Source: Minisyncoccia bacterium (GTDB lineage: Bacteria > Patescibacteriota > Minisyncoccia > Phycocordibacterales > UBA5272). Taken from it: 64,000 nucleotides of DNA. Each line of letters starts with the position of its first letter. Position 1 is the stretch's first letter. The position numbers were made by a program, and so were the translations under genes. Below are positions 1 to 64,000 of this stretch, one piece after another. The notes below the pieces were generated by a model. The model worked only from the letters and a program-made list of their open reading frames with translations, did not search any database and was not told the origin of the DNA. The DNA is taken from NCBI GenBank assembly GCA_038256975.1, contig JBBSJU010000002.1, positions 1,064 to 65,063 of the forward strand. The letters run 5' to 3'.

Positions 1-1226
1 CCAATTTTTGTATTAATAACGTCTCCAGTAATTTGGAATCCTGCTGCAAGACCTCGCAGAGCCTGTTCGTTTCTTTCGTGCATCGCTTCAAGGAGTGACT
101 CACGTGCGGTTTGATCAAAGTTTAGGTTTGAAAAGTCTTGGCGGTAGTATCCAATCTCGACATCTTTGCCGAGCTTTGCGCCTTTTGCTGTGCCGTGGGC
201 AATGGATTCAAGAAGCGTTGTCTTTCCAATTCCATTTGGTCCTGTGAGAAGGAGGTGTTGATTACGACGAAGTTCACGAACAACTTTCTTTTCTGTTGGC
301 TTGTGATTTTTGATGACTGAAAGGGAACTAATGGAAAGGATTTCGCCAGAAATATCCTCCTGGCAAGGAATAGTAAATGGACGTATCGCTTTGTCTTCTT
401 TGCGTACATCGACAATTTCTTCTTCCATTTCTTCTACCTTATCGCGCATTTTTTTTGCTACCAAACGCATTTGGCCTCCTTTCATTGCAAAAAAGTTTGC
501 TTTATCTTTGTTCGCCTGCATTTCTTTTGCGAGTTGAGCATTCTTTCTGTTTTCTCGTTCAATTCGCAAAGCAATTTCTCGAAGCACGGTGTTGTAGTTG
601 CCCGAGTATTGTTCTATTTTTTTTGTATGAACATCAAGATAGAGTACGCCATCTGTAAAGGCATTTAAAAACTCTGCGTCGTGAGAAATAACAATACATG
701 TTTTGTCGTACCGAACAAGAAAATCAGTGAGGTGTTCAATCCCTGTTTTGTCTAAATTGTTGGTTGGCTCATCAAGAAGAAGAATGTCAGGATCTTGAAT
801 GAGTGCTGAGGCAAGCAGAAGACGTGCCTGTTGTCCACCAGAGAAGCTGCGGATAACTCTTTCAAGTGGTGCGTGAAAGTTGACTACTTCGAGTACTTTT
901 TCGATCATTGGATCAAGCGCGTAGATTTTTTTGTCAAAACTTTTTTGAAAAAAATCACGTACGGTGAGGTCGAGGTATTCTCGGGGAATAACTTGCTTGC
1001 TTATTGCAATAGAAATATCTTTATTTTTATTATAGATACCTTCAGTTGGCTTTAGTTCCCCTGTAATAAGTTGAAAAAGGGTGCTCTTTCCAGCGCCATT
1101 TTGCCCCATGATGGTTGTTTTTGTGCCACGTCGAATTGAAAAGTCGACCTCGTGGAGGATCGGCTTTTTTGGTCCGTATTCAAACGAAACCTTCTCAAAA
1201 CGGAGCACTGATTCGCCGGCTGCCAT
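1..1226 (-). CDS. ABC-F family ATP-binding cassette protein (EttA/Uup-like); gene runs off the window start so its C-terminus is missing
   Basis: Reverse-strand translation from ATG at 1226 reads MAAGESVLRFEKVSFEYGP...GQNGAGKST (Walker A)...LSGGQQARL...ILLLDEPTNNLD, a linker, then a second Walker A LLLTGPNGIGKTTL. Frame stays open to position 1. Confidence 0.8.
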   Translation of the reverse strand, partial: MAAGESVLRFEKVSFEYGPKKPILHEVDFSIRRGTKTTIMGQNGAGKSTLFQLITGELKPTEGIYNKNKDISIAISKQVIPREYLDLTVRDFFQKSFDKKIYALDPMIEKVLEVVNFHAPLERVIRSFSGGQQARLLLASALIQDPDILLLDEPTNNLDKTGIEHLTDFLVRYDKTCIVISHDAEFLNAFTDGVLYLDVHTKKIEQYSGNYNTVLREIALRIERENRKNAQLAKEMQANKDKANFFAMKGGQMRLVAKKMRDKVEEMEEEIVDVRKEDKAIRPFTIPCQEDISGEILSISSLSVIKNHKPTEKKVVRELRRNQHLLLTGPNGIGKTTLLESIAHGTAKGAKLGKDVEIGYYRQDFSNLNFDQTARESLLEAMHERNEQALRGLAAGFQITGDVINTKI

Positions 1227-1384
1227 AGTTTGTACATACTACGCTAAAACGACGATTTAGTCTAAGGATTACGGCCTTTATCAGACTTTGGGTATCTCCA
1301 GCACTCATCCTTGTTTTCTTTCCCAGACCTACTCTCACCTCAAGAAAAATGAGGATTCGTTCTTGGTATGCACTAGATCTTATT

Positions 1385-1816
1385 TTAGAGAAGTTGTGTG
1401 GCTGCAATAATGGCTCCGACCCAAGAAAGAGATGATATGCCTCCACTTACAAAAAGAATCACTTTTTGACGCACGGAAACTTCTTTAAAGCTTCGGGTAG
1501 TTGCAATCGTCATATATTTTTCTATCACAAAACTATTCACCACAAGCGCAAAGACAAAAAACATTTTTACAAAGAAAGCATCGCTTTGGCTGACGAGGTA
1601 TTCCTGTAGTGGCAAAAACAAAGTTACACCCGTCACAATCATTCCAGTGAGTCCAACTGTAACTGCGGTGTGGAGTCTGCCAACAATTATGGGATTAAGC
1701 ATCCGCTTTTTTCCATGGAGCCACATTGATGCATAGATGTCTGCCCACAAAACACAGATAATGGTGAGGGTAAGAATTCCTACGTGAATAGGTACGACAA
1801 TATCGTTCATGTGCAT
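1385..1816 (-). CDS. hypothetical integral membrane protein
   Basis: 143-aa ORF with several hydrophobic segments; no recognisable motif. Confidence 0.4.
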   Translation of the reverse strand: MHMNDIVVPIHVGILTLTIICVLWADIYASMWLHGKKRMLNPIIVGRLHTAVTVGLTGMIVTGVTLFLPLQEYLVSQSDAFFVKMFFVFALVVNSFVIEKYMTIATTRSFKEVSVRQKVILFVSGGISSLSWVGAIIAATQLL

Positions 1817-1847
1817 AGTATAACAAATTACTTTATAATACTTTTAT

Positions 1848-2276
1848 ATGAAATACGTTCTTATTATTGTTGCACTTATTGCAGCAGGTGTTATTGGGTA
1901 TACTGTTTTTGAAAAACAAGACACATCAGAAAACATAACACCTGCACCTGTTGTTGTTGAAACAGAAAAGGAAGTAGAGATGGAGAACGAAAAAGAAACG
2001 AAGCCAATAGTGACCCCGACAGAAACGAAACCGATGGTAAAAGTATTTACTATGGCTGAAGTTGCATTGCACGCAGATGCAACGAGTTGTTATTCGGTGG
2101 TAAATGGATCTGTATATGACTTAACAAATTGGATTACAAAACATCCGGGTGGACAGCAGGCAATCAAAGGCCTTTGTGGTAAAGACGGTACGTCCGCCTT
2201 TACTGGCAAACACGGTGGACAACAAAAGCCAGAAACAACGCTTGCAGGATTTGAGATTGGGGTGTTGGTGCAATAG
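1848..2276 (+). CDS. membrane-anchored cytochrome b5-like heme-binding domain protein
   Basis: N-terminal TM helix; C-terminal VYDLTNWITKHPGG...CGKDGTSAF...HG matches the cyt-b5 HPGG heme-binding signature. Confidence 0.6.
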   Translation: MKYVLIIVALIAAGVIGYTVFEKQDTSENITPAPVVVETEKEVEMENEKETKPIVTPTETKPMVKVFTMAEVALHADATSCYSVVNGSVYDLTNWITKHPGGQQAIKGLCGKDGTSAFTGKHGGQQKPETTLAGFEIGVLVQ

Positions 2277-2455
2277 GGTAGGAATAATTGGTTGTATATG
2301 TTATCTTGTATAGGTCGTAAGACATCTTACTGGTTAATCAAATACATATATATGGATCAAATCAACACAACAGATGCAGTTGCTGCAGATGAAGTAGTAA
2401 CTCCAGTAGTAGAAGAGACTCCTGCTCCAACAGAAGAGACTCCTGCAGAGTAAAT

Positions 2456-2484
2456 AAAACCCCGCTTGCGGGGTTTTATTTTAT
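2456..2484. terminator. rho-independent terminator hairpin (bidirectional, between convergent genes)
   Basis: aaaaCCCCGCttgGCGGGGttttatttt: GC stem followed by a T-run. Confidence 0.6.
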
Positions 2485-2993
2485 TCGGCAATCGTGTACT
2501 TTTTATGCAGAGTAATGGGTAAACCTGCGGCTGTAGCTTTATCGATAGTGTCTTGAGTGCCAGTACTTTCATTTACTTGAAAAGCAAATACTTCATGTGA
2601 ATAGAGTACTTCTTGGTCATGTCGGAGATCATGTTCATCTTGAGAAATATTTGTATATGGCAGCTCCATAAGGCTCACGGGATTTGTTTCTTTAATTTTT
2701 GTAAGTACGTTCGCAAGTTCGTTTATGTTTTCCGTTGTGATGGGTTCAAGACACCAATTCTCTTGGTAGTCTTTGATGTAGTTTTCGAGGCTTGTGGGGA
2801 TTATTACACGCAGATGCGAAGCATTCGGATTCATTTTCAATGCTTCATCCATGGCAAAGAAGTCTACTCCAGTTGCTCCGCCTGTAACGATTCCATCTCC
2901 GCGTTCTAAAACTTCTCGGGTAGCTTTTCGAACATCAGCTTCAACCTCACTATTTGTGAGTCTCCATGTGCCTGTAAATAAAATCCATTTCAT
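2481..2993 (-). CDS. SLOG/DprA-like Rossmann-fold nucleotide-binding protein (DUF2493/YspA-like)
   Basis: ILFTGTWR...GDGIVTGGATGVDFFAMDEAL resembles the glycine-rich loop of DprA/LOG/SLOG-clade Rossmann proteins. Confidence 0.4.
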   Translation of the reverse strand: MKWILFTGTWRLTNSEVEADVRKATREVLERGDGIVTGGATGVDFFAMDEALKMNPNASHLRVIIPTSLENYIKDYQENWCLEPITTENINELANVLTKIKETNPVSLMELPYTNISQDEHDLRHDQEVLYSHEVFAFQVNESTGTQDTIDKATAAGLPITLHKKYTIAE

Positions 2994-3039
2994 AAACTAT
3001 TGGGTAGTGTTATTTTAACATTTTAATTACAAGACCACT

Positions 3040-3399
3040 TTATCTGTAGCCTTTCTTTAGGAAGTCAAAAAATCCCCAAAGTGATAGAAGGAGAGTCACT
3101 GTTAGTATTATTGAAAAATGAAGCATCTCAAAAGGTATCTGCAAGAAATAATATAAATATGCTCCGGCAAAAAACCCTGCCAAGCCAAAAACCATATCCA
3201 TTGTGACATTGATAGAAGGTTCAGATATTTTAGTTATCCATTCAAAAACTTCCCAGAGGAGTAATAAGATAGTTGAGGTAAGCAATGCTGATAAAAAAGT
3301 ATAGTCGAGGGCAAAGAAAGTTGCCCCAAGAAGAAAGCCAGACAGAAAATGTACTACTGACCAAAGGTCTGCATATTTCCCATGTTTCCAAATATCCAT
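3040..3399 (-). CDS. hypothetical membrane protein (3-4 TM)
   Basis: 119-aa hydrophobic ORF directly upstream of, and co-oriented with, the SLOG-like gene. Confidence 0.4.
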   Translation of the reverse strand: MDIWKHGKYADLWSVVHFLSGFLLGATFFALDYTFLSALLTSTILLLLWEVFEWITKISEPSINVTMDMVFGLAGFFAGAYLYYFLQIPFEMLHFSIILTVTLLLSLWGFFDFLKKGYR

Positions 3400-3531
3400 A
3401 CTCGAATTGTAGCATTATTTTAGGGGTGGATTATTTGATCCAAATAGACATCGTTTCTAATTCGTGGTACGAATTAATTGATTCTGATCTTTAGAAAAAA
3501 TCACAACTCACTTGAAAAAGAGAGGTGTAAC

Positions 3532-3903
3532 ATGGGTAAGGTGGTGCAACTCTTCCCAAGAAAAAGTCTTCCTGCTGAGCCGGAGGTGTCATCTAAGCCA
3601 CATCAGGAAAGTTGTGATGTGGGTAAAGCTCTTGATTCTCTTGGGCAGGGTAGTGACTTGTCGAAGACCCTCAAGTATCTTTTTAGGGGCATGTCAATCA
3701 CCATGGAGATGGATGCGTTCCTCAGGTCTTTGAAAGGGCATGTCTTGGTGACAGCTATCGCTTCTCAGCGTAGCGTGGTTGCTGGGTACTCAGATCAGCA
3801 GCTTCGCGAAATGTTGCAAAGGAGCACTGAGAGCCAATGGAAGGGAAAACCCGCTTTCTTCCGGACACTTTCGCAAGAAATAAGGCACAGGAAACTAAAG
3901 TGA
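3532..3903 (+). CDS. hypothetical protein
   Basis: ORF preceded by agagaggtg then ATG (MGKVVQLFPRK...); followed by a terminator-like hairpin. Confidence 0.4.
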   Translation: MGKVVQLFPRKSLPAEPEVSSKPHQESCDVGKALDSLGQGSDLSKTLKYLFRGMSITMEMDAFLRSLKGHVLVTAIASQRSVVAGYSDQQLREMLQRSTESQWKGKPAFFRTLSQEIRHRKLK

Positions 3904-3946
3904 CCCGCCCACCGACAAAATCGTCAGGAGGGCGGTTTTGTTTTGG
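3904..3946 (+). terminator. terminator-like hairpin plus T-run
   Basis: cccgccc...gggcgg followed by ttttgtttt. Confidence 0.4.
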
Positions 3947-3970
3947 TTGATTTGAACAAAGAGTGTATAT

Positions 3971-4306
3971 TTGCGACAGATTAGCTCATTGGAGGTCGCC
4001 ATGAATGTGTTTAGCATCAACTCTTTTCGTGAAGAAAAGAGAAGAATAAAGAGGGAAAAGAGAGGTCTGTTCAGAATTTTGGGCACAAGTTTGCAAAGAG
4101 CAAACAAAGAGCATCAGTGTGATAGGTGCATCAGCCCAATCTATCCTGGCGAGGAGTATCGTCGGAACGTTTTTCTGGCTAAAGGAGTTTTGGTGGAAAA
4201 ATACCACTATCCCTGCTGTCCAGGCCCAACGTTTGACGATTGGACTAACAAAGAAATAGAACGTCAGCGCGAAGAAGAACGGAAGGGGGAACGTCAGGTT
4301 GCTTAA
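3971..4306 (+). CDS. hypothetical Cys-containing small protein
   Basis: 111-aa ORF containing CDRC...CCPGP; no family assigned. Confidence 0.3.
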   Translation: MRQISSLEVAMNVFSINSFREEKRRIKREKRGLFRILGTSLQRANKEHQCDRCISPIYPGEEYRRNVFLAKGVLVEKYHYPCCPGPTFDDWTNKEIERQREEERKGERQVA

Positions 4307-4350
4307 AGGCTTCGGAAAATTGAAGCCTTTTTATTTGCCACGAAGTGGAA

Positions 4351-4773
4351 CTAGTATGCAACAGACTTCAAAATCAATTCTTTAGCTTTTTCATTAATAA
4401 AATCTGAAGGAATCTCTAAAAGACTGAACCATGACCATTCAGAAAATTTCTCAGGCTCCATAAGTTTTGATTCATCATTTGTTGTGCCAGTAAACACTAA
4501 AACATTATCGCCTTCTTTTGCACCCGGAACTTCTCCCAAATAATCACCGATAGTTAAATTCTTGATTCCTGTTTCTTCAAATACTTCTCTTCTTAAAGTT
4601 GTTTCGATACTTTCACCCTCGTCACACCTTCCACCTGGTAGAGTCCAAACAGAAATATTTTTCCATGTATCGGTTTTGTAATGCCTATGACCCAAAAGTA
4701 TTTTGTTATTTTTTATTATTGCAATAACTGGGCAAGTGATCGAATTACCTATTTTTGAGAGTTGATCTTGCAT
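4351..4773 (-). CDS. NUDIX hydrolase
   Basis: Nudix box GGRCDEGESIETTLRREVFEETGI (GX5EX7REUXEEXGU). Confidence 0.8.
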   Translation of the reverse strand: MQDQLSKIGNSITCPVIAIIKNNKILLGHRHYKTDTWKNISVWTLPGGRCDEGESIETTLRREVFEETGIKNLTIGDYLGEVPGAKEGDNVLVFTGTTNDESKLMEPEKFSEWSWFSLLEIPSDFINEKAKELILKSVAY

Positions 4774-4825
4774 AAAATTATTATAGCAAAAAGGTTGGCT
4801 GCAGGTCTGAGACGAAATTGGAACC

Positions 4826-5275
4826 TTATTGAATTTCGATACTATTCGGTAAATCTTCTCGAAATACCTGTATCTTTTCGATGGGGGTTACATTTGAATA
4901 GCTTACGTATTCCACACCATCCTCTTCGCGCTGCCTAAAAAGATTCTTATCAAATACATATACCCATCCTGAAGCAATTTCCGCTAGTTGCGAAAGTGTG
5001 TCCGGAGTAGCTTTATATTTCATAATTCCAGAAGAGGTGCCAGCAGAAGAGTGGTATCCTTTTGGACAGTTAAGTTCATTGATAATTGCCATGAAGATAG
5101 CATATTCAACTATGCTCGATGCGAATATTGCTGGCTCACCATCAGGATGATTTTTTCCGTCAATATAGTTATGTGCTTGGCGGGGTTCGAATACTTCGAT
5201 ACTAGATTCGGAGCCGTGAAAGACATATTTCCCAGTCGCTTCTAATTCTAGTAATTTCTCTTTAGCTGGGGACAT
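4826..5275 (-). CDS. hypothetical protein
   Basis: 149-aa ORF co-oriented with the Nudix gene; no motif recognised. Confidence 0.35.
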   Translation of the reverse strand: MSPAKEKLLELEATGKYVFHGSESSIEVFEPRQAHNYIDGKNHPDGEPAIFASSIVEYAIFMAIINELNCPKGYHSSAGTSSGIMKYKATPDTLSQLAEIASGWVYVFDKNLFRQREEDGVEYVSYSNVTPIEKIQVFREDLPNSIEIQ

Positions 5276-5486
5276 AAAAGAACTATATCAAATCTTTTAG
5301 ATTGTGATATTGGGTTTTAATTTGCTGAGATCTTCGAGCAAGAACCTTACTCGGACAAGTCCTGTAATGCTATTTATAATAAATTTAATATATCAAGACG
5401 ACGGTCCTTGAGCACTTTGGAAAGTGACAAAAGTGACAGGGGATAGGGTATAAAAGGTTACAAGAAGACGTCACTTTCAATGGTTC

Positions 5487-7145
5487 TTAGTTGTTACCTG
5501 TACGGATAAACTTTTTTATATCGTCAAATGTGCCGCCAACCTTTTTCCTCGGGTTAAGAATGTAGAGGGGGTCAAAGATCTCTTTTGTTTGTTTAAAAAG
5601 TTTATACACATCGGCGCCAAACATTTGAGATAAAAATGGTGTGCGGATAATGCCATCGTTATGCTCTGCGGTGATTGAGCCATTGTAGAGGTGAATTAAG
5701 TCGTATACTTTTTTTGAGAGTTCTAAAATGATATCTCGTGTTTCTGGCAAGGCAAGATCCATGAGTGGAATGATATGAAAATTACCATCTCCTGCGTGCC
5801 CAGCGATTGTGTATGTTAGGTTGTATTCCTTCAGAAGTGCTTGGAGCTTTGGTAAAAACGAAGCCATGTGCTCAGGGCATACGATAAGGTCGTCGATAAA
5901 CGGAGCGGTGCGTCTTCCTGTCATGTGTTTTCGGAGCATGTTAAAACTTTCTCGACGTATTTTCCAATATTTTTCAGCTTCTTTGTTATTTTTTGCTATG
6001 TGACTTTTAAGTCCATATTTACTTGTGACAGCGGCTACTTTTTCAAGTTGTTGCTTAATATTTTTTTGGTCATTTCCTGCGAATTCAACAAGTAGGGTTA
6101 ATTTTGGAATTCCGCCAGTGAGTATCATTTTTGCTTCAGGCAGAAAACGAAATCCAAGTTTAATGGTTTCTATAAAACCCAGGTACTTAAAAAAATCAAA
6201 GAAAAAACGTACCGCAAGCCTCATACTGTAATCGTCGTAAGATTCAAAGCTGTCAGGTTTTAAAGCAACAATGTCGCGTACGATATCACCAAGGTTTTCA
6301 AGTGACGGCATAAAAACCGCAACAACATTCGAATATTTTTCGATTGGAACAAGTGAGAAAGTTATTTCAGTTATGATACCGAGTGTTCCTTGAGATCCAG
6401 TGATTAGTTTACAGAGGTCAAAAGTTTGTGTTTTTTCATCCCAAATATCCCATAGCGCGTATCCTGCTGAGTTTTTAGATACATTTGGTTTTGCTTTTTT
6501 GAGCGCACTTTCATTTGTGCGGATGAGTGTTAAAATTGCTTTGTAAAGATTTCCTTCAAAAGTTGCATGTTGTGTTTTTATTTCAAGTTCTGATTTGGTA
6601 AGAGGAGATATATCGTATACGTTTCCATCAGTGAAAACTACCTTTAGTTTTTGTACGTAGCGTTCTGTTTTTCCAAACTTAATAGTTTTCTCACCACCAC
6701 TATTATTAGCAACCATGCCTCCGACAGTACAGAGATCTTTTGACGCGGTGTAACTTGGAAGCATTGATCCAAACTGTCCGACTACTTTTTCAAAATCTCG
6801 ATAGTAGCATCCTGGCTCAACAGTTACTTGCGTAGCTCCAACCTCAGTTATTTTGTTAATGTATTTTGTAAAATCGAGAATAATCGAATCATTGAGTGGC
6901 CCCCCAGACATATCTGTTCCTGCTGATCTAGCCGTGATAGAAAGTTTTGGAAATTCTTTTTTATGCTCTTGTACAAAACGAATAATTGTTTGAACATCTT
7001 TCGTGTGCTTTGGGTAAATAACAACTTGCGGAGTGATTTCGAAGATACTGGCATCCCGAGAGTAGGTTTTACGTGTTGCAACATCAGTTAAAACATCTCC
7101 ATCGAGTAGTGGGGCAAGTTTTTCAAAAAGGGTTGTGTTTGGCAT
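5487..7145 (-). CDS. FAD-linked oxidase (GlcD / D-lactate dehydrogenase-like, FAD-binding PCMH type)
   Basis: 552 aa; N-terminal FAD-binding region (RSAGTDMSGGPLNDSIILDF...VEPGCYYRDFEKVVG...GGMVANNSGG) and C-terminal oxidase domain (HAGDGNFH). Confidence 0.8.
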   Translation of the reverse strand: MPNTTLFEKLAPLLDGDVLTDVATRKTYSRDASIFEITPQVVIYPKHTKDVQTIIRFVQEHKKEFPKLSITARSAGTDMSGGPLNDSIILDFTKYINKITEVGATQVTVEPGCYYRDFEKVVGQFGSMLPSYTASKDLCTVGGMVANNSGGEKTIKFGKTERYVQKLKVVFTDGNVYDISPLTKSELEIKTQHATFEGNLYKAILTLIRTNESALKKAKPNVSKNSAGYALWDIWDEKTQTFDLCKLITGSQGTLGIITEITFSLVPIEKYSNVVAVFMPSLENLGDIVRDIVALKPDSFESYDDYSMRLAVRFFFDFFKYLGFIETIKLGFRFLPEAKMILTGGIPKLTLLVEFAGNDQKNIKQQLEKVAAVTSKYGLKSHIAKNNKEAEKYWKIRRESFNMLRKHMTGRRTAPFIDDLIVCPEHMASFLPKLQALLKEYNLTYTIAGHAGDGNFHIIPLMDLALPETRDIILELSKKVYDLIHLYNGSITAEHNDGIIRTPFLSQMFGADVYKLFKQTKEIFDPLYILNPRKKVGGTFDDIKKFIRTGNN

Positions 7146-7164
7146 GGGGTACTTTGCAGATAAT

Positions 7165-7181
7165 GTATACTTTCAGTATAC
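7165..7181. promoter_or_regulatory. 17-nt palindrome upstream of the com-like/nrdDG operon (possible operator, NrdR-box-like)
   Basis: GTATACTttcAGTATAC inverted repeat about 40 nt upstream of a sigma70-like promoter. Confidence 0.3.
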
Positions 7182-7218
7182 GCTTTGTAGGCTTGTAAAT
7201 GAAAGGTGAAAGTATAAA

Positions 7219-7247
7219 TTGACAGACACCCCCAGGGCGCATATTAT
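7219..7247 (+). promoter_or_regulatory. sigma70-like promoter
   Basis: TTGACA, 17-nt spacer, TATTAT; lies very close to the GTG start at 7262, so the transcript may be nearly leaderless. Confidence 0.35.
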
Positions 7248-7261
7248 GAAAGGATACTTTT

Positions 7262-7459
7262 GTGATACCTGCTGCTTACCATGAATACCGATGTAAAGAG
7301 TGCAAAAAACTCTTTTTCAAAGGTATTTTGGTAGATAGTGAGGTAGAAGTAAAATGTAAGAAGTGTGGAAACATCGAAGTGTTGAAAGGTGTTGATTCAA
7401 GTAAGTTGATCTGCTTGAAACATCCGTGTCCACACAGGGTGGTGCTACCAAGTAAATGA
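7262..7459 (+). CDS. Mu Com-like zinc-ribbon protein (zf-Com family)
   Basis: GTG start; YRCKECKKLFFKG...EVKCKKCGNIEVL parallels phage Mu Com IRCKNCNKLLFKA...EIRCPRCKRHIIML (two CxxC pairs and the LFK motif). Confidence 0.55.
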   Translation: MIPAAYHEYRCKECKKLFFKGILVDSEVEVKCKKCGNIEVLKGVDSSKLICLKHPCPHRVVLPSK

Positions 7460-7542
7460 TGCGGAGGTAAATATACATAGAGGCTCTCGAAGCCCACCAG
7501 AGAATGGTTGGGTATTTTTTGTGTAAAAAATTAAATAAAATT

Positions 7543-9615
7543 ATGAAATCAATTGATTATGTGCAAAAACGAGATGGGCGAACAGTGCTGTTTGATAATT
7601 CAAAAATAATCGCAGCACTTCAGAAGGCTGTAGATAGCACAAATGAGATAACGAGAGATCAGATGGCAAAGATGTCTCTATGTATTTTGGAAAAAGTTAG
7701 AATCTTGCCGCATCCTTTTAATGTAGAAAGGATTCAAGATATTGTTGAAATTGAGCTTATCCGTGCAAACTTTCCTGCCACAGCAAAAGCATATATTTTA
7801 TACAGAGAAAAAAGACGTCAAGCACGTGAAAATAAGCACGTGTTTATAGATGTTGAAAAGACAATGGACGAATATCTTAATCGATCTGATTGGCGAGTGA
7901 ATGCAAACGCAAATCAAGGATATTCGCTCGGTGGACTTATATTGAATGCTTCAGGAAAACTGATAGCAAATTATTGGCTTAATAAAATATACAGCGAAAG
8001 AATAAGAACGGCACACGTTGAAGGTGATATACATATTCATGACTTAGATATGTTTTCTGGATATTGTGCGGGGTGGAGTTTACGACAACTTCTTGAAGAA
8101 GGTTTTAATGGTGTTCCAGGAAAAACAGAGTCACTACCACCAAAACACCTTGAATCCGCACTTTCCCAGATGGTTAATTTTTTAGGAACACTACAAAATG
8201 AATGGGCGGGTGCGCAGGCATTTTCTTCATTCGACACATATCTTGCTCCCTATGTTAAGCAAGATGCAATGAACTACTTACAGGTGAAACAAGCAATACA
8301 GCAGTTCGTATTTAATCTCAACGTGCCATCTCGCTGGGGAACGCAGACGCCATTTACCAACATTACACTCGACTGGGTGTGCCCTTCTGACATGAAAGAT
8401 CAAAAACCAACGATTGGAAAGAATACCTGTAGTTTTTCATACGGTGACTGTAAGACGGAAATGGACATGATAAATAAGGCGTTTATTGAGGTCATGACAG
8501 AAGGTGACGCAAAAGGACGTATTTTTACTTTTCCAATTCCTACCTACAACATCACGAAGGATTTTGACTGGGAAAATGAAAATGCACAAGCTTTATTTGA
8601 AATGACAGCAAAGTTTGGTATACCGTATTTCCAAAACTTTATGAATTCTGACTTAAATCCAAGTGATGTAAGAAGTATGTGTTGTCGGCTTCAGTTGGAT
8701 CTTCGGGAATTACGTGCACGTGGGGGAGGGTTGTTTGGTTCTGCTGAGATGACGGGGAGTGTCGGGGTAGTAACGCTTAATATGCCGCGCATAGGATATG
8801 TGTCAAAAACAAAAGAAGAATTTTTTGAAAGACTTGGTGAGTTAATGGATATTGCAAAAGAGTCACTTGAGCTTAAGCGAAAAGTTGTGACACAAAATAT
8901 AGAGCAAGGACTTCTTCCGTATACAAAACGATATCTCAAGACACTTCATAATCATTTCGCAACAATCGGACTTAACGGCATGAATGAATGCGCACTTAAT
9001 TTTCTCGGAAAGGACATCTCTACTGAAGACGGCACAAACTTTACTCTCGAAGTGTTAGATTTTATGAGAAAAAAACTCTCCGATTATCAGGAAGAGACAG
9101 GAAACCTGTACAATCTTGAGGCCACACCCGCAGAAGGAACAACGTATCGTTTCGCAAAAGAAGATAAAAAACGTTTTCCAGAAATAATTCAGCAAGGTAC
9201 TCCAACAGCGCCATACTACACAAATTCCACTCATTTACCCGTGGGCTATACGGAAGATCCTCTTATGGCATTAGATCACCAAGACCAGTTGCAGACAAAA
9301 TATACAGGAGGTACAGTGCTGCACCTCTTTCTTGGTGAGAAAGTTCGTGATTGGAAAACGTGTCGTGAATTTGTAAAAAAAGTAGCTGGACGGTACCGTC
9401 TTCCATACTTCACTATCACTCCAACGTTTAGTGTGTGTCCAACGCATGGGTACTTGGTTGGAGAACACCAGCATTGTCCAACATGTACCACAGAGTGTGA
9501 GGTATGGTCTCGTATAGTTGGCTATTTTAGGCCAGTTAAAGAATGGAACAAGGGCAAAAAAAGTGAATATGCTGAACGAATTGAATATCGTGTGCTTGTA
9601 GAAGAAAAAGTATGA
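7543..9615 (+). CDS. nrdD: anaerobic ribonucleoside-triphosphate reductase (class III RNR)
   Basis: ATP-cone start (VQKRDGRTVLFDNSKI), C-terminal Zn ribbon CPTCTTEC, glycyl radical motif SRIVGYF. An alternative in-frame start at 7504 is possible. Confidence 0.9.
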   Translation: MKSIDYVQKRDGRTVLFDNSKIIAALQKAVDSTNEITRDQMAKMSLCILEKVRILPHPFNVERIQDIVEIELIRANFPATAKAYILYREKRRQARENKHVFIDVEKTMDEYLNRSDWRVNANANQGYSLGGLILNASGKLIANYWLNKIYSERIRTAHVEGDIHIHDLDMFSGYCAGWSLRQLLEEGFNGVPGKTESLPPKHLESALSQMVNFLGTLQNEWAGAQAFSSFDTYLAPYVKQDAMNYLQVKQAIQQFVFNLNVPSRWGTQTPFTNITLDWVCPSDMKDQKPTIGKNTCSFSYGDCKTEMDMINKAFIEVMTEGDAKGRIFTFPIPTYNITKDFDWENENAQALFEMTAKFGIPYFQNFMNSDLNPSDVRSMCCRLQLDLRELRARGGGLFGSAEMTGSVGVVTLNMPRIGYVSKTKEEFFERLGELMDIAKESLELKRKVVTQNIEQGLLPYTKRYLKTLHNHFATIGLNGMNECALNFLGKDISTEDGTNFTLEVLDFMRKKLSDYQEETGNLYNLEATPAEGTTYRFAKEDKKRFPEIIQQGTPTAPYYTNSTHLPVGYTEDPLMALDHQDQLQTKYTGGTVLHLFLGEKVRDWKTCREFVKKVAGRYRLPYFTITPTFSVCPTHGYLVGEHQHCPTCTTECEVWSRIVGYFRPVKEWNKGKKSEYAERIEYRVLVEEKV

Positions 9616-10307
9616 TTGTAGGAGGTTTACAAAAACTCACCCTTGTAGATTTTCCAGGTAAAGTTGCTGCGATTATTTTCACCAAGGGTTGTATTTTTCG
9701 GTGTCCGTATTGTCATAATCCTGATCTTGTTCTCCCTGAACGAGGGGTGATAATTCCTCTTCCCGAGGTAAAAGATTTTTTGGAAGCAAGGAAAGACTTT
9801 CTTGAGGGTATTTGCATTAGTGGGGGAGAGCCAACATTGCATAAAGATCTTCCTGAGTTCATTACCTACATAAAAGATCTTGGGTACTCAGTTAAATTAG
9901 ATACGAACGGCATTACTCCTTCAATGGTTCAGGAGTTAATTGATAGAAAGCTTGTCGATTACTTTGCTATGGATCTCAAGCAGACTTGGGATAAGTATCA
10001 GAAAATCGCAAATCTTGCTCCTGGTAAAGAAGGTTTCATTGAAAAATGCAAAGAAACATTTAAGATAATACAAACATCTTCTGTCCCACACGAATGGCGT
10101 ACAACGGTTTTGCCAGGCATTCATACAGAAGCTGACTTTATTGAGATGGCATCATGGCTTTTGCCAGGGGAAGAGTATTTTATTCAGGATATAAATTATG
10201 CTGTAACTCTTGATACTAATCTCAATAAAAATAATCGTTTAGATGTGTCAAACTTGGTTGCTACCTTGCAGGGTTTGTATCCACATCTTCGTATAGAAAA
10301 GCGTTAA
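9612..10307 (+). CDS. nrdG: anaerobic RNR activating protein (radical SAM)
   Basis: CIFRCPYCHN radical-SAM cluster motif; ATGA overlap with the nrdD stop. Confidence 0.85.
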   Translation: MIVGGLQKLTLVDFPGKVAAIIFTKGCIFRCPYCHNPDLVLPERGVIIPLPEVKDFLEARKDFLEGICISGGEPTLHKDLPEFITYIKDLGYSVKLDTNGITPSMVQELIDRKLVDYFAMDLKQTWDKYQKIANLAPGKEGFIEKCKETFKIIQTSSVPHEWRTTVLPGIHTEADFIEMASWLLPGEEYFIQDINYAVTLDTNLNKNNRLDVSNLVATLQGLYPHLRIEKR

Positions 10308-10340
10308 GTGGTATATAATTACCGTAACTAACAAAATAAA

Positions 10341-11552
10341 ATGTATACATATCTCATATTGGAAATCATCGCATGGCTTCTTGGAGGAATAGTTCTGTTT
10401 TATCTAGTTCTCCATATTCTCCCAGCTCAGCACGGTTTGAGAAAAAAACTTTTTCGTTTTCGTTTCGCTCTCATCATCCTTATTTGTGCAGTGATGTTGG
10501 GAGTGTATTCTCAAAAAACATATCCACCGGATTTTGCTATGCCTGTTTGGATGCACTCATTTGCACCAAATCATCACGCGCCTAATTTACCGCTGGTGAG
10601 TATCGTGTCCTTCTTCCTGAATGCTAATAACTTTGAACGTGTTCTTGATATATCACGAGATCCAAACGATGTCCCCGCACCATTAGAAAGAACCGAATCT
10701 GAGGTGGTCAAAATAGCCATGACCGTTAAGGAAGTAATCTCTGAAATTGCTCCAGGAATATATTTCAATTATTGGACATTTGATGGTCAAGTACCTGGTC
10801 CGATGTTGCGAATTGTAGAGGGTGACACAGTTGAATTATCTTTAACGAATGACAAAACAAGTATTCATCACCACAATATCGATCTCCATGCTGTTACTGG
10901 TCCAGGTGGTGGCTCCGGTCTTACAAGTGCTGCTCCTGGAGAAACAAAGACATTTCGGTGGAAGGCATTGAATCCAGGGCTATACATATATCATTGTGCC
11001 ACAATGAATGTCAGTGTGCATAATTCTCATGGACAGTATGGTTTGATACTTGTTGAACCAAAGGGTGGGTTACCAAAAGTAGACAAAGAATTCTACCTTG
11101 TTCAAGGTGAGTTTTACACTGCGGGTGACATTGGAAGAAAAGGTCTTACTCGTTTCGATTCTCAAGCACTACAAGATGGGATTCCAAATTACGTCGTGTT
11201 CAATGGAAGAATTGAAAATGATACAAAACGAATGAAGGTAAACGCAGGTGACCGTGTCCGTGTATTTGTGGGTAATGGGGGAGTAAATCTTATTTCTTCG
11301 TTCCACATTATTGGAGAAATTTTTGACCGAGTGTATCCGGAAGGTGCAATGGGTGAAGGTTCTACTATTCTAAAAAATGTTCAAACAACGGCCGTATTAC
11401 CAGGGGGCTCTGCGATTGTAGAATTTACTGCTGAAGTACCTGGGGACCTTACTGTTGTGGATCATGCGCTTGCACGTATGAACAAAGGGGCATGGACAAC
11501 TATTCAAGTTGTTGGAAGTTCACGACCAGACATTATTCAGGCGGTTAAGTAG
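10341..11552 (+). CDS. nirK: copper-containing nitrite reductase family protein (NirK-type two-domain cupredoxin) with an N-terminal 2-TM extension
   Basis: HNIDLHAVTG (type1/type2 Cu His pair) and YIYHCATMNVSVHNSHGQYG (HC...H motif) match NirK Cu-ligand motifs. Confidence 0.65.
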   Translation: MYTYLILEIIAWLLGGIVLFYLVLHILPAQHGLRKKLFRFRFALIILICAVMLGVYSQKTYPPDFAMPVWMHSFAPNHHAPNLPLVSIVSFFLNANNFERVLDISRDPNDVPAPLERTESEVVKIAMTVKEVISEIAPGIYFNYWTFDGQVPGPMLRIVEGDTVELSLTNDKTSIHHHNIDLHAVTGPGGGSGLTSAAPGETKTFRWKALNPGLYIYHCATMNVSVHNSHGQYGLILVEPKGGLPKVDKEFYLVQGEFYTAGDIGRKGLTRFDSQALQDGIPNYVVFNGRIENDTKRMKVNAGDRVRVFVGNGGVNLISSFHIIGEIFDRVYPEGAMGEGSTILKNVQTTAVLPGGSAIVEFTAEVPGDLTVVDHALARMNKGAWTTIQVVGSSRPDIIQAVK

Positions 11553-11663
11553 TGGGAAAGTTGGCGCTGAATACTTTATCCGCTTACTACTACCATTTGC
11601 TGCGTGTCTGGGAATGATTTTTAACTCAACGAGGAAGAACTCATCGAGCAACTTGTCGGATTA

Positions 11664-11912
11664 ATGGAAACAATAGATTTAGATGAGATTGGGATAAAAG
11701 AGAAGATGAAAGCCGAAGTGGAGCGTATTAAGAAGTTCCAGAGGGTCATTTTGGGCTCTAAGGAGAAGATTGAGATTAAGGACATAGATATACGTAATTA
11801 TGCAAAATACGTCCTCAGAGAGGCTCGTGATTTAGAGAAACGTGAATTACTTGGATGTTTAAAAAGCAAAATCCTGCTTAGCCAAAAGAAAATTATTCTG
11901 GAAAGATCTTAG
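11664..11912 (+). CDS. hypothetical charged/coiled-coil small protein
   Basis: 82-aa ORF with no motif. Confidence 0.3.
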   Translation: METIDLDEIGIKEKMKAEVERIKKFQRVILGSKEKIEIKDIDIRNYAKYVLREARDLEKRELLGCLKSKILLSQKKIILERS

Positions 11913-12304
11913 TTAAAATTTACTGAAAAATTATACATGCCCATACTGCACATACCCTGCATAGATGATCCAGCTTTAAATGTGCCAATATCTATGATCT
12001 CTTCTCCAGTTTGAGGAAGCGTCTTTTGGTATCCGATTGAGCGAATCACTAAGGCAGAAGAACAATCATATGTTCCGTTTGTTTTAACAATCAGTTTTGT
12101 TGGGATATCAGCCTGAGCAGAAGAGACCCGAGGTGAATAACCACCCTTTGCATCTATGGTTACATATTGAATCCCATCCCTTACTTCAACATTTTGTATA
12201 GCCTGTGTTGATGCGGTATTATCGCTACCCTTCGAGCCTAGAAAAATAATGCCAATTCCAATAATGAGCCCGATAGTAATAATTGATAAAGCAATTTTAT
12301 TCAT
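11909..12304 (-). CDS. secreted/membrane-anchored Met-rich protein, possible metal-binding (cupredoxin-like) partner of the cop operon
   Basis: N-terminal TM/signal; C-terminal GSSMQGMCSMGMY Met/Cys-rich segment; last gene of the csoR-copA operon. Confidence 0.35.
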   Translation of the reverse strand: MNKIALSIITIGLIIGIGIIFLGSKGSDNTASTQAIQNVEVRDGIQYVTIDAKGGYSPRVSSAQADIPTKLIVKTNGTYDCSSALVIRSIGYQKTLPQTGEEIIDIGTFKAGSSMQGMCSMGMYNFSVNFN

Positions 12305-12312
12305 AAAGTTAA

Positions 12313-13320
12313 TTATATATTAAATAATGGATTGATAATTCCGAGTCCTGCCAAGCCAGCAAGTAGTGCGAATAGTCCGAGACCGATCACTACGACACCT
12401 GCGGACTTAAAGAATAGAGGCGCATGTCTTCCGTGCGCGAATGATGCAGACCCGAATGAGAGAAGTAAGAGCACTGGTAACGTCCCGAGAGCAAAAGCTA
12501 GCATGATCAACATTCCAGAACCAAAAGATCCACTACCTAATGCCGAGACCTGCATTGACTGAGTAAAGCCACAAGGCAAGAAGAATGTGGCAAAACCTAG
12601 AATGAGAGGTGTGAACGTTTTATGCTCAATTCTCCTGAAGAAATTAAAGATTCCCGACGGCAGAGCGATTTTGTTCTTTTTAAAAACTCCAACCAAATTC
12701 AAACCCAACGTCAGCATCACAAGCGATGCCAAAAGACCTAAGATTGCCGTAAGGGTAAAATTAATGCCGATAGCACTTCCTACAGCGCCAAGCACTCCAC
12801 CCAATACTGCAAAGCTGACAATTCTTCCTATATGGAAGAGTAGAAACGTTTTGGTATCGCTCACATTGTCTTGAGATATCTTTGCTGATAGAGACAAAAC
12901 CAATCCTCCCACTATGGCAAGACAGCTTGAAACCGAAGCTATGAGCCCAATAATGAAGCTTGTGATTGGTGTGGTCTGCCCACCGATCCCAAGATTAAGA
13001 ACTCCTGATTTCTGTAATAAAAAGAACAACACCAGGAAACCAAGTCCAATCGGAAGAGCTTTCCAAATAATATCGTCTCTTTGTTTTTCCTTGACCGTTT
13101 TTTCAACGGAAAGAATATAACCATTAGATTTGATTTTATCTGTCAGCATATCTGCTAATTTTTCAGAAGAATAATCACTGTCAGTTTCTATTTCCACAAT
13201 TTCATTCTTCAGATTGACTCGTGCATTTTGTATGAAGTCCTGTTCATTCAAGACATCCTCGATCAAGATTTTGCATGATGCACAATGCGTACCAGATACG
13301 TGTAATATGTGTGTTTTCAT
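12313..13320 (-). CDS. HMA (heavy-metal-associated) domain fused to a DsbD/CcdA-like (DsbD_2) polytopic membrane domain
   Basis: N-terminal GTHCASCK metal-binding motif; membrane domain with conserved Cys in separate TM helices (SSCLAIVGG, FFLPCGF). Confidence 0.55.
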   Translation of the reverse strand: MKTHILHVSGTHCASCKILIEDVLNEQDFIQNARVNLKNEIVEIETDSDYSSEKLADMLTDKIKSNGYILSVEKTVKEKQRDDIIWKALPIGLGFLVLFFLLQKSGVLNLGIGGQTTPITSFIIGLIASVSSCLAIVGGLVLSLSAKISQDNVSDTKTFLLFHIGRIVSFAVLGGVLGAVGSAIGINFTLTAILGLLASLVMLTLGLNLVGVFKKNKIALPSGIFNFFRRIEHKTFTPLILGFATFFLPCGFTQSMQVSALGSGSFGSGMLIMLAFALGTLPVLLLLSFGSASFAHGRHAPLFFKSAGVVVIGLGLFALLAGLAGLGIINPLFNI

Positions 13321-13322
13321 AC

Positions 13323-15617
13323 TTATAATTTCTTAGCTTTAATGCGAAGTGAGTTCGAGACTACGGAGACCGACGACATCGCCATAGCAAATCCAGCAAA
13401 AATAGGATTCAAAAGCCAACCAAAGATTGGATAGAAAGCACCTGCCGCAAGCGGTATACCAACGATGTTGTATATGAATGCCCAGAAAAGATTCTGCTTG
13501 ATTCCTCGCATGGTAATTTTTGAAAGCTTAATGGCTTTGACGAGCTTTGAAATGTCCCCTCCAAGGAGGGTGATTCCTGCCGACTCAATCGCGACATCCG
13601 TACCTGTTCCCATGGCAATACCGACGTCAGCTTGGGCAAGTGCGGGAGCATCATTCACCCCATCACCTGCCATAGCGACAATACGACCCTGTGACTGGAG
13701 CTCTTTTATTTTTTCAAGCTTATCTTGTGGTAATACATGCGCCACAATGTCATCAATACCAACGAGTGATCCAATGTACTTAGCGGCTTTTTCATCGTCT
13801 CCTGTAAGCATAACCACTTTTATGCCGAGAGCATGAAGACTTTTGATAGCCTCTACTGACTCAGCCTTTATTTCGTCTGCCACCATCACAAAACCGAGTA
13901 CCTTCTCTTTGGTAGCAAGAATGACTGGTGTCTTTCCTTGCGAGGTAAACTCATTTAACCTATCAGCGTCAAATGAAATTTTTAGGTCGCTCACAAGCTT
14001 CGCATTGCCTACAAAATATTCAGTGCCTCTGATCTCTCCCTTGAGACCTTTTCCTTGTATTCCTTCAAAGTTTGAAACATCAGATATCGAGATATTTTTC
14101 TCCTGTGCGTAGTTTACGACTGCATGTGCGATCGGATGCTCTGATTTTTTCTCAAGCGAAGCGAGAATTGAAACAAGTTCATCATCTTTCAAGTTTGCGA
14201 GGTTTTGTATGTCGACAAGTGTCGGCTTTCCTTTGGTTATTGTTCCTGTCTTGTCGACCACAACTGTGTTTACCTTATGAAGCTTTTCGAGAGTAGCCGC
14301 ATCTTTGATGAGAATTCCTTCCTTGGCACCTTTACCGACTCCGACAATTATTGCAGTTGGAGTAGCGAGACCAAGCGCACATGGACAAGCTATTACTAGG
14401 ATTCCCACAAAGGATACGAGACCGAATGAAAGTGCCTGAGAAAATCCTAAATACTGCGACCCAATAATGAGCCATGCACCAAGAGTAAGAAAAGCGATTA
14501 CAAGAACTATGGGCACAAAGATGGCTGATATTTTGTCTGCCATTGCCTGTATTGGCGCTTTGCTCCCTTGAGCATCTTCAACCATCTTTATAATCTGAGC
14601 GAGCAGTGTCTCTGAGCCAACCTTTGTGGCTTTAAAGGTGAATGACCCACTTGTATTCATTGTGCCAGATACGACATTGTCGCCAATCTTTTTCTGGGCA
14701 GGCATTGGCTCTCCTGTAACCATCGATTCATCAATAAAAGATGAGCCTTCCGTGATGACACCGTCAACAGGAATTTTTGCGCCTGGCTTCACGATAATCA
14801 GATCTCCATGCTTTACATCGTTTACTGAAATCTCTATTTCCTTTCCGTCACGAACAACCAATGCTGTTTTGGCTTGAAGATTGAGAAGTTTCTCGATCGC
14901 ATCACCTGTCTTAATTTTAGATCTGGCTTCGAGGTATTTACCGAGCGCAATAAAGGTAATGACCACTATCGTCACGTCATAGTACTGGTACTCGACATTA
15001 ATAAACGGCTTAAGAACGTCCTCAAAAGCACTGACGGCGAAACTGTATAGAAAAGCGGCTACTGTACCGATACCAATAAGGGTATCCATATTCGCTTTGC
15101 CGTATTGGAGAAATCTATAAAAACCAAGGAGATATGGCTTACCAACTACAAAAAGGATATAGGTGGCAAATATCGGGAGAAGATGATGAAAGAATTCCTT
15201 GAGTGTGTAGCTCATTGCAGGAACGATGCTGTACTCAGCGAGAATATCCCAACCCATAACGAAAGCAGCAAAAACTGCCAGAGGAATTGCGGAGAGCACT
15301 TTCGTCCGCATGTCCGCAACCTCATTGAGCTTCTCTTTCTTTGACTGATTCAATCCCAAGTGAGCCGCATGCTCACTTTCAGACATACCCATCTCGTTCG
15401 CTGTCTCGGGGACATCGAGTGAATATCCGAGAGGTTCGATATGCTTAGAAAGGTCGTGAGGGCTTATTTTTGAAGGATCAAAGGAAACCTTGGCCTTCTC
15501 CGTTCCATAGTTCACCTCTGCAGAATGCACACCATCAACTTTCTTAAATGTTTTTTCAATAACAGATGAACATGAGGCACAATGCATTCCTTTTACGTTG
15601 TATGTTTGTGTGTGCAT
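13323..15617 (-). CDS. copA: copper-translocating P1B-type ATPase
   Basis: HMA GMHCASCSSVIEK; CPC motif ACPCALGLATP; DKTGT phosphorylation site; GDGVNDAP hinge. Confidence 0.9.
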   Translation of the reverse strand: MHTQTYNVKGMHCASCSSVIEKTFKKVDGVHSAEVNYGTEKAKVSFDPSKISPHDLSKHIEPLGYSLDVPETANEMGMSESEHAAHLGLNQSKKEKLNEVADMRTKVLSAIPLAVFAAFVMGWDILAEYSIVPAMSYTLKEFFHHLLPIFATYILFVVGKPYLLGFYRFLQYGKANMDTLIGIGTVAAFLYSFAVSAFEDVLKPFINVEYQYYDVTIVVITFIALGKYLEARSKIKTGDAIEKLLNLQAKTALVVRDGKEIEISVNDVKHGDLIIVKPGAKIPVDGVITEGSSFIDESMVTGEPMPAQKKIGDNVVSGTMNTSGSFTFKATKVGSETLLAQIIKMVEDAQGSKAPIQAMADKISAIFVPIVLVIAFLTLGAWLIIGSQYLGFSQALSFGLVSFVGILVIACPCALGLATPTAIIVGVGKGAKEGILIKDAATLEKLHKVNTVVVDKTGTITKGKPTLVDIQNLANLKDDELVSILASLEKKSEHPIAHAVVNYAQEKNISISDVSNFEGIQGKGLKGEIRGTEYFVGNAKLVSDLKISFDADRLNEFTSQGKTPVILATKEKVLGFVMVADEIKAESVEAIKSLHALGIKVVMLTGDDEKAAKYIGSLVGIDDIVAHVLPQDKLEKIKELQSQGRIVAMAGDGVNDAPALAQADVGIAMGTGTDVAIESAGITLLGGDISKLVKAIKLSKITMRGIKQNLFWAFIYNIVGIPLAAGAFYPIFGWLLNPIFAGFAMAMSSVSVVSNSLRIKAKKL

Positions 15618-15620
15618 AAA

Positions 15621-15905
15621 TTATTTTCTCTTTAGCTTATAAACTTTTAAAATCTCCTGCTTGGTCTTCTCAGTCTGCCCAGCTTTCACCTGATTCAGGA
15701 TGCATCCGCCAAGATGATTTTCGAGCAGTAAGTCTTCGACATTAGAAAGTCCCTGCTTGACTGCTGAGGTTTGAGTGATCACATCAATGCAGTACGTATC
15801 ATTCTCAATCATCTTTTGTAGCCCTCGAATCTGGCCCTCGATAAGCTTGAGGCGACGAATGATCTTTCCCTTATTTTTATCTTCCATATATTTCATACCC
15901 AACAT
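15621..15905 (-). CDS. csoR: CsoR/RcnR-family copper-sensing transcriptional repressor
   Basis: [31 protein letters not shown]...LLENHL..C matches the CsoR core; start chosen at MLGMKYMED just downstream of the operator (15896 or 15887 also possible). Confidence 0.75.
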   Translation of the reverse strand: [94 protein letters not shown]

Positions 15906-15907
15906 TA

Positions 15908-15927
15908 TATACCCCCTAGGGGGTATA
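15908..15927. promoter_or_regulatory. CsoR-type operator: perfect 20-nt GC-cored palindrome
   Basis: TATACCCCCTAGGGGGTATA immediately upstream of the csoR start on the minus strand; resembles known CsoR operators (TACCC...GGGTA). Confidence 0.6.
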
Positions 15928-16061
15928 GTGCAAGTAAAACAATAAACCACCCAGTGATGGGTGGTTTATTGTTTTAGTTACTGCTCTCAGCAGGTATGCA
16001 ATGACTGAATAGGATATTTGAGTAAATTCGACCCTCCTCGGAGTCTGAACCTATCTCAAGT

Positions 16062-16135
16062 TGGCTGCCAGACTTGGAATCGAACCAAGATACACAGCTT
16101 CAAAGGCTGTTGTCCTACCTTTAGACGATCTGGCA
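16062..16135 (-). tRNA. tRNA-Gln (anticodon UUG), CCA encoded
   Basis: Reverse complement TGCCAGATCGTCTAAAGGTAGGACAACAGCCTTTGAAGCTGTG...GGTTCGATTCCAAGTCTGGCAGCCA: U1-A72, G73 discriminator, anticodon loop CTTTGAA. Confidence 0.8.
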
Positions 16136-16217
16136 ATATTGTATGGGGAACCCATACGATTGCTCGATAATAGCAGACTTTTTGCGAAAATTGAAATAAG
16201 CGTATACTAGAAATGTT

Positions 16218-16781
16218 GTGAATACTTCTTCATTTTCCTACACTAATTCCGAACCATTCTTTGCACGAGTTGTTTCCTGTCCTCATTGGGAAGACCACCA
16301 CATAGAACGAGCGAAATCTGCAAATGATTTTAAGTTGCTCGGCGAGCTTGTGTGTGAAGTAGCAGAGAGAATGCCGAAACCTCTTTTTATGGTTTCGGGT
16401 CCGATGACCACTGGTGGCATGGGCTCATATTCAAAAAATATTCTCCTGTTTCAGCATGCGATAGACGAAGCGATCAAAGCAGGTGTAACTGTGTTTAATC
16501 AAACAATGCTTGAAGAGCATTTGCAGCGTTTGGTGCGAGAATGGCTTACTTGTAATCCCGAGTCAGAATATTGCAATCATGTGCTTACTGATGTGTACGA
16601 AGCCTTGCTCGCTTCAGGGCACATACACGGTGTGTACTTTATGCCAGACTGGCACACCTCGCGTGGGGCGCGATGGGAAAGGGAAGCCGCAGAGCGTCTT
16701 AATGTTGCAATTCACGACTATCCAGGCGAATGGTACGAAAAAGCAACGAGCAGAACAAAACTATTTTTTAACGAAGATTAA
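16218..16781 (+). CDS. hypothetical protein (possibly DUF4406 / nucleoside 2-deoxyribosyltransferase-like fold)
   Basis: LFMVSGPMTTGG motif recalls the YISGPMTG loop; weak. Confidence 0.3.
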   Translation: MNTSSFSYTNSEPFFARVVSCPHWEDHHIERAKSANDFKLLGELVCEVAERMPKPLFMVSGPMTTGGMGSYSKNILLFQHAIDEAIKAGVTVFNQTMLEEHLQRLVREWLTCNPESEYCNHVLTDVYEALLASGHIHGVYFMPDWHTSRGARWEREAAERLNVAIHDYPGEWYEKATSRTKLFFNED

Positions 16782-19700
16782 ATTTTTCGAGCTTCTTCAA
16801 GGATGAGCGATTTCTCATCATTTCTGAGTGATACCTTTGCTTTAATGGAAAGGCATGTGTCCGGCACAAGAATACTTTTGAGTTCTTTGTATGTGCGAGG
16901 GAATACAACCGCCTCTGTGGTACCAGAGAGATCGGCAAGTTTAAGGAAACACATTTTCTCACCTTTTTTAGTATCTATTTCACGAACTTCTTGAATAATG
17001 CAGCCCAGGTCGCGCACCGTTTCCCCATCTTGCCATTCATCGCCTTTTAACTTTGCAAAATTCTCTTTCTTTTTTTCGAAGACATGTTTCCATTTATCGA
17101 GTGGGTGTCCAGAAATGAAGAGTCCAAGGAGTTCCTTTTCCCACTGGAGTTTTTGGTCGTTTGAAATAAGGGGAACTTCTTTGAGTCGAATGTCATGAAA
17201 ATCATCATGCATCACAAAGAGGCTTTCTTGGGAAGCATTGCTTTGCATGTGGTTGCGGTGATACTCAAGAATATTTTCTACATTACCGTAGAGAATGCCA
17301 CGGTCACCAAGGTCATCGAGCGCACCTGACATCACAAGTGCTTCGATAGATTTTTTGTTCACATTTTTATGCGTTACGCGTTGTAAGAAACTTGAAAGAG
17401 AGACGAAGGGTCCATTTGCTTTACGTTCGTTAATGATTCCATTTGCAATATCTTCACCAAAGTTTTTGATTGAGTAGAGTCCAAAACGAATCTCGTCTTT
17501 TCGGGTTTCTTTATTTGGCACTACAGTAAATGATCCCTCACTAAAGTTTACACTCGGAGGCAGTACGTCAATACCAAGCTTTTTACAATCATCAATAGAT
17601 TCAGCAACTTTTTCCGTGTCACCCGCTTCAGCAGAGAGGACACTCGCCATATATTCAGCAGCATAGTTCGCTTTGAGGTATGCTGTGATATATGCTACCC
17701 ATCCGTACGATACGGAGTGAGCTTTATTAAAACCATAAGCGGCGAATGGTTCAATCCAACTCCAAATTTGTTTTGCTTTCGACTCACTCCAGCCAGAATG
17801 AGTTACACAACCTTTGATAAACTTTTCTTTTTGTGCGGCCATTTCCTCAGGAATCTTTTTTCCTACAGCTTTACGGAATTTATCCACCTCACCCCAGGTA
17901 TAGCCAGCGAGTTTGTTTGCCATCATTAAAAGGTCGTCTTGGTATACCAAAATACCGTACGTCTTTTCAAGAATCGGCTCAAGTGCAGGGTCGAGATATG
18001 AAATCTTGCTTCTGTCATGCTTACGAGCAATATATTCAGGGATGAATTGAATAGGTCCGGGGCGGTAAAGAGCCACCATGGCGTTTATATCGTGAATACT
18101 TGTTGGTTTAAGGTCAATCAAGTATTTAGTCATGCCGTCACCGTTTAACTGAAACAGGTCCGCAGTTTCGCCACGCGCGAGCATTTCAAATGTTTTTATA
18201 TCATCAAGAGGAACTTTATCGATATCAATAAGAACGCCGAATCTTTTTTCGATAAGCTCAATTGCATTTTTAATGATTTTTAAGTTTTTAAGTCCAAGGA
18301 AGTCAAATTTAAGAAGCCCCGCTTCTTCGATGGTGTACATGTCGTACTGAGAAATGATTTTTTTCTCACCCTTGGTGTCATATTGCAGCGGTGTGAAGTC
18401 GGTGAGTGCGGATGGAGAAATAACTACGCCTGCGGCATGAACAGAAACGTGTCGAGCACATCCTTCGATCTTTTTTGCAGTATCAATAATTGCTTTTGTA
18501 TCTGGATCTTGATCGTACAACTCTTTAAGTTCTGGTGTTGTTTCGAGCGCGTGCGCGATTGTCATCGGGAAACCTTGTGAGCCCATGGGAATAAGTTTTG
18601 AAATCTTATCACCAACTGCATACTCGTATTTCATGGCACGTGCTACGTCTCGCACGGAGCCACGGGCAGCCATGGTTCCAAATGTTCCTATTTGAGCAAC
18701 TTTATCAGCGCCATATTTTTGTCGTGAGTAGTCAATCATTTCATCTCGTCTGTTGTCGGCAAAGTCCATATCGATATCCGGCGCAGACGGACGCTCTGGG
18801 TTCAAGAAGCGTTCAAAAGGAATTTGGAACTCAATAGGGTCAATGTTGGTAATACCGGAGAGATAAGTGACCATAGATCCTGATACTGATCCACGAATGT
18901 TAGAAAGAATACCGTGAGAGCGAGCATATGCAAGTAAATCGGCAACCACAAGAAAGTAAGGCGAATATCCTTTCTGTTTAATAACAGAAAGTTCATATTC
19001 TACACGCGTAAGCGCACTCTCTGTTTTCTCTACTCCTCGTCTTGCAAATCCCTCAAATACAATACGACGGAGTTCGTCATCAGCGGTTTTTCCTTCAGGG
19101 ATATCTATGTTTGGGAAAACCCATTTTCCAAGTTCAATTTCGAGGTTACACATCTCGGCAACTTTTCGGGTGTTTGCAACTGCTTCTGGAATATCACGGA
19201 AGTAGTTGTTGGCAGTTTTTGTATCAATGAAAGAATAATCATCTTTACCAAATCCATATTTGTTTTCACGACCTTCATTTTGAATACCCACAAGTACTTC
19301 ATGGGCATCGCGGTCATCAGGATTCAGATAGTACACGTTTTGTGTACCAACAAGCGGAACGCCAAGCTCTTTTGCAAGCACTACCAGTCCATCACGAATA
19401 GGCTTTGCGTTGTCATACGCAACTTGTGCAACAATTTCAATAAAATAATTTTCTTTTCCAAAAATATCTTGATGCTCACGAACAACATCCTCGGCTCTTT
19501 TTTTGTCGATGATGACTGTTTTTGAAAGTTCGCCGCCAGGACCACCAGAAAGACAAATAAGTCCTTCACTGTGAGCACGTAAAAGCTCTTTGTCGACACG
19601 GGGTTTATAGTAAAAACCTTCTAAGTTAGAAAGGGTAACGAGCTTAATGAGATTTTTATACCCCACTTCATTTTTAGCAAGGAGGGTGAGTCTATATCGG

Positions 19701-19954
19701 CGAGTGTCTTCTTTACTATCTTTATCAAACCGAGTTCGAGTAGCAACAAATGCATCAAGTCCGATGATTGGCTTTATACCAGAGTCCTTACACTTTTTAT
19801 AAAACTCAATCGTGCTGTACATGTTGCCATTTTCAGTCAGGGCAAGGGCAGGCATCTCGAATTCTTTGGCACGTTCTACAAGCTCGTCTATTTTTGCAAG
19901 ACCTTCAAGAAGGGAATAATGAGAGTGAGTGTGAAGATGAATAAACGGCTCCAT
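16778..19954 (-). CDS. dnaE: DNA polymerase III alpha subunit
   Basis: 1058 aa; PHP domain HLHTHSHYSLLEG; polymerase core and OB-fold regions. Confidence 0.95.
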   Translation of the reverse strand: MEPFIHLHTHSHYSLLEGLAKIDELVERAKEFEMPALALTENGNMYSTIEFYKKCKDSGIKPIIGLDAFVATRTRFDKDSKEDTRRYRLTLLAKNEVGYKNLIKLVTLSNLEGFYYKPRVDKELLRAHSEGLICLSGGPGGELSKTVIIDKKRAEDVVREHQDIFGKENYFIEIVAQVAYDNAKPIRDGLVVLAKELGVPLVGTQNVYYLNPDDRDAHEVLVGIQNEGRENKYGFGKDDYSFIDTKTANNYFRDIPEAVANTRKVAEMCNLEIELGKWVFPNIDIPEGKTADDELRRIVFEGFARRGVEKTESALTRVEYELSVIKQKGYSPYFLVVADLLAYARSHGILSNIRGSVSGSMVTYLSGITNIDPIEFQIPFERFLNPERPSAPDIDMDFADNRRDEMIDYSRQKYGADKVAQIGTFGTMAARGSVRDVARAMKYEYAVGDKISKLIPMGSQGFPMTIAHALETTPELKELYDQDPDTKAIIDTAKKIEGCARHVSVHAAGVVISPSALTDFTPLQYDTKGEKKIISQYDMYTIEEAGLLKFDFLGLKNLKIIKNAIELIEKRFGVLIDIDKVPLDDIKTFEMLARGETADLFQLNGDGMTKYLIDLKPTSIHDINAMVALYRPGPIQFIPEYIARKHDRSKISYLDPALEPILEKTYGILVYQDDLLMMANKLAGYTWGEVDKFRKAVGKKIPEEMAAQKEKFIKGCVTHSGWSESKAKQIWSWIEPFAAYGFNKAHSVSYGWVAYITAYLKANYAAEYMASVLSAEAGDTEKVAESIDDCKKLGIDVLPPSVNFSEGSFTVVPNKETRKDEIRFGLYSIKNFGEDIANGIINERKANGPFVSLSSFLQRVTHKNVNKKSIEALVMSGALDDLGDRGILYGNVENILEYHRNHMQSNASQESLFVMHDDFHDIRLKEVPLISNDQKLQWEKELLGLFISGHPLDKWKHVFEKKKENFAKLKGDEWQDGETVRDLGCIIQEVREIDTKKGEKMCFLKLADLSGTTEAVVFPRTYKELKSILVPDTCLSIKAKVSLRNDEKSLILEEARKI

Positions 19955-19984
19955 TTCTCCCAGTATACCTGGTAGAGTGTAAGA

Positions 19985-20605
19985 GTGAAAAATAGTCGTA
20001 AAAAAAGCTTATACACCCTTGGAATTGATGAGGTGGGGCGTGGTCCACTTGCGGGCCCTGTGTCTGTTGGAGTGGTTCGCACAGCTCTTCCGCGTAAACA
20101 ATACTCCAAGTTACTTTCAGGTATTCGTGATTCGAAAAAGGCAACTCAAGCTGAAAGAGAGAAGTGGTATGAAAAGGCAGTGATCTGGAAAAAAGAAAAA
20201 AAGATTGATTGGGAGGTGACTTTTAAAAGTGCACACTACATAGATACAAAAGGAATTGTTCCAAGTATTCGTGTCTGTATGTATGAAGGAATAAAAAAAG
20301 TCAAAGGAGTTTATAGTGAGCAGTACCTTTTAGACGGCGGACTTAAACTCAAACCTGAATACAGGATGCAAAAAACTATTATTAAGGGTGACAGTAAAGA
20401 GCCGCTTATTGCGCTTGCTGCGACTATTGCGAAAGTTGTGCGAGATAGATATATGATACGTTTGGCAAAAAAATATCCGAAGTATGGTTTTGAAGTGCAT
20501 AAAGGGTATGGAACTAAAAAGCACAGGGAGGCAATATATAGGTTTGGAATTTCTCAAGTACACAGAAAGTCTTTTTGCAAAAACATACAGAAGCAGGTAG
20601 ATTAA
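19985..20605 (+). CDS. rnhB: ribonuclease HII
   Basis: LGIDEVGRGPLAGPVSVGVV active-site motif. Confidence 0.9.
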   Translation: MKNSRKKSLYTLGIDEVGRGPLAGPVSVGVVRTALPRKQYSKLLSGIRDSKKATQAEREKWYEKAVIWKKEKKIDWEVTFKSAHYIDTKGIVPSIRVCMYEGIKKVKGVYSEQYLLDGGLKLKPEYRMQKTIIKGDSKEPLIALAATIAKVVRDRYMIRLAKKYPKYGFEVHKGYGTKKHREAIYRFGISQVHRKSFCKNIQKQVD

Positions 20606-20630
20606 AGGTACTTTCTTGAAGGGGTTGGAA

Positions 20631-20948
20631 ATGAATGGTAAGGATTATAAATTGGAGTCTGCTCAAACAAGAGAGCTCCTGTTGCAATTGTTTCGTGAGT
20701 CACAGAGTTTCTCTTGCACCAAAAAAGAGGCTCGGTGGCTTAGAGAAGTTCTTTTGGATTCAATAATTTGGCTGCAAGGGTTTACAGGGCTGACTGTCTG
20801 CGAACCTGAATTGATCAAAGTTCTAGTGAAAAGTGTTAGAAATAAATACAAAGAGCAGGACAAGTGTCACGACGTCTTACGGCATTATATTCATCGCCTC
20901 GAGGTGATCATTCAGATGAACAATGAGGCTTCGAAGGCAAAAAGATAA
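20631..20948 (+). CDS. hypothetical protein
   Basis: ORF in frame from 20616; start uncertain. Confidence 0.3.
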   Translation: MNGKDYKLESAQTRELLLQLFRESQSFSCTKKEARWLREVLLDSIIWLQGFTGLTVCEPELIKVLVKSVRNKYKEQDKCHDVLRHYIHRLEVIIQMNNEASKAKR

Positions 20949-21014
20949 GCTCCCGATGCGACAAGCAAGGGAGCCCTTTTTTATTTTGGTATTCTGTTGT
21001 ATACTGTTTCCCAT

Positions 21015-21236
21015 ATGGTAGTACGAATGCGACATACGCGGGGACACACACGAAATCGTCGAAGTCATCACGCGCTTACAAATATTCCTGTAGTGAAAAC
21101 AAAAGGAGATGGTATCCGATTGAACCACACTGCGTCAAAGGAAACAGGAACCTACAAGGGTAAACCTGTAAAAGCGCTTCAGAGAAAACTCGACAAGAAG
21201 ATCGCGAAAAAAGCTCCTGCAAAGAAGCGGAAGTAA
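21015..21236 (+). CDS. rpmF: 50S ribosomal protein L32 with Lys-rich C-terminal tail
   Basis: RRSHHALT motif typical of bL32; start could also be 20997 or 21024. Confidence 0.7.
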   Translation: MVVRMRHTRGHTRNRRSHHALTNIPVVKTKGDGIRLNHTASKETGTYKGKPVKALQRKLDKKIAKKAPAKKRK

Positions 21237-21295
21237 GTCACACAAAACGCTCATGTATTTGAGCGTTTTGCATTAAAAAAATAATTTGTTCTTTT

Positions 21296-22222
21296 ATGTC
21301 TAATCGTCACATTGCACGCTCGGTTGTAGTCCAAACCCTCTTTGAAGGGGATATGCACGGATGGATATTGTCTCCGGCTGAGCACAAAGAAGATTTCGAG
21401 CGCTCGCTTGAAAGAAATACTGTAGAGTTTGCGCTCGGAGCAAAACTTAAAGATTTTTCGTCTGACTTACTTACGCTTACGCTCGCAAAACGAGGAACGC
21501 TTGATGAGATAATTACCAAAGCTGCTCCTGAGTGGCCACTTGAAAAAATCGCAAATGTAGATCGTAACGTCCTTCGCCTTGGGCTTGCGGAGCTTTTGTA
21601 TGGTGACAGAACACAGGTGCCGCCAAAAGTTGCTATTGATGAAGCGATCGAGCTTGCTAAGAATTTTGGAGGAGATACCAGTGGAAAATTTGTAAACGGA
21701 GTGCTTGGGGCAATTTACAAAGAAATGGGTGAGCCGGGGAAGCACGAACAAAGAAAAGATAAAGAAGTTGTTCATAAAAAAGAAGAAGATATTTCCTTGC
21801 TTCCAGTGGAACGTTTGGGTGGAGCAGTCGTGTATGCAAAAAATGCCGACGGTGCCATTTATTTTGCTCTTGTGCACGACATATTTGGGAAGTGGACTCT
21901 TTCCAAAGGTCATTTAGACAATACACTTGATGTTGTTGACGCAACGATTACTCGGGTACGCGAAGAGCTGGGACTTCCCATCGTGATTGAAGAGAAAATT
22001 GGTGAAAATGAGTATGTGGCTGTTAATCTAGAAAAGAAACGAGTACGAAAGCAAGTTACATACTACATTGCTCAAGCCCCATTTCAAGAAATTCAGTTTA
22101 CAAGCGAAGGAGGGCTTGATGATGCGAAGTGGTTTCCTGTCCAAGAAATCAGTGAACTTCCTTTGTATTCTGACCTTGTGCCGATACTTTCTAAAGCGGT
22201 ACAAGTTATCCTTAAAAAATAG
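21296..22222 (+). CDS. nusB: NusB-domain protein fused to a C-terminal NUDIX-like domain
   Basis: N-terminal NusB-like region ([19 protein letters not shown]...); C-terminal [23 protein letters not shown] resembles a Nudix box. Confidence 0.65.
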
Positions 22223-22271
22223 TTTACTATTTGCATAAATAGTCATTCTAGGGTACGAATAGAGCATATTT

Positions 22272-22970
22272 ATGATAGATCTCAGTCAATTTGAGAAAAA
22301 AGTAAACGTAACATTTAAAGATAAAAACTTGCTTAAGCAGGCGTTTATTCATCGTTCGTATATTAATGAAAATCCACGCACGGGATTTTCACACAACGAA
22401 CGTCTGGAATTTTTAGGTGACGCAGTCCTTGAGCTTATTGTGACAGACTTTCTTTTTAGAAAATATCCTAATAAACAAGAAGGAGATCTTACTTCGTACC
22501 GTGCCGCCCTTGTGAATGCTCAAATTATGGGGAGTATTGCGATGAATGATCTTGGAATGAATGAGTTTATGATGCTTTCGAAAGGGGAGGCAAAAGATGT
22601 TGGACGAGCACGTTTTTCTATTTTAGCCGACGCATACGAGGCTTTTTTAGGAGCACTCTATCTCGATCAAGGTTATGCTGCTTGTGATACGTTTGTCCAA
22701 AACACCATTTTAATTAAAACAGAAGAGGTAATGAAGAAGGGTTTGTGGAAGGATCCGAAAAGTTTAGTGCAAGAAAAAGCTCAAGAACATCTTGGAGTTA
22801 CACCACTGTATAAAGTGCAGCAAGAGCTTGGTCCAGATCACGATAAACGTTTCGTTGTGGCAGTATATTTTGGAGCAGAACTCATTGCCGAAGGTGAGGG
22901 GAAGTCCAAACAAGAAGCGGAGCAGCAAGCAGCAGAAGGTGCGCTCAAGGCGAAAAATTGGGTTAAATAG
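22272..22970 (+). CDS. rnc: ribonuclease III
   Basis: ERLEFLGDAVL signature plus C-terminal dsRBD. Confidence 0.9.
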   Translation: MIDLSQFEKKVNVTFKDKNLLKQAFIHRSYINENPRTGFSHNERLEFLGDAVLELIVTDFLFRKYPNKQEGDLTSYRAALVNAQIMGSIAMNDLGMNEFMMLSKGEAKDVGRARFSILADAYEAFLGALYLDQGYAACDTFVQNTILIKTEEVMKKGLWKDPKSLVQEKAQEHLGVTPLYKVQQELGPDHDKRFVVAVYFGAELIAEGEGKSKQEAEQQAAEGALKAKNWVK

Positions 22971-23007
22971 GTTTGATAAATGGCCTTTTTGTGATATGCT
23001 CGCATGT

Positions 23008-23081
23008 AGCGGGATAGAGCAGAGGTAGCTCGTCAGGCTCATAACCTGAAGGCGTCCGTTCGATTCGGACTCCCGCTACCA
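23008..23081 (+). tRNA. tRNA-Met (anticodon CAU; D-loop and anticodon stem resemble initiator type), CCA encoded
   Basis: AGCGGGATAGAGCAGAGGTAGCTCGTCAGGCTCATAACCTGAAGGCGTCCGTTCGATTCGGACTCCCGCTACCA. Confidence 0.8.
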
Positions 23082-23122
23082 AGTCACCCATATAAGTGAA
23101 TTCCCGATATGAAGTGACACAT

Positions 23123-23199
23123 GTCGATATAGCTCAGGTGGTTAGAGCGGAGGACTCATAAGCCTCAGGTCGGTGGTTCGAATCCACCTATCGACACCA
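23123..23199 (+). tRNA. tRNA with CAU anticodon (elongator Met, or Ile2 if lysidine-modified), CCA encoded
   Basis: GTCGATATAGCTCAGGTGGTTAGAGCGGAGGACTCATAAGCCTCAGGTCGGTGGTTCGAATCCACCTATCGACACCA. Confidence 0.8.
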
Positions 23200-23266
23200 T
23201 AACGTACAGTTTTTTAAACCAAAATTGTATGTTATAAATGACGTACCCCACGCAGAAGATGGTTAT

Positions 23267-23340
23267 GCAGTCGTAGCTCAACTGGTTAGAGCGCTGCCCT
23301 GTCACGGCAGAGGTTGAGGGTTCAAGTCCCTTCGACTGCG
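23267..23340 (+). tRNA. tRNA-Asp (anticodon GUC)
   Basis: GCAGTCGTAGCTCAACTGGTTAGAGCGCTGCCCTGTCACGGCAGAGGTTGAGGGTTCAAGTCCCTTCGACTGCG; loop CTGTCAC. Confidence 0.8.
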
Positions 23341-23345
23341 CATAA

Positions 23346-23383
23346 ACAAAAAATACTCAATCTAAGATTGAGTATTTTTTGTT
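23346..23383 (+). terminator. rho-independent terminator after the rnc-tRNA cluster
   Basis: AATACTCAATCtaaGATTGAGTATTTTTTG. Confidence 0.7.
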
Positions 23384-23421
23384 TACTTGTGACCAAACCT
23401 TTTTTGTTTGTATGTAAAAAA

Positions 23422-23450
23422 TTGACAATATAGAAATGTGTTGCTAGCAT
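23422..23450 (+). promoter_or_regulatory. sigma70-like promoter
   Basis: TTGACA, 17 nt, TAGCAT. Confidence 0.4.
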
Positions 23451-23497
23451 CCAGTTATGTGGAGCGCAGTGCTTCGCAAAACCCTGAGGAGGGTCTC

Positions 23498-23836
23498 ATG
23501 TCGGACGCAACGATTGATGCAAAGATTCAACAACTCAAGGCGATTGACAGTCAGGTGATAGGGCTGGCAGCTCAAAGGAGACAGCTTGTTGTCGAGCTGG
23601 AGCAAGCTCGAAACACAATCAGTGAGCTACTCGGACAAGAAGAAAAAGGTGAATCCATCGATGTGCTTGAGTTAACGGCACGCGTAGCCAACTCTTTGAA
23701 GGCTAATGGAATTTACTATTTAACAGATTTGTGTAGCTATTCTGAGCAAGAATTGCTCCGCATGCCATATCTGGGTAAAATTTCCTGCCTGCAAATAAAG
23801 GAAGCCTTGGCTACTCGAGGGCTTTCACTCAAATAA
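23498..23836 (+). CDS. stand-alone RNA polymerase alpha-subunit C-terminal domain (alpha-CTD)-like protein with N-terminal coiled coil
   Basis: GAGGAGG SD then ATG; C-terminal IDVLELTARVANSLKANGIYYLTDLCSYSEQELLRMPYLGKISCLQIKEALATRGLSL parallels the RpoA alpha-CTD HhH ([21 protein letters not shown]...[20 protein letters not shown]). Confidence 0.55.
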   Translation: MSDATIDAKIQQLKAIDSQVIGLAAQRRQLVVELEQARNTISELLGQEEKGESIDVLELTARVANSLKANGIYYLTDLCSYSEQELLRMPYLGKISCLQIKEALATRGLSLK

Positions 23837-23862
23837 ATATACTGCTCATTGGTTTAATTCGA

Positions 23863-23896
23863 AAAGCTGCTCGGTGAAAACCAGCAGCTTTTTTGT
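23863..23896 (+). terminator. rho-independent terminator
   Basis: AGCTGCTcggtgaaaaccAGCAGCTTTTTT. Confidence 0.65.
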
Positions 23897-23997
23897 TTAC
23901 TAGGAGAGAACAATCGTATTGATGGTAGACAAAATCAGGTGTACCATTTTGGATAGAGGTTAGGAAAATGTTCTTAACCAAGGCCTGGGAGGGTCTC

Positions 23998-24510
23998 ATG
24001 AAATCGCTCATTTTTTTGTGGCTAGCCATGTTCAGTGTTGCTACTCTCGCGGCAGACGTTGATATTCAAAAGCCGATGACGACTCTTGAACAAAAAACTG
24101 TTGCAAAACAGATGAATTTCCCTGACTCAAATCAAGCGAAAGTCGAAGTGTTCCAACTTGGGCACACATCGTCTACTTTGGAACTTATGTTTTCAGGTGG
24201 CCTTCGGCTTGAAATTGAGGATATCGAACCAGCGACGACTCTTGATGAAGTCGCGCAACACAGAGAGTTAGATCGAGTGCGGTTGTATGGGGTCACCTGG
24301 CAACCTGCAAGTCATCTGATTGGTATCGGTATTGAGACGGAGGTTATCAATCAAGGTGACCGCAAACTTTTGAAGACCAGACCATCTCTACGTCTCTCAA
24401 AAAGATTTGAGCGTGATGGTTGGCAAGGATCCTTTTTCTTCAAGCCTCTCTGGGATCATGAGGAGAGTAATCCTTTGGGTTTCAAGGCAGGTATCAGGAT
24501 TGATTTCTGA
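23998..24510 (+). CDS. secreted hypothetical protein (signal peptide)
   Basis: MKSLIFLWLAMFSVATLAADV signal peptide; same GGGAGGGTCTCATG initiation context as the preceding gene. Confidence 0.45.
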   Translation: MKSLIFLWLAMFSVATLAADVDIQKPMTTLEQKTVAKQMNFPDSNQAKVEVFQLGHTSSTLELMFSGGLRLEIEDIEPATTLDEVAQHRELDRVRLYGVTWQPASHLIGIGIETEVINQGDRKLLKTRPSLRLSKRFERDGWQGSFFFKPLWDHEESNPLGFKAGIRIDF

Positions 24511-24567
24511 ATTCTTCCCATGGGGCCCTCTTCATACGTGTCGCGGTTCGTTGAAAGACGGCCGCGA

Positions 24568-25965
24568 TTATTTTTTTGATATCTCGTATCGGTCGCCAGT
24601 GTCTTTGATAGTAAATCCTCCTAATTCAATTTCTCCCCGTAAACGGTCTGATTCGGCCCAATCTTTATTTACTCGAGCAAGAAGGCGAGTTTCAGCGAGT
24701 GCGATAATTTCTTCAGGAATAACGTCTTTTTTCTGCAGCGAAAAATTAAGCCCAAGAATTTTGTCTAATTCGTCGAGAGTTGCTTTCTTGTTTTCGTTAG
24801 TATCTCCAGATTTTACGTATTCCCAAACATGGGCAATAACTTGAGCGGTGTTTAAGTCATCATTTATAGATTCCTTACTTTTTTCAATTACCGCAGAGTT
24901 TATTTCACCAGAGATATCACCAAATGAAAGATATGCGTCATATAAGCGGTTAAGAGCTGTCTGTGCTGCTTCTAGGGCTTCAAAAGAGAAGTCAGTCATG
25001 CTTCGGTAGTGTGACGTAAGAAGCCAGTAGCGGTAGGCAAGCGGAGAAATACCTCGGTCAATGAGTGTTTGAAGACGAATAAAATTATCTCCAGATTTTG
25101 CCATCTTTCCGTCTTTGATATTTAAAAAACCTCCATGCATCCAATAGTGTACGTACTCATGTCCTGAAGCGCATTCTGATTGGGCAATTTCATTTGTATG
25201 GTGTACGGGAATATGGTCGATACCTCCTGTATGAATATCAAACGGCGTGCCAAGAAGCTTCTCACTCATTGCAGAGCACTCAATATGCCAGCCGGGGAAT
25301 CCGATACCCCACGGAGATTCCCATTCCATGTCGCGTTTTTCGTTTGTGGGAGAAAATTTCCACAGCGCAAAGTCTGTCGCGTTTTTTTTCTCGTCATTTA
25401 CTTCCACTCGAGCACCCTCTTCCATTCCTTTCACATCAAGTTTTGCGAAATCTGCATAATGTTCAAACTTGCTCGTATTAAAATAAATACCGTCAGATGT
25501 TTTGTAGGTGTATCCTTTTTGTTCGAGAGTCTGTACTAATACTATCTGTTCCTGAATGTATTCTGTTGCACGAGGAAAATGTGTGCCTTGGGTGTTTATG
25601 TTTAGTAAAGAAAGGTCTTCTTTAAATGCCGCTTCATAAAACTTAGCAATATCCCAGGCTGTTTTACCTTCACGCTTCGCGCCTTTTTGCATTTTATCCT
25701 CGCCATCATCGGCGTCACTCACAAGATGCCCAACATCAGTGATGTTTATCACTTGCTTAACTGTGTAGCTGTTCCATTCAAATGTTCGGCGAAGCGTATC
25801 TGCAAAAACGTATGCTCGCAAGTTTCCGATGTGTGCGAAATTGTACACGGTAGGTCCACAATGATACATACGTACCTCACCACTATGAATGGGGGAAAAG
25901 GTTTCTTTTGTGCGAGTTTTTGTATTATACAAACAGATATTCATACGGATAGCTTTTATAGCCAC
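24568..25965 (-). CDS. cysS: cysteinyl-tRNA synthetase
   Basis: HIGH motif (HCGPTVYNFAHIGN) and KMSKS-like KMAKS. Confidence 0.9.
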   Translation of the reverse strand: MAIKAIRMNICLYNTKTRTKETFSPIHSGEVRMYHCGPTVYNFAHIGNLRAYVFADTLRRTFEWNSYTVKQVINITDVGHLVSDADDGEDKMQKGAKREGKTAWDIAKFYEAAFKEDLSLLNINTQGTHFPRATEYIQEQIVLVQTLEQKGYTYKTSDGIYFNTSKFEHYADFAKLDVKGMEEGARVEVNDEKKNATDFALWKFSPTNEKRDMEWESPWGIGFPGWHIECSAMSEKLLGTPFDIHTGGIDHIPVHHTNEIAQSECASGHEYVHYWMHGGFLNIKDGKMAKSGDNFIRLQTLIDRGISPLAYRYWLLTSHYRSMTDFSFEALEAAQTALNRLYDAYLSFGDISGEINSAVIEKSKESINDDLNTAQVIAHVWEYVKSGDTNENKKATLDELDKILGLNFSLQKKDVIPEEIIALAETRLLARVNKDWAESDRLRGEIELGGFTIKDTGDRYEISKK

Positions 25966-26810
25966 TTCTTTCTTTTAAATCCAATATAAATCATAAAGCT
26001 TACAAAAAAGATAATTGCAAACATGGTAATTTGGTCAACTACAATTTGTGCAACAAATATTTGGGGAATAACAGCAAGAGGAAGTGCTATAAAACTAAGA
26101 AGCGTAAGAACTTTCATGACCTCATTTGTTCGGTACGCAATAAGGGAGTCGTTGGTAGCCTGTAAGCTATGGATAATTTCTTGGTAATGTTCCAGAGCGT
26201 TCCATATTTTTTGGTACTCATTGTTTATGTGTTTCGCATCTGTTCGGAAGAGAACGTTTTCATCGAGTTGATTCCAGATATCTTTGTGAAAACGAAGTGC
26301 GCGTTTGAAGTCTAAGAGTTGGTGATTGATATCAGAGATCTTCTCGACAGTCTTTTTGTGTCGCTCACCAAATATCTTTTGTTCGGTATGTTGGATGATG
26401 CCATCTATATCTTCAAGTTGTTTGCCTATGTTTCTGTACTGACGATACACAACATCAAAGAATAAATCTCGGGCTGTTTTAATTTGTTTAGTGTCTACTG
26501 CATCAGTAGCAACATCGTTTACTGAGCCAATTTTTTCGTAATGAACGGTAATAAGAAATGTTGTACCAATAATGAAGTCTATTTCTTTTTTCTTGCCACC
26601 GTGGACTACACCTTCATAGGTTGGAAATTGAAGGACGACATAGGTGTGGGTATTAAAAAAACGAACCTTAGAGCGTTCGATATATTGCGCGAGTTCATCA
26701 CGAATTGAAGTGTCGAATTTAAATTCACGGTGCAACTCCTCGACTTCTTCCAGACTTGGACTCTGTACGTCAATCCAGGTAAATACTTTTGTTTCAAAGC
26801 GTGTAATCAC
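25956..26810 (-). CDS. CorA-superfamily-like divalent cation transporter (lacks canonical GMN motif)
   Basis: Soluble N-terminal domain plus two C-terminal TM helices; GMN not found (IALPLAVIPQIF instead). Confidence 0.45.
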   Translation of the reverse strand: MITRFETKVFTWIDVQSPSLEEVEELHREFKFDTSIRDELAQYIERSKVRFFNTHTYVVLQFPTYEGVVHGGKKKEIDFIIGTTFLITVHYEKIGSVNDVATDAVDTKQIKTARDLFFDVVYRQYRNIGKQLEDIDGIIQHTEQKIFGERHKKTVEKISDINHQLLDFKRALRFHKDIWNQLDENVLFRTDAKHINNEYQKIWNALEHYQEIIHSLQATNDSLIAYRTNEVMKVLTLLSFIALPLAVIPQIFVAQIVVDQITMFAIIFFVSFMIYIGFKRKKWL

Positions 26811-26905
26811 AAAGCTAATTCTAGCAAGTTTAGTTAATAAAGTATCATTGACATACTGTGTTCTTATGTTATACTGATGTTAAGCAGGTCATTCCGACCT
26901 GAACC

Positions 26906-27589
26906 GTGAGGTGTCTCATGCGCATTGTTCATTTGTTTCTGACCGTTCTTTTCTTTTTGAGCGCGAATGTTGGTGCTCAAGAATTCTCACTCAATACCTC
27001 AGTGAAGTCGCAATACCTCGGCGCCAATGGCGCCATCTTTGAAGATCAGCCCGTGATGCAGACTGAGGTCTCGGTCAGTCACGGAAACTGTTGGGCATCG
27101 GTCTGGCTTTCGACCGCCGGCGATGCCTGGAAGGTTCGTGCGGGTGACGAGCTCGACTACAATGGAGGCTGCAACTGGAAGGTCGGCGACACAACTGTCG
27201 GCCTGCTGGTTGCCTACTACGACCTTGCTATGTCGGGCGGCGCCTCGGATGTGACAATCAGTTTTGAACGCGGCCCGTACTATGGGAAGCTCTCAAGCTT
27301 TGCCACCCACGGGTTGCCGTTTCCAGGCGGTCAGATTGCACGTGTTGGTCGGAAATTCGCCCTAGGAACTTTCCATGATTGGGATCTCGTTGCAAGCACC
27401 GAGGTTGCCTATGATTTTGGTAGCTTTGGTTTCGAGGAGGGGCTTTTCGGGAAGCTATCTTTGTCGGGGTCTTCCTTGCTCGGTGAATCAGCAAAGTTAT
27501 CTCTCGGTGTCGACTTCAGCGACGGGATTACCGTCGGCGATCGACATGGTGAGCTCGCGACGTGGGTTGGGGTCTCAAGGAATTTTTGA
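26906..27589 (+). CDS. secreted beta-strand-rich protein of unknown function in a GC-rich island
   Basis: Signal-peptide-like N-terminus, alternating Gly/aromatic pattern, C-terminal ...VGVSRNF; local GC clearly above the surrounding genes. Confidence 0.4.
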   Translation: MRCLMRIVHLFLTVLFFLSANVGAQEFSLNTSVKSQYLGANGAIFEDQPVMQTEVSVSHGNCWASVWLSTAGDAWKVRAGDELDYNGGCNWKVGDTTVGLLVAYYDLAMSGGASDVTISFERGPYYGKLSSFATHGLPFPGGQIARVGRKFALGTFHDWDLVASTEVAYDFGSFGFEEGLFGKLSLSGSSLLGESAKLSLGVDFSDGITVGDRHGELATWVGVSRNF

Positions 27590-27618
27590 GACATGCCGAA
27601 TCCAGAACCAAGGCAAAT

Positions 27619-27648
27619 AAACCGGAGCGCGCGCTCCGGTTATTTTTA
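27619..27648 (+). terminator. rho-independent terminator
   Basis: ACCGGAGCGCGCGCTCCGGTtattttta. Confidence 0.7.
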
Positions 27649-27686
27649 TGTTTGACCCGTCACTTTAATTCTGGAATACTCTATAC

Positions 27687-28922
27687 ATGCGTACGAAACT
27701 CTTTTTTGGTCTGTTGTTTGCGGCGGGGATATTTTATGGAGGCTATACTCTGGGAATTTCAAATTATAATTGGGAAACGGTTATTGCAAAACAAGTTGCG
27801 GGCACTGCTGTGCCAGGAGATGTGCAAGATGCAGACTTTGCACCACTTTGGAAAGCGTGGGCAACTTTGGATCAAAAGATAGCGCCATCAAAAGCAAGTT
27901 CAACAAAAACTATTGCAAATCAAGATAAGGTCTGGGGAGCTATCCAAGGACTTGCTTCTTCATACGGAGACCCATACACAACATTTTTCCCGCCACAAGA
28001 ATCTAAGGCTTTTGCAGAAAGTGTAAAAGGATCATTTGGTGGTGTTGGAATGGAGGTGACCATGAAAGATAAAGTAATCACTGTAGTCGCGCCGCTCAAA
28101 GGCACTCCTGCTTTTCGTGCGGGCATAAAAGCAAACGATAAAATTATCGAGATAGATGGAACTTCAACATTACAAATGTCACTCGATAAGGCGGTGGCCT
28201 TGATGCATGGCAATCCAGGAACCGTTGTGGCATTAAAAATATTCCGCGAATCAGAAAGACGTACTATTGAACTTGCAATCACGCGTGCAATTATTGAAGT
28301 CCCAACCATTCAAACAGAATTCAAAGATGGAGTATTTGTTATCCACTTGTTTAGCTTTACGGAAAATTCGGCGCCAAAGTTCCGTGACGCACTTCTTGAG
28401 TTTGAACCATTCTTTAGTAGTGGCAAAACAAATAAACTCATCATAGATCTTCGGAGCAATCCGGGTGGGTTTTTGGAATCAGCAGTTGATATCGCGTCGT
28501 TTTTCCTTCCTGAAGGAAAAGAGATTGTGCGCGAAGTGGGGAATCGTGAATATGGTGAAAAGATATACCGCAGTCGAGGATTTGATGTCTTTGGTGATGG
28601 TCTGAAACTTGCTATTTTAATTGATGGTGGTTCAGCGTCTGCTTCTGAAATTCTTGCAAGTGCACTTCAGGATCATGGCAAGGCGATTTTAGTTGGTGAG
28701 CAGTCGTTTGGGAAAGGTTCGGTACAAGAATTAATACCTATTACAAATGACACTTCTCTTAAGGTCACCATTGCGCGATGGCTTACGCCAAAAGGGAAAT
28801 CTATTTCTGATGGAGGAATAACTCCTGATGTTGTGGTTTTGTACGCAACGAGTACTAAAGAAGGTGAGGAGATAAAAGATGTACAGCTCTTGCAAGCAAT
28901 TACAGAACTTAAGAAATCATAG
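27687..28922 (+). CDS. ctpA: carboxyl-terminal processing protease (S41 family) with PDZ domain
   Basis: PDZ region (GIKANDKIIEIDG) and S41 catalytic region (DLRSNPGG...K). Confidence 0.85.
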   Translation: MRTKLFFGLLFAAGIFYGGYTLGISNYNWETVIAKQVAGTAVPGDVQDADFAPLWKAWATLDQKIAPSKASSTKTIANQDKVWGAIQGLASSYGDPYTTFFPPQESKAFAESVKGSFGGVGMEVTMKDKVITVVAPLKGTPAFRAGIKANDKIIEIDGTSTLQMSLDKAVALMHGNPGTVVALKIFRESERRTIELAITRAIIEVPTIQTEFKDGVFVIHLFSFTENSAPKFRDALLEFEPFFSSGKTNKLIIDLRSNPGGFLESAVDIASFFLPEGKEIVREVGNREYGEKIYRSRGFDVFGDGLKLAILIDGGSASASEILASALQDHGKAILVGEQSFGKGSVQELIPITNDTSLKVTIARWLTPKGKSISDGGITPDVVVLYATSTKEGEEIKDVQLLQAITELKKS

Positions 28923-28924
28923 AT

Positions 28925-29386
28925 ATGAAGGTACTTCTTCTTGTTGATGTAAAGAAACTTGCTAAAAAAGGATCAGTAATTGAAGTTGCTGACGGATACG
29001 GTACTTTTCTTATCCAAAAAAAGATGGCAAAGCTTGCGACCACAAGTACCGTTAAAGAAGTTGCTCATGTTCAAAAACAAAAGGATGCAGGGGAGAACCG
29101 AGAGATGGAAATATTACTCTCTGCATATGTGCAGCTCGAAAACAAAGAGATTACAATTCCTGTACGAGTAAATGAAAAAGGTGTTTTGTACGGACATATT
29201 CATGCGGTTGAAATATCTGAGGCATTAAAATCTTCATATCACGTAGCGCTTTCCCCAGGGCTTATTCATCTTCGTGAACCACTAAAGAATCTTGGAGAAT
29301 ACCAAATTGAGCTAAAAGCGGGGAAGATTAAAAAAATACTTACCTTGACTTTGGTAGCAGAGAAGATTTCTAAAGAGAGGAGATAG
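28925..29386 (+). CDS. rplI: 50S ribosomal protein L9
   Basis: MKVLLLVDVKKLAKKGSVIEVADGYG is the typical bL9 N-terminus. Confidence 0.85.
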   Translation: MKVLLLVDVKKLAKKGSVIEVADGYGTFLIQKKMAKLATTSTVKEVAHVQKQKDAGENREMEILLSAYVQLENKEITIPVRVNEKGVLYGHIHAVEISEALKSSYHVALSPGLIHLREPLKNLGEYQIELKAGKIKKILTLTLVAEKISKERR

Positions 29387-29397
29387 TAACCAAAAAA

Positions 29398-29427
29398 TAA
29401 AACCGCCGAGCTGGCGGTTTTATTTTG
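29398..29427. terminator. bidirectional terminator between rplI and rpmA
   Basis: AAACCGCCGAGCTGGCGGTTTtatttt. Confidence 0.7.
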
Positions 29428-29446
29428 ATCTATAGAGAAAGGAAAT

Positions 29447-29719
29447 TTATTCAACGTTGACAACTTTTTTTGTTGAAGTTGTGCCGTCGATATTTTTCTT
29501 TCGCTTCGAAGTGAAGTTTACTTTTCCTGTTGTAACAGAGTAAAGGGTGTAATCAACACCTCTTCGAACATTCTTACCTGCAAGCACCTTAGAGCCACGC
29601 TGCCGCACGATAATAGATCCTGGATTTGCCTTCTCGCCAGTGTACAGCTTAATACCCAAATACTTTGGGTTTGAATCACTGAGGTTTTTTGCCGTTCCGG
29701 CGGCTTTTCTTGTTGCCAT
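29447..29719 (-). CDS. rpmA: 50S ribosomal protein L27
   Basis: MATRKAAGTAKN...SIIVRQRGSKVLAGKNV matches bL27; the ORF-track start at 29755 is probably too long. Confidence 0.85.
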   Translation of the reverse strand: MATRKAAGTAKNLSDSNPKYLGIKLYTGEKANPGSIIVRQRGSKVLAGKNVRRGVDYTLYSVTTGKVNFTSKRKKNIDGTTSTKKVVNVE

Positions 29720-29829
29720 ATAGTAATATACTACGTATAAATAACGTGAGTACAATAATACGATACTTTAGGAATAAAATCAACATCCTTGAGACGTACC
29801 TGGCAAGGAGGGATATTCTCATTATTATC

Positions 29830-30132
29830 GTGATTCTTTCTGTCTCTGTTATCTCTTTTGCGCTTGGATTTCATGCTGGCAGTCAAAAAAATGTTCCTGT
29901 GGTTACGGTGAAGGACAATCTATGTATTGCTCCGGTGACGGAGGCGAGTATTAAGAAAGGTGAAGATATAGCACAAGGCAATAGCACAATTGTTGCCTCT
30001 AAAAACGGTTCGCGGTATTACTTTGTATGGTGTTCGGGAGCATCGCGCATTGCTCCACAAAATCGTGTGTATTTTGAAACAATCCAAGAAGCAGAAAAGA
30101 AAGGGTATACTATGGCATCAGGTTGTAAATAA
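29830..30132 (+). CDS. hypothetical membrane-anchored protein (non-ATG start; ATT at 29821 or GTG at 29830)
   Basis: The upstream part of the ORF overlaps rpmA on the other strand; AGGAGG at 29806-11 sits 9 nt before ATT 29821; conserved-looking C-terminus with Cys residues. Confidence 0.3.
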   Translation: MILSVSVISFALGFHAGSQKNVPVVTVKDNLCIAPVTEASIKKGEDIAQGNSTIVASKNGSRYYFVWCSGASRIAPQNRVYFETIQEAEKKGYTMASGCK

Positions 30133-30166
30133 CAAGCAGTAAGGCTAAAATTTTAAAATACAGAAT

Positions 30167-30802
30167 ATGGTAATTATTGATTGCGAAATGACGGGGCTTG
30201 ATCCAAAGAAAAATTCTATTGTGAGCATTGGGGCAGTAGACATTGAAAATCCAGAACGGAGACTCTATATAGAGTGCCAAGCGTGGGAAGGTGTGGAATG
30301 TGACCCAGAAGCACTTGGGGTGTGTGGTTTTACTGTTGAACAGTGCTTTGATAAAAACAAAAAAACGTTGCAAGAGGCAATGCGTGAAGTGTTTGAGTGG
30401 ATACAGCCGATATCAGATAAAACCTTAGCAGGACAAAATGTGTTTCTTGATATGGCATTCTTAAATGATTCATTTGCTCGTGCCGGAATTGATTTTAAAT
30501 TTAAATATAGAATTATTGATATTCATACGATTGCGTATCTCGACCATGTCTATCGCAAGATTCCTGTGCCACAAAAAGACGGTCGCGCAGCACTTTCCCT
30601 TGATGCGATATTGAAACATGTTGGTGTGCCAGAAGAGCCTCGTCCCCACAATGCGTTCACGGGAGCTATGGTTTCAGCGGAGGCAATTTCACGCATCGTG
30701 TACAACAAAAAACTTTTGAAAGAGTTTTGGCAGTACCCACTTCCTAGAAACAGACGTTCTCTTTGGGGAAAACTAAAAGCATTTTTTGTTGACAGGGGAT
30801 AA
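30167..30802 (+). CDS. DEDDh 3'-5' exonuclease (DnaQ-like)
   Basis: Exo I IIDCEMTGLDP; Exo III HNAFTGAMVSAE (H-x4-D). Confidence 0.7.
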   Translation: MVIIDCEMTGLDPKKNSIVSIGAVDIENPERRLYIECQAWEGVECDPEALGVCGFTVEQCFDKNKKTLQEAMREVFEWIQPISDKTLAGQNVFLDMAFLNDSFARAGIDFKFKYRIIDIHTIAYLDHVYRKIPVPQKDGRAALSLDAILKHVGVPEEPRPHNAFTGAMVSAEAISRIVYNKKLLKEFWQYPLPRNRRSLWGKLKAFFVDRG

Positions 30803-30809
30803 TGGTACG

Positions 30810-31300
30810 TGGTTATATAAACAGATGGTAAGCCACCAAGTCATTTGCAAGAAAATGTACCCGACTATGGGGGCTTTGAGTCGTGGGTAATCCACATTCC
30901 ACCGACTCAGAAGGCCTCCGAAGCGATTCGGAGGTTTTTCATTAGAAAATTTGTGGTTCTTCTGAAGTTGGAGAAAAACATGATCGGAGAAGGGTGTCTC
31001 CCGATGGATGCGTTTGATGAGAAGAGGCCTGGCCGACGACCAACAGGCGCACCAGATAAACCAGTAGTTGTTGTCGTGCCGAGCACGACAAGGGGGTCAC
31101 CAATTGGTGGCCAGCCGCTTACCAAAGAACGGCAGGATCAGTCCGCCACAGGGCTCGATCCAGGTGCTGGAAATTACACCTGATTTCAGGGGAGGGAGCG
31201 CAAAGGTCGCATGTAAGTGAAAATACTCGGAAGGTTCGAGAATTTAGCTTGCATGCGGCTTTTTATTTTGTCTCAAAACAGTATGAGGTTCGTGATATTA
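30810..31300. ncRNA. candidate structured non-coding RNA (unclassified); long GC-rich intergenic region
   Basis: About 450 nt with no credible ORF (only low-complexity Pro/Gly/Arg ORFs on both strands); GC well above neighbours; several stable hairpins (CCTCCGaagcgattCGGAGG, GTCGTGCcgaGCACGAC). Confidence 0.2.
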
Positions 31301-31303
31301 TGT

Positions 31304-32350
31304 ATGTATATATTTATGTCTACTCAAAAAATATTTTTCCTCACTCTTTTCTTAAGCGCATTTGGCGTACTTGCATATATTTTTAGTCCGTTCTTCGCAG
31401 TTATTCTTCTTGGGGTTGTATCAGGAATTGCCCTGGAACCATTTTTTGTGTGGGCACGTACAACACTTAAGCTTGGACCGTCGCTCGCATCTCTATTTGT
31501 TGTTTTTGTCGTTGTTATTGTTTTAGGAGCAACTACAAGTCTTGTCGGTACGCAGCTTGCATCCCAGGCACAAAATGTATATCAAAATGTAATAGCAGGA
31601 AATCAGTACGAGCTTAAAGATGCTTCGGAGTATGTAAATACTCTTATCCGACCATTCAATAAAGCGTACACGATTGATCTTCAGAAGTATATCAATCCTG
31701 TTGTTACTTTTATTGCTCAAAATGTTGGGGATATTGTTTCAGGAACTGCATCAGTTATTTTTAAATTCTTTTTATGGCTTGTTACCTTGTATTTTATTTT
31801 GAAAGATGGACGAAAAATTAAGTCACTTCTTGTAAAACTAAGTCCGCTGAAAGATGTTCACGACGACAAACTTTTCCAACATGTGGCGGCTTCGGCGCGA
31901 TCAATTGTGAAAGGGGTTTTCTTCATCGCACTTATTCAAGGTTTTTTTGTCGGATTGGGTTTATGGTTTGTGGGAATCGAGAACGCAATCTTCTGGGGGC
32001 TTATTGCTGCTATTGCCGCACCTATTCCGCTTTTAGGAACAAGCGTCATTATGATTCCTTCAATCGCCTACCTTCTCATTACGTCGCAGTTTGTGCCTGC
32101 GCTCGTGCTCATTGTTTGGGGAATCACAGCTGTTGGGCTTGTTGATAACGTTCTCAGTCCATATTTCTATTCAAAGGGAACAGAAATTCATCCGCTTATT
32201 CTTTTGTTTTCAATCTTGGGCGGACTTGCGGTGTTCGGACCTATAGGATTTATTGGTGGTCCACTTATCGCAACAATCGCCTTTACGCTAACCTCTTTGT
32301 ATCAAGAAATTGTATTGGAAGAATTACCTAAAAAAGCAGAAAATAACTAA
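31304..32350 (+). CDS. AI-2E family transporter (PerM/UPF0118)
   Basis: About 350 aa, 7-8 TM, typical AI-2E topology; start uncertain (31217, 31304 or 31316). Confidence 0.65.
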   Translation: MYIFMSTQKIFFLTLFLSAFGVLAYIFSPFFAVILLGVVSGIALEPFFVWARTTLKLGPSLASLFVVFVVVIVLGATTSLVGTQLASQAQNVYQNVIAGNQYELKDASEYVNTLIRPFNKAYTIDLQKYINPVVTFIAQNVGDIVSGTASVIFKFFLWLVTLYFILKDGRKIKSLLVKLSPLKDVHDDKLFQHVAASARSIVKGVFFIALIQGFFVGLGLWFVGIENAIFWGLIAAIAAPIPLLGTSVIMIPSIAYLLITSQFVPALVLIVWGITAVGLVDNVLSPYFYSKGTEIHPLILLFSILGGLAVFGPIGFIGGPLIATIAFTLTSLYQEIVLEELPKKAENN

Positions 32351-32386
32351 GAACGACGCTGTGAGCCGGGTGGTATACTGCTATAC

Positions 32387-35300
32387 ATGAAGGCTGTTTT
32401 TGAAGAGCGATATAAGAAATTAAACGAAGCGCAAAAACGGGCCGTTGATACAACAGAAGGTCCGGTGCTTGTTATTGCTGGGCCTGGATCAGGAAAGACC
32501 GAACTTCTTTCGTTACGTGTTGTAAACATTTTACGGCAGGGCAATGTTGGTCCGCAGAATATTCTTTGCCTTACATTTACTAATAGTGGCGCGCTCAATA
32601 TGCGAGAGCGTCTTGTGCAGCTCATGGGCGCAGATGCATATCGTGTAGGTATTTTTACATTCCACGCATTTTGTAGTCACGTCATTTCTCGCTTCCCTGA
32701 ATATTTTTATAATGCTGCAACATTTGTAAATATTTCTGATGTTGTTCGTGCTGAGATTCTAGAGTCGATATTTGCTCAGTTGCCACACAAGCATCCTTTG
32801 GCGAGCTATCATCCTGAACTTGGATATGCGTATCTTTATAATGCAAAAGAACGTATCAAACATATAAAAAACGGCGGATTTACTCCAGAAGAATTTCGTG
32901 CGGTTTTAGAACATACACTTTCTGAATACGAAGCCGTGCATAAAGCATTCTCTTTGTGGCCAGAATCAATGCGAGGCAAGGGAAGTATCGCAGATGTGCG
33001 CGCTGTGTACGAATCGCTTCTAAAACTTTCTTCGAATACAACTGCCCGGGCATTAGTAAGTACGCTTTTGCTTGCACTTGAAAAAGCAGAGCAAGAAAAC
33101 AAAACGACCACGATTACAAAGTGGCAAAATACGTACACCGTGAAAGGTTCTGACGGAAGAATACTAAAAGAATTTGCAAAGGTAGATAAAATGCAGGCAC
33201 TTGCAGATGTGTATGAAAAATATACAGAAACACTTCATGTCCGAGGCTACTATGATTATGATGACATGATTATTGATGTGTCACATGCTTTACAAAAATA
33301 TGATGTACTTCGTGCAGAATTAGAAGAGCAATATCAGTACGTTCTTATTGATGAATTTCAAGACACAAATGAGGCTCAAATGAATGTAGTCCGTGCTATC
33401 ACACAAAATGAAGTGTATGAAGGGAAGGCAAATATTTGTGTGGTGGGAGATGATGATCAGGCGATTTATAAATTCCAAGGTGCTGAAATATCCCACATGA
33501 TGGATTTTCGTAGTCGTTTATATAAAGATGTACAAACGATTGTTTTGGATAAAAACTACCGCTCTACAAAGGATATTTTAGATTTGGCGCGTTCCGTTAT
33601 AATCCAAGGCAATATTCGTCTTGAAAATCGTTATCAGGACATTACTAAAGTACTTGCCTCAGCAAGTACAGATCTTCCAAAGGGATCCGTTGAGATTGTC
33701 TCCTACGTTTCTGATCTGGAGGAGTATCAATCGGTCGTTAAAAAAATTCGTGCCGAGTTAGATGCAGGTATTCCACCAGAAGAAATTGCAGTGATTGCAC
33801 GTGAACATAAGCAGTTGCGAAACCTTTTGCCACATTTACATCATGCGGGCATTGGGTATACGTATAAAAAAAGTGCTAATGTTTTTGATGAACCTCATAT
33901 ACGCGAACTTATAACTATCTGTGAGTATCTAGCCTCAGGGTTATCGTATGAGGGTACGCGCACTGATCTACTTCCTCAGATTCTTTCCTTCTCCTTTTTT
34001 AATCTTCCACGGACAACACTTTTTTTACTAGCAGAAAAAGTTAAAAAAGAAAATATATCATGGGCAAAGGCACTTACTGAAAACAGTGACAAAAAAGTGC
34101 AAAACATGTTCGAGCTTTTAGCAACGCTTTCTGTTGACGCAAAAACAACACCACTTGAACACGTGCTGAATCTTTTTATAGAGAAAAGTGGTTTCAAGGA
34201 ATATTATTTCAGTGAAAGGGTTCGTAAAGAGCGACCGGGAGATTATGTGCACTTTCTAGCTAATCTCAAAACATTCATCGACGCACTTCGTGAACATAAA
34301 GAAGGTCAAATATTAACTGTAGCTGATGTTGGTTCATTTGTTGCAATGCATAAGGATTACGATATTCCGCTCATAGCGCATTCACCATATACACAAAGCG
34401 AGCATGCGGTATCGCTTCTTTCAGCACATGATGCAAAAGGGTTGGAGTTCGGAAGTGTCTATCTTATAAATGTTCATGAGGACAGCTGGGCAAAACCATC
34501 AAAACGAAAAAATAAAATTACACTGCCACTTGTTTTGAATACACTGCTTACGCCTGCTGGAGATGAGGAAGATGACTTCATCCGTTTGTTGTATGTGGCA
34601 ATTACACGTGCAAAACATACTCTACATATAAGTTCTCATGACAAACAAGTACGGTATCTTGTGGGGAGAGAAGATGTGGAAGGGAAAGATGAATCTTCAG
34701 ATGATAGAGAGGTTTCTGAAGATGAGATTATTTCTTTGCATGAGCAAGTGCTTGGACTCGCGCAAGCACCATATACCAATGATGAACAAATAATATTTAA
34801 ACGCTTGGTGGAAAATTATCAGATGCCAGTGACGCACCTTACGAATTTTTTGAATGTTATAGAGGGCGGACCTGCCCTTTTCCTTGAGCGAAACCTTCTC
34901 CGTTTTCCTGCGCCATTGAATGCTTCGGGTGCCTACGGAAGTGCGGTACACAAAGCCATTGAAGAAATTATTACATATCCACGATTTTATGGTGGCGAGA
35001 AACCAGCTCTCAAGCACGTGCTCGGTGTTTTCGATCACACGCTTTCTCGAGCACGTCTTCCACAAGAAGATGATGTACGAGAAAGAGATCGAGGACATAA
35101 ACTTCTTGAGAAGTACTATGCTCTTCGCGGAGATTTTTTCTTGCATAATGATCAGGTTGAGGTTGACATGAAAAATGAAGGGGCTGTTGTTGAGGGTGCG
35201 CACTTAACGGGAAAGTTAGACTTCTTACGCATAGAAAACAATGGTGTTTTTGTTCGTGATTTTAAAACAGGAAAAGCATTTGACTCATGGGATCGTGCAA

Positions 35301-35620
35301 AAGTAGATTACGAAAAAGTAAAACTCCACAATCAAAAATTACAGCTTATTTTTTACAAAATACTTCTCGAGAATTCAAATCGTTTCAAAAACTTTTCAGT
35401 CAGCTCACTTATTCTGGAATATGTAGAGGGAAATGAAGATTCTCCAGTGGTGGAACTCGCACTTGATCCGAGCACTGAAGACGTGGAACGAACAAAAAAA
35501 CTTATTGGTATTGTGTATAAAAAAATAAGAGCACTTGATTTTCCTGATGTGAGCGAGTACTCAAAAGATTATAAAGGAATTTTAGCTTTCGAGGATGATT
35601 TATTAGCTGGGAAAATATAA
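32387..35620 (+). CDS. AddA/RexA-like UvrD-family helicase with C-terminal RecB-family (PD-(D/E)XK) nuclease domain
   Basis: Walker A AGPGSGKT and UvrD motifs; C-terminus GKLDFLRIENNGVFVRDFKTGK...QLIFYKIL matches the RecB nuclease motifs (hhDhKTG, QhxxY). Confidence 0.8.
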   Translation: MKAVFEERYKKLNEAQKRAVDTTEGPVLVIAGPGSGKTELLSLRVVNILRQGNVGPQNILCLTFTNSGALNMRERLVQLMGADAYRVGIFTFHAFCSHVISRFPEYFYNAATFVNISDVVRAEILESIFAQLPHKHPLASYHPELGYAYLYNAKERIKHIKNGGFTPEEFRAVLEHTLSEYEAVHKAFSLWPESMRGKGSIADVRAVYESLLKLSSNTTARALVSTLLLALEKAEQENKTTTITKWQNTYTVKGSDGRILKEFAKVDKMQALADVYEKYTETLHVRGYYDYDDMIIDVSHALQKYDVLRAELEEQYQYVLIDEFQDTNEAQMNVVRAITQNEVYEGKANICVVGDDDQAIYKFQGAEISHMMDFRSRLYKDVQTIVLDKNYRSTKDILDLARSVIIQGNIRLENRYQDITKVLASASTDLPKGSVEIVSYVSDLEEYQSVVKKIRAELDAGIPPEEIAVIAREHKQLRNLLPHLHHAGIGYTYKKSANVFDEPHIRELITICEYLASGLSYEGTRTDLLPQILSFSFFNLPRTTLFLLAEKVKKENISWAKALTENSDKKVQNMFELLATLSVDAKTTPLEHVLNLFIEKSGFKEYYFSERVRKERPGDYVHFLANLKTFIDALREHKEGQILTVADVGSFVAMHKDYDIPLIAHSPYTQSEHAVSLLSAHDAKGLEFGSVYLINVHEDSWAKPSKRKNKITLPLVLNTLLTPAGDEEDDFIRLLYVAITRAKHTLHISSHDKQVRYLVGREDVEGKDESSDDREVSEDEIISLHEQVLGLAQAPYTNDEQIIFKRLVENYQMPVTHLTNFLNVIEGGPALFLERNLLRFPAPLNASGAYGSAVHKAIEEIITYPRFYGGEKPALKHVLGVFDHTLSRARLPQEDDVRERDRGHKLLEKYYALRGDFFLHNDQVEVDMKNEGAVVEGAHLTGKLDFLRIENNGVFVRDFKTGKAFDSWDRAKVDYEKVKLHNQKLQLIFYKILLENSNRFKNFSVSSLILEYVEGNEDSPVVELALDPSTEDVERTKKLIGIVYKKIRALDFPDVSEYSKDYKGILAFEDDLLAGKI

Positions 35621-35622
35621 TT

Positions 35623-36462
35623 ATGCCTGATAAATATACAGCAATCTGGGTTTCGCATTCTTCCATGGGGGATTTTATCAAGTGTCCACGTTTGTATTAT
35701 CTGAAAAATGTATATAAAGATCCCAAGACAAAGCGAAAAATGAATATTGTTACCCCGGCGCTTTCTCTTGGCGTTTCGGTGCATGAAGTGCTTGAAGGTT
35801 TGGGTGATTTTTCAAGTGAATCTCGCATGAAGAGAGATTTGGTTTCGTGGTTTGAAGAAGTTTGGAAAAAGGTTTCAGGCATACAGGGTGGTTTTATGAG
35901 TGTAGAGCAAGAAAATGAGTATAAAGCTCGTGGTATTGCCATGCTTGAAAACGTACAGCGTGATCCAAAATTTCTTGTACAAAAACGCATTAAGCTTCCG
36001 AAAGGAGAAATGAATCCAAATTTTTATTTGAGTGAGGATGACAATATTATTTTAAATGGACTTATTGACTGGATAGAGTATCTTCCTGAAACAGACTCGC
36101 TTCATATTATTGATTTCAAAACAGGAAAGTATGAAGAAGGTGAAGGCTCTTTGCAATTACCAATATATCTTCTCTTATGCCACGCACTCCAGAAAAGAAA
36201 AGTTACCAAAGCGTCGTATTGGTATTTGGAGACTGACAAGATTGTTGAAAAAGATTTACCAGATCTTGATACCGCACGAAAGGATGTACTTGAAGTTGCC
36301 TGTAAGGTAAAAGAGGCTCGGGTAGATAATGAATTTAGGTGTCCAAAAGGAGATTCAGGATGTGTACACTGCAAGCCATTTGAGAAAGTTTTACAAAAAG
36401 ATCCATCAGTTATGCATGTTGGAATAGGGGGGTTTAATCAAGATTTGTATGTGATAAAATAG
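35623..36462 (+). CDS. Cas4/AddB-like PD-(D/E)XK nuclease with putative 4Fe-4S cysteine cluster (stand-alone, 279 aa)
   Basis: IIDFKTGK...LQLPIYLL nuclease motifs; Cys at IKCPRLYY (N-terminal) plus CPKGDSGCVHC (C-terminal), the Cas4/AddB Fe-S arrangement. Confidence 0.65.
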   Translation: MPDKYTAIWVSHSSMGDFIKCPRLYYLKNVYKDPKTKRKMNIVTPALSLGVSVHEVLEGLGDFSSESRMKRDLVSWFEEVWKKVSGIQGGFMSVEQENEYKARGIAMLENVQRDPKFLVQKRIKLPKGEMNPNFYLSEDDNIILNGLIDWIEYLPETDSLHIIDFKTGKYEEGEGSLQLPIYLLLCHALQKRKVTKASYWYLETDKIVEKDLPDLDTARKDVLEVACKVKEARVDNEFRCPKGDSGCVHCKPFEKVLQKDPSVMHVGIGGFNQDLYVIK

Positions 36463-36466
36463 ACAC

Positions 36467-37231
36467 ATGGAACTTTTATTCACTTTATTTTTTATGATAC
36501 CAATTATTGCATTTGCGATTGTTCTCCTTTTTATAGTTATTCGTCAGGTCAATCAATATCAGCGTGGAGTTAAGTTTACAATGGGTCGTTTTACAGGAAT
36601 GGTTGAGCCGGGTTGGAGAATCATCATCCCTATCTTTCAAAGCATGACGAAAGTAGATATGCGTTTGAAAGCTGTTGATGTACTCGATCAGCGCACTATC
36701 ACAAAGGATAATATTTCAGTGAATGTAAACGCCGTCCTATACTATCGTGTTGTTGACGCAAGCAAGGCAATTTTACAGGTTCAGTATTATCAGAATGCCG
36801 TTGAACAATTTGCCCAAACAACAATGCGTAGTGTTGTTGGTGAGGTAACCCTCGACGAGCTTTTACAGGGCAGAGATAAAATAGCTGAGCGTATTCAGTC
36901 AATTGTTGAGAGCACTGCTGCTGGCTGGGGTCTTCTCGTGGAAAATGTGGAATTAAAAGATATTAGTTTGCCACCAGAAATGGAGCGTACTATTGCAAAA
37001 CAAGCAGAAGCTGAGCGAGAAAAGCGTGCAGTGATTATTACTTCGGAAGGTGAGCTTGGGGCGGCAAAAAATATGGCCGACGCGGCACGGATTTTAGCTG
37101 AGACTCCTGGCGCGCTCCATCTTCGTACGTTGCAGTCTATCAACGACATGTCTTCCGATCAATCAAACACAGTTATCTACATGGTACCAGTAGAGGTTTT
37201 GAAAGCATTTGACGGATTCGTGAAAAAATAA
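36467..37231 (+). CDS. SPFH/Band-7 (stomatin/prohibitin-like) membrane protein
   Basis: N-terminal TM then SPFH domain (VKFTMGRFTG...ISVNVNAVLYYRVVDA...). Confidence 0.8.
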   Translation: MELLFTLFFMIPIIAFAIVLLFIVIRQVNQYQRGVKFTMGRFTGMVEPGWRIIIPIFQSMTKVDMRLKAVDVLDQRTITKDNISVNVNAVLYYRVVDASKAILQVQYYQNAVEQFAQTTMRSVVGEVTLDELLQGRDKIAERIQSIVESTAAGWGLLVENVELKDISLPPEMERTIAKQAEAEREKRAVIITSEGELGAAKNMADAARILAETPGALHLRTLQSINDMSSDQSNTVIYMVPVEVLKAFDGFVKK

Positions 37232-37238
37232 ATTTCAA

Positions 37239-37961
37239 ATGAAGCAGCGCCTAGATCTCGCTATTGTCTCTCGCAGCTTGTGTCGTAGTCGAACTGAGGC
37301 ACAGGATAGAATTACTCACGGTAAAGTACTTGTTAATGGAGTAGTAGAATCAAAACCGGCCAAAGAGGTCTCTGATACTGACACTATACGAATCACAGAG
37401 TATATGCCATTTGCTTCCCGTGGTGGAGTGAAGCTACAGCACGCGATTGAATATTTTCACATAGATATACAAGGAAAAACACTGCTTGATGTTGGCTCAT
37501 CGACAGGAGGCTTTACCGATTGTCTTTTGCAAAACGGTGCACAAAAGGTATATGCGGTTGATGTGGGAACATTTCAAATGGTGGATACGATTAAAACAGA
37601 TTCTCGGGTAGTGCTTATGGAGCAGACAGATATTCGTGAAGCCGTGCTTCCTGAACGTGTTCACGGCATTGTTGTCGATGTCTCGTTCATCTCGCTTTCA
37701 AAAATACTTCCCACTCTCTCGAAGTTTATTCTCCCAGGAGGATTCATTATTGCGCTCATCAAGCCGCAGTTTGAAGTGGGTCAGGCAAATCTCGGGAAGG
37801 GGGGTATCGTTGTAAGCGACGAAGCTCGTGAGGATGCAGTAACCGCCGTTTTAAAAAGCGCAACTGAAAATGGGATTTCTATACGTGACGTAACTCCATC
37901 ACCTATTGTTGGTGGTGATGGGAATAAAGAATTTTTACTTTACGGAATATATGCTCTCTAA
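37239..37961 (+). CDS. tlyA: TlyA-family rRNA 2'-O-methyltransferase (S4 domain + FtsJ-like MTase)
   Basis: S4-like RLDLAIVSRSL...; SAM-binding LDVGSSTGGFTD. Confidence 0.85.
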   Translation: MKQRLDLAIVSRSLCRSRTEAQDRITHGKVLVNGVVESKPAKEVSDTDTIRITEYMPFASRGGVKLQHAIEYFHIDIQGKTLLDVGSSTGGFTDCLLQNGAQKVYAVDVGTFQMVDTIKTDSRVVLMEQTDIREAVLPERVHGIVVDVSFISLSKILPTLSKFILPGGFIIALIKPQFEVGQANLGKGGIVVSDEAREDAVTAVLKSATENGISIRDVTPSPIVGGDGNKEFLLYGIYAL

Positions 37962-38556
37962 GGAAGAAAAATTTGAAGCGCTTAAAGAAATTCGCGATGA
38001 ACTCCTTGTGTTTAGCCAGTCGCCACTTTATGAATATCGAACAAAAAATAAATTCTTTCCAGTTATAGGAGAGGGGAGTCATGATGCGCACATTATGATT
38101 ATTGGAGAGGCACCAGGAAAAAAAGAAGCACTCACTGGACGGCCGTTTTGTGGCGCATCAGGAAAATTTTTAGATGAGTTGTGTGCTCATATTGGTCTGG
38201 ATCGCAAAGATGTCTATGTGACTAATATTGTAAAAGATAGACCGGAAGACAACAGAGATCCTTCACAGACAGAAATAAACCTATACGGACCCTTTTTAGA
38301 TAGACAGCTTGAAATTATCCAACCAAGAGTTATTGCAACCTTGGGGCGATTTTCAATGGTCTACATTATGGAAAAACTCGGACTAAAAAATGACGTACAG
38401 CCTATCTCTATACTTCACGGGAAAGTTTTACAGGGCAAACTTCCGTATGGCGACGTGGCACTTGTTTCTTTGTATCATCCAGCCGTGGCGCTTTATAACG
38501 GTAGTATGCGAGACGTTCTTAAAAAAGATTTTGAAAGTCTGAAAGAATTTATATAG
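37951..38556 (+). CDS. uracil-DNA glycosylase, family 4
   Basis: GEAPGKKEALTGRPFCGASGKFLDELC motif; 11-nt overlap with tlyA. Confidence 0.8.
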   Translation: MLSKEEKFEALKEIRDELLVFSQSPLYEYRTKNKFFPVIGEGSHDAHIMIIGEAPGKKEALTGRPFCGASGKFLDELCAHIGLDRKDVYVTNIVKDRPEDNRDPSQTEINLYGPFLDRQLEIIQPRVIATLGRFSMVYIMEKLGLKNDVQPISILHGKVLQGKLPYGDVALVSLYHPAVALYNGSMRDVLKKDFESLKEFI

Positions 38557-38586
38557 TAGTATACTATAATGTAGCTACAACATAGT

Positions 38587-39177
38587 ATGATAAGTAAAAA
38601 GGTTCTGGAAAAAGAGTACCAAAATAAATCAATTGCTGAGATTGCAAGAAAATATAAACTAGCAACAAGCACCGTTCAGTCTTGGTTTAAGAAGTACGCA
38701 ATAAAAACACGGTCAATTAGTGAGGGTGTGTATCTTAAGCATAACCCAAAAGGTGATCCATTTTCTTTTAGAAAACCAAAAAATATACAGGAGAGTTTTT
38801 TATCGGGATTAGGTGTGGGTTTATTTTGGGGTGAGGGCACAAAAGCGAAATCAACATCAATTCGTCTCGGAAATACGGATCCTGATTTAATCAGACAGTT
38901 CGTAAGGTTTTTAGATACGATATTAGGTATTCCAAAAAACAAATTAAAATTTAGCTTGCAGATATTTTCTGACATGAATCCGATAGCGGCGCAACAATTT
39001 TGGATAAAATATCTAAAGGTCTCAGACTCTCAATTTACTAAGACTACTATTACAAAGTCTCGGGGATTGGGGACGTATAAAACAAAGACAAAATATGGCG
39101 TTCTTATTGTGTATTTTCATAATAAAAAAGCTCGTGATTTCATGATTGGTATGTTAGAATCTCTACGTTGTTATTAA
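38587..39177 (+). CDS. HTH + LAGLIDADG-like (homing-endonuclease-like) domain protein
   Basis: N-terminal HTH (SIAEIARKYKLATSTVQSWFKKY); FLSGLGVGLFWGEGTK loosely resembles a LAGLIDADG motif. Weak. Confidence 0.3.
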   Translation: MISKKVLEKEYQNKSIAEIARKYKLATSTVQSWFKKYAIKTRSISEGVYLKHNPKGDPFSFRKPKNIQESFLSGLGVGLFWGEGTKAKSTSIRLGNTDPDLIRQFVRFLDTILGIPKNKLKFSLQIFSDMNPIAAQQFWIKYLKVSDSQFTKTTITKSRGLGTYKTKTKYGVLIVYFHNKKARDFMIGMLESLRCY

Positions 39178-39192
39178 GCAACATAAGTATAA

Positions 39193-39459
39193 GCCGATGT
39201 AGCTCAGACGGTAGAGCAACTCCATGGTTATCGTATAGCCCACTTTTTTGGAAACAAGATCGTGAATCCTGAATAACGGTTAAAGCTCTGTAAATGGGTA
39301 AGACCGTGGCGATTAAAAATCGCCCGAACGACTGACAAAGGGTACTAAGTTTAAAAAATATGTACAAGATACAGTCTAGTCCTCTTATAAGTTATTTTGT
39401 AATGAAGTAGAGGTGTAAAACGAAGGAGTAGGTCGCCGGTTCGATTCCGGCCATTGGCT
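39193..39459 (+). tRNA. intron-containing tRNA (exons 39193-39228 and 39423-39459); spliced anticodon loop AUGGUAA gives tRNA-Thr(GGU) under the proposed splice sites
   Basis: 5' half GCCGATGTAGCTCAGACGGTAGAGCAACTCCATGGT has acceptor, D arm and the 5' anticodon stem. 3' half AAGGAGTAGGTCGCCGGTTCGATTCCGGCCATTGGCT has the 3' anticodon stem, T arm and acceptor, and pairs with GCCGATG through one G-U pair. The two halves are about 194 nt apart. Confidence 0.55.
39229..39422 (+). other. putative group I intron in the tRNA anticodon loop
   Basis: 5' exon ends in U paired to G in a P1-like helix (GGU|UAUcguAUAGCC); intron ends in G; S-element-like AAGATACAGTC with P7-like GACTG/CAGTC; P9 hairpin CCTCT...AGAGG; internal hairpin GGCGATTaaaaATCGCC. 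Confidence 0.45.
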
Positions 39460-39596
39460 CAAAAGATAGTTTATATTGTTTACCGAGATGAATGGATTTG
39501 TGCTGGTTCCACTTAGTTGTTAAAATATCAAGGTTGGCTACACCCGTAGCTGATGCTGTGCAATGATGTACAGCTGTTCTTTCAAGGGAGTAAAAA

Positions 39597-40454
39597 GTGA
39601 AGAAATATTTGTTGAAGTTAACTACACTTCTCGGAGTGGTACTGTTCTCGTTGCCAACTTACGCGCAGCAGTTCATAAATTTCCCCGTAACGGGACTTGG
39701 TCCGTTCACGCCAGGAATCATGAGTTCTGTACTCGACCACGAAGTGCCTCACACTTTGGTCGTGGGATCGCCGCCGTTCGGCGCACCTTCGTCGGTTGGA
39801 CCATACGGCTATAGTGGGGCTGTGCTTTCCTTTACGGGAGAGTTCTTTCTCGCCTCGTCACCGACGTACCCTAATCAGAACCTGGGGTGTTATCCGAAAC
39901 CTTCGAATGCGAACCAGACGTCGACTTGGCGTGCTGTTCTGCAGAGTGTGTATACCGGAACGACCGGCTGCTTGACGAATGTTGCACTCAACTACGACAA
40001 TCACCCGGGATATGATTACATTATCTCGAGTGGGACAAACGTGCATCCTGCAGCCAGTGGGAACATCATCTTCATGAAGTGCATCAAGACGTTCACCAAC
40101 GCTGGTACTTGTGAGTCGTATGGCGCAGTCGCTGTCGACCATGGGAACGCATTCGTGACGCAATATCTACATATGTCGAACCTGAACTACGGTGTCGCGA
40201 CTAGCGGTTTGAACCAGCCTGTCACTACGAGCTGGGTTCTTGGAAAGGTTGCTGGCGTTGCACCTGGCGGAGTCCCGATCCATCTGCATCTGGAAGTGTT
40301 ACAGCGGAAAGCCTCGCCACCAAATGCAACCAACTACTACGCCCGGGAGAATTACACAATAGTTGACCCTTATGGGTATCGCACAGCATCTTTCTATGCA
40401 GATCTGCTGCTATCGAAGCCTGGATGTCTCTGGGTGGGTGGTTGTTCTTACTGA
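39597..40454 (+). CDS. secreted M23-family (LytM-like) metallopeptidase, GC-rich gene
   Basis: GTG start with AGGGAG SD; signal peptide; HPGYDY (HxxxD) and HLHLEV (HxH) M23 motifs; GC clearly above surroundings. Confidence 0.65.
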   Translation: MKKYLLKLTTLLGVVLFSLPTYAQQFINFPVTGLGPFTPGIMSSVLDHEVPHTLVVGSPPFGAPSSVGPYGYSGAVLSFTGEFFLASSPTYPNQNLGCYPKPSNANQTSTWRAVLQSVYTGTTGCLTNVALNYDNHPGYDYIISSGTNVHPAASGNIIFMKCIKTFTNAGTCESYGAVAVDHGNAFVTQYLHMSNLNYGVATSGLNQPVTTSWVLGKVAGVAPGGVPIHLHLEVLQRKASPPNATNYYARENYTIVDPYGYRTASFYADLLLSKPGCLWVGGCSY

Positions 40455-40476
40455 TTCAGTCATCCTTCGCCTTCAA

Positions 40477-40507
40477 CGGCAAGAGCTTGTCTCTTGCCGT
40501 CTTTTTG
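40477..40507 (+). terminator. rho-independent terminator
   Basis: CGGCAAGAGcttgtCTCTTGCCGtcttttt. Confidence 0.7.
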
Positions 40508-40531
40508 TATATATAATGGTAAGATAAATCT

Positions 40532-41269
40532 ATGAATCAAAAGACTATTATTAGTGCAGTAATAATTCTGGTAGTTCCCATATGTGGTCTCATAGTTTGG
40601 AAACTCCCGAAGGTACCCAGTACTCCAGTAGTTAGTACTTCAGATGTTGTGACGATCGAAACTGCCCTTACGCAGTTACAGAGTGATATGGTGAATATCA
40701 CCCCACACCTTGTCGTGCCGACTTGGCAGCAGGGACAGATGCTCACTACCGACGAGAAAAAGATAGAAGCGAATATAGGTATGTTACTGACTGCGCAGTA
40801 TGTAGTGACATACCCAAAAAATCCAGTCTTTAAATTCAGGCCAGGAAATGATTTTTGGATCAACGCCATTGGGAAGAGATATATTCTTGCTGCACTAGCA
40901 GGTGCGGATAGCTTAACTGACGTAATCATCGATTCGCAAACTGGACAGGTCACACCTATCTCTAAAACTTTACGACATTACTTTGCACCAGAAAGAGACA
41001 TTGTACTTTATATCGACAAACAATCTCTCTATACTTATTCACTCGATCAAGCAACAACGACGCTTGTGGCAGGATCGCAGCTTAGTGGAACAGAAACCTA
41101 TCACAATGGCTATATAGACGGGGTAGGGATACAAATTAACCCACAGGAGACACATACAAAAAACAGTATTACTATATCAATTTTCGACTCGAGTAAAATG
41201 GTAGAGAATCCTGATGTTCCAGGAGCACAAATGTACGCGAAGATTGGACAAAAGGCACTGTCATTCTAA
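40532..41269 (+). CDS. hypothetical membrane-anchored/secreted protein
   Basis: N-terminal TM (IISAVIILVVPICGLIVW); no motif. Confidence 0.4.
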   Translation: MNQKTIISAVIILVVPICGLIVWKLPKVPSTPVVSTSDVVTIETALTQLQSDMVNITPHLVVPTWQQGQMLTTDEKKIEANIGMLLTAQYVVTYPKNPVFKFRPGNDFWINAIGKRYILAALAGADSLTDVIIDSQTGQVTPISKTLRHYFAPERDIVLYIDKQSLYTYSLDQATTTLVAGSQLSGTETYHNGYIDGVGIQINPQETHTKNSITISIFDSSKMVENPDVPGAQMYAKIGQKALSF

Positions 41270-41331
41270 AAAGATTAGCCTAGGGGTTCATTCACGGGTT
41301 TAGGTAATAATTTTTGATTTATATTGGATAC

Positions 41332-41360
41332 TTGCATTATTCAAAAAAGTGTTGTATATT
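41332..41360 (+). promoter_or_regulatory. sigma70-like promoter with about 130-nt 5' UTR for the DEAD-box helicase
   Basis: TTGCAT, 17 nt, TATATT. Confidence 0.4.
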
Positions 41361-41498
41361 AGGCAGTAATACATTTGCTTCGTAGATTTTAGGGTAGTTT
41401 ATTTTCTCCTTGTCTGATCTATCCGAGCGAGTGTTTCTGAGCGAATTTTATTTTTTCGCTGTACGTACAGCTCGGAGCGTATAGAACAATCACATACA

Positions 41499-42836
41499 AT
41501 GACTTCATCTTATTCAGGTGGCTTTGCAGCAAAGCGACCATTTCACTCGTCTCGACCAGTTCGAAGCGGTGGCTCTTCTTTTGGTGCTCCACGACCATCT
41601 TTCCGAGGAGCGGCTTCGCATGGTGGCGGACATAGTTCACCTCGTCCACACGGTGGTTCTTCATACGGAGGATCTCGTGGTGGCTTTGGTGGTGGCCGAC
41701 GATTCTCTAAACCAAAACGTTCTTTTGGCGAGTCTATCGACGTGTCAAAATTTATTTACAAACCAACAGGTGTCCACAAAGCGCCAATCTACGAAGTACA
41801 GCATCAGTTTTCTGATTTCAAATTTTCAGAACCAATATCTCGTAATTTAGCAATGCGTGGTTTTATTGCTCCAACACCAATTCAAGATCAGACGATTACG
41901 CACGCGATGGGAGGTCGCGACATTATTGGTCTTGCAAGTACTGGTTCTGGTAAGACAGGCGCGTTCTTACTTCCCCTTATTGAAAAACTTGCTCAAGATC
42001 GAACACAAAAAGTTCTTATTCTCGCACCAACTCGTGAGCTTGCGATGCAGATCAATGAGGAACTTCGTGAGTTCTCACATGGTATGCGACTATTTTCAAC
42101 GGTGTGTGTGGGAGGTATGTCTATTTACAATCAAATTCAACATCTCCGAAGACTCAATCACTTTGTGATTGGTACTCCGGGACGACTCCAAGATCTTTCA
42201 GATCGAAAGATTATTGATTTCTCAGAATTCAATAATATTGTTATCGACGAGTTTGACCATATGCTCGACATGGGATTCATCGACGCTATTACTGCTATTT
42301 TGAAAAAGCTTCCTACAGAACGACAGTCACTTTTCTTTTCAGCGACAATGCCACCGCGAATTAAAACAATTGTGCATGATTTCCTCAAGAATCCTTTTTC
42401 AATTGACATTGGCTCTGGTATTAGTACCAAAAACGTTGAACAAGACGTGATCCGTGTACTTGACCGACGGCACAAAATTGTGGAGCTTGAAAAGCTTCTT
42501 TCTGCAAAAGATGCAACTCGATGTCTTATTTTTGCTGAAACAAAGAGAGAAGTAGAGGCCCTTTATGAAGATCTTCGAGCAAAAGGATTGCAGGTCGCAT
42601 ATTTGCATGGCGATAAACGACAGCGTGAACGAGAACGAACACTACGATCATTTAAAGATGGCGAGGTAAATATTCTTATCGCAACCGACGTAGCAGCTCG
42701 TGGAATTGACGTAAAAGACGTAAGTCACGTTATTAATTACACTGTGCCTCAGACTCACGATGACTATGTGCACCGTATTGGACGAACAGGTCGTGGTGGA
42801 AAGATAGGGAAGGCGTTTACCTTTATTAGCGCATAA
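41499..42836 (+). CDS. DEAD-box ATP-dependent RNA helicase with N-terminal Gly/Ser/Arg-rich region
   Basis: Q motif, Walker A ASTGSGKTGAF, motif II VIDEFDHML (DEFD variant), SAT, HRIGRTGRGG. Confidence 0.9.
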   Translation: MTSSYSGGFAAKRPFHSSRPVRSGGSSFGAPRPSFRGAASHGGGHSSPRPHGGSSYGGSRGGFGGGRRFSKPKRSFGESIDVSKFIYKPTGVHKAPIYEVQHQFSDFKFSEPISRNLAMRGFIAPTPIQDQTITHAMGGRDIIGLASTGSGKTGAFLLPLIEKLAQDRTQKVLILAPTRELAMQINEELREFSHGMRLFSTVCVGGMSIYNQIQHLRRLNHFVIGTPGRLQDLSDRKIIDFSEFNNIVIDEFDHMLDMGFIDAITAILKKLPTERQSLFFSATMPPRIKTIVHDFLKNPFSIDIGSGISTKNVEQDVIRVLDRRHKIVELEKLLSAKDATRCLIFAETKREVEALYEDLRAKGLQVAYLHGDKRQRERERTLRSFKDGEVNILIATDVAARGIDVKDVSHVINYTVPQTHDDYVHRIGRTGRGGKIGKAFTFISA

Positions 42837-42989
42837 ACCATATAAAACAAAGAGCCTGTGGATAACCATAGCGTTCTTTACTAATCTGTGGTATTATTGC
42901 ATCCAAGTAAGTGTCGGTTTCTTTGGGTTCAAGAGCTTGTAAGCTAGAGAACGTAGGAGAGAAGAAGAGCTTACAACAAACAACATTCT

Positions 42990-43301
42990 ATGAAAAAAAT
43001 TTATATTGGTAATCTTGCATGGTCTACTACAAACGAAAGTCTTGCAGCAGCATTCAAGCCTTTTGGTGAAGTGTCATCTGCCATCGTTATGATGGACAAA
43101 ATGACAGGACGATCACGAGGATTTGGATTCGTTGAAATGACAAACGATGCAGAAGCAGATGCAGCCATTTCAAAACTCCATGAATCAGAACTCGATGGAC
43201 GAAACATCATCGTAAACGAAGCTCGGCCTCGAGAAGAGGGAGCTATGGGAGCTGGAGCTCCACGACGAACAGGTGGATTTGGTGGCCCTCGCCGATTCTA
43301 A
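42990..43301 (+). CDS. RRM-type RNA-binding protein (glycine-rich tail)
   Basis: RNP2 IYIGNL and RNP1 RGFGFVEM. Confidence 0.85.
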   Translation: MKKIYIGNLAWSTTNESLAAAFKPFGEVSSAIVMMDKMTGRSRGFGFVEMTNDAEADAAISKLHESELDGRNIIVNEARPREEGAMGAGAPRRTGGFGGPRRF

Positions 43302-43317
43302 TCTTTTCTCAAACAAA

Positions 43318-43350
43318 ACACTCGACCCTTGGTCGGGTGTTTTGTTTTGT
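43318..43350 (+). terminator. rho-independent terminator
   Basis: CACTCGACCcttGGTCGGGTGttttgtttt. Confidence 0.65.
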
Positions 43351-43384
43351 GTGTATCTGAACTAAGTACGTTATACTACGCAGA

Positions 43385-43963
43385 ATGAAAGCGTTCTTTT
43401 CACGAAAATTATGGGTGAATCTTTTATGTGAGTTTGGCCCTGTTGTGGCTTTTTTGGCAACATACGAAATGTATGGTTTTGCCACTGCGACATATGCAAT
43501 GATTATTGCAACGATGGTTTCATTTGCGGTACTTTTTTCGTTTGAAAAACACCCTCCATATTTTGCTATTTTTAATACCATCTCAGTTCTTCTTTTTGGG
43601 AGTATTTCAATTTTTGTAGATATTCCCGATGTGTTTATTTTTCGTGACACCATATTTGACATCATTCTCGGGGGTATATTTTTAGCCAGTCTTCGATATC
43701 AAAAAACAGGCCTGGAGTTCTTTTTTGCAAATGTGTTTGCAATTACAAAAGATGGTTGGAGAGAATTCACTTTTCGTTGGGGAGTTTTTTATATCTTACT
43801 TGCTTTTACGAATGAAACTATACGTATTTTTGCATCACCTGATATGTGGGTAGAGGCAAAAGTATGGATGATCTTTGGGACGGTTATCTTTGGTTTCTAT
43901 CAACTACGCCTTACCACGCATGCACGCCTCCCCGAAGCAAATAGATTTGGACTTAGGGTATAA
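43385..43963 (+). CDS. YciB/IspZ-like intracellular septation membrane protein
   Basis: About 190 aa, 5 TM; N-terminus LCEFGPVVAFLATYEMYG parallels YciB FLDFLPLVVFFAFYKLYD. Confidence 0.45.
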   Translation: MKAFFSRKLWVNLLCEFGPVVAFLATYEMYGFATATYAMIIATMVSFAVLFSFEKHPPYFAIFNTISVLLFGSISIFVDIPDVFIFRDTIFDIILGGIFLASLRYQKTGLEFFFANVFAITKDGWREFTFRWGVFYILLAFTNETIRIFASPDMWVEAKVWMIFGTVIFGFYQLRLTTHARLPEANRFGLRV

Positions 43964-43973
43964 TGAGCTCTGT

Positions 43974-44657
43974 ATGATAACGCCCCAGGAAACCCTTGAT
44001 GCTTTGAATACTCGCTACGCGGTAAAAAAGTTTGATCGAAATAAGAAGCTTTCCGAAGAACAGCTATCTCTTCTTGAAGAAACGTTACGTTTAACCCCAT
44101 CTTCTTTTGGATTCGAGCCGTGGAAATTTGTCGTCATCACTGATGAGGTTATTCGTCAAAAACTTGACCCATATTCTATGGGCAACAAGCAGGTTACAAC
44201 AGCCGCAGCTCTCATCGTTTTATGCACACAAGATCATGTTGGTAATCGGGATGTGCGGGCATTTTTAGATAGGACGATGAAGATAAGAAGCGTGTCGGAA
44301 ACGGTTCTTTCAGGACTTAAAAAAACACTTTATGGTATTGTATGGGCGCGAAATTTAAATATGTGGCTCCTCGGTATTCCTGAATTTATTTTTGGCACTA
44401 AAATCTTTCGACAGTGGCAAACGAAGCAGGTGTATATTGCACTCGGTAACCTTATCTCCGTATGTGCACACCAAAAAATAGATGCGGCACCGATGGAAGG
44501 ATTTGATCAGCGTGCATATAAAAGAATTCTAGGAGAGTATATGGAAGGATTTTCTCCGGTTGTTTTATGTGCGGTAGGATATCGTGCAAAAGACGACTCT
44601 TTTGCCTCAATGGCGAAAGTAAGAAAAACAAAAGAGGAAGTTATAACAAGGGTCTAA
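43974..44657 (+). CDS. nitroreductase-family protein
   Basis: RYAVKKFD N-terminal FMN-contacting motif and the nitroreductase-fold length; start placed after the stop of the upstream gene. Confidence 0.65.
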   Translation: MITPQETLDALNTRYAVKKFDRNKKLSEEQLSLLEETLRLTPSSFGFEPWKFVVITDEVIRQKLDPYSMGNKQVTTAAALIVLCTQDHVGNRDVRAFLDRTMKIRSVSETVLSGLKKTLYGIVWARNLNMWLLGIPEFIFGTKIFRQWQTKQVYIALGNLISVCAHQKIDAAPMEGFDQRAYKRILGEYMEGFSPVVLCAVGYRAKDDSFASMAKVRKTKEEVITRV

Positions 44658-44691
44658 AAAATACACGCCGACATTCGTCGGCGTGTATTTT
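44657..44691. terminator. bidirectional rho-independent terminator
   Basis: AAAATACACGCCGACattcGTCGGCGTGTATTTT. Confidence 0.7.
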
Positions 44692-44707
44692 AAGCCATCC
44701 ACGAGTT

Positions 44708-44992
44708 CTAAAGTCCTTCAAAGGGATTTGTTGTTTCTGTACTATTAAATCCGGACATGTCTACAAGTGCTGCATCTATACTCGCACTTGTTTCTGTGTT
44801 TGTTGTTCCGTTGGCAGTATTTTCATTAGGGATATCTTCTTCCGAAACATTATTTTCGGCATCTTTTGCATCGAGCGTGTTCATTTGCGTAAAGGTATTT
44901 GTAAGGACACGTTCATTGCTTGGCGTCACAAAAGTTGTGTATGCAATATAGCCAAGTATTACAATAGCTATGAGGATGAGTACTTTCTTCAT
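44708..44992 (-). CDS. small secreted Asn/Thr-rich protein
   Basis: Signal/TM MKKVLILIAIVILGYIAYT then low-complexity acidic/polar region. Confidence 0.35.
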   Translation of the reverse strand: MKKVLILIAIVILGYIAYTTFVTPSNERVLTNTFTQMNTLDAKDAENNVSEEDIPNENTANGTTNTETSASIDAALVDMSGFNSTETTNPFEGL

Positions 44993-44996
44993 ACGG

Positions 44997-45539
44997 TTAG
45001 TTTGCTGTAGAGACTGGTTTACGATATGACTTGAGATTTTGGAGTGTTACTTTAAGAGTTCCATCAATATATGTTTTTATATCTCGTCGGTCAGCCATTA
45101 CTTTTTGATGAAGCACACGTGCTGCTTCCAAGGTTGTCTTAAATTGTCCTTGTGAGGCACCGCACGCAAACTGTTTCGACTCAGTTAGTTTGGCAATAAA
45201 GGCCGCTTTATCAGTTCGAAGAAGTGTTTTCTTTTCAATAAGCACTTTGATTTGGGCATCAAGCGTTGTCGTGTCTGCGCCATTTGTCTTTAACTTTGCC
45301 GACACTTCATTTAAACGAGTCTCTATTTTTAAAAGTTGTGCATCAACATCTGCACTGTAAGTGCTGTATTTGCTAACTCGTGCATCAACTCGTGAAGTTA
45401 TTCGAGAACAAGCCATTTCCATTTTACCCGTGTCACGTTTTGTTACGGGGGCACTTGTTGCGCTGCTTTCTTGTGCAAAAGTACTTGTTGCAAGCAAGGA
45501 GAACGCAAGGGCAATTACAAATCCATATTTTTTATTCAT
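44997..45539 (-). CDS. secreted coiled-coil protein
   Basis: Start placed at MNKKYGFVIALAFSLLATSTFAQ (signal peptide); the longer upstream reading is unlikely. Confidence 0.4.
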   Translation of the reverse strand: MNKKYGFVIALAFSLLATSTFAQESSATSAPVTKRDTGKMEMACSRITSRVDARVSKYSTYSADVDAQLLKIETRLNEVSAKLKTNGADTTTLDAQIKVLIEKKTLLRTDKAAFIAKLTESKQFACGASQGQFKTTLEAARVLHQKVMADRRDIKTYIDGTLKVTLQNLKSYRKPVSTAN

Positions 45540-45616
45540 ACCTATGTAGTATACACCTTGCGTGCAATGGAGATGTTGCAGGACTGTGCACAACAAGCTA
45601 ATCCTCCTTACGTAGA

Positions 45617-46261
45617 TTAATGTGCAATCGTGATTGCGGAGACCTTTTTTGCTCCAGCCTGAAAACATACCTTCTCTAGTTCTCGGAGTGTGCTTCCTGT
45701 GGTTGTTACATCATCAATAATGTATATGGTTTGCCGGTCGAGTACTTTAGGTTCCATCACCTGGAAAGCGTTACGCATATTTACCAAGCGGTCCTTTCTG
45801 GTGAGCCCCGTTTGCGCCTTTGTGTTGAGTCGTACTATTGCTTTGCTGCATACCTTGTAACGCACAGGCTCTTGTTCTTGTATTTTGGTACATAAGTATT
45901 CCATTGCATCAAATCCTCGTATTCGAACGTGGGTTTTCATATTTGGAACAGGAAGAAGAATAACTTGAGTTTGTTCGTTGAGGGCGATATCCGCTCCTTG
46001 TATTTCTTGAATAGTTTCGTGCATAAGTGGGGCAAAACAGTCTGCAACTGAGCGCATGTGTTTAAATTTAAGCGCATGAATTGTATTTCTGACACCATGG
46101 TCTTGATAAGAAAATAGGCTATGTATCCAAGGATCTTCTTGATAGGGGGCGAGGGGGAAACCTTGCAGGCACATTTCACAAACAGAAACATTTCTTTTGC
46201 CACACACAACACATGTTTCTGGAAAAAGAAAGGAAATAATCCTTGAGAAGAATGATTTCAT
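45617..46261 (-). CDS. comFC: ComF-family protein (competence; Zn-finger + phosphoribosyltransferase domain)
   Basis: N-terminal CxxC...CxxC and C-terminal PRTase motif IYIIDDVTTTGSTL. Confidence 0.8.
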   Translation of the reverse strand: MKSFFSRIISFLFPETCVVCGKRNVSVCEMCLQGFPLAPYQEDPWIHSLFSYQDHGVRNTIHALKFKHMRSVADCFAPLMHETIQEIQGADIALNEQTQVILLPVPNMKTHVRIRGFDAMEYLCTKIQEQEPVRYKVCSKAIVRLNTKAQTGLTRKDRLVNMRNAFQVMEPKVLDRQTIYIIDDVTTTGSTLRELEKVCFQAGAKKVSAITIAH

Positions 46262-46313
46262 AGATTAATGTATGGGTAGCGGTATTATATAGCGTGATAT
46301 ACTAGGAAAAAGC

Positions 46314-47429
46314 ATGTTCGAATTCCTTAAGAAAATTATACCAGGTTCATCTCAAGGTGGTCATGGATCAAGCGTGCTTGGTATTGATATTGGAAGTTCT
46401 GCTATTAAAGTAGTGCAGTTGCGTAAAAAGGATGGTAAAGCAATTCTTGAAACATACGGTGCACTCGCTCTTGGTCCCTATGCTGGCTTGGAAGTAGGGC
46501 AAGCAACCAATTTAGATCAAGTAAAGGTTGCACAAGCACTCACCGATATTATCCGTGAAGCGAAAGTGACTACAAAAGACTGCGCTATAGCCATTCCGCT
46601 TTCGGCAAGCTTAGTGCGCACGGTGACACTTCCTCGGGTGAGTGAAAAAGAATTAGCAACCATGGTTCCTATTGAAGCGCGCAAATATATTCCTGTGCCG
46701 ATCGGAGAGGTAAATTTAGATTGGTGGGTTATTCCAAATCAAGCTGTTGAAAGTGAAACTGAAGACGAAGCGACACGAGTGCCAAAAGTCGAGGTCCTTA
46801 TTGCAGCTATTCATAATGAAACTGTTGAGAAGTACAAAGTCATTAGTCAGACAGCAGGTATAGTGCCTACTTTTTATGAGATAGAACTCTTTAGTACAGT
46901 GCGCTCTGTACTTCGTCGCGAAATGTCGCCAACACTTGTGATAGATATTGGGGCAGGCGCTACAAAAGTTTCTTTGGTGGAGCGTGGGGTACTTAAACGC
47001 TCGCACCACATCAATCGTGGTTCGCAAGACATCACCCTTGCTATCTCCCGATCTCTGGGTGTTTCTATAAAACAAGCCGAAGACATGAAGCGTCGCTATG
47101 GAACGCTTGGCAAAAAAGATGACGATGCTATTCGTGAATTAGTTGAACTCACCTCGGAATTTATTTTTAGCCAAGCTGCTCAAGTTGCGCTTGCGTACGA
47201 ACGCCAAGAAAACAAAATTATTAAAAAAGCAATTCTCACCGGCGGTGGGGCACTGCTTAAAGGTGTACTTACTGATGCGCAAGAAAAACTTGAAATGGAA
47301 GTAATCACAGGACATCCGTTCTCCGTTGTGGAGGCTCCGGTATTTTTACACGATATTCTCTCCCAAGCGGGTCCAGAATTTGCTGTGGCTATTGGTCTTG
47401 CACTTCGCAAACTTGAAGAGTTGGGGTAG
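46314..47429 (+). CDS. pilM: type IV pilus assembly ATPase-like protein PilM
   Basis: Actin-like fold N-terminus GIDIGSSAIKVVQL. Confidence 0.8.
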   Translation: MFEFLKKIIPGSSQGGHGSSVLGIDIGSSAIKVVQLRKKDGKAILETYGALALGPYAGLEVGQATNLDQVKVAQALTDIIREAKVTTKDCAIAIPLSASLVRTVTLPRVSEKELATMVPIEARKYIPVPIGEVNLDWWVIPNQAVESETEDEATRVPKVEVLIAAIHNETVEKYKVISQTAGIVPTFYEIELFSTVRSVLRREMSPTLVIDIGAGATKVSLVERGVLKRSHHINRGSQDITLAISRSLGVSIKQAEDMKRRYGTLGKKDDDAIRELVELTSEFIFSQAAQVALAYERQENKIIKKAILTGGGALLKGVLTDAQEKLEMEVITGHPFSVVEAPVFLHDILSQAGPEFAVAIGLALRKLEELG

Positions 47430-47459
47430 TTGACAGATGTAGTACTTTTGTGCTATAAT
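47430..47459 (+). promoter_or_regulatory. strong sigma70-like promoter with extended -10
   Basis: TTGACA, 18 nt, TGcTATAAT. Confidence 0.55.
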
Positions 47460-47607
47460 GAAAAGAGTCAAAAAGCTCTTTAAAACAAGGTTTGCCCTAG
47501 CTTTAAGTATTTAGAAAATTTGAATATTTGAAGCTGGGGTAGAACTAAGGGTCATTTCGACCTAAGCTATTCTTGCAAGGCGAAATTCCATACAGGAGAA
47601 AAGCGCC

Positions 47608-48168
47608 ATGGGTAACCATAACGAATTCGTAGCACAGGTGGTACGTCATCTACCAGAGATGACGGTCGCGGTCCGGCAACATTGGATAAAAAATCCAGGT
47701 CTGCTCAAGACGGCTTTGGCAACCGCCCTTGCCACCACCTTCCTGACGGGTGAGTACTTCATTACTCGTCCAGGGCTCTGGGTATCCACCGACTTCAAGT
47801 TGCGGATCACTTCCGCCTACCCCGAAGCACTTGTGCCCCGGGGACTTCATGGGGTGGAAAGTTTTGATTTGACGAATGGCTCGTCGGACCAAGACATCCT
47901 CACCAAGATGGGCGGCGAAGAAAACGTGCTCAAGCACGCTTTTACTCCCGATCAGCTCAGCGACCTGATCAATCTCCAGGAAAATGGGGAGTCTGGCCAG
48001 CTTCAGAACAACGGCTGCGCCAATCTATTCTACGTGGTTGGTGCAAACGGAGTGCTCTTCGTGGTCAGCGTCCTCTGGTACGCTGACGGTCGTGGGTGGA
48101 GCGTGAGCGCGTGGGAGCTCGGTGGGGTTCGCTGGCCTGCGGGTCTTCGGGTTTTTCGCAACACCTAG
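47608..48168 (+). CDS. hypothetical protein, GC-rich stand-alone cassette inserted between pilM and pilN
   Basis: AGGAG SD 9 nt before ATG; own consensus promoter and terminator; GC far above neighbours; no recognisable domain. Confidence 0.45.
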   Translation: MGNHNEFVAQVVRHLPEMTVAVRQHWIKNPGLLKTALATALATTFLTGEYFITRPGLWVSTDFKLRITSAYPEALVPRGLHGVESFDLTNGSSDQDILTKMGGEENVLKHAFTPDQLSDLINLQENGESGQLQNNGCANLFYVVGANGVLFVVSVLWYADGRGWSVSAWELGGVRWPAGLRVFRNT

Positions 48169-48210
48169 ACTTTTTGATTCTGAGGTTAAGAAATAAAATT
48201 TGTTTTACTT

Positions 48211-48246
48211 TGCCCGCGGCGTTCCTACGCCGCGGGTCTTTCTTTT
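48211..48246 (+). terminator. rho-independent terminator
   Basis: CCCGCGGCGttcctaCGCCGCGGGtctttcttttg. Confidence 0.7.
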
Positions 48247-48321
48247 GTATTAAAAAGGGAATAACTATCAACACTTGCTATAGCCAAAAAAAAGGTGGAA
48301 GGGTATACTATAGAGTAAGTT

Positions 48322-49002
48322 ATGGATGCTCAAACATCATTTATTCCAAAGCGTACCTTAGATACTCAAACTCGCATTGAACGTGCCGATACGGTAAATA
48401 TTTTTACCGTACTTTCTACACTCGTTTTCTTTATTATTCTTTTAGCATCGGGCGGTATATTTTTCTGGAAACAAACACTCCAAAGTCAGGTTGCAGAAGT
48501 TGAAGCGCAATTGGTAAGAGAAAAAGAATCTTTTAATGAACAAGGCATCGTAGACCTTACGCGTCTTGACCAGCGTCTTACTGCTTCGGCCCAACTCCTT
48601 GATTCTCGTCTCTATACATCGAAGATATTCCAGCTTTTGAATGACAACACTATTAAAACGGTTCGTTTCGGCAAGTTTACTATCGACCCGCTCCTCACTG
48701 ATAAGAGTAAACTAAAAGTCACGGTAAGTGGGCAAGCCAAGGATTATGCATCTGTTGCTTTGCAGTCGGATATTTTCTCAAAACTGAGCGATGCAGTACT
48801 TGAGTATGAATTTTCAAATCTTACTTTAGATCAAGCAGGAAATGTACTCTTTGATATGAGTGCAATAATAAACAAGCAGGCGGTTTCATTTGATGCAATC
48901 TCGCAGCAGATTGATTACTCACAATCGCTCTCAAGTGGAGCTTCGGATGTACCTGCCTCAAGTGAGGGTGAAGTAGTAAATGATCCATTTCCTATAAATT
49001 AA
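48322..49002 (+). CDS. pilN: PilN-like type IV pilus assembly protein
   Basis: N-terminal TM then coiled coil; position between pilM and the pilO-like gene. Confidence 0.5.
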   Translation: MDAQTSFIPKRTLDTQTRIERADTVNIFTVLSTLVFFIILLASGGIFFWKQTLQSQVAEVEAQLVREKESFNEQGIVDLTRLDQRLTASAQLLDSRLYTSKIFQLLNDNTIKTVRFGKFTIDPLLTDKSKLKVTVSGQAKDYASVALQSDIFSKLSDAVLEYEFSNLTLDQAGNVLFDMSAIINKQAVSFDAISQQIDYSQSLSSGASDVPASSEGEVVNDPFPIN

Positions 49003-49004
49003 TT

Positions 49005-49568
49005 ATGATGCGACTTATTTTTAATGCAGTTCTCCTCGCCGCTTCAATCGCAATTATTTTTGTGTATATTAAGCCAACATATGAGGATGCTTCCCAGGGG
49101 ATAGTTGCTTTGCAGGAAAAGAAGGCAAATCTTTTGCAGGCGCGTTCTGACCTCGATGTTCTAAAAAGAAAACAAACAGAGTTGTTTGCTTTGCGAAATG
49201 AGATTTCTCAAAATGATTTGAACAAGCTTGAACGAATGTTGCCAAAAGAAATCAATCCAGTTCTCTTTATTATGGAGCTTGATACTATTGCACGTGATCA
49301 AGGAATGTCACTTAAAAATATTAAGTTTGATGATGCTAAAAAAGAACCAACAGGCGCTACTCTCCCAAGTGCTACTCCAAAAAAGACATATGAGACCTTC
49401 ACAGTAACATTTGATGTTGCTGGGCGATATCAAAATTTCAGCACATTCCTTGATCTTATTGAACAAGGATTGCGTGTTACAGATGTTACTTCGGTGGTGT
49501 TGACTGCAAATGATAGGGTCGATGTGTATCAGTACACTGTTAAGGCACAGACGTATTGGATGAAATAA
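49005..49568 (+). CDS. pilO: PilO-like type IV pilus assembly protein
   Basis: TM then coiled coil; gene order. Confidence 0.5.
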   Translation: MMRLIFNAVLLAASIAIIFVYIKPTYEDASQGIVALQEKKANLLQARSDLDVLKRKQTELFALRNEISQNDLNKLERMLPKEINPVLFIMELDTIARDQGMSLKNIKFDDAKKEPTGATLPSATPKKTYETFTVTFDVAGRYQNFSTFLDLIEQGLRVTDVTSVVLTANDRVDVYQYTVKAQTYWMK

Positions 49569-49569
49569 T

Positions 49570-49962
49570 ATGCAAAATAAACTTAAACCAATTCTCATTA
49601 TTCTCGGACTCGTCGCCCTTGGGGCCATTGTCTATATATTCCTTATTCGTGATCCAGACACAGCGTCACTCACTCGTACAACCCCTGGCGGGACAACTCT
49701 TCCGGCTGGGAGTGCGCGCCCATCGGACCAGGTAAATGTTGAGCAGTTTCAAAAACTTCTTACAGAGCTCAACAGTATACGACTTGATAGAGGAGTGTTC
49801 TCAAGAGAGCAATATCCAAACCTTATTGACCACACTCAGAATGCACTCATAAAACTCGACCAAACAAAAGCTGTTGCACCGCTGGGTAAACAAAACCCAT
49901 TTCAAGCATTAGACGGCATGTCAGCATCGGTAATTTTACAAGGAACCCCTAGTTCTCGTTAA
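49570..49962 (+). CDS. pilus-locus membrane-anchored protein (PilP-like?)
   Basis: N-terminal TM; position only. Confidence 0.3.
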   Translation: MQNKLKPILIILGLVALGAIVYIFLIRDPDTASLTRTTPGGTTLPAGSARPSDQVNVEQFQKLLTELNSIRLDRGVFSREQYPNLIDHTQNALIKLDQTKAVAPLGKQNPFQALDGMSASVILQGTPSSR

Positions 49963-49967
49963 TTGGT

Positions 49968-51713
49968 ATGCTTTTAGTCGACGAACTAGTACGACTGGGA
50001 TATCTCACAGAAGTTGCTGCAAATCAGGCCCTCTCTGAGCATCGTGCGGTGGAGGACGAAGCGCCTATTGATGCGTATGTAGAAAAATATGGCGTAACTG
50101 AAGATCAGCTTTTGAAGGCGCGCAGCAATCTCTACGGTATTCCTATTAGAAAAATAGACCCAAAGACAATTGATCCCCAAGTATTGAAATATATTGCCCA
50201 AGAGTCTGCGGCGCAGTATAAATTCATTCCGCTCGCCGTCAATGACGGTATTCTTGAGGTGGGGATGGTTGATCCTGAATTTTTGTCTGCAAAAGATGCC
50301 TTACAGTTTATTTCGGCAAAAATAGGTTTGCCGTACGCTATAGTTTTAATCGCTCAATCTGAGTTCGACAAGGCGCTTGAAATGTATCGTGGAATAAGTG
50401 GTGAGGTAGACAAGGCGCTTGAAGAATTCGGTGTTGAAAATTTAGATGATACCGACAATAAGTACTCGAACGATAAAGATCTCACTGAAGCATATAAAGC
50501 CGTGGCAAAAGGCGGGAATGCGAATGCGATTGTTGAAGATGCACCTGTAACAAAAATTGTTTCAGTTATTTTACGTCACGCGCTTGAGCAAAATGCATCA
50601 GATATTCATATCGAACACGTAGGAGATAAGGTGAAGGTTCGTTTCCGAATCGACGGTGTTCTTGAAACGAATATCACGCTTCCTCCAACCGTGCATAGTG
50701 CTGTTGTTGCGCGTATAAAAATTATGGCAAGTTTAAAACTTGATGAAAAACGTAAACCCCAAGACGGACGTTTTTCTTCGATGTTTAATGGACATAAAAT
50801 AGACTTTCGTGTTTCGTCGCTTCCTGCATATTACGGTGAGAAAGTGGTAATTCGTATTCTCGACTCATATCGTGGAGTAAAGCCTCTTGAAGATGTTGGG
50901 TTTACCACAGAAGCACTGCAGATTATTCGTGACAGTATTCGCCGCCCGTACGGACTTATTCTGATTAGTGGTCCAACTGGAAGTGGAAAAACGACCACAC
51001 TCTATTCGATGTTAAATGAAATTGACCGTGACAAACAAAACGTTGTTTCTCTTGAAGATCCGGTAGAATATAATATTCCGGGACTGAATCAGTCGCAAAT
51101 TATGCCAGAAATTGGCTATACGTTTGCTACGGGATTGCGTTCTATTTTGCGCCAAGACCCCGATGTGATCATGGTTGGTGAAATTCGCGACAAAGAAACA
51201 GCGCAGCTTGCCATTCAAGCCGCACTCACTGGACACCTCGTACTCTCTACAATTCACACCAATAGTGCTATTGGTGTTATTCCACGTCTTGTTGATATGG
51301 GAGTAGACCCATATTTGATTGCTCCAACACTTATTCTAACTATGGCACAACGCCTTGTGCCAAAAATAAATCCAGAGTGCAAAAAAGAAGTTCCACACGA
51401 GGAAAGCATGCGCTCAATGATTCAAAAAGAGTTTGAATCATTACCAGATGAATTTAAAAAGAAGCTCAATCTTACGCGACCATTTTTTGAAGCAGAAGGG
51501 AATGAAGATGTTCCATCTGGCACTACGGGACGTGTGGCTGTGCTTGAAATTCTTCCTATTACCAAAGAGATTGAGCATGTTATTTTAAATGGTGCTCAGG
51601 AACCTGATATTGAAAAAGTTGCACGAGCACAGGGAATGCTCACCATGAAGGAAGACGCCCTTCTTAAAAGTATGGATGGATTTGTGCCACTTCGTGAGGC
51701 ATACAATCTGTAA
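49968..51713 (+). CDS. pilB: type IV pilus assembly ATPase PilB/GspE
   Basis: GspII N-domain; Walker A GPTGSGKTTTLY; Asp and His boxes. Confidence 0.9.
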   Translation: MLLVDELVRLGYLTEVAANQALSEHRAVEDEAPIDAYVEKYGVTEDQLLKARSNLYGIPIRKIDPKTIDPQVLKYIAQESAAQYKFIPLAVNDGILEVGMVDPEFLSAKDALQFISAKIGLPYAIVLIAQSEFDKALEMYRGISGEVDKALEEFGVENLDDTDNKYSNDKDLTEAYKAVAKGGNANAIVEDAPVTKIVSVILRHALEQNASDIHIEHVGDKVKVRFRIDGVLETNITLPPTVHSAVVARIKIMASLKLDEKRKPQDGRFSSMFNGHKIDFRVSSLPAYYGEKVVIRILDSYRGVKPLEDVGFTTEALQIIRDSIRRPYGLILISGPTGSGKTTTLYSMLNEIDRDKQNVVSLEDPVEYNIPGLNQSQIMPEIGYTFATGLRSILRQDPDVIMVGEIRDKETAQLAIQAALTGHLVLSTIHTNSAIGVIPRLVDMGVDPYLIAPTLILTMAQRLVPKINPECKKEVPHEESMRSMIQKEFESLPDEFKKKLNLTRPFFEAEGNEDVPSGTTGRVAVLEILPITKEIEHVILNGAQEPDIEKVARAQGMLTMKEDALLKSMDGFVPLREAYNL

Positions 51714-51733
51714 AAATACGCTATACTATTCTT

Positions 51734-52798
51734 ATGGCACTCGACTACAAACTAGAACTCGTTGATCTTATTTCTACCGTTATTAAAGAAGGTGGATCAG
51801 ATATTCATTTCTCGGTAGGGAGTCACCCCATTGTCCGTATTTCTGGAGATCTTATTCCGCTTACTCGCAAACCAGAACTCACAGCTGAAGATACGGTTGG
51901 GTTTGTTCGAGAACTTCTAGACGATCAAAAACTAAAAAGATTTTTGGATACTCAAGAAATTGATTTTTCATACGAGTATCAAGATACGCGTTTGCGTGGG
52001 AATGCTTTTTTCCAGAAAGGCGTTGTGAGTATTGTGATGCGATTGGTGCCCAAGATAAAAACTCTTACCGAGCTCAATCTGCCACCAATTCTTGCAACAT
52101 TCGCAGAAAAACGCCAGGGATTCTTTTTGGTTGTTGGTCCAGTTGGCCATGGAAAGTCAACAACACTTGCTGCTTTAATTAATCTCATCAATCAAAATCG
52201 TCGAGAACACATTGTGACCGTTGAAGATCCGATCGAGTATGTGTATGTGAAAGATAAATCTATTATCGACCAACGTGAAGTTGGATTAGATACAAAAGAT
52301 TTTCAGTCGGCACTGAAATCTGTGTTTCGCGAAGACGTCGACGTTATCTTGATTGGTGAAATGCGAAATGCAGAGACCATCGCTACAGCTGTTACTGCAG
52401 CTGAAACAGGACACCTGGTCTTCTCAACGCTCCACACAAACTCTGCCTCTCAGACAGTTGACCGTATTATTGACGCCTTTCCAGGTGATCAGCAGGATCA
52501 GATTCGCACACAGCTTGCCGGGTCGCTTCTGGGAATTTTCTCTCAGCGGCTGATTCCACGTATTTCAGGCGGCCTTATTCCTGCCTATGAGCTTCTCATT
52601 AACAATAATGCAGTAGCAAACTTAATTCGCGAGCGTCGAACGAATGAGATTAACCTTGTGATTGAAACAGGTACGGAACAGGGAATGATCGACCTTAATC
52701 GCTCACTTGTTGATCTGGTTCGCCGAGGTGAAATTACTGTTGAGTCAGCTTTTAGCTATTCAACAGACCCACACGCTCTTGAGCGTCTTCTTCAATAG
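51734..52798 (+). CDS. pilT: twitching-motility retraction ATPase PilT
   Basis: GPVGHGKSTTLAALIN Walker A; about 350-aa PilT size. Confidence 0.9.
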   Translation: MALDYKLELVDLISTVIKEGGSDIHFSVGSHPIVRISGDLIPLTRKPELTAEDTVGFVRELLDDQKLKRFLDTQEIDFSYEYQDTRLRGNAFFQKGVVSIVMRLVPKIKTLTELNLPPILATFAEKRQGFFLVVGPVGHGKSTTLAALINLINQNRREHIVTVEDPIEYVYVKDKSIIDQREVGLDTKDFQSALKSVFREDVDVILIGEMRNAETIATAVTAAETGHLVFSTLHTNSASQTVDRIIDAFPGDQQDQIRTQLAGSLLGIFSQRLIPRISGGLIPAYELLINNNAVANLIRERRTNEINLVIETGTEQGMIDLNRSLVDLVRRGEITVESAFSYSTDPHALERLLQ

Positions 52799-52803
52799 TA
52801 GTT

Positions 52804-54009
52804 ATGATTTTTGATTATAAAGTAATAAACGATACTGGATCACAAACAAAAGGTACTATCGACGCGCTGAATAAAGAGGTGGCCATTTCTTCTCTTCAGC
52901 GACGTGGTTTTATTATTCTGGATATTAAAGAGCAGGGCACAAACAAAGGTATTTTTTCAAACATTGAATTCTTTGACCGAGTCAAACAAAAAGACGTGGT
53001 GATTCTTTCCCGACAGATAGCTACTCTTTTTGAAGCCGGTGTCTCAGCACTTAAGGTCTTTCGCCTCCTTTCTGCTGAAATGGAGAACGAGAGTTTACGA
53101 AAAGTGCTTACGGAAGTTTCAGATGATCTCCAGGGTGGGTCTTCAATTTCAAACTCACTCGCAAAACACCCAAAAGTGTTTACTTCGTTTTATGTGAATA
53201 TGGTCAAGGCTGGTGAAGAATCTGGAAAACTTAATCAAACGTTTAATTATTTAGCAGATTATCTTGACCGTACATATGAGCTCACTTCAAAAACAAAAAA
53301 TGCTCTCATCTACCCATCATTTGTAATTGGAACGTTCTTTATTGTAATGATCTTGATGCTGACACTTGTAATTCCAAAACTTTCAGTCATTATTCAAGAT
53401 TCCGGTGGTGAAATTCCAATTTATACAAAAGTTGTTATTGCTCTTAGTGATTTCCTTGTTAATTACGGAATTTTTATCCTTATTTTTATTGCACTCGCAT
53501 TTGCCTACCTCTATTGGCAAAACGGACGTAACCCAGATAAAAACATTTGGGATACCCTGAAGCTCCAAATTCCGTATATCAAAACTATTTACGAAAAGCT
53601 CTATCTGTCTCGTATTGCAGACAATCTCGATACCATGCTCTCATCAGGCATTCCTATTGTGCGTGCTCTTGAAATTACCTCTGCCGTAGTTGAAAACAAA
53701 GTCTATGAGCAGGTGCTCGTAGCAAGCACGGAATCCGTGAAAGGGGGAGCACTTATTTCGGAAGCCTTTGCAAAGCATAAAGAAATGCCAAACCTGATGA
53801 TCCAAATGACAAAAATTGGCGAAGAGACAGGGGAGCTTGGGTATATTCTTAAAAATTTGGCGCATTTTTATAAACGGGAAGTAGACAGTGCGGTGGATAC
53901 TCTTGTAGGACTTATTGAGCCGGTCATGATTGTAGCACTTGGCGTGGGAGTAGGACTTTTGCTTACCTCAGTACTTATCCCAATTTACAATATCGCAGGA
54001 AGTATTTAG
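52804..54009 (+). CDS. pilC: type IV pilus platform protein PilC/GspF
   Basis: Two GspF repeats, 3 TM segments, 401 aa. Confidence 0.9.
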   Translation: MIFDYKVINDTGSQTKGTIDALNKEVAISSLQRRGFIILDIKEQGTNKGIFSNIEFFDRVKQKDVVILSRQIATLFEAGVSALKVFRLLSAEMENESLRKVLTEVSDDLQGGSSISNSLAKHPKVFTSFYVNMVKAGEESGKLNQTFNYLADYLDRTYELTSKTKNALIYPSFVIGTFFIVMILMLTLVIPKLSVIIQDSGGEIPIYTKVVIALSDFLVNYGIFILIFIALAFAYLYWQNGRNPDKNIWDTLKLQIPYIKTIYEKLYLSRIADNLDTMLSSGIPIVRALEITSAVVENKVYEQVLVASTESVKGGALISEAFAKHKEMPNLMIQMTKIGEETGELGYILKNLAHFYKREVDSAVDTLVGLIEPVMIVALGVGVGLLLTSVLIPIYNIAGSI

Positions 54010-54012
54010 CCC

Positions 54013-54040
54013 TAGGCATAAAATGTGTGAGTGCTATACT
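54013..54040 (+). promoter_or_regulatory. putative promoter for the pilin gene
   Basis: TAGGCA, 16 nt, TGcTATACT (extended -10). Confidence 0.35.
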
Positions 54041-54087
54041 ATATGTAGGCTAACGTAGCCGATAAATCAAAACGTTTTCATTCAATT

Positions 54088-54459
54088 ATGTCTAATATTA
54101 AAAAAGGTTTTACCTTGATAGAACTCTTGGTGGTAATCGCGATCATCGGTATTCTCGCGACAGTGGTACTTTCATCTTTAGGTAGTGCGCGAACAAGTGC
54201 GAACGATGCAAAAACAAAAGCGCAAGTTTCTGGTGCTCGTGCCGAAGCAGAAATAATTGCCTCAGCTAATAATGGATCGTACGCTACTGTTTGTCCTGGA
54301 CTAGCAGCTTTTGGAGCCGTTGAAGGAACAAACTGTGCCGACAGTGCTACTGCGTGGGCTTTCAGTAGTCCTATTTCAGGTGGTCATTTTTGTGCAGACA
54401 GTACAGGAGTTGCGGCAACAAGTTCTTCTGCCGTGACAACAACACCTTCTTGTCCATAA
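54088..54459 (+). CDS. pilA: type IV major pilin
   Basis: Prepilin leader [20 protein letters not shown] (G|FTLIE cleavage/methylation motif). Confidence 0.85.
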
Positions 54460-54478
54460 AAGATCTTTCTCTAATCTA

Positions 54479-54506
54479 AAAAACCACCCATTGGGTGGTT
54501 TTTTGT
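54479..54506 (+). terminator. rho-independent terminator after pilin
   Basis: AAAACCACCCAttgGGTGGTTTTTTG. Confidence 0.7.
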
Positions 54507-54520
54507 TTTATAATACATGA

Positions 54521-55321
54521 ATGGAATTTCTTAATCTTGGACTTATTTTTATTTTCGGCACAATCATCGGCAGTTTCTTGAATGTAGTCATATATCGCCT
54601 CGGCACTGGGTTTTCTATACACAAAGGGCGCTCTCGGTGTTTTTCTTGCAATAAAACTCTTGCTTGGTACGAACTTATCCCGATCGTGAGCTTTGTATTG
54701 CAAAAAGGACGTTGTCGGGTATGTCAGGCACAACTTTCATTGCAGTACCCGCTCGTAGAGGTTTTTACCGGAATACTTTTTATTTTTTCTGCATACAGCA
54801 CATCGTTTAATATTTTTCAGACATCAGCACAAACCCTCGCAATTTTTATTTTCTACGCAGCTATAAGCTCATTTCTGGTTGTTCTTTTTGTGTACGACGT
54901 AAAGCATAAGATACTTCCAAGTTTGGTACTCTATTCTTTTGTGGCGATTTCTTTTGTGCACACGCTTTTCTTGTTTGTTGGAAATGAGAGAACTTTACTT
55001 GATGTTTTCTCGAGCCTCATTTTAGCAGCACCTATTTTTATCTTGTGGCTTATTTCAAAGGGGAAGTGGATTGGATTTGCGGACGGAGTTCTTTTTCTTG
55101 GTGTTGGATTTCTTCTCGGGTTTGTACTTGGAGTACAGGCATTTCTTTTTGCATTTTGGATTGGTGCGATAGTTGCCCTTATTCTCACGTATATTTCGCC
55201 TCGTCGGTTTGGTTTTAAGTCAGAGATACCGTTTGGTCCATTCATTATTCTGTCCACGCTATTCTTTTTGTACACACAAAGCGATATACTAGGAGTATCA
55301 CTTCTCTATGATCTCTTTTAA
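54521..55321 (+). CDS. pilD: prepilin peptidase (A24 family)
   Basis: N-terminal CxxC...CxxC zinc-binding motif (RCFSC...CRVC) and polytopic membrane domain. Confidence 0.85.
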   Translation: MEFLNLGLIFIFGTIIGSFLNVVIYRLGTGFSIHKGRSRCFSCNKTLAWYELIPIVSFVLQKGRCRVCQAQLSLQYPLVEVFTGILFIFSAYSTSFNIFQTSAQTLAIFIFYAAISSFLVVLFVYDVKHKILPSLVLYSFVAISFVHTLFLFVGNERTLLDVFSSLILAAPIFILWLISKGKWIGFADGVLFLGVGFLLGFVLGVQAFLFAFWIGAIVALILTYISPRRFGFKSEIPFGPFIILSTLFFLYTQSDILGVSLLYDLF

Positions 55322-55889
55322 AGATACAGATAAAGGTTTTACGTTGGTTGAAATGATTATTTCTGTCGGGATTTTTACTGTTATGTCCGCCGTTATTCTT
55401 GCCAATTATCCTGAGTTTCGAAGCCGAAGCGCACTTGATAATCTCACCGCTCAAATAGCGACGGTCTATCGTGAAGCTCAAGTATATGGGATTTCTGTTC
55501 GTGAAGAAGGAGATGATGATTTTAGTATTGGTTACGGTGTACACATTGATCGGGTGTTAAATGAAACTGAGCTCATTATTTTCGCTGATAAAGACAAAGA
55601 CTTTATTTTTTCTGATGAAGACGATGCAGTATTAGAAACTTTTAGGCTTACTGGAGGTGAGAAGATAACCAAGCTGTGCATTCCTAGTTGTGCGCTGGAG
55701 ACTGAAAGTGAAGATGAAGTTGATTCTCTGACGGCAGTTTTTGTTCGTCCTAATCCAGATGCGTACTTTAGTATCCGAGACACACCAGAACCATCTGCTG
55801 CAAGTATCTCAATTGAGGTTTCAAATAGATCTGGTTCATATGTAAGAAATGTTGAGGTCTTTACAACCGGGCAGATTTCGGTGAGGTAG
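55308..55889 (+). CDS. minor pilin / pseudopilin
   Basis: KGFTLVEMIISVGIF prepilin N-terminus. Confidence 0.7.
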   Translation: MISFKDTDKGFTLVEMIISVGIFTVMSAVILANYPEFRSRSALDNLTAQIATVYREAQVYGISVREEGDDDFSIGYGVHIDRVLNETELIIFADKDKDFIFSDEDDAVLETFRLTGGEKITKLCIPSCALETESEDEVDSLTAVFVRPNPDAYFSIRDTPEPSAASISIEVSNRSGSYVRNVEVFTTGQISVR

Positions 55890-55909
55890 GGTATAATGGG
55901 AAGAACGGT

Positions 55910-56467
55910 ATGAAAGTTTTCTCGCCCACAATTCGAAAGGGATTTACTCTTGTGGAGATGCTTGTTGCAATTGCTATTTTTATGATTGTAGTTACAACAA
56001 CCCTTGGTGCATTTTTGAAAATGGTTGATGTTAACAAAAAAGTTCAAAGTGTACGAAATGCCATGGATAACGCAAATTTAGCAATGGAAACGATGATGCG
56101 AAACATTCGTCTCGGGTATGACTACTGTCAAGTGGGACCAAGTTGTACTGCAAATAGTTTAAGTTTTAGAGATCAAAGTGGAAATATTGTTACCTACGAA
56201 CTAATTGAAGGTCCGCTCGCTATTGGACAGGAGGAAACTTCGTATCAGATGATACGAAGCATAAACAGTGGTCCGCAAGTCGCTATTACATCTCCAGATA
56301 TCGCTATTGAAGTTCTCTCTTTTGATGTGAATGGCGCCTCTGTCTTAGATAATGTTCAGGCACATGTGAATATTTTTGTGAAAGGAAAAACACTTCTTCC
56401 GAAAAATGAACATAATTTTGATTTTTCTTTCCAGTCGCTTGCAACCCAAAGACTCTATGATAAATAA
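55910..56467 (+). CDS. minor pilin / pseudopilin
   Basis: KGFTLVEMLVAIAIF prepilin N-terminus. Confidence 0.7.
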   Translation: MKVFSPTIRKGFTLVEMLVAIAIFMIVVTTTLGAFLKMVDVNKKVQSVRNAMDNANLAMETMMRNIRLGYDYCQVGPSCTANSLSFRDQSGNIVTYELIEGPLAIGQEETSYQMIRSINSGPQVAITSPDIAIEVLSFDVNGASVLDNVQAHVNIFVKGKTLLPKNEHNFDFSFQSLATQRLYDK

Positions 56468-56468
56468 A

Positions 56469-56995
56469 ATGATACAACAAAAAAGTAAAGGCTTCACACT
56501 TATTGAAGTATTAGTAGCTGTTTTTATCCTCATTACTGCGGTTGTCGTGCCACTTACTATTGGTTCAAAGGCGTATGCCTATTCAAATTTTGTGCGAGAT
56601 CAGTCTACCGCGTCATATCTTGCCCAAGAAGCTGTCGAGTTTGTGCGACTTGTACGTGACAACGCAAGCTTAAATCCGTCTCCAAGTGGTGCGTGGGTGG
56701 ATTTTAAATCAGCTATTGATACCTGTATGTCTGATAGTGGCTGCCAATTCAGTGTTCTTGAGGATAGTCCTTCAATAGATGAATGTGGAGGAAAATGTGA
56801 CTCACTGTATCGACAAGCGGGTGGTACGTATTCGTATACACCAGTGGAGGGTTCAAATAAGTGGTTTCTGAGAACGGTAAAGACGGTTGTTGTCGGTAAA
56901 AATGCCTTTGAACGCGTTCAGGTAGAGGTTACGGTATTGTGGAATACAAACGGGATTGATGAGCGGAGCTTTACAGTAACTGATTATTTAACACC

Positions 56996-57008
<13 letters not shown>
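56469..57008 (+). CDS. minor pilin / pseudopilin
   Basis: KGFTLIEVLVAVFIL prepilin N-terminus; start placed at MIQQKSKGF. Confidence 0.65.
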
Positions 57009-59658
<2,650 letters not shown>

Positions 59659-59670
59659 TATTCTGTAGGT

Positions 59671-59946
59671 ATGAAGTTAGAAGAAGCTGATATTAAAAAT
59701 CTTGCAGCCCTTTCCCGGATTCATATTTCGGACATTGAAGCAAAGAAATATGCCGAAGACTTTTCAGCGATTCTTTCGTATGTTTCGGAGATTCAATCGG
59801 TGGATGTTTCAGAAGTTCATGACATTTCTACCGTTGCTAATGTATTTCGGGAAGATGTAGTGGAAGACGCTCGTTTCAAAGATGCTTTTTTGCGTGAGAC
59901 ACCTCACACTGAAAGTGGATATGTTAAGGTAAAACAAATTTTATAA
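59671..59946 (+). CDS. gatC: Asp/Glu-tRNA amidotransferase subunit C
   Basis: 91 aa; typical GatC N-terminus (IKNLAALSRIHISDIE). Confidence 0.8.
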   Translation: MKLEEADIKNLAALSRIHISDIEAKKYAEDFSAILSYVSEIQSVDVSEVHDISTVANVFREDVVEDARFKDAFLRETPHTESGYVKVKQIL

Positions 59947-59951
59947 TCTGT

Positions 59952-61352
59952 ATGTACACCGCTTCTCAAATAGTAAAACTTGTTTCTTCAAAAGAAAAAA
60001 AAGCTGTAGAAATTGCACAGGATTATTTACGTCGAATTGAAGAAAAAAATAAAGATATTAATGCCTATCTAGAGATCTATTCTGATGTCTTAGAGCAGGC
60101 GCGTGTTGTTGATAGTCGAATTGAAACAGGTGAGATTTTGCCACTTGCTGGTGTATGTGTTGGACTCAAAGATAATATTTTACGTGCAGGTTTTCATGCG
60201 AGTGCGGGGTCTAAAATTTTGGAGCCCTATGTCGCTACATATTCATCGACAGTCGTTCAAAACTTACAAAAAGCAGGGGCTATCTTCTTAGGGCGTTTAA
60301 ACATGGATGAGTTTGCTATGGGAAGTTCTACGGAAAACTCTGCCTATGGAGCAACTAAAAATCCACACGACCTTTCTCGAGTACCTGGAGGTTCGTCAGG
60401 TGGCTCTGCGGCAGCCCTGGCTGCAGATTTAGCTACTATTACACTTGGTTCAGACACAGGCGGCTCTATTCGCCAGCCTGCATCTTTATGTGGTGTAGTT
60501 GGATTTATGCCGACATACGGTACCGTTTCTCGGTTTGGCCTTATGGCACTAGGGAGTTCGCTTGACCAAATTGGACCATTTGCGCACAACACAGAAGATG
60601 TTGAACTAGTGTATAAAGTTCTTGCAGAGTATGATCGTCACGACAGTACTTCTGTTCCTGATGCAAAGAGAGTTACAAAAGGAATTAAGAATAAAAAAAT
60701 TGGAGTACCATTTTCATTTGTTGAGCGTGAGGGAGTTGATGCGGAGGTGCTCGAAAACTTTAGAGCCTCTCTTAAAGATTTTGAATCTAAGGGATATGAG
60801 ATTGTACCGATTGATTTACCTCTTGCGCACTATGCGCTCGCCGTGTATTACATCATCATGCCTGCTGAGGCGTCTACTAATCTTGCACGGTTTGATGGCG
60901 TACGCTTCGGGCTTTCGGTTCCGGGGTTAACCCCAGATGAAACCTACATAAATACTCGTGGTCTTGGATTTGGAAAAGAAGCACAACGGCGCATCATGCT
61001 TGGAAGTTACGTATTGTCTCATGGGTACTATGATGCTTTCTACAAAAAAGCAGTTGCACTTCGAGCTGCAATCATAAAAGACTTTGCAAAAGCATTTGAG
61101 CAGGTTGAATTTATTGCAACACCAACATCTCCAATCCCTGCTTTTGTTTTTGGTGAAAAAACAAAAGATCCTCTTGCTATGTATCTTGCAGACATATTCA
61201 CCGTACCGGTAAATATTGCGCAAATTCCTGCCATCTCTATTCCGTCAGGAAAAACAAAAAACAATTTACCGCTTGGTATTCAATTTATGGCCGCGCAGTG
61301 GAACGATGAAGGTCTTTTTGAGATAGGTAAAATATTTGAACATCATGGATAA
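59952..61352 (+). CDS. gatA: Asp/Glu-tRNA amidotransferase subunit A (amidase signature)
   Basis: [13 protein letters not shown] amidase signature and Ser-cisSer-Lys triad context. Confidence 0.9.
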
Positions 61353-62121
61353 TATTCGCTTCTTAAGCATAGATTATTTTTTCTACCAGGTGTATCTTTT
61401 TTTTACTTGGGTAGGGAGCATTCTCTTTGGTACGGGAACGAGCAGGCTTGATAGTGATGGTGATGGACTTACTGATGATGAAGAGCGGGAACTTGGAACA
61501 GATCCGTTTAATTCCGACACAGACGGTGACGGAATTATAGACGCTCTTGATAAATTTCCTCTTGATGCGACCAATGGCGGACTTTCATTTTGGGATAGAT
61601 TGTTTGGCAGTGGCAGCGTTGCGACTAACGACACAGTGTTTGGTTCGATTATCCATTTCTTCGCTTACTTTTTTGCACTCATCGCGCTTGTCCTTGCGGG
61701 GATGATTTTCTTTAGCTATATTCGCTGGAAAGAGGAACTCAAAATTGCTAAGAAAAAATTCAATGAGGCATATAAAGCACCGCATACTATAGAGCCGCCA
61801 AAATATAAACATCCTCGCTGGGCAACGGTTCTTGCACACACACAGTCGCTTAATCAACCAGAATGGCGATTGGCAATATTGGAAGCAGATACTATGCTTG
61901 CTGAACTTTTAGATAGGCGAGGATATCTAGGTTTATCAATTGGTGAGCAATTAAAATCTGCTGACCAAGAAAAATTCAAAAGTCTGCAAGATGCGTGGGA
62001 AGCACATAAGGTTCGTAATCAAATTGCTCATGAGGGAAGTACATTTACTCTTACTGAACGCGAAACACGAAGAATTATTGGGCTCTACGAACGCGTATTT
62101 CGTGAATTTGATTTTATCTAA
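61336..62121 (+). CDS. membrane protein with N-terminal Ca-binding Asp-rich repeats and C-terminal HEPN-like domain (RNxxAH motif)
   Basis: [12 protein letters not shown] / [12 protein letters not shown] repeats; one TM; C-terminal ...[11 protein letters not shown] resembles the Abi2/HEPN Rx4-6H motif. Overlaps the gatA stop; start could be 61345. Confidence 0.4.
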
Positions 62122-62141
62122 GTTGGGGTACAATACACACT

Positions 62142-62528
62142 ATGAATAAAACAGTTATCATTCTCAGTATCATAATTGCATTTCTTTTAGTTACTAACAC
62201 AGCCCTTGAGCGCGCAATAAGTAATGGTGTATGGTCATTAGGAACCGGAGTCGCAAGTGAGACACAGTATGTTGTGGAAGGGGCAGGAAATGGGATCTTA
62301 GCAGGAATTGATTCAGTACGAACATCAATTGGTACAACACTTGTTCACTATAAAAATGCATTCAAATACGATATTGATAACAATACAGCAAACAAAAGTA
62401 TTCTTAGCTATGTTTTCTTCATCCTGCTTCTCTTTTTAAGTCTTTTCTTTGTCTACAAATTCTTGTTTTATATTTTCTTCTTCCTTTTCTTGTACTGGCT
62501 CTTTATTCTTATTCGTAATCGATTTTAG
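62142..62528 (+). CDS. hypothetical membrane protein
   Basis: N-terminal TM and a very hydrophobic Phe/Leu-rich C-terminus. Confidence 0.35.
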   Translation: MNKTVIILSIIIAFLLVTNTALERAISNGVWSLGTGVASETQYVVEGAGNGILAGIDSVRTSIGTTLVHYKNAFKYDIDNNTANKSILSYVFFILLLFLSLFFVYKFLFYIFFFLFLYWLFILIRNRF

Positions 62529-62533
62529 TTTTC

Positions 62534-63691
62534 ATGAAAACAATATATGAACAAGCGCTTGATTTTCACAAGGAATATCGAGGAAAGTTAGAAACCAAAA
62601 GTAAGGTTGCTCTTGATTCTCGGGACGCACTCTCCAAGGCGTATAGTCCTGGAGTTGCTCAGGTGAGTATTGAAATAGGAAAGGATACATCGCTTGCTCG
62701 AGAATATACTTTAAAACGAAATACGGTCGCCGTTGTTTCCGATGGTTCAGCAATTTTAGGTATTGGAAATCTCGGCCCGTATGCTGCCATTCCTGTTATG
62801 GAAGGGAAGGCTGCAATCTTTAAAGAATTCGCTGGGGTGAATGCGTTTCCTATTTGTTTGGATACTCAAGACACAGAGGAGATTATTAAAGCAGTCAAAC
62901 AGTTGGTGCCAGTGTTCGGTGGAATAAATCTAGAAGACATCGCTGCGCCGAGGTGCTTTGAAATCGAAGAACGACTTCGGGCAGAGCTTTCTATTCCTGT
63001 GATGCATGATGATCAATGGGGCGCCGCGACAGTTGCCTTGGCTGGGCTCATAAATAGCCTCAAATTGAGGGGATTGGATAAATCTGAAGCCAAAGTAGTT
63101 ATAAACGGCATTGGCGCGGCAGGAGTGGCTACAGCGCGTCTTTTGCTCGTGTACGGTATCACCAATATGATATTTTGTGACAGTAAAGGAATTATTCATA
63201 AAGGTCGGACAGACTTAACAAAAGAGAAAAAAGAGTTGCTTGAAAAAAGTAGCGCGCACCCTGAAGCGGGAACACTTGCTGCCGCAGTTAGTGGTGCGCA
63301 TATCTTTATTGGATTATCCGTAGCGGGAGCATTAACACAGGAAATGGTTCGTACTATGGCAGAACGGCCGATTATTTATGGACTTGCAAATCCGACTCCA
63401 GAAATTATGCCTGAACTTGCAAAGGAAGCGGGTGCGTTTATTGTAGCCACTGGAAGAAGTGATTATCCAAATCAGCTCAATAACTCTCTCGTCTTCCCGG
63501 GACTCTTTAAAGGTGCGCTTGAGGAGAATGTGGGGCAGTTTGATATCGCTCTCTTCTTGTCTGTGGCGCAAAAGTTGGCCGCCTATGTCGAAAATCCGAC
63601 TCCGGAGATGATTCTCCCTAATATGTTTGATAGAGGTGTTGTTGGTGTTGTAGTAAGTGCAGTAAAAGAATGGAATTTAAATTTGAAATAG
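62534..63691 (+). CDS. NAD(P)-dependent malic enzyme (short form)
   Basis: YSPGVA; [16 protein letters not shown]; [12 protein letters not shown]-binding motif. Confidence 0.85.
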
Positions 63692-64000
63692 AAAAAAAGT
63701 TAGAAGGCACGCTTGGGCGAGCAGGAGTTATTCATACTCCACATGGTGATATACACACACCTGCTTTTATTCCCGTGGGTACAAAGGCAACGGTGAAGGC
63801 GCTTACCGTTGAGCAAGTTAAAGATTTGGGGTCACAAGCAGTACTTGCCAATACATATCACCTCTATCTTGAACCAGGAGAAGATCTCGTAGCAAAGCAT
63901 GGTGGTTTTGCAAAAATGATGCATTGGGATGGTCCGACATTTACGGATTCAGGTGGATTCCAAGTATTCTCACTTGGTGCTGCGTACGGTGAAGGTGTTT
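63670..64000 (+). CDS. tgt: queuine tRNA-ribosyltransferase (partial; continues beyond window)
   Basis: [20 protein letters not shown]...ANTYHLYL; 22-nt overlap with the malic enzyme gene. Confidence 0.8.

Follow-up and report, generated by a model that had tools for sequence, protein, structure and literature searches.

NUC, a solo Cas4-family nuclease of 279 aa, is a stand-alone gene that belongs to a Patescibacteria-restricted family, and in the genome analyzed here it is encoded directly downstream of HEL, a 1077-aa helicase-nuclease of AddA/RecB-like architecture. The reading that we favor, and to which we would give about an even chance, is that NUC acts as a detachable nuclease for the 5' strand and works for SF1 motors during the processing of DNA ends; the arrangement would be AddAB-like when NUC is paired with HEL and Dna2-like when it is paired with a PIF1-like helicase.

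Gene layout, motifs and folds

The DNA analyzed, hereafter the window, is a stretch of 64,000 nt from a Minisyncoccia bacterium (assembly GCA_038256975.1, contig JBBSJU010000002.1, positions 1,064-65,063, forward strand), whose GTDB lineage is Bacteria; Patescibacteriota; Minisyncoccia; Phycocordibacterales; UBA5272. Both HEL (32387..35620) and NUC (35623..36462) are on the + strand and start with ATG. At their junction (35618..35625, + strand) the sequence reads through the HEL stop codon TAA, which ends at 35620, then TT and the NUC ATG at 35623, and the spacer is therefore 2 nt, as the first-pass annotation had placed it. No promoter-like or terminator-like site was found in the junction by sequence scan, and the two genes are probably co-transcribed. 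Between 31217 and 38556 almost every gene, whatever its function, lies on the + strand, with tiny gaps to its neighbors. An AI-2E transporter, an SPFH protein, a TlyA-like methyltransferase and UDG are encoded near NUC, and the other housekeeping genes of the window include those for DnaE, NrdD, CysRS, LigA, GatA and the type IV pilus, among them a PilM-like gene (46314-47429) and a secretion ATPase (49968-51713). Neither recA, nor a second UvrD/PD-(D/E)XK paralogue beyond HEL and NUC, nor a gene for a PIF1-like or other SF1B helicase is present within the 64-kb window.

HEL had been described as a UvrD-family helicase ending in a RecB-type nuclease, and its Pfam domains, motifs and structural matches all agree with this. 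The SF1A (UvrD/PcrA-type) motor (aa 12-752; 32420..34642, + strand) is covered by UvrD-helicase at aa 12-376 (E 1.8e-62) and UvrD_C at aa 385-752 (E 6.5e-30), and its Walker A AGPGSGKT (31-38), DEFQD (322-326) and GDDDQAIY (354-361) motifs are at least 95% conserved across 28 orthologues. The motor also contains an insertion (about aa 106-262) that is entirely helical in the AlphaFold model, and NCBIfam matches break on either side of it. Motor and nuclease are joined by an acidic disordered tether (aa 760-790; 34664..34756, + strand; EDVEGKDESSDDREVSEDE; pLDDT below 50 in the model), which may be analogous to the tether of RecB. The RecB/AddA-type PD-(D/E)XK nuclease domain (aa 832-1052; 34880..35542, + strand; PDDEXK_1 E 4.6e-11, 43.6 bits) carries H855, D945, D958-x-K960 (VRDFKTGK) and Q986..Y990 (QLIFY) and has no cysteines. 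Helicase and nuclease motifs are kept in the 28 orthologues, and the orthologues (49-87% identity) all share one domain set; their sources annotate them as PcrA or as ATP-dependent helicase. The HEL model (pLDDT 82) found its best Foldseek match, over ~1200 columns, in the AddA chains 4ceh_A and 3u44_A (E 2e-27), followed by UvrD/PcrA for the helicase part only; RecB and AdnAB (AdnA, AdnB) were also matched.

The match of NUC to PDDEXK_1 (PF12705) covers aa 10-250 and profile positions 2-240 of 247 (E 2e-20), spanning the domain with a score of 74.3 bits, above the gathering threshold of 22. In an alignment of 24 homologues (66-90% identity) there is no variation at C21 (codon 35683..35685, + strand), the N-terminal ligand of a predicted Fe-S 'iron staple', at its three predicted C-terminal ligands C240-x6-C247-x2-C250 (36340..36372, + strand), or at the catalytic D149 ... 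D164-F-K166 (D..DxK; 36067..36120, + strand), which aligns with the DFKTGK of ACE1 and of HEL. Because the four cysteines and the catalytic residues are invariant, these motifs, read as IIDFKTGK (D164, K166) and LQLPIYLL (Q178, Y182), exceed what chance would give. The same 1+3 Cys pattern is known from Cas4, AddB, AdnA and ACE1 (PMC12094033), and NUC probably binds an Fe-S cluster. Past the Cys cluster comes a conserved C-terminal tail that folds as a beta-hairpin, VGxGGFNQDxY (aa 266-277; 36418..36453, + strand), with G267, G269, F271 and Q273 invariant in the 24 homologues and strands at 263-268 and 274-278 in the AlphaFold model; as a speculation, it might serve as a docking surface. Foldseek searches with the NUC model (pLDDT 90) matched ACE1 (E 5e-10, TM 0.60), the AdnA nuclease domain (E 3e-7, TM 0.60), AddB (E 2e-5), Dna2 (E 3e-5) and Cas4, which bears out the earlier description of NUC as a Cas4/AddB-type nuclease module with four cysteines. 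An hhalign comparison shows homology between the nuclease domains of HEL and NUC (probability 94%, 21% identity), which, like the motif conservation among the HEL orthologues, speaks against chance.

NUC has 4908 homologues at E<=1e-3, the best 120 of which are all at least 67% identical, and only 908 representatives at the same threshold among 1.84 billion. All family members with names are from Patescibacteria, identity between classes of this phylum is 51-91%, and within the same genomes NUC is better conserved than HEL (62-74% vs 44-56%). No member of the family is fused to a helicase-like region and no relatives were found among 2.9 million viral contigs. Pipelines at JGI already label NUC homologues as 'ATP-dependent helicase/DNAse subunit B' or as 'RecB family exonuclease'.

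Relation to AddAB, ACE1, AdnAB and Dna2

When checked against curated profiles for AddA, AddB/RexB and Cas4, as the first-pass annotation had proposed, both proteins scored far below every cut-off. The AddA models (TIGR02785 / TIGR02784) gave HEL 97.1 bits vs 707.65 (addA_Gpos) and 126.3 vs 860.75 (addA_alphas), RecB gave 133 bits, and the PcrA model 273.8 bits, itself under its cut-off of 911. By score, the core of HEL is nearer to PcrA/UvrD than to AddA/RecB, and HEL may therefore be the PcrA/UvrD of this lineage with a nuclease added. Its architecture is nevertheless that of AddA, an active-type UvrD-like SF1A motor with, at its C-terminal side, a PD-(D/E)XK domain of the RecB type that has no Fe-S cysteines. 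For NUC, the AddB/RexB models (TIGR02774, TIGR02786) gave 14.2 bits vs 718.35 (rexB), and the Cas4 models 16.9 vs 22.7 (PF01930) and 28.5 vs 65 (TIGR00372), though some NUC homologues have a precomputed PF01930 match. NUC is not a full AddB, since it has only 279 aa and a single PDDEXK_1 domain, compared with ~1000-1200 aa including a scaffold, nor is it a CRISPR Cas4, given these scores and the lack of a cas1/cas2 context.

HEL shares the plan of AddA in the Bacillus subtilis AddAB (PDB 3U44, 4CEH), and NUC has the fold of the AddB nuclease domain with what is, judged by C21, C240, C247, C250 and D149/D164/K166, probably the same 'iron staple' and active site. Together they have the content on which AddAB is built, one active motor and two nucleases. 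However, AddB has an inactivated helicase-like scaffold of ~800 aa, which keeps the complex together and recognizes Chi (PMC3321194), and NUC is without it. Unlike AddAB, HEL and NUC are adjacent in one clade only, and any complex of the two is putative. The proposal of a minimal AddAB pair stands as far as an AddA-like HEL and an AddB-type Fe-S nuclease are concerned, but not as a conserved two-gene module, since adjacency is limited to one clade, NUC is an independent gene, HEL occurs without it and the curated models score far below their cut-offs.

The nearest solved relative of NUC is ACE1, a Cas4-family enzyme associated with pAgo (sequence E 3e-5, profile 1.6e-6, structure as above), and both have ~270-280 aa, D..DxK and four cysteines. 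ACE1 has been described as an endonuclease that acts on ssDNA, contains Fe4S4 and has a threading channel like that of AdnA (PMC12094033). It is a stand-alone ssDNA nuclease, and a partner protein modulates its activity. However, ACE1 is cyanobacterial, encoded with long-A pAgo and has a defense role, while NUC is restricted to Patescibacteria and found in housekeeping contexts, and their identity is only 16-20%. NUC was not accepted as ACE1 proper, as no Argonaute neighbor was found in the window or in related loci and the likeness is structural. The second-best structural match belongs to the mycobacterial AdnAB (PDB 6PPU, 9NP6), in which both subunits are motor-nuclease fusions, whereas here one nuclease is a separate protein. 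Dna2 (PDB 5EAX), whose Fe-S Cas4-like nuclease domain also matches NUC, joins this domain to an Upf1-like SF1B motor in one polypeptide; its domain content is found again where NUC lies beside an SF1B PIF1-like 5'-3' helicase, but as separate genes.

Solo-Cas4 genes have been reported in many CPR genomes, and an unfused pair of UvrD and Cas4-like (pfam12705) genes has been described in non-defense contexts, mostly in Clostridiales, with a suggested role in repair (Hudaiberdiev et al. 2017, PMC5704561). HEL and NUC show the same type of association, but the helicases of those pairs were not described with a second nuclease of their own, which HEL has, and the picture of NUC across its family (restriction to Patescibacteria, alternative linkage to PIF1) is not given in that study (PMC5704561), whose CPR solo-Cas4 set may include NUC relatives.

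Gene neighborhoods of NUC in 80 loci

The first-pass annotation had asked whether the same two-gene arrangement recurs in relatives. Among 80 distinct loci (the window and 79 others), HEL is the commonest neighbor of NUC, always on the same strand, and is linked to it in 27 of the 79 other loci (28 of 80 with the window), upstream in all but one. These loci form one monophyletic clade, with HEL-to-NUC gaps of 1-2407 nt that hold 0-4 ORFs, usually 1-4 unrelated ones, some on the opposite strand. A fixed two-gene HEL-NUC module is not supported by these data. The linkage survives across the clade although flanking and intervening genes turn over; being limited to one clade, it could be inherited synteny. 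Other housekeeping neighbors come close to HEL in frequency: a SpoU-type methylase cluster occurs near NUC in 20 loci, compared with 28 for HEL.

In 13 loci of at least four other clades, NUC has a PIF1-like helicase (Pfam PIF1, 3.5e-33) at most one gene away. Three arrangements occur, and in L063 and L067 the gaps are -4 and +5 nt. RuvC adjoins NUC divergently in two loci (L001, L007), and the order of helicase and NUC is reversed or otherwise different in three (L045, L046, L076). In about half or more of the loci (>35) the 6-7 kb or so around NUC encode no helicase, and the deepest clade has none close to it. In another genome HEL is found away from NUC, beside ComEC and pilin-like genes and with RecJ nearby. 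Other Patescibacteria, but not the window, have a second type of helicase-nuclease, HEL2, with its own fused Fe-S nuclease, which was next to NUC in none of three further genomes. No cas genes were recognized adjoining NUC in the 80 loci, and no linkage specific to NUC with competence genes was seen.

Proposed division of labor and alternative readings

In the favored reading, HEL would be a single-motor helicase-nuclease, whose 3'-5' SF1A motor would unwind DNA from an end or gap while its tethered, cysteine-free RecB-type nuclease would cut the strand that carries the motor. As expected from ACE1, AdnA and AddB, NUC would thread ssDNA through a narrow channel to its D..DxK site and, if so, would degrade the displaced 5'-terminated strand. 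Having no motor, it would rely on a helicase for ssDNA. HEL would be its most likely partner in the clade of the window, an AddAB-like split of labor minus the Chi-scanning scaffold of AddB, and a PIF1-like 5'-3' helicase would take this place in other clades, as a split Dna2-like arrangement. The enzymes would probably act with this strand polarity, probably coupled physically or functionally (HEL-NUC or PIF1-NUC), and presumably in double-strand-break resection.

It is also possible, though rather unlikely, that the two proteins are functionally independent, HEL being the UvrD/PcrA-type repair helicase of the lineage with a nuclease attached, NUC a separate ssDNA exo- or endonuclease (acting, for example, in flap, gap or 5'-end trimming), and the spacing a product of a compact genome and inherited order. 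This would agree with the dense + strand packing around both genes irrespective of function, with a monophyletic linkage often broken by unrelated or opposite-strand ORFs, with the occurrence of HEL without NUC and of NUC without any helicase nearby (>35 loci), and with PcrA as the top-scoring curated model of HEL and the name its orthologues carry. However, a threading nuclease without a motor requires a supplier of ssDNA (PMC12094033), HEL is the most frequent neighbor of NUC and always on the same strand, and NUC has been joined repeatedly and independently to two kinds of SF1 helicase in differing arrangements, all of which count against independence.

Patescibacteria are generally regarded as unable to synthesize nucleotides and as reliant on nucleic acids that they import. 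HEL and NUC could accordingly degrade DNA imported by the competence/type IV pilus machinery, instead of or besides repair, and the pilus genes of the window, the ComEC, pilin-like and RecJ neighbors of HEL elsewhere and the very strong conservation of the Patescibacteria-restricted NUC are in line with such nucleotide scavenging. We consider it improbable: it is wholly inferential, NUC shows no specific linkage to competence genes in the 80 loci, and its RuvC and PIF1 neighbors indicate recombination or replication.

A helicase-nuclease defense module, also raised by the first-pass annotation, whether anti-phage (UvrD-Cas4-type, Gabija-like) or a solo-Cas4 in immunity or CRISPR adaptation, is very improbable, even though UvrD-Cas4 fusions have been proposed as defense components and solo-Cas4 is found in many CPR genomes (PMC5704561), ACE1 is a defense protein and PADLOC yields matches to its models for GajB, Cas4 and the Argonaute-associated Cas4-like nuclease. 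These matches are generic UvrD or Cas4 similarity (the UvrD core of HEL for GajB), Cas4 scores are below curated cut-offs, and the surroundings lack any gene for pAgo, Cas, restriction-modification or Dcm/Vsr. A Gabija system would need a GajA-like gene, and none is present in this housekeeping context. The 2.9 million viral contigs yielded no copies, and NUC is conserved lineage-wide in core-gene surroundings, unlike patchy, fast-evolving defense genes. HEL and NUC look like routine enzymes of DNA repair and recombination, encoded on a Patescibacteria chromosome of the Paceibacteria type.

Architecture of the helicase and the stand-alone nuclease

The first-pass annotation described a gene for a UvrD-type helicase with a C-terminal PD-(D/E)XK nuclease domain (HEL) followed by a gene for a stand-alone Cas4-like nuclease (NUC), and both open reading frames were found at exactly the coordinates it gave, HEL at 32387-35620 (forward strand, 1077 aa) and NUC at 35623-36462 (forward strand, 279 aa). 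The motifs quoted there are also present: VRDFKTGK and QLIFY in HEL, and IIDFKTGK, LQLPIYLL, C21 and C240-x6-C247-x2-C250 in NUC. In the sequence, the TAA stop codon of HEL ends at 35620 and is followed by TT and the ATG of NUC; no promoter-like or terminator-like site was found between the genes, and Rfam and tRNA scans detected no RNA elements in or beside the pair. The proposal that the two constitute a minimal AddAB-like pair is only partly supported by our results: architecture and fold agree with it, but the two genes do not form a fixed module, the curated models score under their cut-offs, and the alternative of a defence role has no support.

HEL contains the Pfam domains UvrD-helicase (residues 12-376), UvrD_C (385-752) and PDDEXK_1 (832-1052), and in 28 orthologues all SF1 helicase motifs are conserved, as are the nuclease motifs H855, D945, D958, K960, Q986 and Y990, with no Cys in the nuclease domain. 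The best structural match of its AlphaFold model (pLDDT 82; residues 760-790 form a disordered acidic linker) is AddA, over ~1200 columns (4ceh_A, E 2e-27), followed by UvrD/PcrA (helicase part only) and then by RecB and AdnAB. By sequence, the motor scores higher with PcrA/UvrD (274 and 223 bits) than with RecB (133) or AddA (97-126), and HEL is far below the curated cut-off for each of them. Since AddA is the first structural match and the scores stay under the cut-offs, HEL is built like AddA/RecB, yet it is not an AddA equivalog. The PcrA/UvrD models match HEL in two pieces because an all-helical insertion of ~150 aa (32702-33172, HEL residues 106-262) splits the N-terminal UvrD domain; this insertion may be a counterpart of the extended 1B 'arm' of RecB/AddA. 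Searched by itself, the nuclease domain of HEL has no sequence relative in the PDB, and it is homologous to that of NUC (hhalign probability 94%, 21% identity).

NUC consists of a single PDDEXK_1 domain (residues 10-250) that scores 74 bits where the cut-off is 22, and its four Cys, H54, E58, D149, D164, K166, Q178 and Y182 are invariant in 24 homologues of 66-90% identity. Its AlphaFold model (pLDDT 90, pTM 0.85) matches ACE1 (9IAB/9IAC, E 5e-10), the AdnA nuclease domain (3e-7) and AddB (2e-5), and also RecE, Dna2 (3e-5) and type I-C Cas4 (8e-4). The Cys set and these structural matches agree with the suggested Cas4/AddB-type nuclease, but NUC is under the cut-off of the Cas4 models PF01930 and TIGR00372 and of the RexB model. 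Its sole sequence relative in the PDB is ACE1, an Fe4S4 single-stranded DNA endonuclease in which a narrow channel threads ssDNA, as in AdnA; according to the same paper, a nuclease of this type needs a helicase before it can act on a duplex (PMC12094033). After the Cys cluster, NUC carries a conserved C-terminal beta-hairpin, VGxGGFNQDxY (36418-36453, residues 266-277; G267, G269, F271 and Q273 invariant), which may be a partner-docking surface.

Distribution and genomic setting

A search of a 90%-clustered database returned 4908 NUC homologues at E<=1e-3, the best 120 of which each have at least 67% identity and a length of ~280 aa. When 1.84 billion representatives were searched exhaustively with a profile, only 908 matched at E<=1e-3, and 74 of these reached E<=1e-30; nearly all are stand-alone proteins of ~280 aa and none is fused to a helicase. 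Close homologues of HEL or NUC, where named, all come from metagenome-assembled genomes of Patescibacteria/CPR (for example Paceibacterota, Nomurabacteria and Yonathbacteria), and named distant members of the NUC family are also Patescibacteria (Woesebacteria, Curtissbacteria, WWE3). A species-level genome collection contained 462 confirmed relatives, and in the best 80 of these loci, drawn from many Patescibacteria classes, NUC is 51-91% identical, which ranks it with the more highly conserved proteins specific to Patescibacteria in this analysis. This conservation, the restriction to one lineage and the absence of relatives from 2.9 million viral contigs indicate that NUC is a strongly conserved, lineage-specific housekeeping gene, neither mobile nor part of defence.

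Some relatives from the profile search depart from the usual length. P0196, P0222, P0245, P0260 and P0264 are single polypeptides of 554-1297 aa with 2-5 tandem PDDEXK_1/Cas4-like domains, five of them in P0196, and one cluster member among these tandem-domain relatives is named 'RecB family exonuclease'. The best match of the NUC profile, P0121 (378 aa), has a GIY-YIG domain (PF01541, residues 165-232) inserted or fused, as would fit a gene into which a homing endonuclease has inserted.

The window itself is a tightly packed bacterial chromosome segment with core genes, including those for DnaE (16778-19954), NAD-dependent ligase (57628-59658), NrdD, CysRS, GatA, type IV pilus proteins and a DEAD-box helicase, as well as a tRNA cluster. 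The pair is flanked by genes for an AI-2E transporter, an SPFH protein, a TlyA-like methyltransferase and a family-4-type UDG; recA, addB and a second UvrD or PD-(D/E)XK paralogue were all absent from the 64 kb. The UDG reading frame as called begins with TTG at 37906 and shares 56 nt (37906-37961) with the end of the methyltransferase gene; its real start is probably further downstream. Beyond it, a 196-aa reading frame (38587-39177) has no Pfam match at E<=0.001 and contains GLFWGEGT, which we take to resemble the LAGLIDADG homing-endonuclease motif.

The defence module offered as an alternative by the first-pass annotation was rejected on this housekeeping context, the conservation of NUC, the missing partner genes and the lack of viral relatives, and CRISPR-Cas4 on the lack of cas neighbours and the missed curated cut-offs; we regard any defence or CRISPR-related role as very unlikely. 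It is very probable that HEL and NUC are both housekeeping enzymes of DNA metabolism rather than of defence.

Helicases encoded beside NUC

Reading frames were called in the NUC loci, neighbours were clustered, and linkages were placed on a neighbour-joining NUC tree. HEL is the commonest neighbour, found near NUC in 27 of 79 other distinct loci (28/80 with the window); the two genes share a strand in every case, and HEL lies upstream except in one. Direct adjacency occurs in only six loci besides the window; in the others the genes lie up to 2.4 kb apart, separated by 1-4 reading frames of ~100-230 aa, several of which run on the opposite strand. The linkage is limited to one NUC clade, that of the window, where it is nearly universal and holds down to 44% HEL identity as the flanking genes change. 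A 50%-identity HEL orthologue sits beside ComEC, RecJ and pilin-like genes, with no NUC nearby. The idea of a conserved two-gene module is therefore not borne out by a linkage confined to one clade and so seldom direct. Eight loci of the window's clade carry a small, conserved reading frame of ~104 aa immediately after HEL and ahead of NUC, and in one further locus it follows NUC; this reading frame (cluster c14; L019:5488-5802 and ~9 other loci) belongs to no Pfam family and is absent from the window.

Outside this clade, a PIF1-like helicase (Pfam PIF1, 3.5e-33) with an HTH_40 tail lies at most one gene from NUC in 13 loci, in at least four separate clades and three arrangements, with gaps of -4 and +5 nt (overlapping or nearly abutting) in loci L063 and L067. 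This helicase is ~550 aa long, with HTH_40 at its C-terminus (L008, L010, L012, L063, L067 and eight more loci), and together with NUC it has the domain content of Dna2. Other orders of helicase and NUC occur in L045, L046 and L076, and RuvC divergently adjoins NUC in L001 and L007. In the deepest clade (~20 loci, including Woesebacteria, Levyibacteria and Magasanikbacteria) no helicase was found within 6-7 kb of NUC.

A second Patescibacteria helicase-nuclease, HEL2 (L076:3896-6952, L045:8596-11526), joins a motor resembling PcrA (508 bits with the PcrA model) to a nuclease domain bearing its own four Cys; the best 120 matches of its family are all at least 68% identical, and members P0494 and P0541 (~1340 aa) contain an intein domain (PF14890). 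HEL2 adjoins NUC in L076, a linkage rejected as independent support when it was not found in 3 further genomes. The notion that NUC is a domain split from the helicase also found no support, since in L076 and L045 NUC occurs together with helicase-nucleases that retain an Fe-S nuclease of their own, and helicase fusions are absent from the NUC family.

A possible role in DNA end processing

Domain content, conservation, fold relationships and neighbourhood statistics are the parts that our analysis established directly. By analogy with AddAB, AdnAB and ACE1 (PMC3321194, PMC12094033), HEL would unwind from DNA ends with 3'-5' polarity, its tethered RecB-type nuclease would cut the strand that HEL tracks on, and NUC would bind an Fe-S cluster and degrade the displaced 5' strand by threading. 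The ssDNA for NUC would be provided by HEL in the window's clade and by the PIF1-like motor elsewhere. We put the chance that HEL and NUC cooperate functionally in end processing at about even. A broader proposal, offered tentatively, is a modular end-resection kit of Patescibacteria, in which a universal, motor-less Fe-S NUC would work with whichever SF1 motor the lineage keeps: with the AddA-like 3'-5' HEL a Chi-blind 'AddAB without the AddB scaffold', with the PIF1-like 5'-3' helicase a split bacterial Dna2, and the NUC hairpin as the shared docking element. Independent action of the two proteins, with adjacency as inherited synteny, is somewhat unlikely but a live alternative, because other housekeeping clusters are nearly as frequent beside NUC (20, 17 and 17 loci against 28 for HEL). 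Scavenging of nucleotides from imported DNA appears improbable.

Hudaiberdiev et al. (2017) reported that many CPR genomes carry solo-Cas4 genes, that UvrD-Cas4 fusions form a monophyletic clade in defence contexts and that an unfused UvrD and Cas4-like operon exists independently of it, mostly in Clostridiales and probably involved in repair (PMC5704561). With that survey, and with JGI pipelines naming NUC homologues 'helicase/DNAse subunit B', this kind of association was already known. What appears undescribed is the Patescibacteria-specific and highly conserved NUC family itself, its pairing with an AddA-like helicase that already bears a second, cysteine-free nuclease, and its alternative linkage to PIF1-like helicases; our literature search found no published AddAB-like or end-resection system specific to CPR/Patescibacteria.

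If HEL and NUC act independently, the result is an ordinary annotation of two repair enzymes. If they cooperate, theirs would be the smallest workable bacterial dual-nuclease end-resection layout, in which a single motor and two nucleases do without a scaffold for Chi recognition. The Fe-S 'iron staple' nuclease, instead of being fused as a domain, could then be a subunit open to exchange, which would link AddAB, AdnAB and Dna2. Since NUC is so strongly conserved, its function bears on how DNA is maintained or recycled in the reduced, largely uncultured Patescibacteria.

Follow-up and report, generated by a model that had tools for sequence, protein, structure and literature searches.

A divergent group I intron in a Patescibacteria tRNA-Thr(GGU) gene and the putative free-standing homing endonuclease gene in front of it

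The window analysed here (the whole stretch of 64,000 nucleotides of a Minisyncoccia bacterium) holds a tRNA gene in two halves, directly preceded by an open reading frame (ORF) on the same strand, which raises the question whether this tRNA gene still works and what, if anything, the neighbouring ORF has to do with its interruption. Exon 1 (39193-39228, forward strand) comprises the 5' strand of the acceptor stem, the D arm, the 5' strand of the anticodon stem and the loop bases A32, U33, G34, G35 and U36 (as read: GCCGATG TA GCTC AGACGGTA GAGC A ACTCC AT GGT). Exon 2 (39423-39459, forward strand) continues with A37 and A38, followed by the 3' strand of the anticodon stem, the variable loop, the T arm, the 3' strand of the acceptor stem and a U as discriminator (AA GGAGT AGGTC GCCGG TTCGATT CCGGC CATTGGC T; CCA is not encoded). 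Both halves, which the initial annotation had reported together with an insert of about 194 nt, can be read directly, with the insert at 39229-39422. Joined in silico, they give a clean 74-nt cloverleaf with stems of 7/4/5/5 bp that ARAGORN identifies as tRNA-Thr(ggt), and genes without the intron that follow the same ORF at this place are ordinary tRNA-Thr(GGU), in agreement with the identity that had been proposed for the spliced product. The identity elements of E. coli tRNA-Thr (G1-C72, C2-G71, G35 and U36) are all present in the tRNA sequence of the window.

The intron mode of ARAGORN, which had been suggested as a check, returned identical gene ends and an identical 194-nt insert, but placed the boundary one base off and thereby called Pro(GGG) with an intron at 35/36 instead of Thr(GGU). 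This call was ruled out by the rule of a U at -1 and a terminal G, as well as by comparison with relatives: only the 36/37 boundary with anticodon GGU puts a U before the 5' splice site and a G at the end of the intron, an arrangement common to every relative. Default ARAGORN and the Rfam tRNA model gave no match at the locus (for Rfam also none at E <= 10). Since standard tools report no tRNA-Thr(GGU) here, the genome can look short of an essential tRNA, which makes the locus an annotation trap. No second tRNA-Thr was found within the 64-kb window either, an intact further copy of tRNA-Thr(GGU) having been named beforehand as a sign that the locus is a pseudogene.

The insert reads as a group I intron of 194 nt without an ORF (39229-39422, forward strand, like all elements below) at tRNA position 36/37, an assignment based on family alignment and covariation. 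P1 (39226-39240) pairs GGUUAU (39226-39231) with AUAGCC (39235-39240) around the loop CGU and contains the wobble U39228·G39238; the U·G and two G-C pairs are invariant in the 53 + 97 aligned sequences introduced below, and the two counted pairs of the intron-internal extension covary. The P2 hairpin (39241-39264), with compensatory changes in 9-10 of its 10 pairs, is capped by a GAAA tetraloop (39251-39254), this loop (L2) being of the GNRA type in 142 of 149 relatives. The 5' strand of P3 (CCU, 39268-39270) pairs with AGG at 39339-39341 in a pseudoknot with P7, and double changes from C-G to U-A are seen at all three pairs in each of the two alignments (98-99% paired). P4 (39276-39281 with 39302-39307) encloses P5 (39286-39288 with 39296-39298) through A-rich J4/5 and J5/4, the whole spanning 39276-39307; P4 is invariant and P5 has compensatory changes in 3/3 pairs. 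The P6 hairpin follows (GGCGA/UCGCC, 39308-39324; compensatory in 4-5 of 5 pairs), and then the R-like core element CGAACGACUGACAAAGG (39325-39341), which is nearly invariant across the family and consists of J6/7, the 5' strand of P7 (GACUG, 39330-39334), J7/3 and the 3' strand of P3.

In the P8 hairpin (39342-39365; compensatory in 4/4 pairs) a CUAAG...UAUG motif resembles the 11-nt GAAA-tetraloop receptor, and the strict form of this motif occurs in 20 relatives, 18 of which have a GAAA loop in L2 (Fisher p 0.0012, relatedness ignored). The S-like core element AAGAUACAGUC (39366-39376), invariant in the family, provides J8/7 and the 3' strand of P7 (CAGUC, 39372-39376). The P7 pairing GACUG/CAGUC is predicted from complementarity and position. 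Both the R-like CGAACGACUGACAA and the S-like element resemble the textbook R and S elements of group I introns. P9 (CCUCUU/(U)AGAGG, 39381-39413) has compensatory changes in 6/6 pairs. The last three intron bases, ACG (39420-39422, the final G being 39422), form the complement of the P1 loop CGU (39232-39234); an exact complement of the last three bases lies within the P1 region in 91/143 relatives, compared to 45.9 ± 4.1 after shuffling (0/2000 shuffles reach 91), and pairing reaches 96% in the corresponding alignment columns (11-13 with 306-308). In many relatives the guide region (CCCU) could form a P10 pairing with AAGG of the 3' exon; in the window (UAUA) it could not, and P10 is not claimed. 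The features that the initial annotation had singled out (P1 with its U·G, P7, P9 and the final G) are real, and it was right to see a compact group I intron, now with its full architecture and strong covariation in relatives.

This covariation comes from some 150 distinct relatives of the intron, which have in common the P1-P9 fold with the P3/P7 pseudoknot, a U·G that never varies at the 5' splice site, and a terminal G wherever the boundary can be set. Among 53 genome-derived introns 95.3% of the cells are paired, with compensatory changes in 33/50 pairs, and 97 distinct introns from a separate metagenome sample (one row of which is the window itself, and in which P7 was fixed by the search pattern) give 96.1% and 33/47 pairs. 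When the partners are slid by 1-3 columns as a control, the paired fraction drops to 31-43% among the genome-derived introns, and to 31-46% over the slid controls of both sets. P2, P3, P5, P6, P8 and P9 all contain compensatory changes at 90-99% pairing, and the strands follow one another as in group I; P4 and P7, both perfectly complementary, are without variation and therefore provide no covariation evidence. A covariance model of the family finds the window copy at 174.8 bits (its training sequences included this copy) and no second one in the 64 kb.

The general group I model, RF00028, has no match in the window, neither at its gathering score nor at E <= 10, and it scores the relatives of the Thr intron below threshold (best 26.9 and 19.3 bits, with a cut-off of 50). 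A connection exists nonetheless: the family model also matches a tRNA-Tyr intron (locus L039; 23.3 bits, E 9e-6) which RF00028 itself scores at 61.7 bits, above threshold, so that this intron is a bridge between the Thr family model and RF00028-positive introns. To reject the intron for want of a covariance-model hit, as the initial annotation had envisaged, would be wrong here because RF00028 is known to be blind to this class. The weak Rfam matches at the locus (freshwater-2, UPD-PKc, permuted tmRNA and lysine riboswitch) are chance hits.

It is conceivable that the split tRNA is simply a dead gene with a non-splicing insertion and an unrelated ORF as its neighbour, and the silence of the default tRNA and intron detectors agrees with that. 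However, both tRNA halves are kept intact in about 150 relatives, with compensatory changes in the anticodon stem; the insert sits at exactly one position, with a U before it, a G at its end and covarying helices; the window has no other tRNA-Thr(GGU); and the ORF adjoins the tRNA at 81/81 places. A dead gene is therefore extremely improbable, and we are confident that this is a working tRNA gene with a group I intron.

The initial annotation considered an intron in such a tRNA-Thr unusual, which is not supported, as the class is already published and the window intron is a further member of it. Introns at position 36/37 of Patescibacteria tRNA-Thr(GGU), missed by RF00028 and mis-called by ARAGORN, have been described by Nakagawa et al. 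(2026, PMC13011429), who found them in 3/95 complete Patescibacteria genomes; the term 'divergent group I introns' is attributed there to Castelle et al. (2018). More generally, the tFind survey brought the tally of tRNA types with introns from 4 up to 21 (Williams 2020, bioRxiv 10.1101/2020.01.27.920355). The published divergent Thr introns and the window intron share the host gene, the site, the phylum and the size range, and the relatives collected here behave like the published ones during detection, with RF00028 blind and the ARAGORN boundary wrong (Arg(GCG) or similar). Splicing was demonstrated in PMC13011429 for Asn and Asp introns, none of them of the Thr type, and endonuclease genes were searched for only inside introns of more than 500 bp; the upstream ORF family, its remnants and the relatives in phage genes are not mentioned there. 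Since the class is in the literature under the name of divergent group I introns of Patescibacteria tRNA-Thr(GGU), there is nothing new in the intron itself, which has little weight as a discovery.

The more useful part is the neighbouring ORF (38587-39177, forward strand, 196 aa), which belongs to a nameless, conserved and previously unremarked Patescibacteria family. Nearly all of its 237 homologues are unnamed hypothetical proteins of 190-210 aa. As had been suggested initially, the ORF appears at fold level to combine a helix-turn-helix (HTH) with a LAGLIDADG-like domain (its AF2 model has a pLDDT of 88.7): an N-terminal HTH DNA-binding domain is predicted at about residues 4-52 (38596-38742), and a single LAGLIDADG-like domain at about residues 67-194 (38785-39168), with one helix inserted between its third and fourth strands. 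The motif GLGVGLFWGEG (residues 74-84; 38806-38838) forms the LAGLIDADG-like helix, which ends in an acidic residue followed by Gly (E83-G84); 33 homologues all share G74, G76, G78, L79, W81, G82 and E83, and GEG, including the motif Glu, is invariant in 81/81 sampled copies, with or without an intron. Profile searches point the same way at low scores, with LAGLIDADG_3 of Pfam matching residues 78-116 at 18.1 bits (E 0.0033, below the cut-off of 22.5) and HTH profiles matching weakly; NCBIfam and PDB sequence searches gave no match. The family looks like a free-standing homing endonuclease.

Of the 289 confirmed matches among GTDB species representatives, the best 80 were sampled together with the window, and all 81 ORFs stand directly 5' of a tRNA-Thr(GGU) on the same strand, whatever lies further upstream. 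The association that the initial annotation had suspected from this one locus is real, and far stronger than a single locus could reveal. At 76 measured loci the ORF overlaps the tRNA in 40 cases and ends 0-50 nt before it in 33. An intron is present in 64/81 (79%) of the ORF-adjacent tRNAs and absent from 17/81, compared to about 3% (3/95) of the complete Patescibacteria genomes in PMC13011429. Conversely, 84 independently sampled introns were accompanied by a full ORF in 28 cases, by a partial or distant ORF in 9 and by no ORF in 47. ORFs are thus also seen beside intron-less genes, and most introns lack one. At no fewer than seven further sampled intron loci (L086, L091, L163, L168, L199, L109 and L180) 5'-truncated or frameshifted remnants of the ORF abut the tRNA, as predicted by the invasion-and-decay cycle of homing endonuclease genes.

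The exons offer a candidate for what such an enzyme might recognise. The flank CC(A/T)TGGT|AAGG is present in 53/54 intron-bearing alleles, half of which read exactly ACTCCATGGTAAGGAGT. The outer CC..GG is kept in only 4/17 intron-less alleles beside an ORF, most of which differ in the anticodon stem (a variant anticodon arm seen beside ORFs is ACACAATGGTAATGTGT). The conserved flank might alternatively have a role in splicing instead of DNA recognition. At locus L038 an intact ORF stands beside an intron-less tRNA with the exact putative target sequence, which counts against this target specificity, because an active endonuclease with such specificity would cut that tRNA gene.

The best explanation overall, and in our view a probable one, is that an ORF-less intron shares the same tRNA target with a free-standing homing endonuclease gene in what is called 'collaborative' or 'trans' homing, as known from phages; indeed, an ORF-less intron and a free-standing putative endonuclease gene lie beside the same gene here, and each also occurs alone. 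On the RNA side, the transcribed intron would fold into P1-P9 and present the U36·G wobble in P1, free guanosine would attack there, and the released exon 1 would then attack after the terminal G39422, so that ligation yields AUGGU|AA as the anticodon loop; these steps are deduced from the fold. The exons would be held together mainly by the tRNA anticodon stem, and the last three bases, through their covarying pairing with the P1 loop, may help to place the 3' splice site. On the DNA side, the upstream gene would most likely encode a homodimer (HTH plus a single LAGLIDADG domain) whose candidate target in tRNA-Thr(GGU) genes without the intron is the pseudo-palindromic DNA of the anticodon arm (ACTCCATGGT^AAGGAGT). 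In repair from a donor allele, the endonuclease gene would be copied together with the intron 26-60 bp away, and self-cleavage of the carrier would be prevented by the intron or by an altered anticodon stem. For this endonuclease mechanism taken by itself, our confidence falls just short of an even chance, and homing-endonuclease function of the ORF, to which the initial annotation had also alluded, stays a conjecture.

What tempers it is, in part, the persistence of the protein: ORF identity stays at about 50% across very distant lineages and the motif is kept in all 81 copies (the best 80 of 289 and the window), so a host function under selection could also be at work. The ORF could be a domesticated, non-cutting LAGLIDADG/HTH protein that serves the host or the intron, as a WhiA-like regulator of the tRNA operon or as a maturase, and it would then stay beside tRNA-Thr(GGU) because both are co-transcribed. 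Several observations make this unlikely. The acidic residue of the motif, which WhiA has lost, is invariant here. With 47/84 introns lacking any ORF and others having truncated remnants only, the protein is dispensable for the intron and for the tRNA alike, and a maturase role as its sole function was rejected on the ground that most introns have no ORF. The intron is moreover compact, with tertiary contacts of its own, like self-sufficient tRNA introns. Finally, the family is sporadic, its 289 confirmed places among GTDB species representatives being presumably a small minority of Patescibacteria species.

Collaborative homing also has to be weighed against an active free-standing endonuclease with its target elsewhere, for instance at the tRNA 5' edge ('intronless homing'), in which case the intron and the ORF would be independent parasites. 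That the two assort independently in both directions, that the intron state is scattered nearly at random over the ORF tree, that the insertion point of the ORF is fixed at the tRNA 5' end, and that distant paralogues of the ORF lie about 60 nt before other tRNA genes, with or without introns, all agree with such a separate target. Yet an intron frequency of 79% at ORF places against some 3% in complete genomes is hard to obtain without linkage or cooperation, and the intron-less alleles next to an ORF mostly differ in precisely the anticodon stem, where the collaborative target would be. A separate target is therefore considered improbable, more so than domestication.

The intron RNA family is also found in phage protein-coding genes. 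One gene (L088) has three related introns; joining its exons gave no single open frame, and a comparison of the gene with PHROGs gave no match. A search for the ORF family in viral contigs returned only two weak matches (24% identity), so the ORF is not obviously phage-borne, though the intron family is.

Somewhat more tentatively than the endonuclease mechanism itself, it is possible to generalise: Patescibacteria may possess free-standing endonuclease genes of the HTH plus single-LAGLIDADG type that home to the 5' edges of tRNA genes (Thr-GGU, with paralogues at Tyr-GUA and Thr-UGU) and act together with group I introns that lack an ORF and sit in the anticodon loop. Cellular tRNA genes would then provide their first case of collaborative homing, with all stages of invasion, decay and loss, and the Rfam-invisible RNA family in phage genes would suggest a phage vehicle. 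The ORF family, standing before one tRNA gene at 81/81 places (the best 80 of 289 plus the window), found with a strong excess of intron-bearing alleles and in intact, truncated and absent states, would, if it encodes an endonuclease, show through naturally occurring intermediates how a target comes to be shared by ORF-less introns and free-standing endonuclease genes. It would furthermore help to explain the persistence of intron-rich tRNA and rRNA genes in very small Patescibacteria genomes, and contribute a homodimeric LAGLIDADG enzyme that is compact and has a defined candidate target of 17-20 bp.

Compared to known LAGLIDADG proteins, the ORF stands apart in several respects. WhiA (DUF199), a transcription factor of LAGLIDADG origin, has two LAGLIDADG domains, both degenerate, carries its HTH at the C-terminus and lacks the catalytic acidic residues, whereas the ORF family has one LAGLIDADG-like domain, an N-terminal HTH and an invariant Glu. 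The single-motif homodimeric enzymes I-CreI, I-MsoI and I-CeuI are intron-encoded and lack both the additional N-terminal HTH and the helix inserted between the third and fourth strands of the ORF model; the ORF is free-standing, and too distant in sequence from I-CreI-type enzymes for Pfam or PDB sequence searches. With respect to the RNA, the introns of Azoarcus tRNA-Ile and Anabaena tRNA-Leu (subgroup IC3) resemble the window intron in being about 200-250 nt long, ORF-less, located in the anticodon loop and limited to P1-P9, but differ from it in core sequence, insertion site and host tRNA. In introns of this type helical receptors are contacted by GNRA loops (L2 with P8), and it is the anticodon stem that brings the exons into line; covarying pairs that join the P1 loop to the 3' tail are not a known feature of theirs. 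The phylogeny of Nakagawa et al. (PMC13011429) places the Thr introns on a long branch with IA-type Patescibacteria introns.

Collaborative homing, for its part, is an established concept (PMC3984707; PMC2790892), exemplified by the phage pairs F-CphI with the psbA intron of cyanophage S-PM2 (Zeng et al. 2009) and MobE with the nrdB intron of T4 (Wilson & Edgell 2009, PMC2790892; reviewed in PMC3984707). The host of these pairs is a phage protein gene and their enzymes are EndoVII-like or HNH, whereas a cellular bacterial tRNA gene and an HTH plus LAGLIDADG-like protein would be involved here. Unlike in the phage pairs, the ORF adjoins its putative target gene at the 5' end or runs into it, and in that gene the cleavage site is a candidate only. 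What the phage pairs and the Thr locus have in common is that both elements, the intron and the free-standing gene, also occur separately.

Direct reading of the sequence at 39193-39459 (forward strand) bears out both tRNA halves described in the initial annotation: exon 1 (39193-39228) runs from acceptor GCCGAUG through the D arm into the 5' side of the anticodon stem (ACUCC) and ends with AUGGU of the loop, and exon 2 (39423-39459, same strand) continues the loop with AA, followed by GGAGU, a variable loop of 5 nt, a T arm of canonical form, acceptor CAUUGGC and a discriminator U. Default ARAGORN missed this tRNA while calling four others in the window, and Rfam reported neither a tRNA nor an intron at the locus, at gathering scores or at E <= 10. 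When the exons are joined in silico, they give a regular 74-nt cloverleaf that ARAGORN names tRNA-Thr(GGU), the identity originally proposed, and the corresponding boundary at 36/37 (between U36 and A37) is common to all relatives. In intron mode, ARAGORN agreed on both gene ends and on an insert of 194 nt, but placed the boundary one base to the left and called Pro(GGG). That boundary was rejected, since only Thr(GGU) 36/37 gives an exon 1 that ends in U together with an intron that ends in G; mis-calls by ARAGORN (Arg-GCG, His-GUG, Pro-GGG) occur among the relatives too. The other tRNAs of the window (Gln(UUG), two Met(CAU) and Asp(GUC), at 16062-16135 and 23008-23341) are all intron-free, and the same Met-Met-Asp cluster is found in L022, L029, L037, L042 and L066, where it lies just upstream of homologues of the ORF that precedes the split tRNA.

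Introns at 36/37 of tRNA-Thr(GGU) have been reported for three complete Patescibacteria genomes (Nakagawa et al. 2026, PMC13011429), where the Rfam group I model RF00028 was blind to them, ARAGORN took two of the three for Arg(GCG) 34/35, and only tFind's bacterial tRNA-intron model detected them. The name 'divergent group I introns' comes from Castelle et al. 2018, as cited in that paper, while Williams 2020 had already brought the bacterial tRNA types with a known intron from 4 up to 21. The expectation that such an intron would be unusual in the tRNA-Thr of a CPR genome is out of date, because both this class and the wider range of tRNA types were already published; the window intron is one more member of the known Patescibacteria tRNA-Thr class.

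The insert itself (39229-39422) has no match to RF00028 even at E <= 10; the case for a group I intron is made from its relatives. These were collected in two ways that are independent in method, namely an ORF-protein-guided scan of species-representative genomes (80 loci, the best-scoring 80 of 289) and a metagenome DNA-pattern scan for the core CGAACGACTGACAA-N18-48-ATACAGTC (120 loci). In the MAFFT alignment A2, made from the 53 distinct inserts of genomic origin, invariant blocks alternate with hairpins of variable sequence, from which RNAalifold recovers P1, P2, P4, P5, P6, P7, P8 and P9; P3 (CCU 39268-39270 with AGG 39339-39341) was found by a column-pair scan and added by hand. Standard pairs fill 95.3% of the cells and 33 of the 50 pairs change on both sides, compared to only 31-43% paired in controls that slide the 3' partners 1-3 columns away. 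R1, the covariance model built from A2, was used to align 100 metagenome introns, 97 of them distinct (one being the window itself), with 96.1% of cells paired, 33/47 pairs compensatory, and 34-46% in the slid controls. P4 and P7 are perfectly complementary but do not vary at all and so cannot show covariation (for P7 in the metagenome set, the search pattern itself fixed the sequence). Equally constant are the U·G of the 5' splice site, the two G-C pairs of P1 and the G that ends the intron. The strand order, with crossing P3 and P7, is that of the group I pseudoknot, and the minimum-energy fold of the window copy alone gives the same helices. Of 149 sequences, 142 have a GNRA tetraloop in L2; a P8 motif CUAAG...UAUG, whose sequence resembles the 11-nt GAAA receptor, occurs in 20, of which 18 have a GAAA loop in L2 (a test that ignores kinship), and the window has both.

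A bridge to curated introns is offered by other tRNA genes of the same genomes. RF00028 scores 61.7 bits, above its cut-off, on a tRNA-Tyr intron (locus L039) and 42.5 bits on a tRNA-Asp intron (L048), and only 26.9 and 19.3 bits on two Thr introns. R1 in turn matches the whole length of the tRNA-Tyr intron that RF00028 recognises (23.3 bits, E 9e-6), which, together with the architecture, makes 'group I intron' the right family. Judged by its architecture, the insert is thus a group I intron as first suggested, although the defining match to the curated model was not obtained; a search of the literature found no demonstration of self-splicing for a Thr-type intron. The two genes concerned are a tRNA-Tyr(GUA) with a 212-nt intron (L039, 2132-2426) and a tRNA-Asp(GUC) with a 213-nt intron (L048, 185-472, reverse strand), so that different tRNA intron types coexist in one small genome.

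Outside tRNAs, R1 matches three stretches of L088 (identical to IMG/VR contig L226; 6274-6469, 6740-6939 and 7563-7752), all in one gene, inside a 1.5-kb stretch of it, downstream of a long Ala/Gln/Glu-rich ORF that is taken to be scaffold-like, as well as single copies in L188, L173, L131, L189 and L160. The core pattern was found in 42 IMG/VR contigs (L203-L244), with 0 of 44 matches in a tRNA, and R1 scored 44-143 bits on 15 viral loci, none of which RF00028 recognised at gathering. Apparently, these introns of the R1 family reside in phage protein-coding genes.

One further pairing concerns the 3' splice site. A triplet in the P1 loop can pair with the three bases that end the intron (CGC/GCG, CAC/GUG, CAU/AUG or CGU/ACG), in the window CGU 39232-39234 with ACG 39420-39422 (A2 columns 11-13 and 306-308, 96% paired). 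Exact complements occur in 91 of 143 sequences versus 45.9 ± 4.1 when the tails are shuffled among sequences, figures that are inflated by kinship. This candidate pairing, of which we know no example in other group I introns, may help to place the 3' splice site at the active centre, replacing a weak P10.

The ORF directly upstream (38587-39177, forward strand) had been described as HTH plus LAGLIDADG-like. The Pfam matches of its 196-aa product are all sub-threshold (several HTH families at residues 4-42, LAGLIDADG_3 at residues 78-116), and Foldseek gave no significant match with its AlphaFold model (pLDDT 88.7), in which a small N-terminal domain of helices precedes a C-terminal domain of alpha/beta type. 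At fold level the description is supported with moderate scores, and the product is probably an HTH joined to one LAGLIDADG-like domain. At E <= 1e-3 the protein has 237 homologues. Among the 120 listed, nearly all measure 180-230 aa, and each name given is 'hypothetical protein', either in an NCBI MAG record of Patescibacteria or an unclassified bacterium or, for JGI, with nothing further. Invariant residues in the alignment include the Glu of the motif GLGxGLYWGEG and RLGNTDP, among others. Distant paralogues (~27-32% identity) lie ~60 nt upstream of other tRNA genes, namely an intron-less tRNA-Tyr(GUA) (L151), a tRNA-Tyr(GUA) split by a canonical group I intron of 187 nt (L181) and a tRNA-Thr(UGU) (L100). 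A tRNA-Asp(GUC) in L199 begins where a canonical LAGLIDADG ORF (..DGDGCVYF..) ends.

The proposed link between ORF and split tRNA is borne out well beyond the window. A tRNA-Thr(GGU) on the same strand comes next after the ORF in each of the 80 genome loci and in the window (ten loci where automatic tRNA calling failed were inspected by eye); it contains the intron in 64 cases and lacks it in 17. The ORF overlaps the tRNA in 40 of 76 measured loci and ends 0-50 nt before it in 33 (15 nt in the window, 39178-39192); the overlap is exactly 10 nt in 30 of the 76 (e.g. L006 3076-3085, L012, L019, L041, L045), as the ORF stops at the UAG formed by tRNA positions 8-10. Cutting by RNase P at the tRNA 5' end would strip the last codons and the stop from the mRNA, and ORF translation and tRNA maturation should therefore compete. 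Further upstream the neighbours vary (tRNA-Tyr, tRNA-Asp or protein genes, UDG-family in the window), which leaves ORF plus tRNA as the constant unit. The window neighbours are ordinary genes: an S4 + FtsJ-type methyltransferase (TlyA-like, 37239-37961), a uracil-DNA glycosylase superfamily protein (37906-38556) and an M23 peptidase (39597-40454). The methyltransferase ORF and the longest UDG ORF (TTG start) overlap by ~55 nt, and the true UDG start may lie further downstream. The link to tRNA-Thr(GGU) is real and statistically strong, and apparently undescribed, a literature search having found no description of such tRNA-flanking genes.

Conversely, 84 distinct metagenome tRNA-Thr introns with at least 700 nt of upstream sequence were preceded by a full ORF in 28 cases, none in 47, and partial or distant matches in 9. 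Clear remnants adjoin the tRNA in seven loci (L086, L091, L163, L168, L199, L109, L180), being 5'-truncated without the LAGLIDADG motif, interrupted by internal stops or frameshifted, and always retaining the 3' end next to the tRNA. Where tRNA-Tyr lies upstream, the ORF, if present, occupies the Tyr-Thr spacer, which otherwise measures 26-169 nt. On a neighbour-joining ORF tree, 12 intron-state changes account for 17 intron-less tips, versus 15.6 when shuffled; intron state is scattered almost randomly. The main alternative is that the ORF product has been domesticated to bind DNA or RNA, as a WhiA-like protein or a maturase; the uniform intactness of the sampled ORFs favours it, but the invariant Glu, the many introns without ORF and the existence of remnants argue against it.

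The exons flanking the insertion site differ with intron state. CC(A/U)UGGU|AAGG is present in 53 of 54 intron-bearing alleles (exactly ACUCCAUGGUAAGGAGU in 27), while CC..GG is kept in only 4 of the 17 intron-less ORF-adjacent alleles, and mature tRNA identity is 83% among intron-bearing alleles versus 73-75% otherwise. This pattern fits any of three readings, namely co-conversion of exon flanks during homing, a putative endonuclease target mutated away in intron-less carriers, or a splicing requirement. An exception is L038, with an intact ORF beside an intron-less tRNA-Thr(GGU) (3076-3149) whose anticodon arm is the exact consensus flank of intron-bearing alleles, ACTCCATGGTAAGGAGT; its protein reads RLANTNP in place of the family's RLGNTDP. 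This locus either contradicts self-immunity through target change or carries an inactive variant.

The arrangement would be one of a free-standing homing endonuclease gene and an ORF-less intron, engaged in collaborative (trans) homing on tRNA-Thr(GGU). A single LAGLIDADG domain would imply a homodimer with a pseudo-palindromic target; the anticodon arm would be such a sequence, with the intron inserted within two bases of its centre. The ORF/intron pattern is sporadic yet phylum-wide, and the intron is found among 79% of ORF carriers versus 3 of 95 complete genomes (PMC13011429). Sporadic spread, a fixed position beside one conserved gene, strong intron enrichment, separate occurrence of the two elements and decaying copies are what the collaborative-homing life cycle predicts. 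Collaborative or trans homing is the established name for this gene-intron arrangement (PMC3984707; PMC2790892), and what the sequences suggest here is the same process in a new setting and with a new protein family.

What the first reader, a model, noticed from the sequence alone, without database searches (positions are those of the whole stretch)
47430..48248. GC-rich promoter-ORF-terminator cassette inserted inside the type IV pilus operon
A near-consensus promoter (TTGACA-18-TGcTATAAT), an AGGAG SD, a 186-aa ORF with no recognisable domain, and a strong GC-clamp terminator (CCCGCGGCG...CGCCGCGGG) form a self-contained unit between pilM and pilN. Its GC content is far above the flanking pil genes, which suggests horizontal acquisition. 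A foreign, strongly expressed gene embedded in the pilus assembly locus could be a pilus-associated accessory or effector protein, or a selfish insertion.
Basis: seen in the sequence. Interest (0 to 1): 0.6.

Follow-up and report, generated by a model that had tools for sequence, protein, structure and literature searches.

The report
Stand-alone DGR hypervariable-protein gene cassette
The GC-rich gene wedged between pilM and pilN is not a pilus part: it is a self-contained copy of a gene family whose tip is rewritten by a diversity-generating retroelement in tiny CPR bacteria, and it was inserted here only in this lineage.

Summary
A perfect sigma-70 promoter, an SD, a 186-aa ORF (GC 56% against 41% for the window) and a GC-clamp terminator form an ~820-bp unit right after the pilM stop codon.

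The three closest relatives (PilM 86-93% identical, same synteny) have pilM directly followed by pilN. The unit is therefore a lineage-specific insertion. Homologs elsewhere are never in pilus loci.

The ORF belongs to a large unannotated CPR protein family whose C-terminal ~115 nt is a DGR variable region. In five homolog loci the gene is followed by a template repeat, an Avd gene and a reverse transcriptase, and 90 of 95 VR/TR mismatches lie at template adenines. Stand-alone copies of one such cassette match a template repeat found on another contig at all but one non-adenine position each, which is consistent with diversification in trans.

The window holds no template repeat, Avd or RT. 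Whether this copy is still diversified is unresolved, because the rest of the genome could not be reached.

The cassette also carries a conserved structured 5' leader (a 25-bp helix plus a small hairpin, with covariation, not in Rfam). An unrelated DGR target shares this leader.

Verdict: a new variant of a known kind, of moderate interest.

The parts
47430..48250 (+). Whole inserted cassette (promoter to end of terminator T-run), absent from the pilM-pilN junction of the closest relatives
   Evidence: Junction alignment with L025, L027 and L028: homology stops at the pilM stop codon (47427-47429) and resumes at about 48250-48276. Relatives have a 75-110 bp pilM-pilN spacer.
47430..47459 (+). 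Sigma-70-type promoter TTGACA-18-TG-TATAAT
   Evidence: 12/12 match with extended -10 TG. The same promoter type precedes cassettes in L003, L007, L011, L001, L013 and L020.
47466..47607 (+). Structured 5' leader (the transcription start near 47466 is inferred, not shown)
   Evidence: Covariance model of the leader scores 100.9 bits on the + strand and 32 bits on the - strand. MFE fold.
47491..47543 (+). P1: 25-bp near-perfect hairpin (5' arm 47491-47515, 3-nt loop, 3' arm 47519-47543). In most other cassettes its apex carries a ~150-nt structured insert.
   Evidence: Folds identically in 9 independent leaders. 97.6% of cells paired, 4 pairs with double compensatory changes, 0/500 shuffles reach the covariation score, and slid controls fall to 27-50% paired. 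Invariant G.U pairs point to RNA on the + strand.
47549..47563 (+). P2: small hairpin GGGUC-AUUUC-GACCU just before the SD region
   Evidence: Predicted in all leaders. Compensatory variants GGUC/GACC, GACC/GGUC, GAUC/GAUC and GAUC/GAUU. A near-identical hairpin precedes the second GC-rich cassette at 26886-26900.
47594..47598 (+). Shine-Dalgarno AGGAG
   Evidence: Read directly from the sequence; 9-nt spacer to the ATG.
47608..48168 (+). 186-aa ORF, member of a large unannotated CPR protein family that serves as a DGR target (variable protein)
   Evidence: 29 close homologs. 2,319 cluster representatives at E<=1e-3 in the exhaustive profile search. No Pfam domain in the ORF or in 10 diverse members. 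AF2 model pLDDT 88.9. No signal peptide or TM segment.
48052..48165 (+). Variable region (VR): the stretch homologous to the TR-matched region of family members. The hypervariable codons lie in 48067-48147 (residues 154-180).
   Evidence: VR/TR pairs in L010, L015, L016, L021 and L023 cover the homologous stretch, with 90/95 mismatches at TR adenines. Differences between near-identical cassettes fall at codon positions 1-2 of the same codons. Column entropy alternates between >=2.5 bits and invariant W157/W164/W176/R181. The VR is 6% A and 69% GC.
48148..48162 (+). IMH-like constant 3' end of the VR (CGGGTTTTTCGCAAC)
   Evidence: The same sequence (CGGGTCTTTCGCAAC) ends the A-to-N zone in all VR/TR pairs of the family. 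Its function is inferred from the Bordetella phage DGR model (PMC5758913).
48212..48247 (+). GC-clamp hairpin (11 bp, loop TTCC) plus T-run: an intrinsic terminator and the right end of the cassette. It may also serve as the GC-rich inverted repeat that aids DGR target recognition.
   Evidence: Every cassette ends with an equivalent hairpin followed by TTTTnTTTTG, after which the flanks become unrelated. [quoted passage not shown]

Best explanation
The cassette is a stand-alone target gene of a CPR-type diversity-generating retroelement (DGR).

The 186-aa protein has a variable N-terminal helical module and a conserved ~140-residue core. The last ~35 residues of that core are encoded by the variable region (48052-48165).

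In this family, a DGR unit (template repeat, Avd, reverse transcriptase) transcribes the template repeat and reverse-transcribes it with random misincorporation opposite adenines. The resulting cDNA replaces the VR. This rewrites about 11-15 codons that alternate with invariant Trp/Arg scaffold residues, producing a very large repertoire of a presumed ligand-binding surface.

The gene sits on an autonomous ~820-bp unit with its own strong promoter, a structured 5' leader (P1 and P2) that probably controls expression, and a terminator. This unit was inserted immediately after the pilM stop codon in this lineage only. The location is incidental and the protein is not a pilus component.

The DGR core is not within this 64-kb window. 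If this copy is still diversified, that happens in trans from elsewhere in the genome.

Shown: the cassette anatomy; that it is an insertion; that it belongs to a family with A-specific VR/TR pairs; and the covarying leader helices.

Inferred: that this particular copy is currently diversified; ligand binding; leader function; and the mechanism of insertion.
For: 1. Family-level DGR proof. In L010, L015, L016, L021 and L023 the homolog's 3' end has a second copy 310-430 bp downstream. Mismatches at TR adenines are 15/16, 13/14, 21/22, 21/22 and 20/21, while adenines are about 27% of the TR. An Avd-like ORF on the minus strand follows the TR, and an RT follows that where the contig is long enough (L016, L021, L023; L010 and L015 end within or just after Avd). 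Precomputed Pfam calls bAvd and RVT_1 for the equivalent genes of the L003 DGR.
2. Three ~98%-identical cassettes (L010, L011, L012) differ almost only at codon positions 1-2 of specific VR codons.
3. Evidence consistent with action in trans. The stand-alone copies L011 and L012/L017 differ from the TR of L010 at 14/15 and 18/19 adenine positions. Their flanks differ, and L017 has 1.8 kb downstream without a TR.
4. The window ORF aligns over the whole VR scaffold, including the IMH-like end. Its variable codons keep non-A third positions, as expected of AAY/AAG-templated codons. The VR is 6% A.
5. It is an insertion: empty sites in L025, L027 and L028, with a sharp left boundary at 47429/47430 and a right boundary within about 48250-48276.
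6. Literature. CPR DGRs form their own clade, and their targets typically lack any recognisable domain or TM segment. Remote targets are missed by standard pipelines (PMC8144416). DGRs can act on non-adjacent targets (PMC5758913).
Against: No TR, Avd or RT lies in the 64-kb window, that is within at least 47 kb upstream and 16 kb downstream. The rest of the source genome could not be reached: it is not in genome contigs and not in the gene index. So this copy has not been shown to have a cognate TR.

Its VR is one codon shorter than in most relatives (LGGV-RW against LGEVGGW), so only a TR of matching length would fit.

In L003 the neighbouring DGR's TR matches a different, unrelated target and not the family member 5 kb away. 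Proximity to a DGR therefore does not guarantee targeting.

L010, L011, L012 and L017 come from different metagenomes, so the trans evidence is indirect.

The C-type-lectin fold usual for DGR variable proteins was not recovered: best Foldseek CLec hit E = 0.28, TM about 0.25, and no PDB sequence-profile hit.
Confidence: 0.8

Rival explanations
1. Orphan or fossil target. The cassette descends from a DGR target but this genome has no cognate TR/RT, so the VR is frozen and the protein acts as a fixed-specificity binder, or is on its way to decay.
For: No TR, Avd or RT in 64 kb. One-codon deletion in the VR relative to most family TRs. Most stand-alone family loci show no TR within +/-10 kb. In L003 the nearby DGR serves another target.
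Against: The ORF is intact, with a perfect promoter, an SD and a conserved IMH-like end. Stand-alone copies L011, L012 and L017 are compatible with a TR located elsewhere. P0029 shares the shorter VR length, so a matching TR class may exist. More than half of the source contig and the other contigs were not examined.
Confidence: 0.35
2. Lineage-specific type IV pilus accessory protein or pilus-delivered effector.
For: Position between pilM and pilN, on the same strand as the pil genes.
Against: Closest relatives with identical pil synteny lack it. None of about 15 homolog loci is in a pil locus. It has its own promoter and terminator. It has no signal peptide, TM segment or prepilin motif.
Confidence: 0.03
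3. Selfish mobile DNA (an IS/MITE-like element or integron gene cassette) whose ORF is incidental cargo.
For: A discrete unit found in many genomic contexts with sharp boundaries. A conserved internal inverted repeat, P1.
Against: No transposase or integrase in or next to the unit. No terminal inverted repeats or target-site duplication at 47429/47430 or at the right boundary near 48250-48276. P1 is internal (47491-47543), not at a junction, and its conserved G.U pairs indicate an RNA helix. The boundaries coincide with the -35 box and the terminator, not with recombination sites.
Confidence: 0.07
4. Phage-derived 'moron': a promoter-gene-terminator unit of foreign composition left by, or transferred from, a CPR phage.
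For: The architecture and GC contrast fit the moron definition. One family member (P0028, L008) lies in a phage-like region with an ERF recombinase, a DNA methylase and a GH19 lysin.
Against: The flanks here are chromosomal and syntenic with relatives, and no prophage genes adjoin. This idea concerns origin only and is compatible with the DGR-target identity. The leader pattern found nothing in IMG/VR.
Confidence: 0.15

Closest known systems
DGR variable (target) proteins of CPR bacteria (DGR 'clade 2' of Roux et al. 2021, PMC8144416; 'CPR set' with unassigned VR classes UVR1-6 of Wu et al. 2018, PMC5758913)
   Same: Small protein with no recognisable domain or TM segment. C-terminal VR templated by a TR with AAY codons. 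Target-TR-Avd-RT locus layout in family members. Host lineage Paceibacteria/Minisyncoccia.
   Different: This copy is a stand-alone cassette with its own promoter, structured leader and terminator, at least 16-47 kb from any DGR core. [quoted passage not shown] I could not check whether this VR class is one of UVR1-6.
Non-adjacent or remote DGR targets (for example the Treponema denticola DGR with seven non-adjacent targets; PMC5758913, PMC4891356)
   Same: One TR/RT serving VRs elsewhere in the genome. Conserved IMH-like end, and a GC-rich inverted repeat downstream of the VR.
   Different: Different protein families and folds (CLec/FGE-type lipoproteins there). No conserved 5' leader RNA or cassette-like dispersal is described for those.
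Bordetella phage BPP-1 Mtd / brt DGR (prototype)
   Same: Adenine-specific TR-to-VR information transfer. VR at the extreme 3' end of the ORF. A constant IMH-like end followed by a GC-rich hairpin.
   Different: Mtd is a phage tail-fibre tip with a proven C-type-lectin fold. Here the AF2 model (pLDDT 89) has no significant PDB neighbour, the protein is cellular with no export signal, and the hairpin lies 45 nt past the stop codon and looks like an ordinary terminator.
Phage 'morons' (autonomous promoter-gene-terminator units of atypical composition)
   Same: Same cassette anatomy and compositional contrast, inserted between two genes of an otherwise conserved block.
   Different: The host here is a chromosome, not a prophage, and the cargo is a DGR target.
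RT-10 RNA motif (Weinberg et al. 2017, PMC5737381), the only DGR-linked structured RNA I found in the literature
   Same: A structured RNA associated with DGR systems.
   Different: [quoted passage not shown] The leader here lies in the 5' UTR of target genes and has no Rfam match.

Membership tests
DGR target gene (variable protein) | A VR in the ORF with a cognate TR that differs from it almost only at TR adenines | tested here: inconclusive
   Met for the family: 5 loci, 90/95 mismatches at TR adenines, plus 3 stand-alone copies against the L010 TR. For the window copy no TR exists in 64 kb, and the rest of the genome was unreachable.
DGR target gene (variable protein) | A DGR-type reverse transcriptase (usually with Avd) in the same genome | not testable with these tools
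   None in the window by tblastn with family RT and Avd queries. Family loci L003, L016, L021 and L023 have an Avd-like ORF on the minus strand followed by an RT; L010 and L015 show the Avd but their contigs end before any RT. The remaining ~68 kb of the source contig and the other contigs are not available.
DGR target gene (variable protein) | Hypervariability confined to first and second positions of codons templated by AAY, alternating with an invariant scaffold | tested here: met
   L010/L011/L012 alignment. Entropy profile of residues 150-186. The window VR aligns to this scaffold.
DGR target gene (variable protein) | A constant IMH-like 3' end of the VR, often followed by a GC-rich inverted repeat | tested here: met
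   CGGGTTTTTCGCAAC at 48148-48162 is conserved with the ends of the family VR/TR pairs. An 11-bp GC hairpin lies at 48212-48237. Function not tested, and the hairpin also fits an ordinary terminator.
DGR target gene (variable protein) | VR displayed on a C-type-lectin (or Ig) fold. This is common but not strictly defining. | tested here: inconclusive
Type IV pilus assembly component or accessory | Conserved presence in orthologous pil loci | tested here: not met
   Absent from the pilM-pilN junction of L025, L027 and L028. Homologs lie in non-pil contexts.
IS / MITE-type transposable element | Terminal inverted repeats, target-site duplication, and a transposase in autonomous copies | tested here: not met
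   The junction alignment shows neither a TSD nor terminal repeats. The only ORF is the DGR-target homolog.
Integron gene cassette | A promoterless ORF ending in an attC site at the cassette boundary, in an array next to intI | tested here: not met
   The cassette has its own promoter. The only long inverted repeat (P1) is internal and upstream of the ORF, with RNA-type G.U pairs. It is a single unit, not an array. The window was not searched for integrases.
Known RNA families (Rfam 15) for the 5' leader | A match to a curated covariance model | tested here: not met
   Only chance-level hits around the window cassette (E > 3). No gathering-score hit other than tRNAs in the whole window or rRNA in L007. 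Nothing over the leaders at E <= 1 for L003.

The most novel reading that the evidence does not exclude
CPR bacteria carry dispersed, self-contained 'plug-in' DGR target cassettes (promoter, regulatory leader RNA, hypervariable-protein gene, terminator). These cassettes move between genomic sites and genomes and are diversified in trans by a DGR core located elsewhere. A previously undescribed cis-regulatory RNA class controls their expression. It consists of a conserved 25-28-bp helix, with or without a ~150-nt covarying aptamer-like domain, and is shared by unrelated target families. This would be the first regulatory RNA dedicated to DGR variable proteins.
Probability: 0.3. Interest if true: 0.7.

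Novelty: new variant of a known kind. Interest (0 to 1): 0.5.

Why it matters
DGRs are unusually abundant in CPR bacteria and are thought to help these tiny episymbionts adapt their binding proteins. Their targets are almost entirely uncharacterised, and standard pipelines detect only targets next to the RT (PMC8144416).

This case suggests a much larger hidden pool of targets. A domain family with about 2,300 cluster representatives and no Pfam entry includes many stand-alone copies that carry their own promoter and terminator.

The sharp insertion boundaries, together with empty sites in sister genomes, give a clean example of how such cassettes spread.

The conserved, covarying 5' leader is shared with an unrelated DGR target. 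It offers a testable handle on when variable proteins are expressed, which is currently unknown for any CPR DGR.

Tried and rejected
- Domain searches of the ORF in Pfam, PHROGs, NCBIfam and PADLOC found nothing. Ten diverse family members also gave no Pfam hit.
- A TR was sought in the window by blastn (word size 7) and by a family TR regex: none.
- A degenerate 'VR base or A' pattern was run against genome contigs. It returned 0 hits, not even the VR itself, so the source genome is not in that collection. The pattern was verified on the window.
- The look-up of encoding contigs for the ORF and for P0001, intended to reach the rest of the 131.7-kb contig, returned 'not on record'. The listing of cluster members gave no accession or organism name.
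- The anti-SD (GYUCUUU) to SD sequestration idea beat shuffled controls in only 3 of 9 leaders, and not in the window's (p about 0.23). It is kept as a hint only.
- The leader pattern in IMG/VR viral contigs gave 0 hits.
- P1 as a DNA recombination site or cruciform was rejected. It is internal to the insertion, and its conserved G.U pairs would be C.A mismatches on the other strand.
- Gene-wide adenine depletion, as whole-transcript mutagenic retro-copying would cause, was rejected. The AT skew of the ORF is near zero and only the VR is A-poor.
- The main CPR DGR paper (Paul et al. 2017) is not held. I could not check whether this exact VR class or these stand-alone cassettes were already described there.

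Full report
**1.

At 47430-47459 there is a 12/12 sigma-70 consensus (TTGACA, 18 nt, TATAAT) with an extended -10 TG. It is the only perfect site in the 9 kb scanned. Weaker promoter-like sites there are no more common than in shuffles. AGGAG (47594-47598) lies 9 nt before the ATG of a 186-aa ORF (47608-48168). An 11-bp hairpin with 9 G-C pairs and a T-rich tail (48212-48247) is the best terminator-like site in the region.

The ORF is a strong compositional outlier. Its GC is 0.561 against 0.412 +/- 0.036 for 42 other ORFs (z = 4.2), and its GC3 is 0.647 against 0.345 +/- 0.063 (z = 4.8). The leader and trailer of the unit have ordinary GC of 0.37-0.40.

The upstream gene is PilM (PF11104, E = 1e-38). 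PilO (PF04350), two T2SSE ATPases and a T2SSF protein follow downstream. The gene called 'pilN' is named by position only. The ORF has no hit in Pfam, PHROGs, NCBIfam or PADLOC.

**2. It is a lineage-specific insertion, and not a pilus gene.**

The three closest PilM relatives I could place on contigs (93%, 91% and 86% identity; L025, L027, L028) share the whole neighbourhood: ispA-like, nitroreductase, a minus-strand gene, pilM, pilN, and, in L025 and L028, pilO, a small ORF, two ATPases, the platform protein and a pilin gene; the L027 contig ends just after the start of pilO. In all three, pilM is followed directly by pilN across a 75-110 bp spacer.

In the junction alignment, homology stops at the pilM stop codon (47427-47429). 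The cassette starts at the very next base with the -35 hexamer. Homology resumes around 48250-48276, just past the terminator T-run. I saw no target-site duplication or terminal inverted repeats.

A conserved GGTATACT element precedes pilN in all four genomes. This suggests that pilN may have its own promoter and that the site tolerates a terminator. That is an inference only.

Homologs of the ORF sit in unrelated places and never in a pil locus:
- between a holB-like gene and frr (L001);
- between an epimerase gene and rplY (L003);
- next to uvrD (L005);
- upstream of rplJ (L007);
- in a phage-like region with an ERF recombinase, a DNA methylase and a GH19 lysin (L008).

**3. What the ORF is.**

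A word-indexed search found 29 unnamed homologs from Paceibacteria/Minisyncoccia. An exhaustive profile search found 2,319 cluster representatives at E <= 1e-3, of which 956 are at E <= 1e-10. Nearly all are 140-230 aa, and none of ten diverse members hits Pfam.

The alignment shows three interchangeable N-terminal modules and a conserved core. The C-terminus alternates invariant residues (W157, W164, W176, R181, VFRNT) with positions of 2.5 bits entropy or more (154, 156, 158, 161, 163, 165, 167, 174, 175, 177, 180).

The lead came from L003, where a bAvd/RVT_1 pair lies 5 kb from the homolog.

Direct tests followed. In L010, L015, L016, L021 and L023 the last ~115 nt of the homolog is repeated 310-430 bp downstream. 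The mismatches between the two copies fall at adenines of the downstream copy in 15/16, 13/14, 21/22, 21/22 and 20/21 cases, while adenines make up about 27% of that copy. Each downstream copy is followed by an Avd-like four-helix ORF on the minus strand. An RT follows where the contig continues far enough, in L016, L021 and L023. This is the defining signature of a diversity-generating retroelement, with the layout target(VR)-TR-Avd-RT.

Three ~98%-identical cassettes (L010, L011, L012) differ almost only at first and second positions of the same VR codons.

The window ORF aligns across the whole scaffold. By homology its VR is 48052-48165, its hypervariable codons lie in 48067-48147, and the IMH-like constant end CGGGTTTTTCGCAAC is at 48148-48162. 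The VR is 6% A.

**4. Is this copy served by a DGR?**

The window contains no TR (blastn at word size 7, and a family TR regex) and no RT or Avd (tblastn). Any DGR core is therefore at least 47 kb upstream or 16 kb downstream, or on another contig.

I encoded the rule 'TR base = VR base or A' as an IUPAC pattern. It finds the VR in the window but nothing in the species-representative genome collection, so the source genome is not there. The gene index does not hold this contig either. The question is therefore open for this copy.

Indirect support for action in trans comes from L011 and L012/L017. These are stand-alone copies of the cassette that is adjacent to a TR in L010. Their flanks diverge at or within 28 nt after the terminator, and L017 has 1.8 kb downstream with no TR. 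Even so, their VRs differ from the L010 TR at 14/15 and 18/19 adenine positions.

There are caveats. Those contigs come from different metagenomes. In L003 the neighbouring DGR templates a different, unrelated 201-aa target and not the family member nearby. The window VR is one codon shorter than most.

I put about 0.5-0.6 on this copy being currently diversified, and about 0.35 on it being an orphan.

**5. The cassette as a unit.**

Stand-alone copies share a stereotyped transcription unit:
- a near-consensus promoter;
- a leader;
- a GC-rich ORF (GC 0.50-0.60 against 0.37-0.46 in the flanks in nearly all loci; the phage-like L008 copy is 0.46 against 0.38);
- a GC-clamp terminator ending TTTTnTTTTG, after which the flanks become unrelated.

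The architecture matches that of phage morons, but the setting here is chromosomal. How the unit inserts is unknown.

**6. The 5' leader.**

Nine leaders folded independently give the same architecture. A 25-28-bp near-perfect helix P1 (47491-47543 here) closes a 3-4-nt loop in the window and L020, and a ~130-165-nt branched insert in the others. A small hairpin P2 follows (47549-47563 here).

I made an alignment with the inserts excised, keeping 3 nt each side. On it:
- 97.6% of P1 cells pair;
- four P1 pairs and two P2 pairs show double compensatory changes;
- 0 of 500 shuffles reach the observed covariation score;
- sliding the partners drops pairing to 27-50%.

With nine related sequences this is moderate evidence, not conclusive. 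Invariant G.U pairs, and a far higher model score on the plus strand (100.9 against 32 bits), indicate an RNA structure.

The covariance model also finds the leader upstream of the family genes in L024 and in the cis-type locus L015. It finds no other copy in the window. The leader also precedes the unrelated DGR target in L003 (10493-11098). Rfam has no match.

A 5' GYUCUUU element could pair with the SD. This beats shuffled controls in only 3 of 9 leaders and not in the window's.

My working guess is that P1/P2 is a processing or protein-binding element, and that in the long version the leader is a ligand-sensing element controlling translation. This is speculation.

**7. Protein structure and location.**

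AlphaFold2 on the 29-sequence alignment gives a confident model (pLDDT 88.9). It has three N-terminal helices and then an alpha/beta core. The last four strands (138-185) carry the VR.

There is no signal peptide or TM segment in the family. This matches published remarks on CPR DGR targets (PMC8144416).

**8. Comparison with what is known, and novelty.**

DGRs in CPR bacteria, their separate RT clade and their domain-less small targets are known (PMC8144416, PMC5758913). Non-adjacent targets are known in other lineages. [quoted passage not shown] Roux et al. note that their pipeline cannot see remote targets (PMC8144416).

The ORF is therefore a member of a known kind. The following aspects appear new relative to what I could read:
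- the autonomous promoter-leader-ORF-terminator packaging;
- its dispersal to unrelated sites, with a clean occupied-versus-empty comparison;
- the covarying leader RNA shared by unrelated targets;
- the size of the uncurated protein family.

I could not read Paul et al. 2017, which may already cover some of this.

Interest is 0.5. A DGR specialist would find the identity itself unsurprising, but the cassette and leader aspects are worth following.

Noticed in passing
window 26850-27650: A second GC-rich promoter-ORF-terminator unit lies between a CorA-like gene (minus strand) and an S41 peptidase gene. It has TTGACA-17-TATACT and a pre-SD hairpin AGGTCATTCCGACCT (26886-26900) nearly identical to P2 of the pil cassette. 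The ORF runs 26918-27589 (GC 0.54, GC3 0.60), has a signal-peptide-like N-terminus (MRIVHLFLTVLFFLSANVGAQ) and no Pfam hit. The terminator is at 27620-27647. Only four unnamed homologs exist. There is no sequence similarity to the 186-aa ORF and no evidence yet that it is a DGR target.
   Followed up: partly
L003 5805-5932 and 10262-10425; L007 1827-1993; L011 221-374; L013 1072-1220; L014 1825-1981; L001 5775-5908: In most cassettes the apex of leader helix P1 carries a ~130-165-nt multi-branched RNA domain. RNAalifold on six versions predicts 35 pairs, 23 of them kept through double compensatory changes. There is no Rfam match. It is a candidate new cis-regulatory (riboswitch-like) RNA of CPR DGR target genes, and it is absent from the window's minimal leader.
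   Followed up: partly
L003 10493-11098 (target), 11445-11545 (TR), 11564-11785 (Avd, minus strand), 11957 onward (RT): A complete DGR whose target is a different GC-rich 201-aa protein, unrelated in sequence to the window ORF. That target carries the same promoter, leader and trailer design. The family member 5 kb upstream (6001-6606) is not matched by this TR.
   Followed up: partly
L008 10001-10483 (and L009): One family member (P0028, 160 aa, no N-terminal module, no leader) sits in a phage-like block of small ORFs with an ERF recombinase, an N6/N4 DNA methylase and a GH19 lysin. This hints at a phage route for spreading the family. Its VR end is 100% identical over 33-36 nt to those of L003 and L001.
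   Followed up: no
P0150 (926 aa; from the exhaustive search): One protein matches the family profile in five separate stretches, so it may contain tandem copies of the domain. All other top hits are single-domain proteins of 140-230 aa.
   Followed up: no
window 48276-48321, and the equivalent spacers of L025, L027 and L028: A conserved TGCTATA...A-run...GGTATACT element lies just upstream of pilN in all four genomes. It may be a pilN promoter, which would explain why a terminator-bearing insertion is tolerated between pilM and pilN.
   Followed up: no
window 48121-48135: The window VR lacks one codon relative to most family members (LGGV-RW against LGEVGGW). Only P0029 among the 29 close homologs shares this length. 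A cognate TR would need the same length, or this is a post-homing deletion.
   Followed up: no
window 23008-23340 (plus strand) and 16065-16135 (minus strand): Three clustered tRNA genes and one isolated tRNA gene are the only Rfam gathering-score hits in the window.
   Followed up: no
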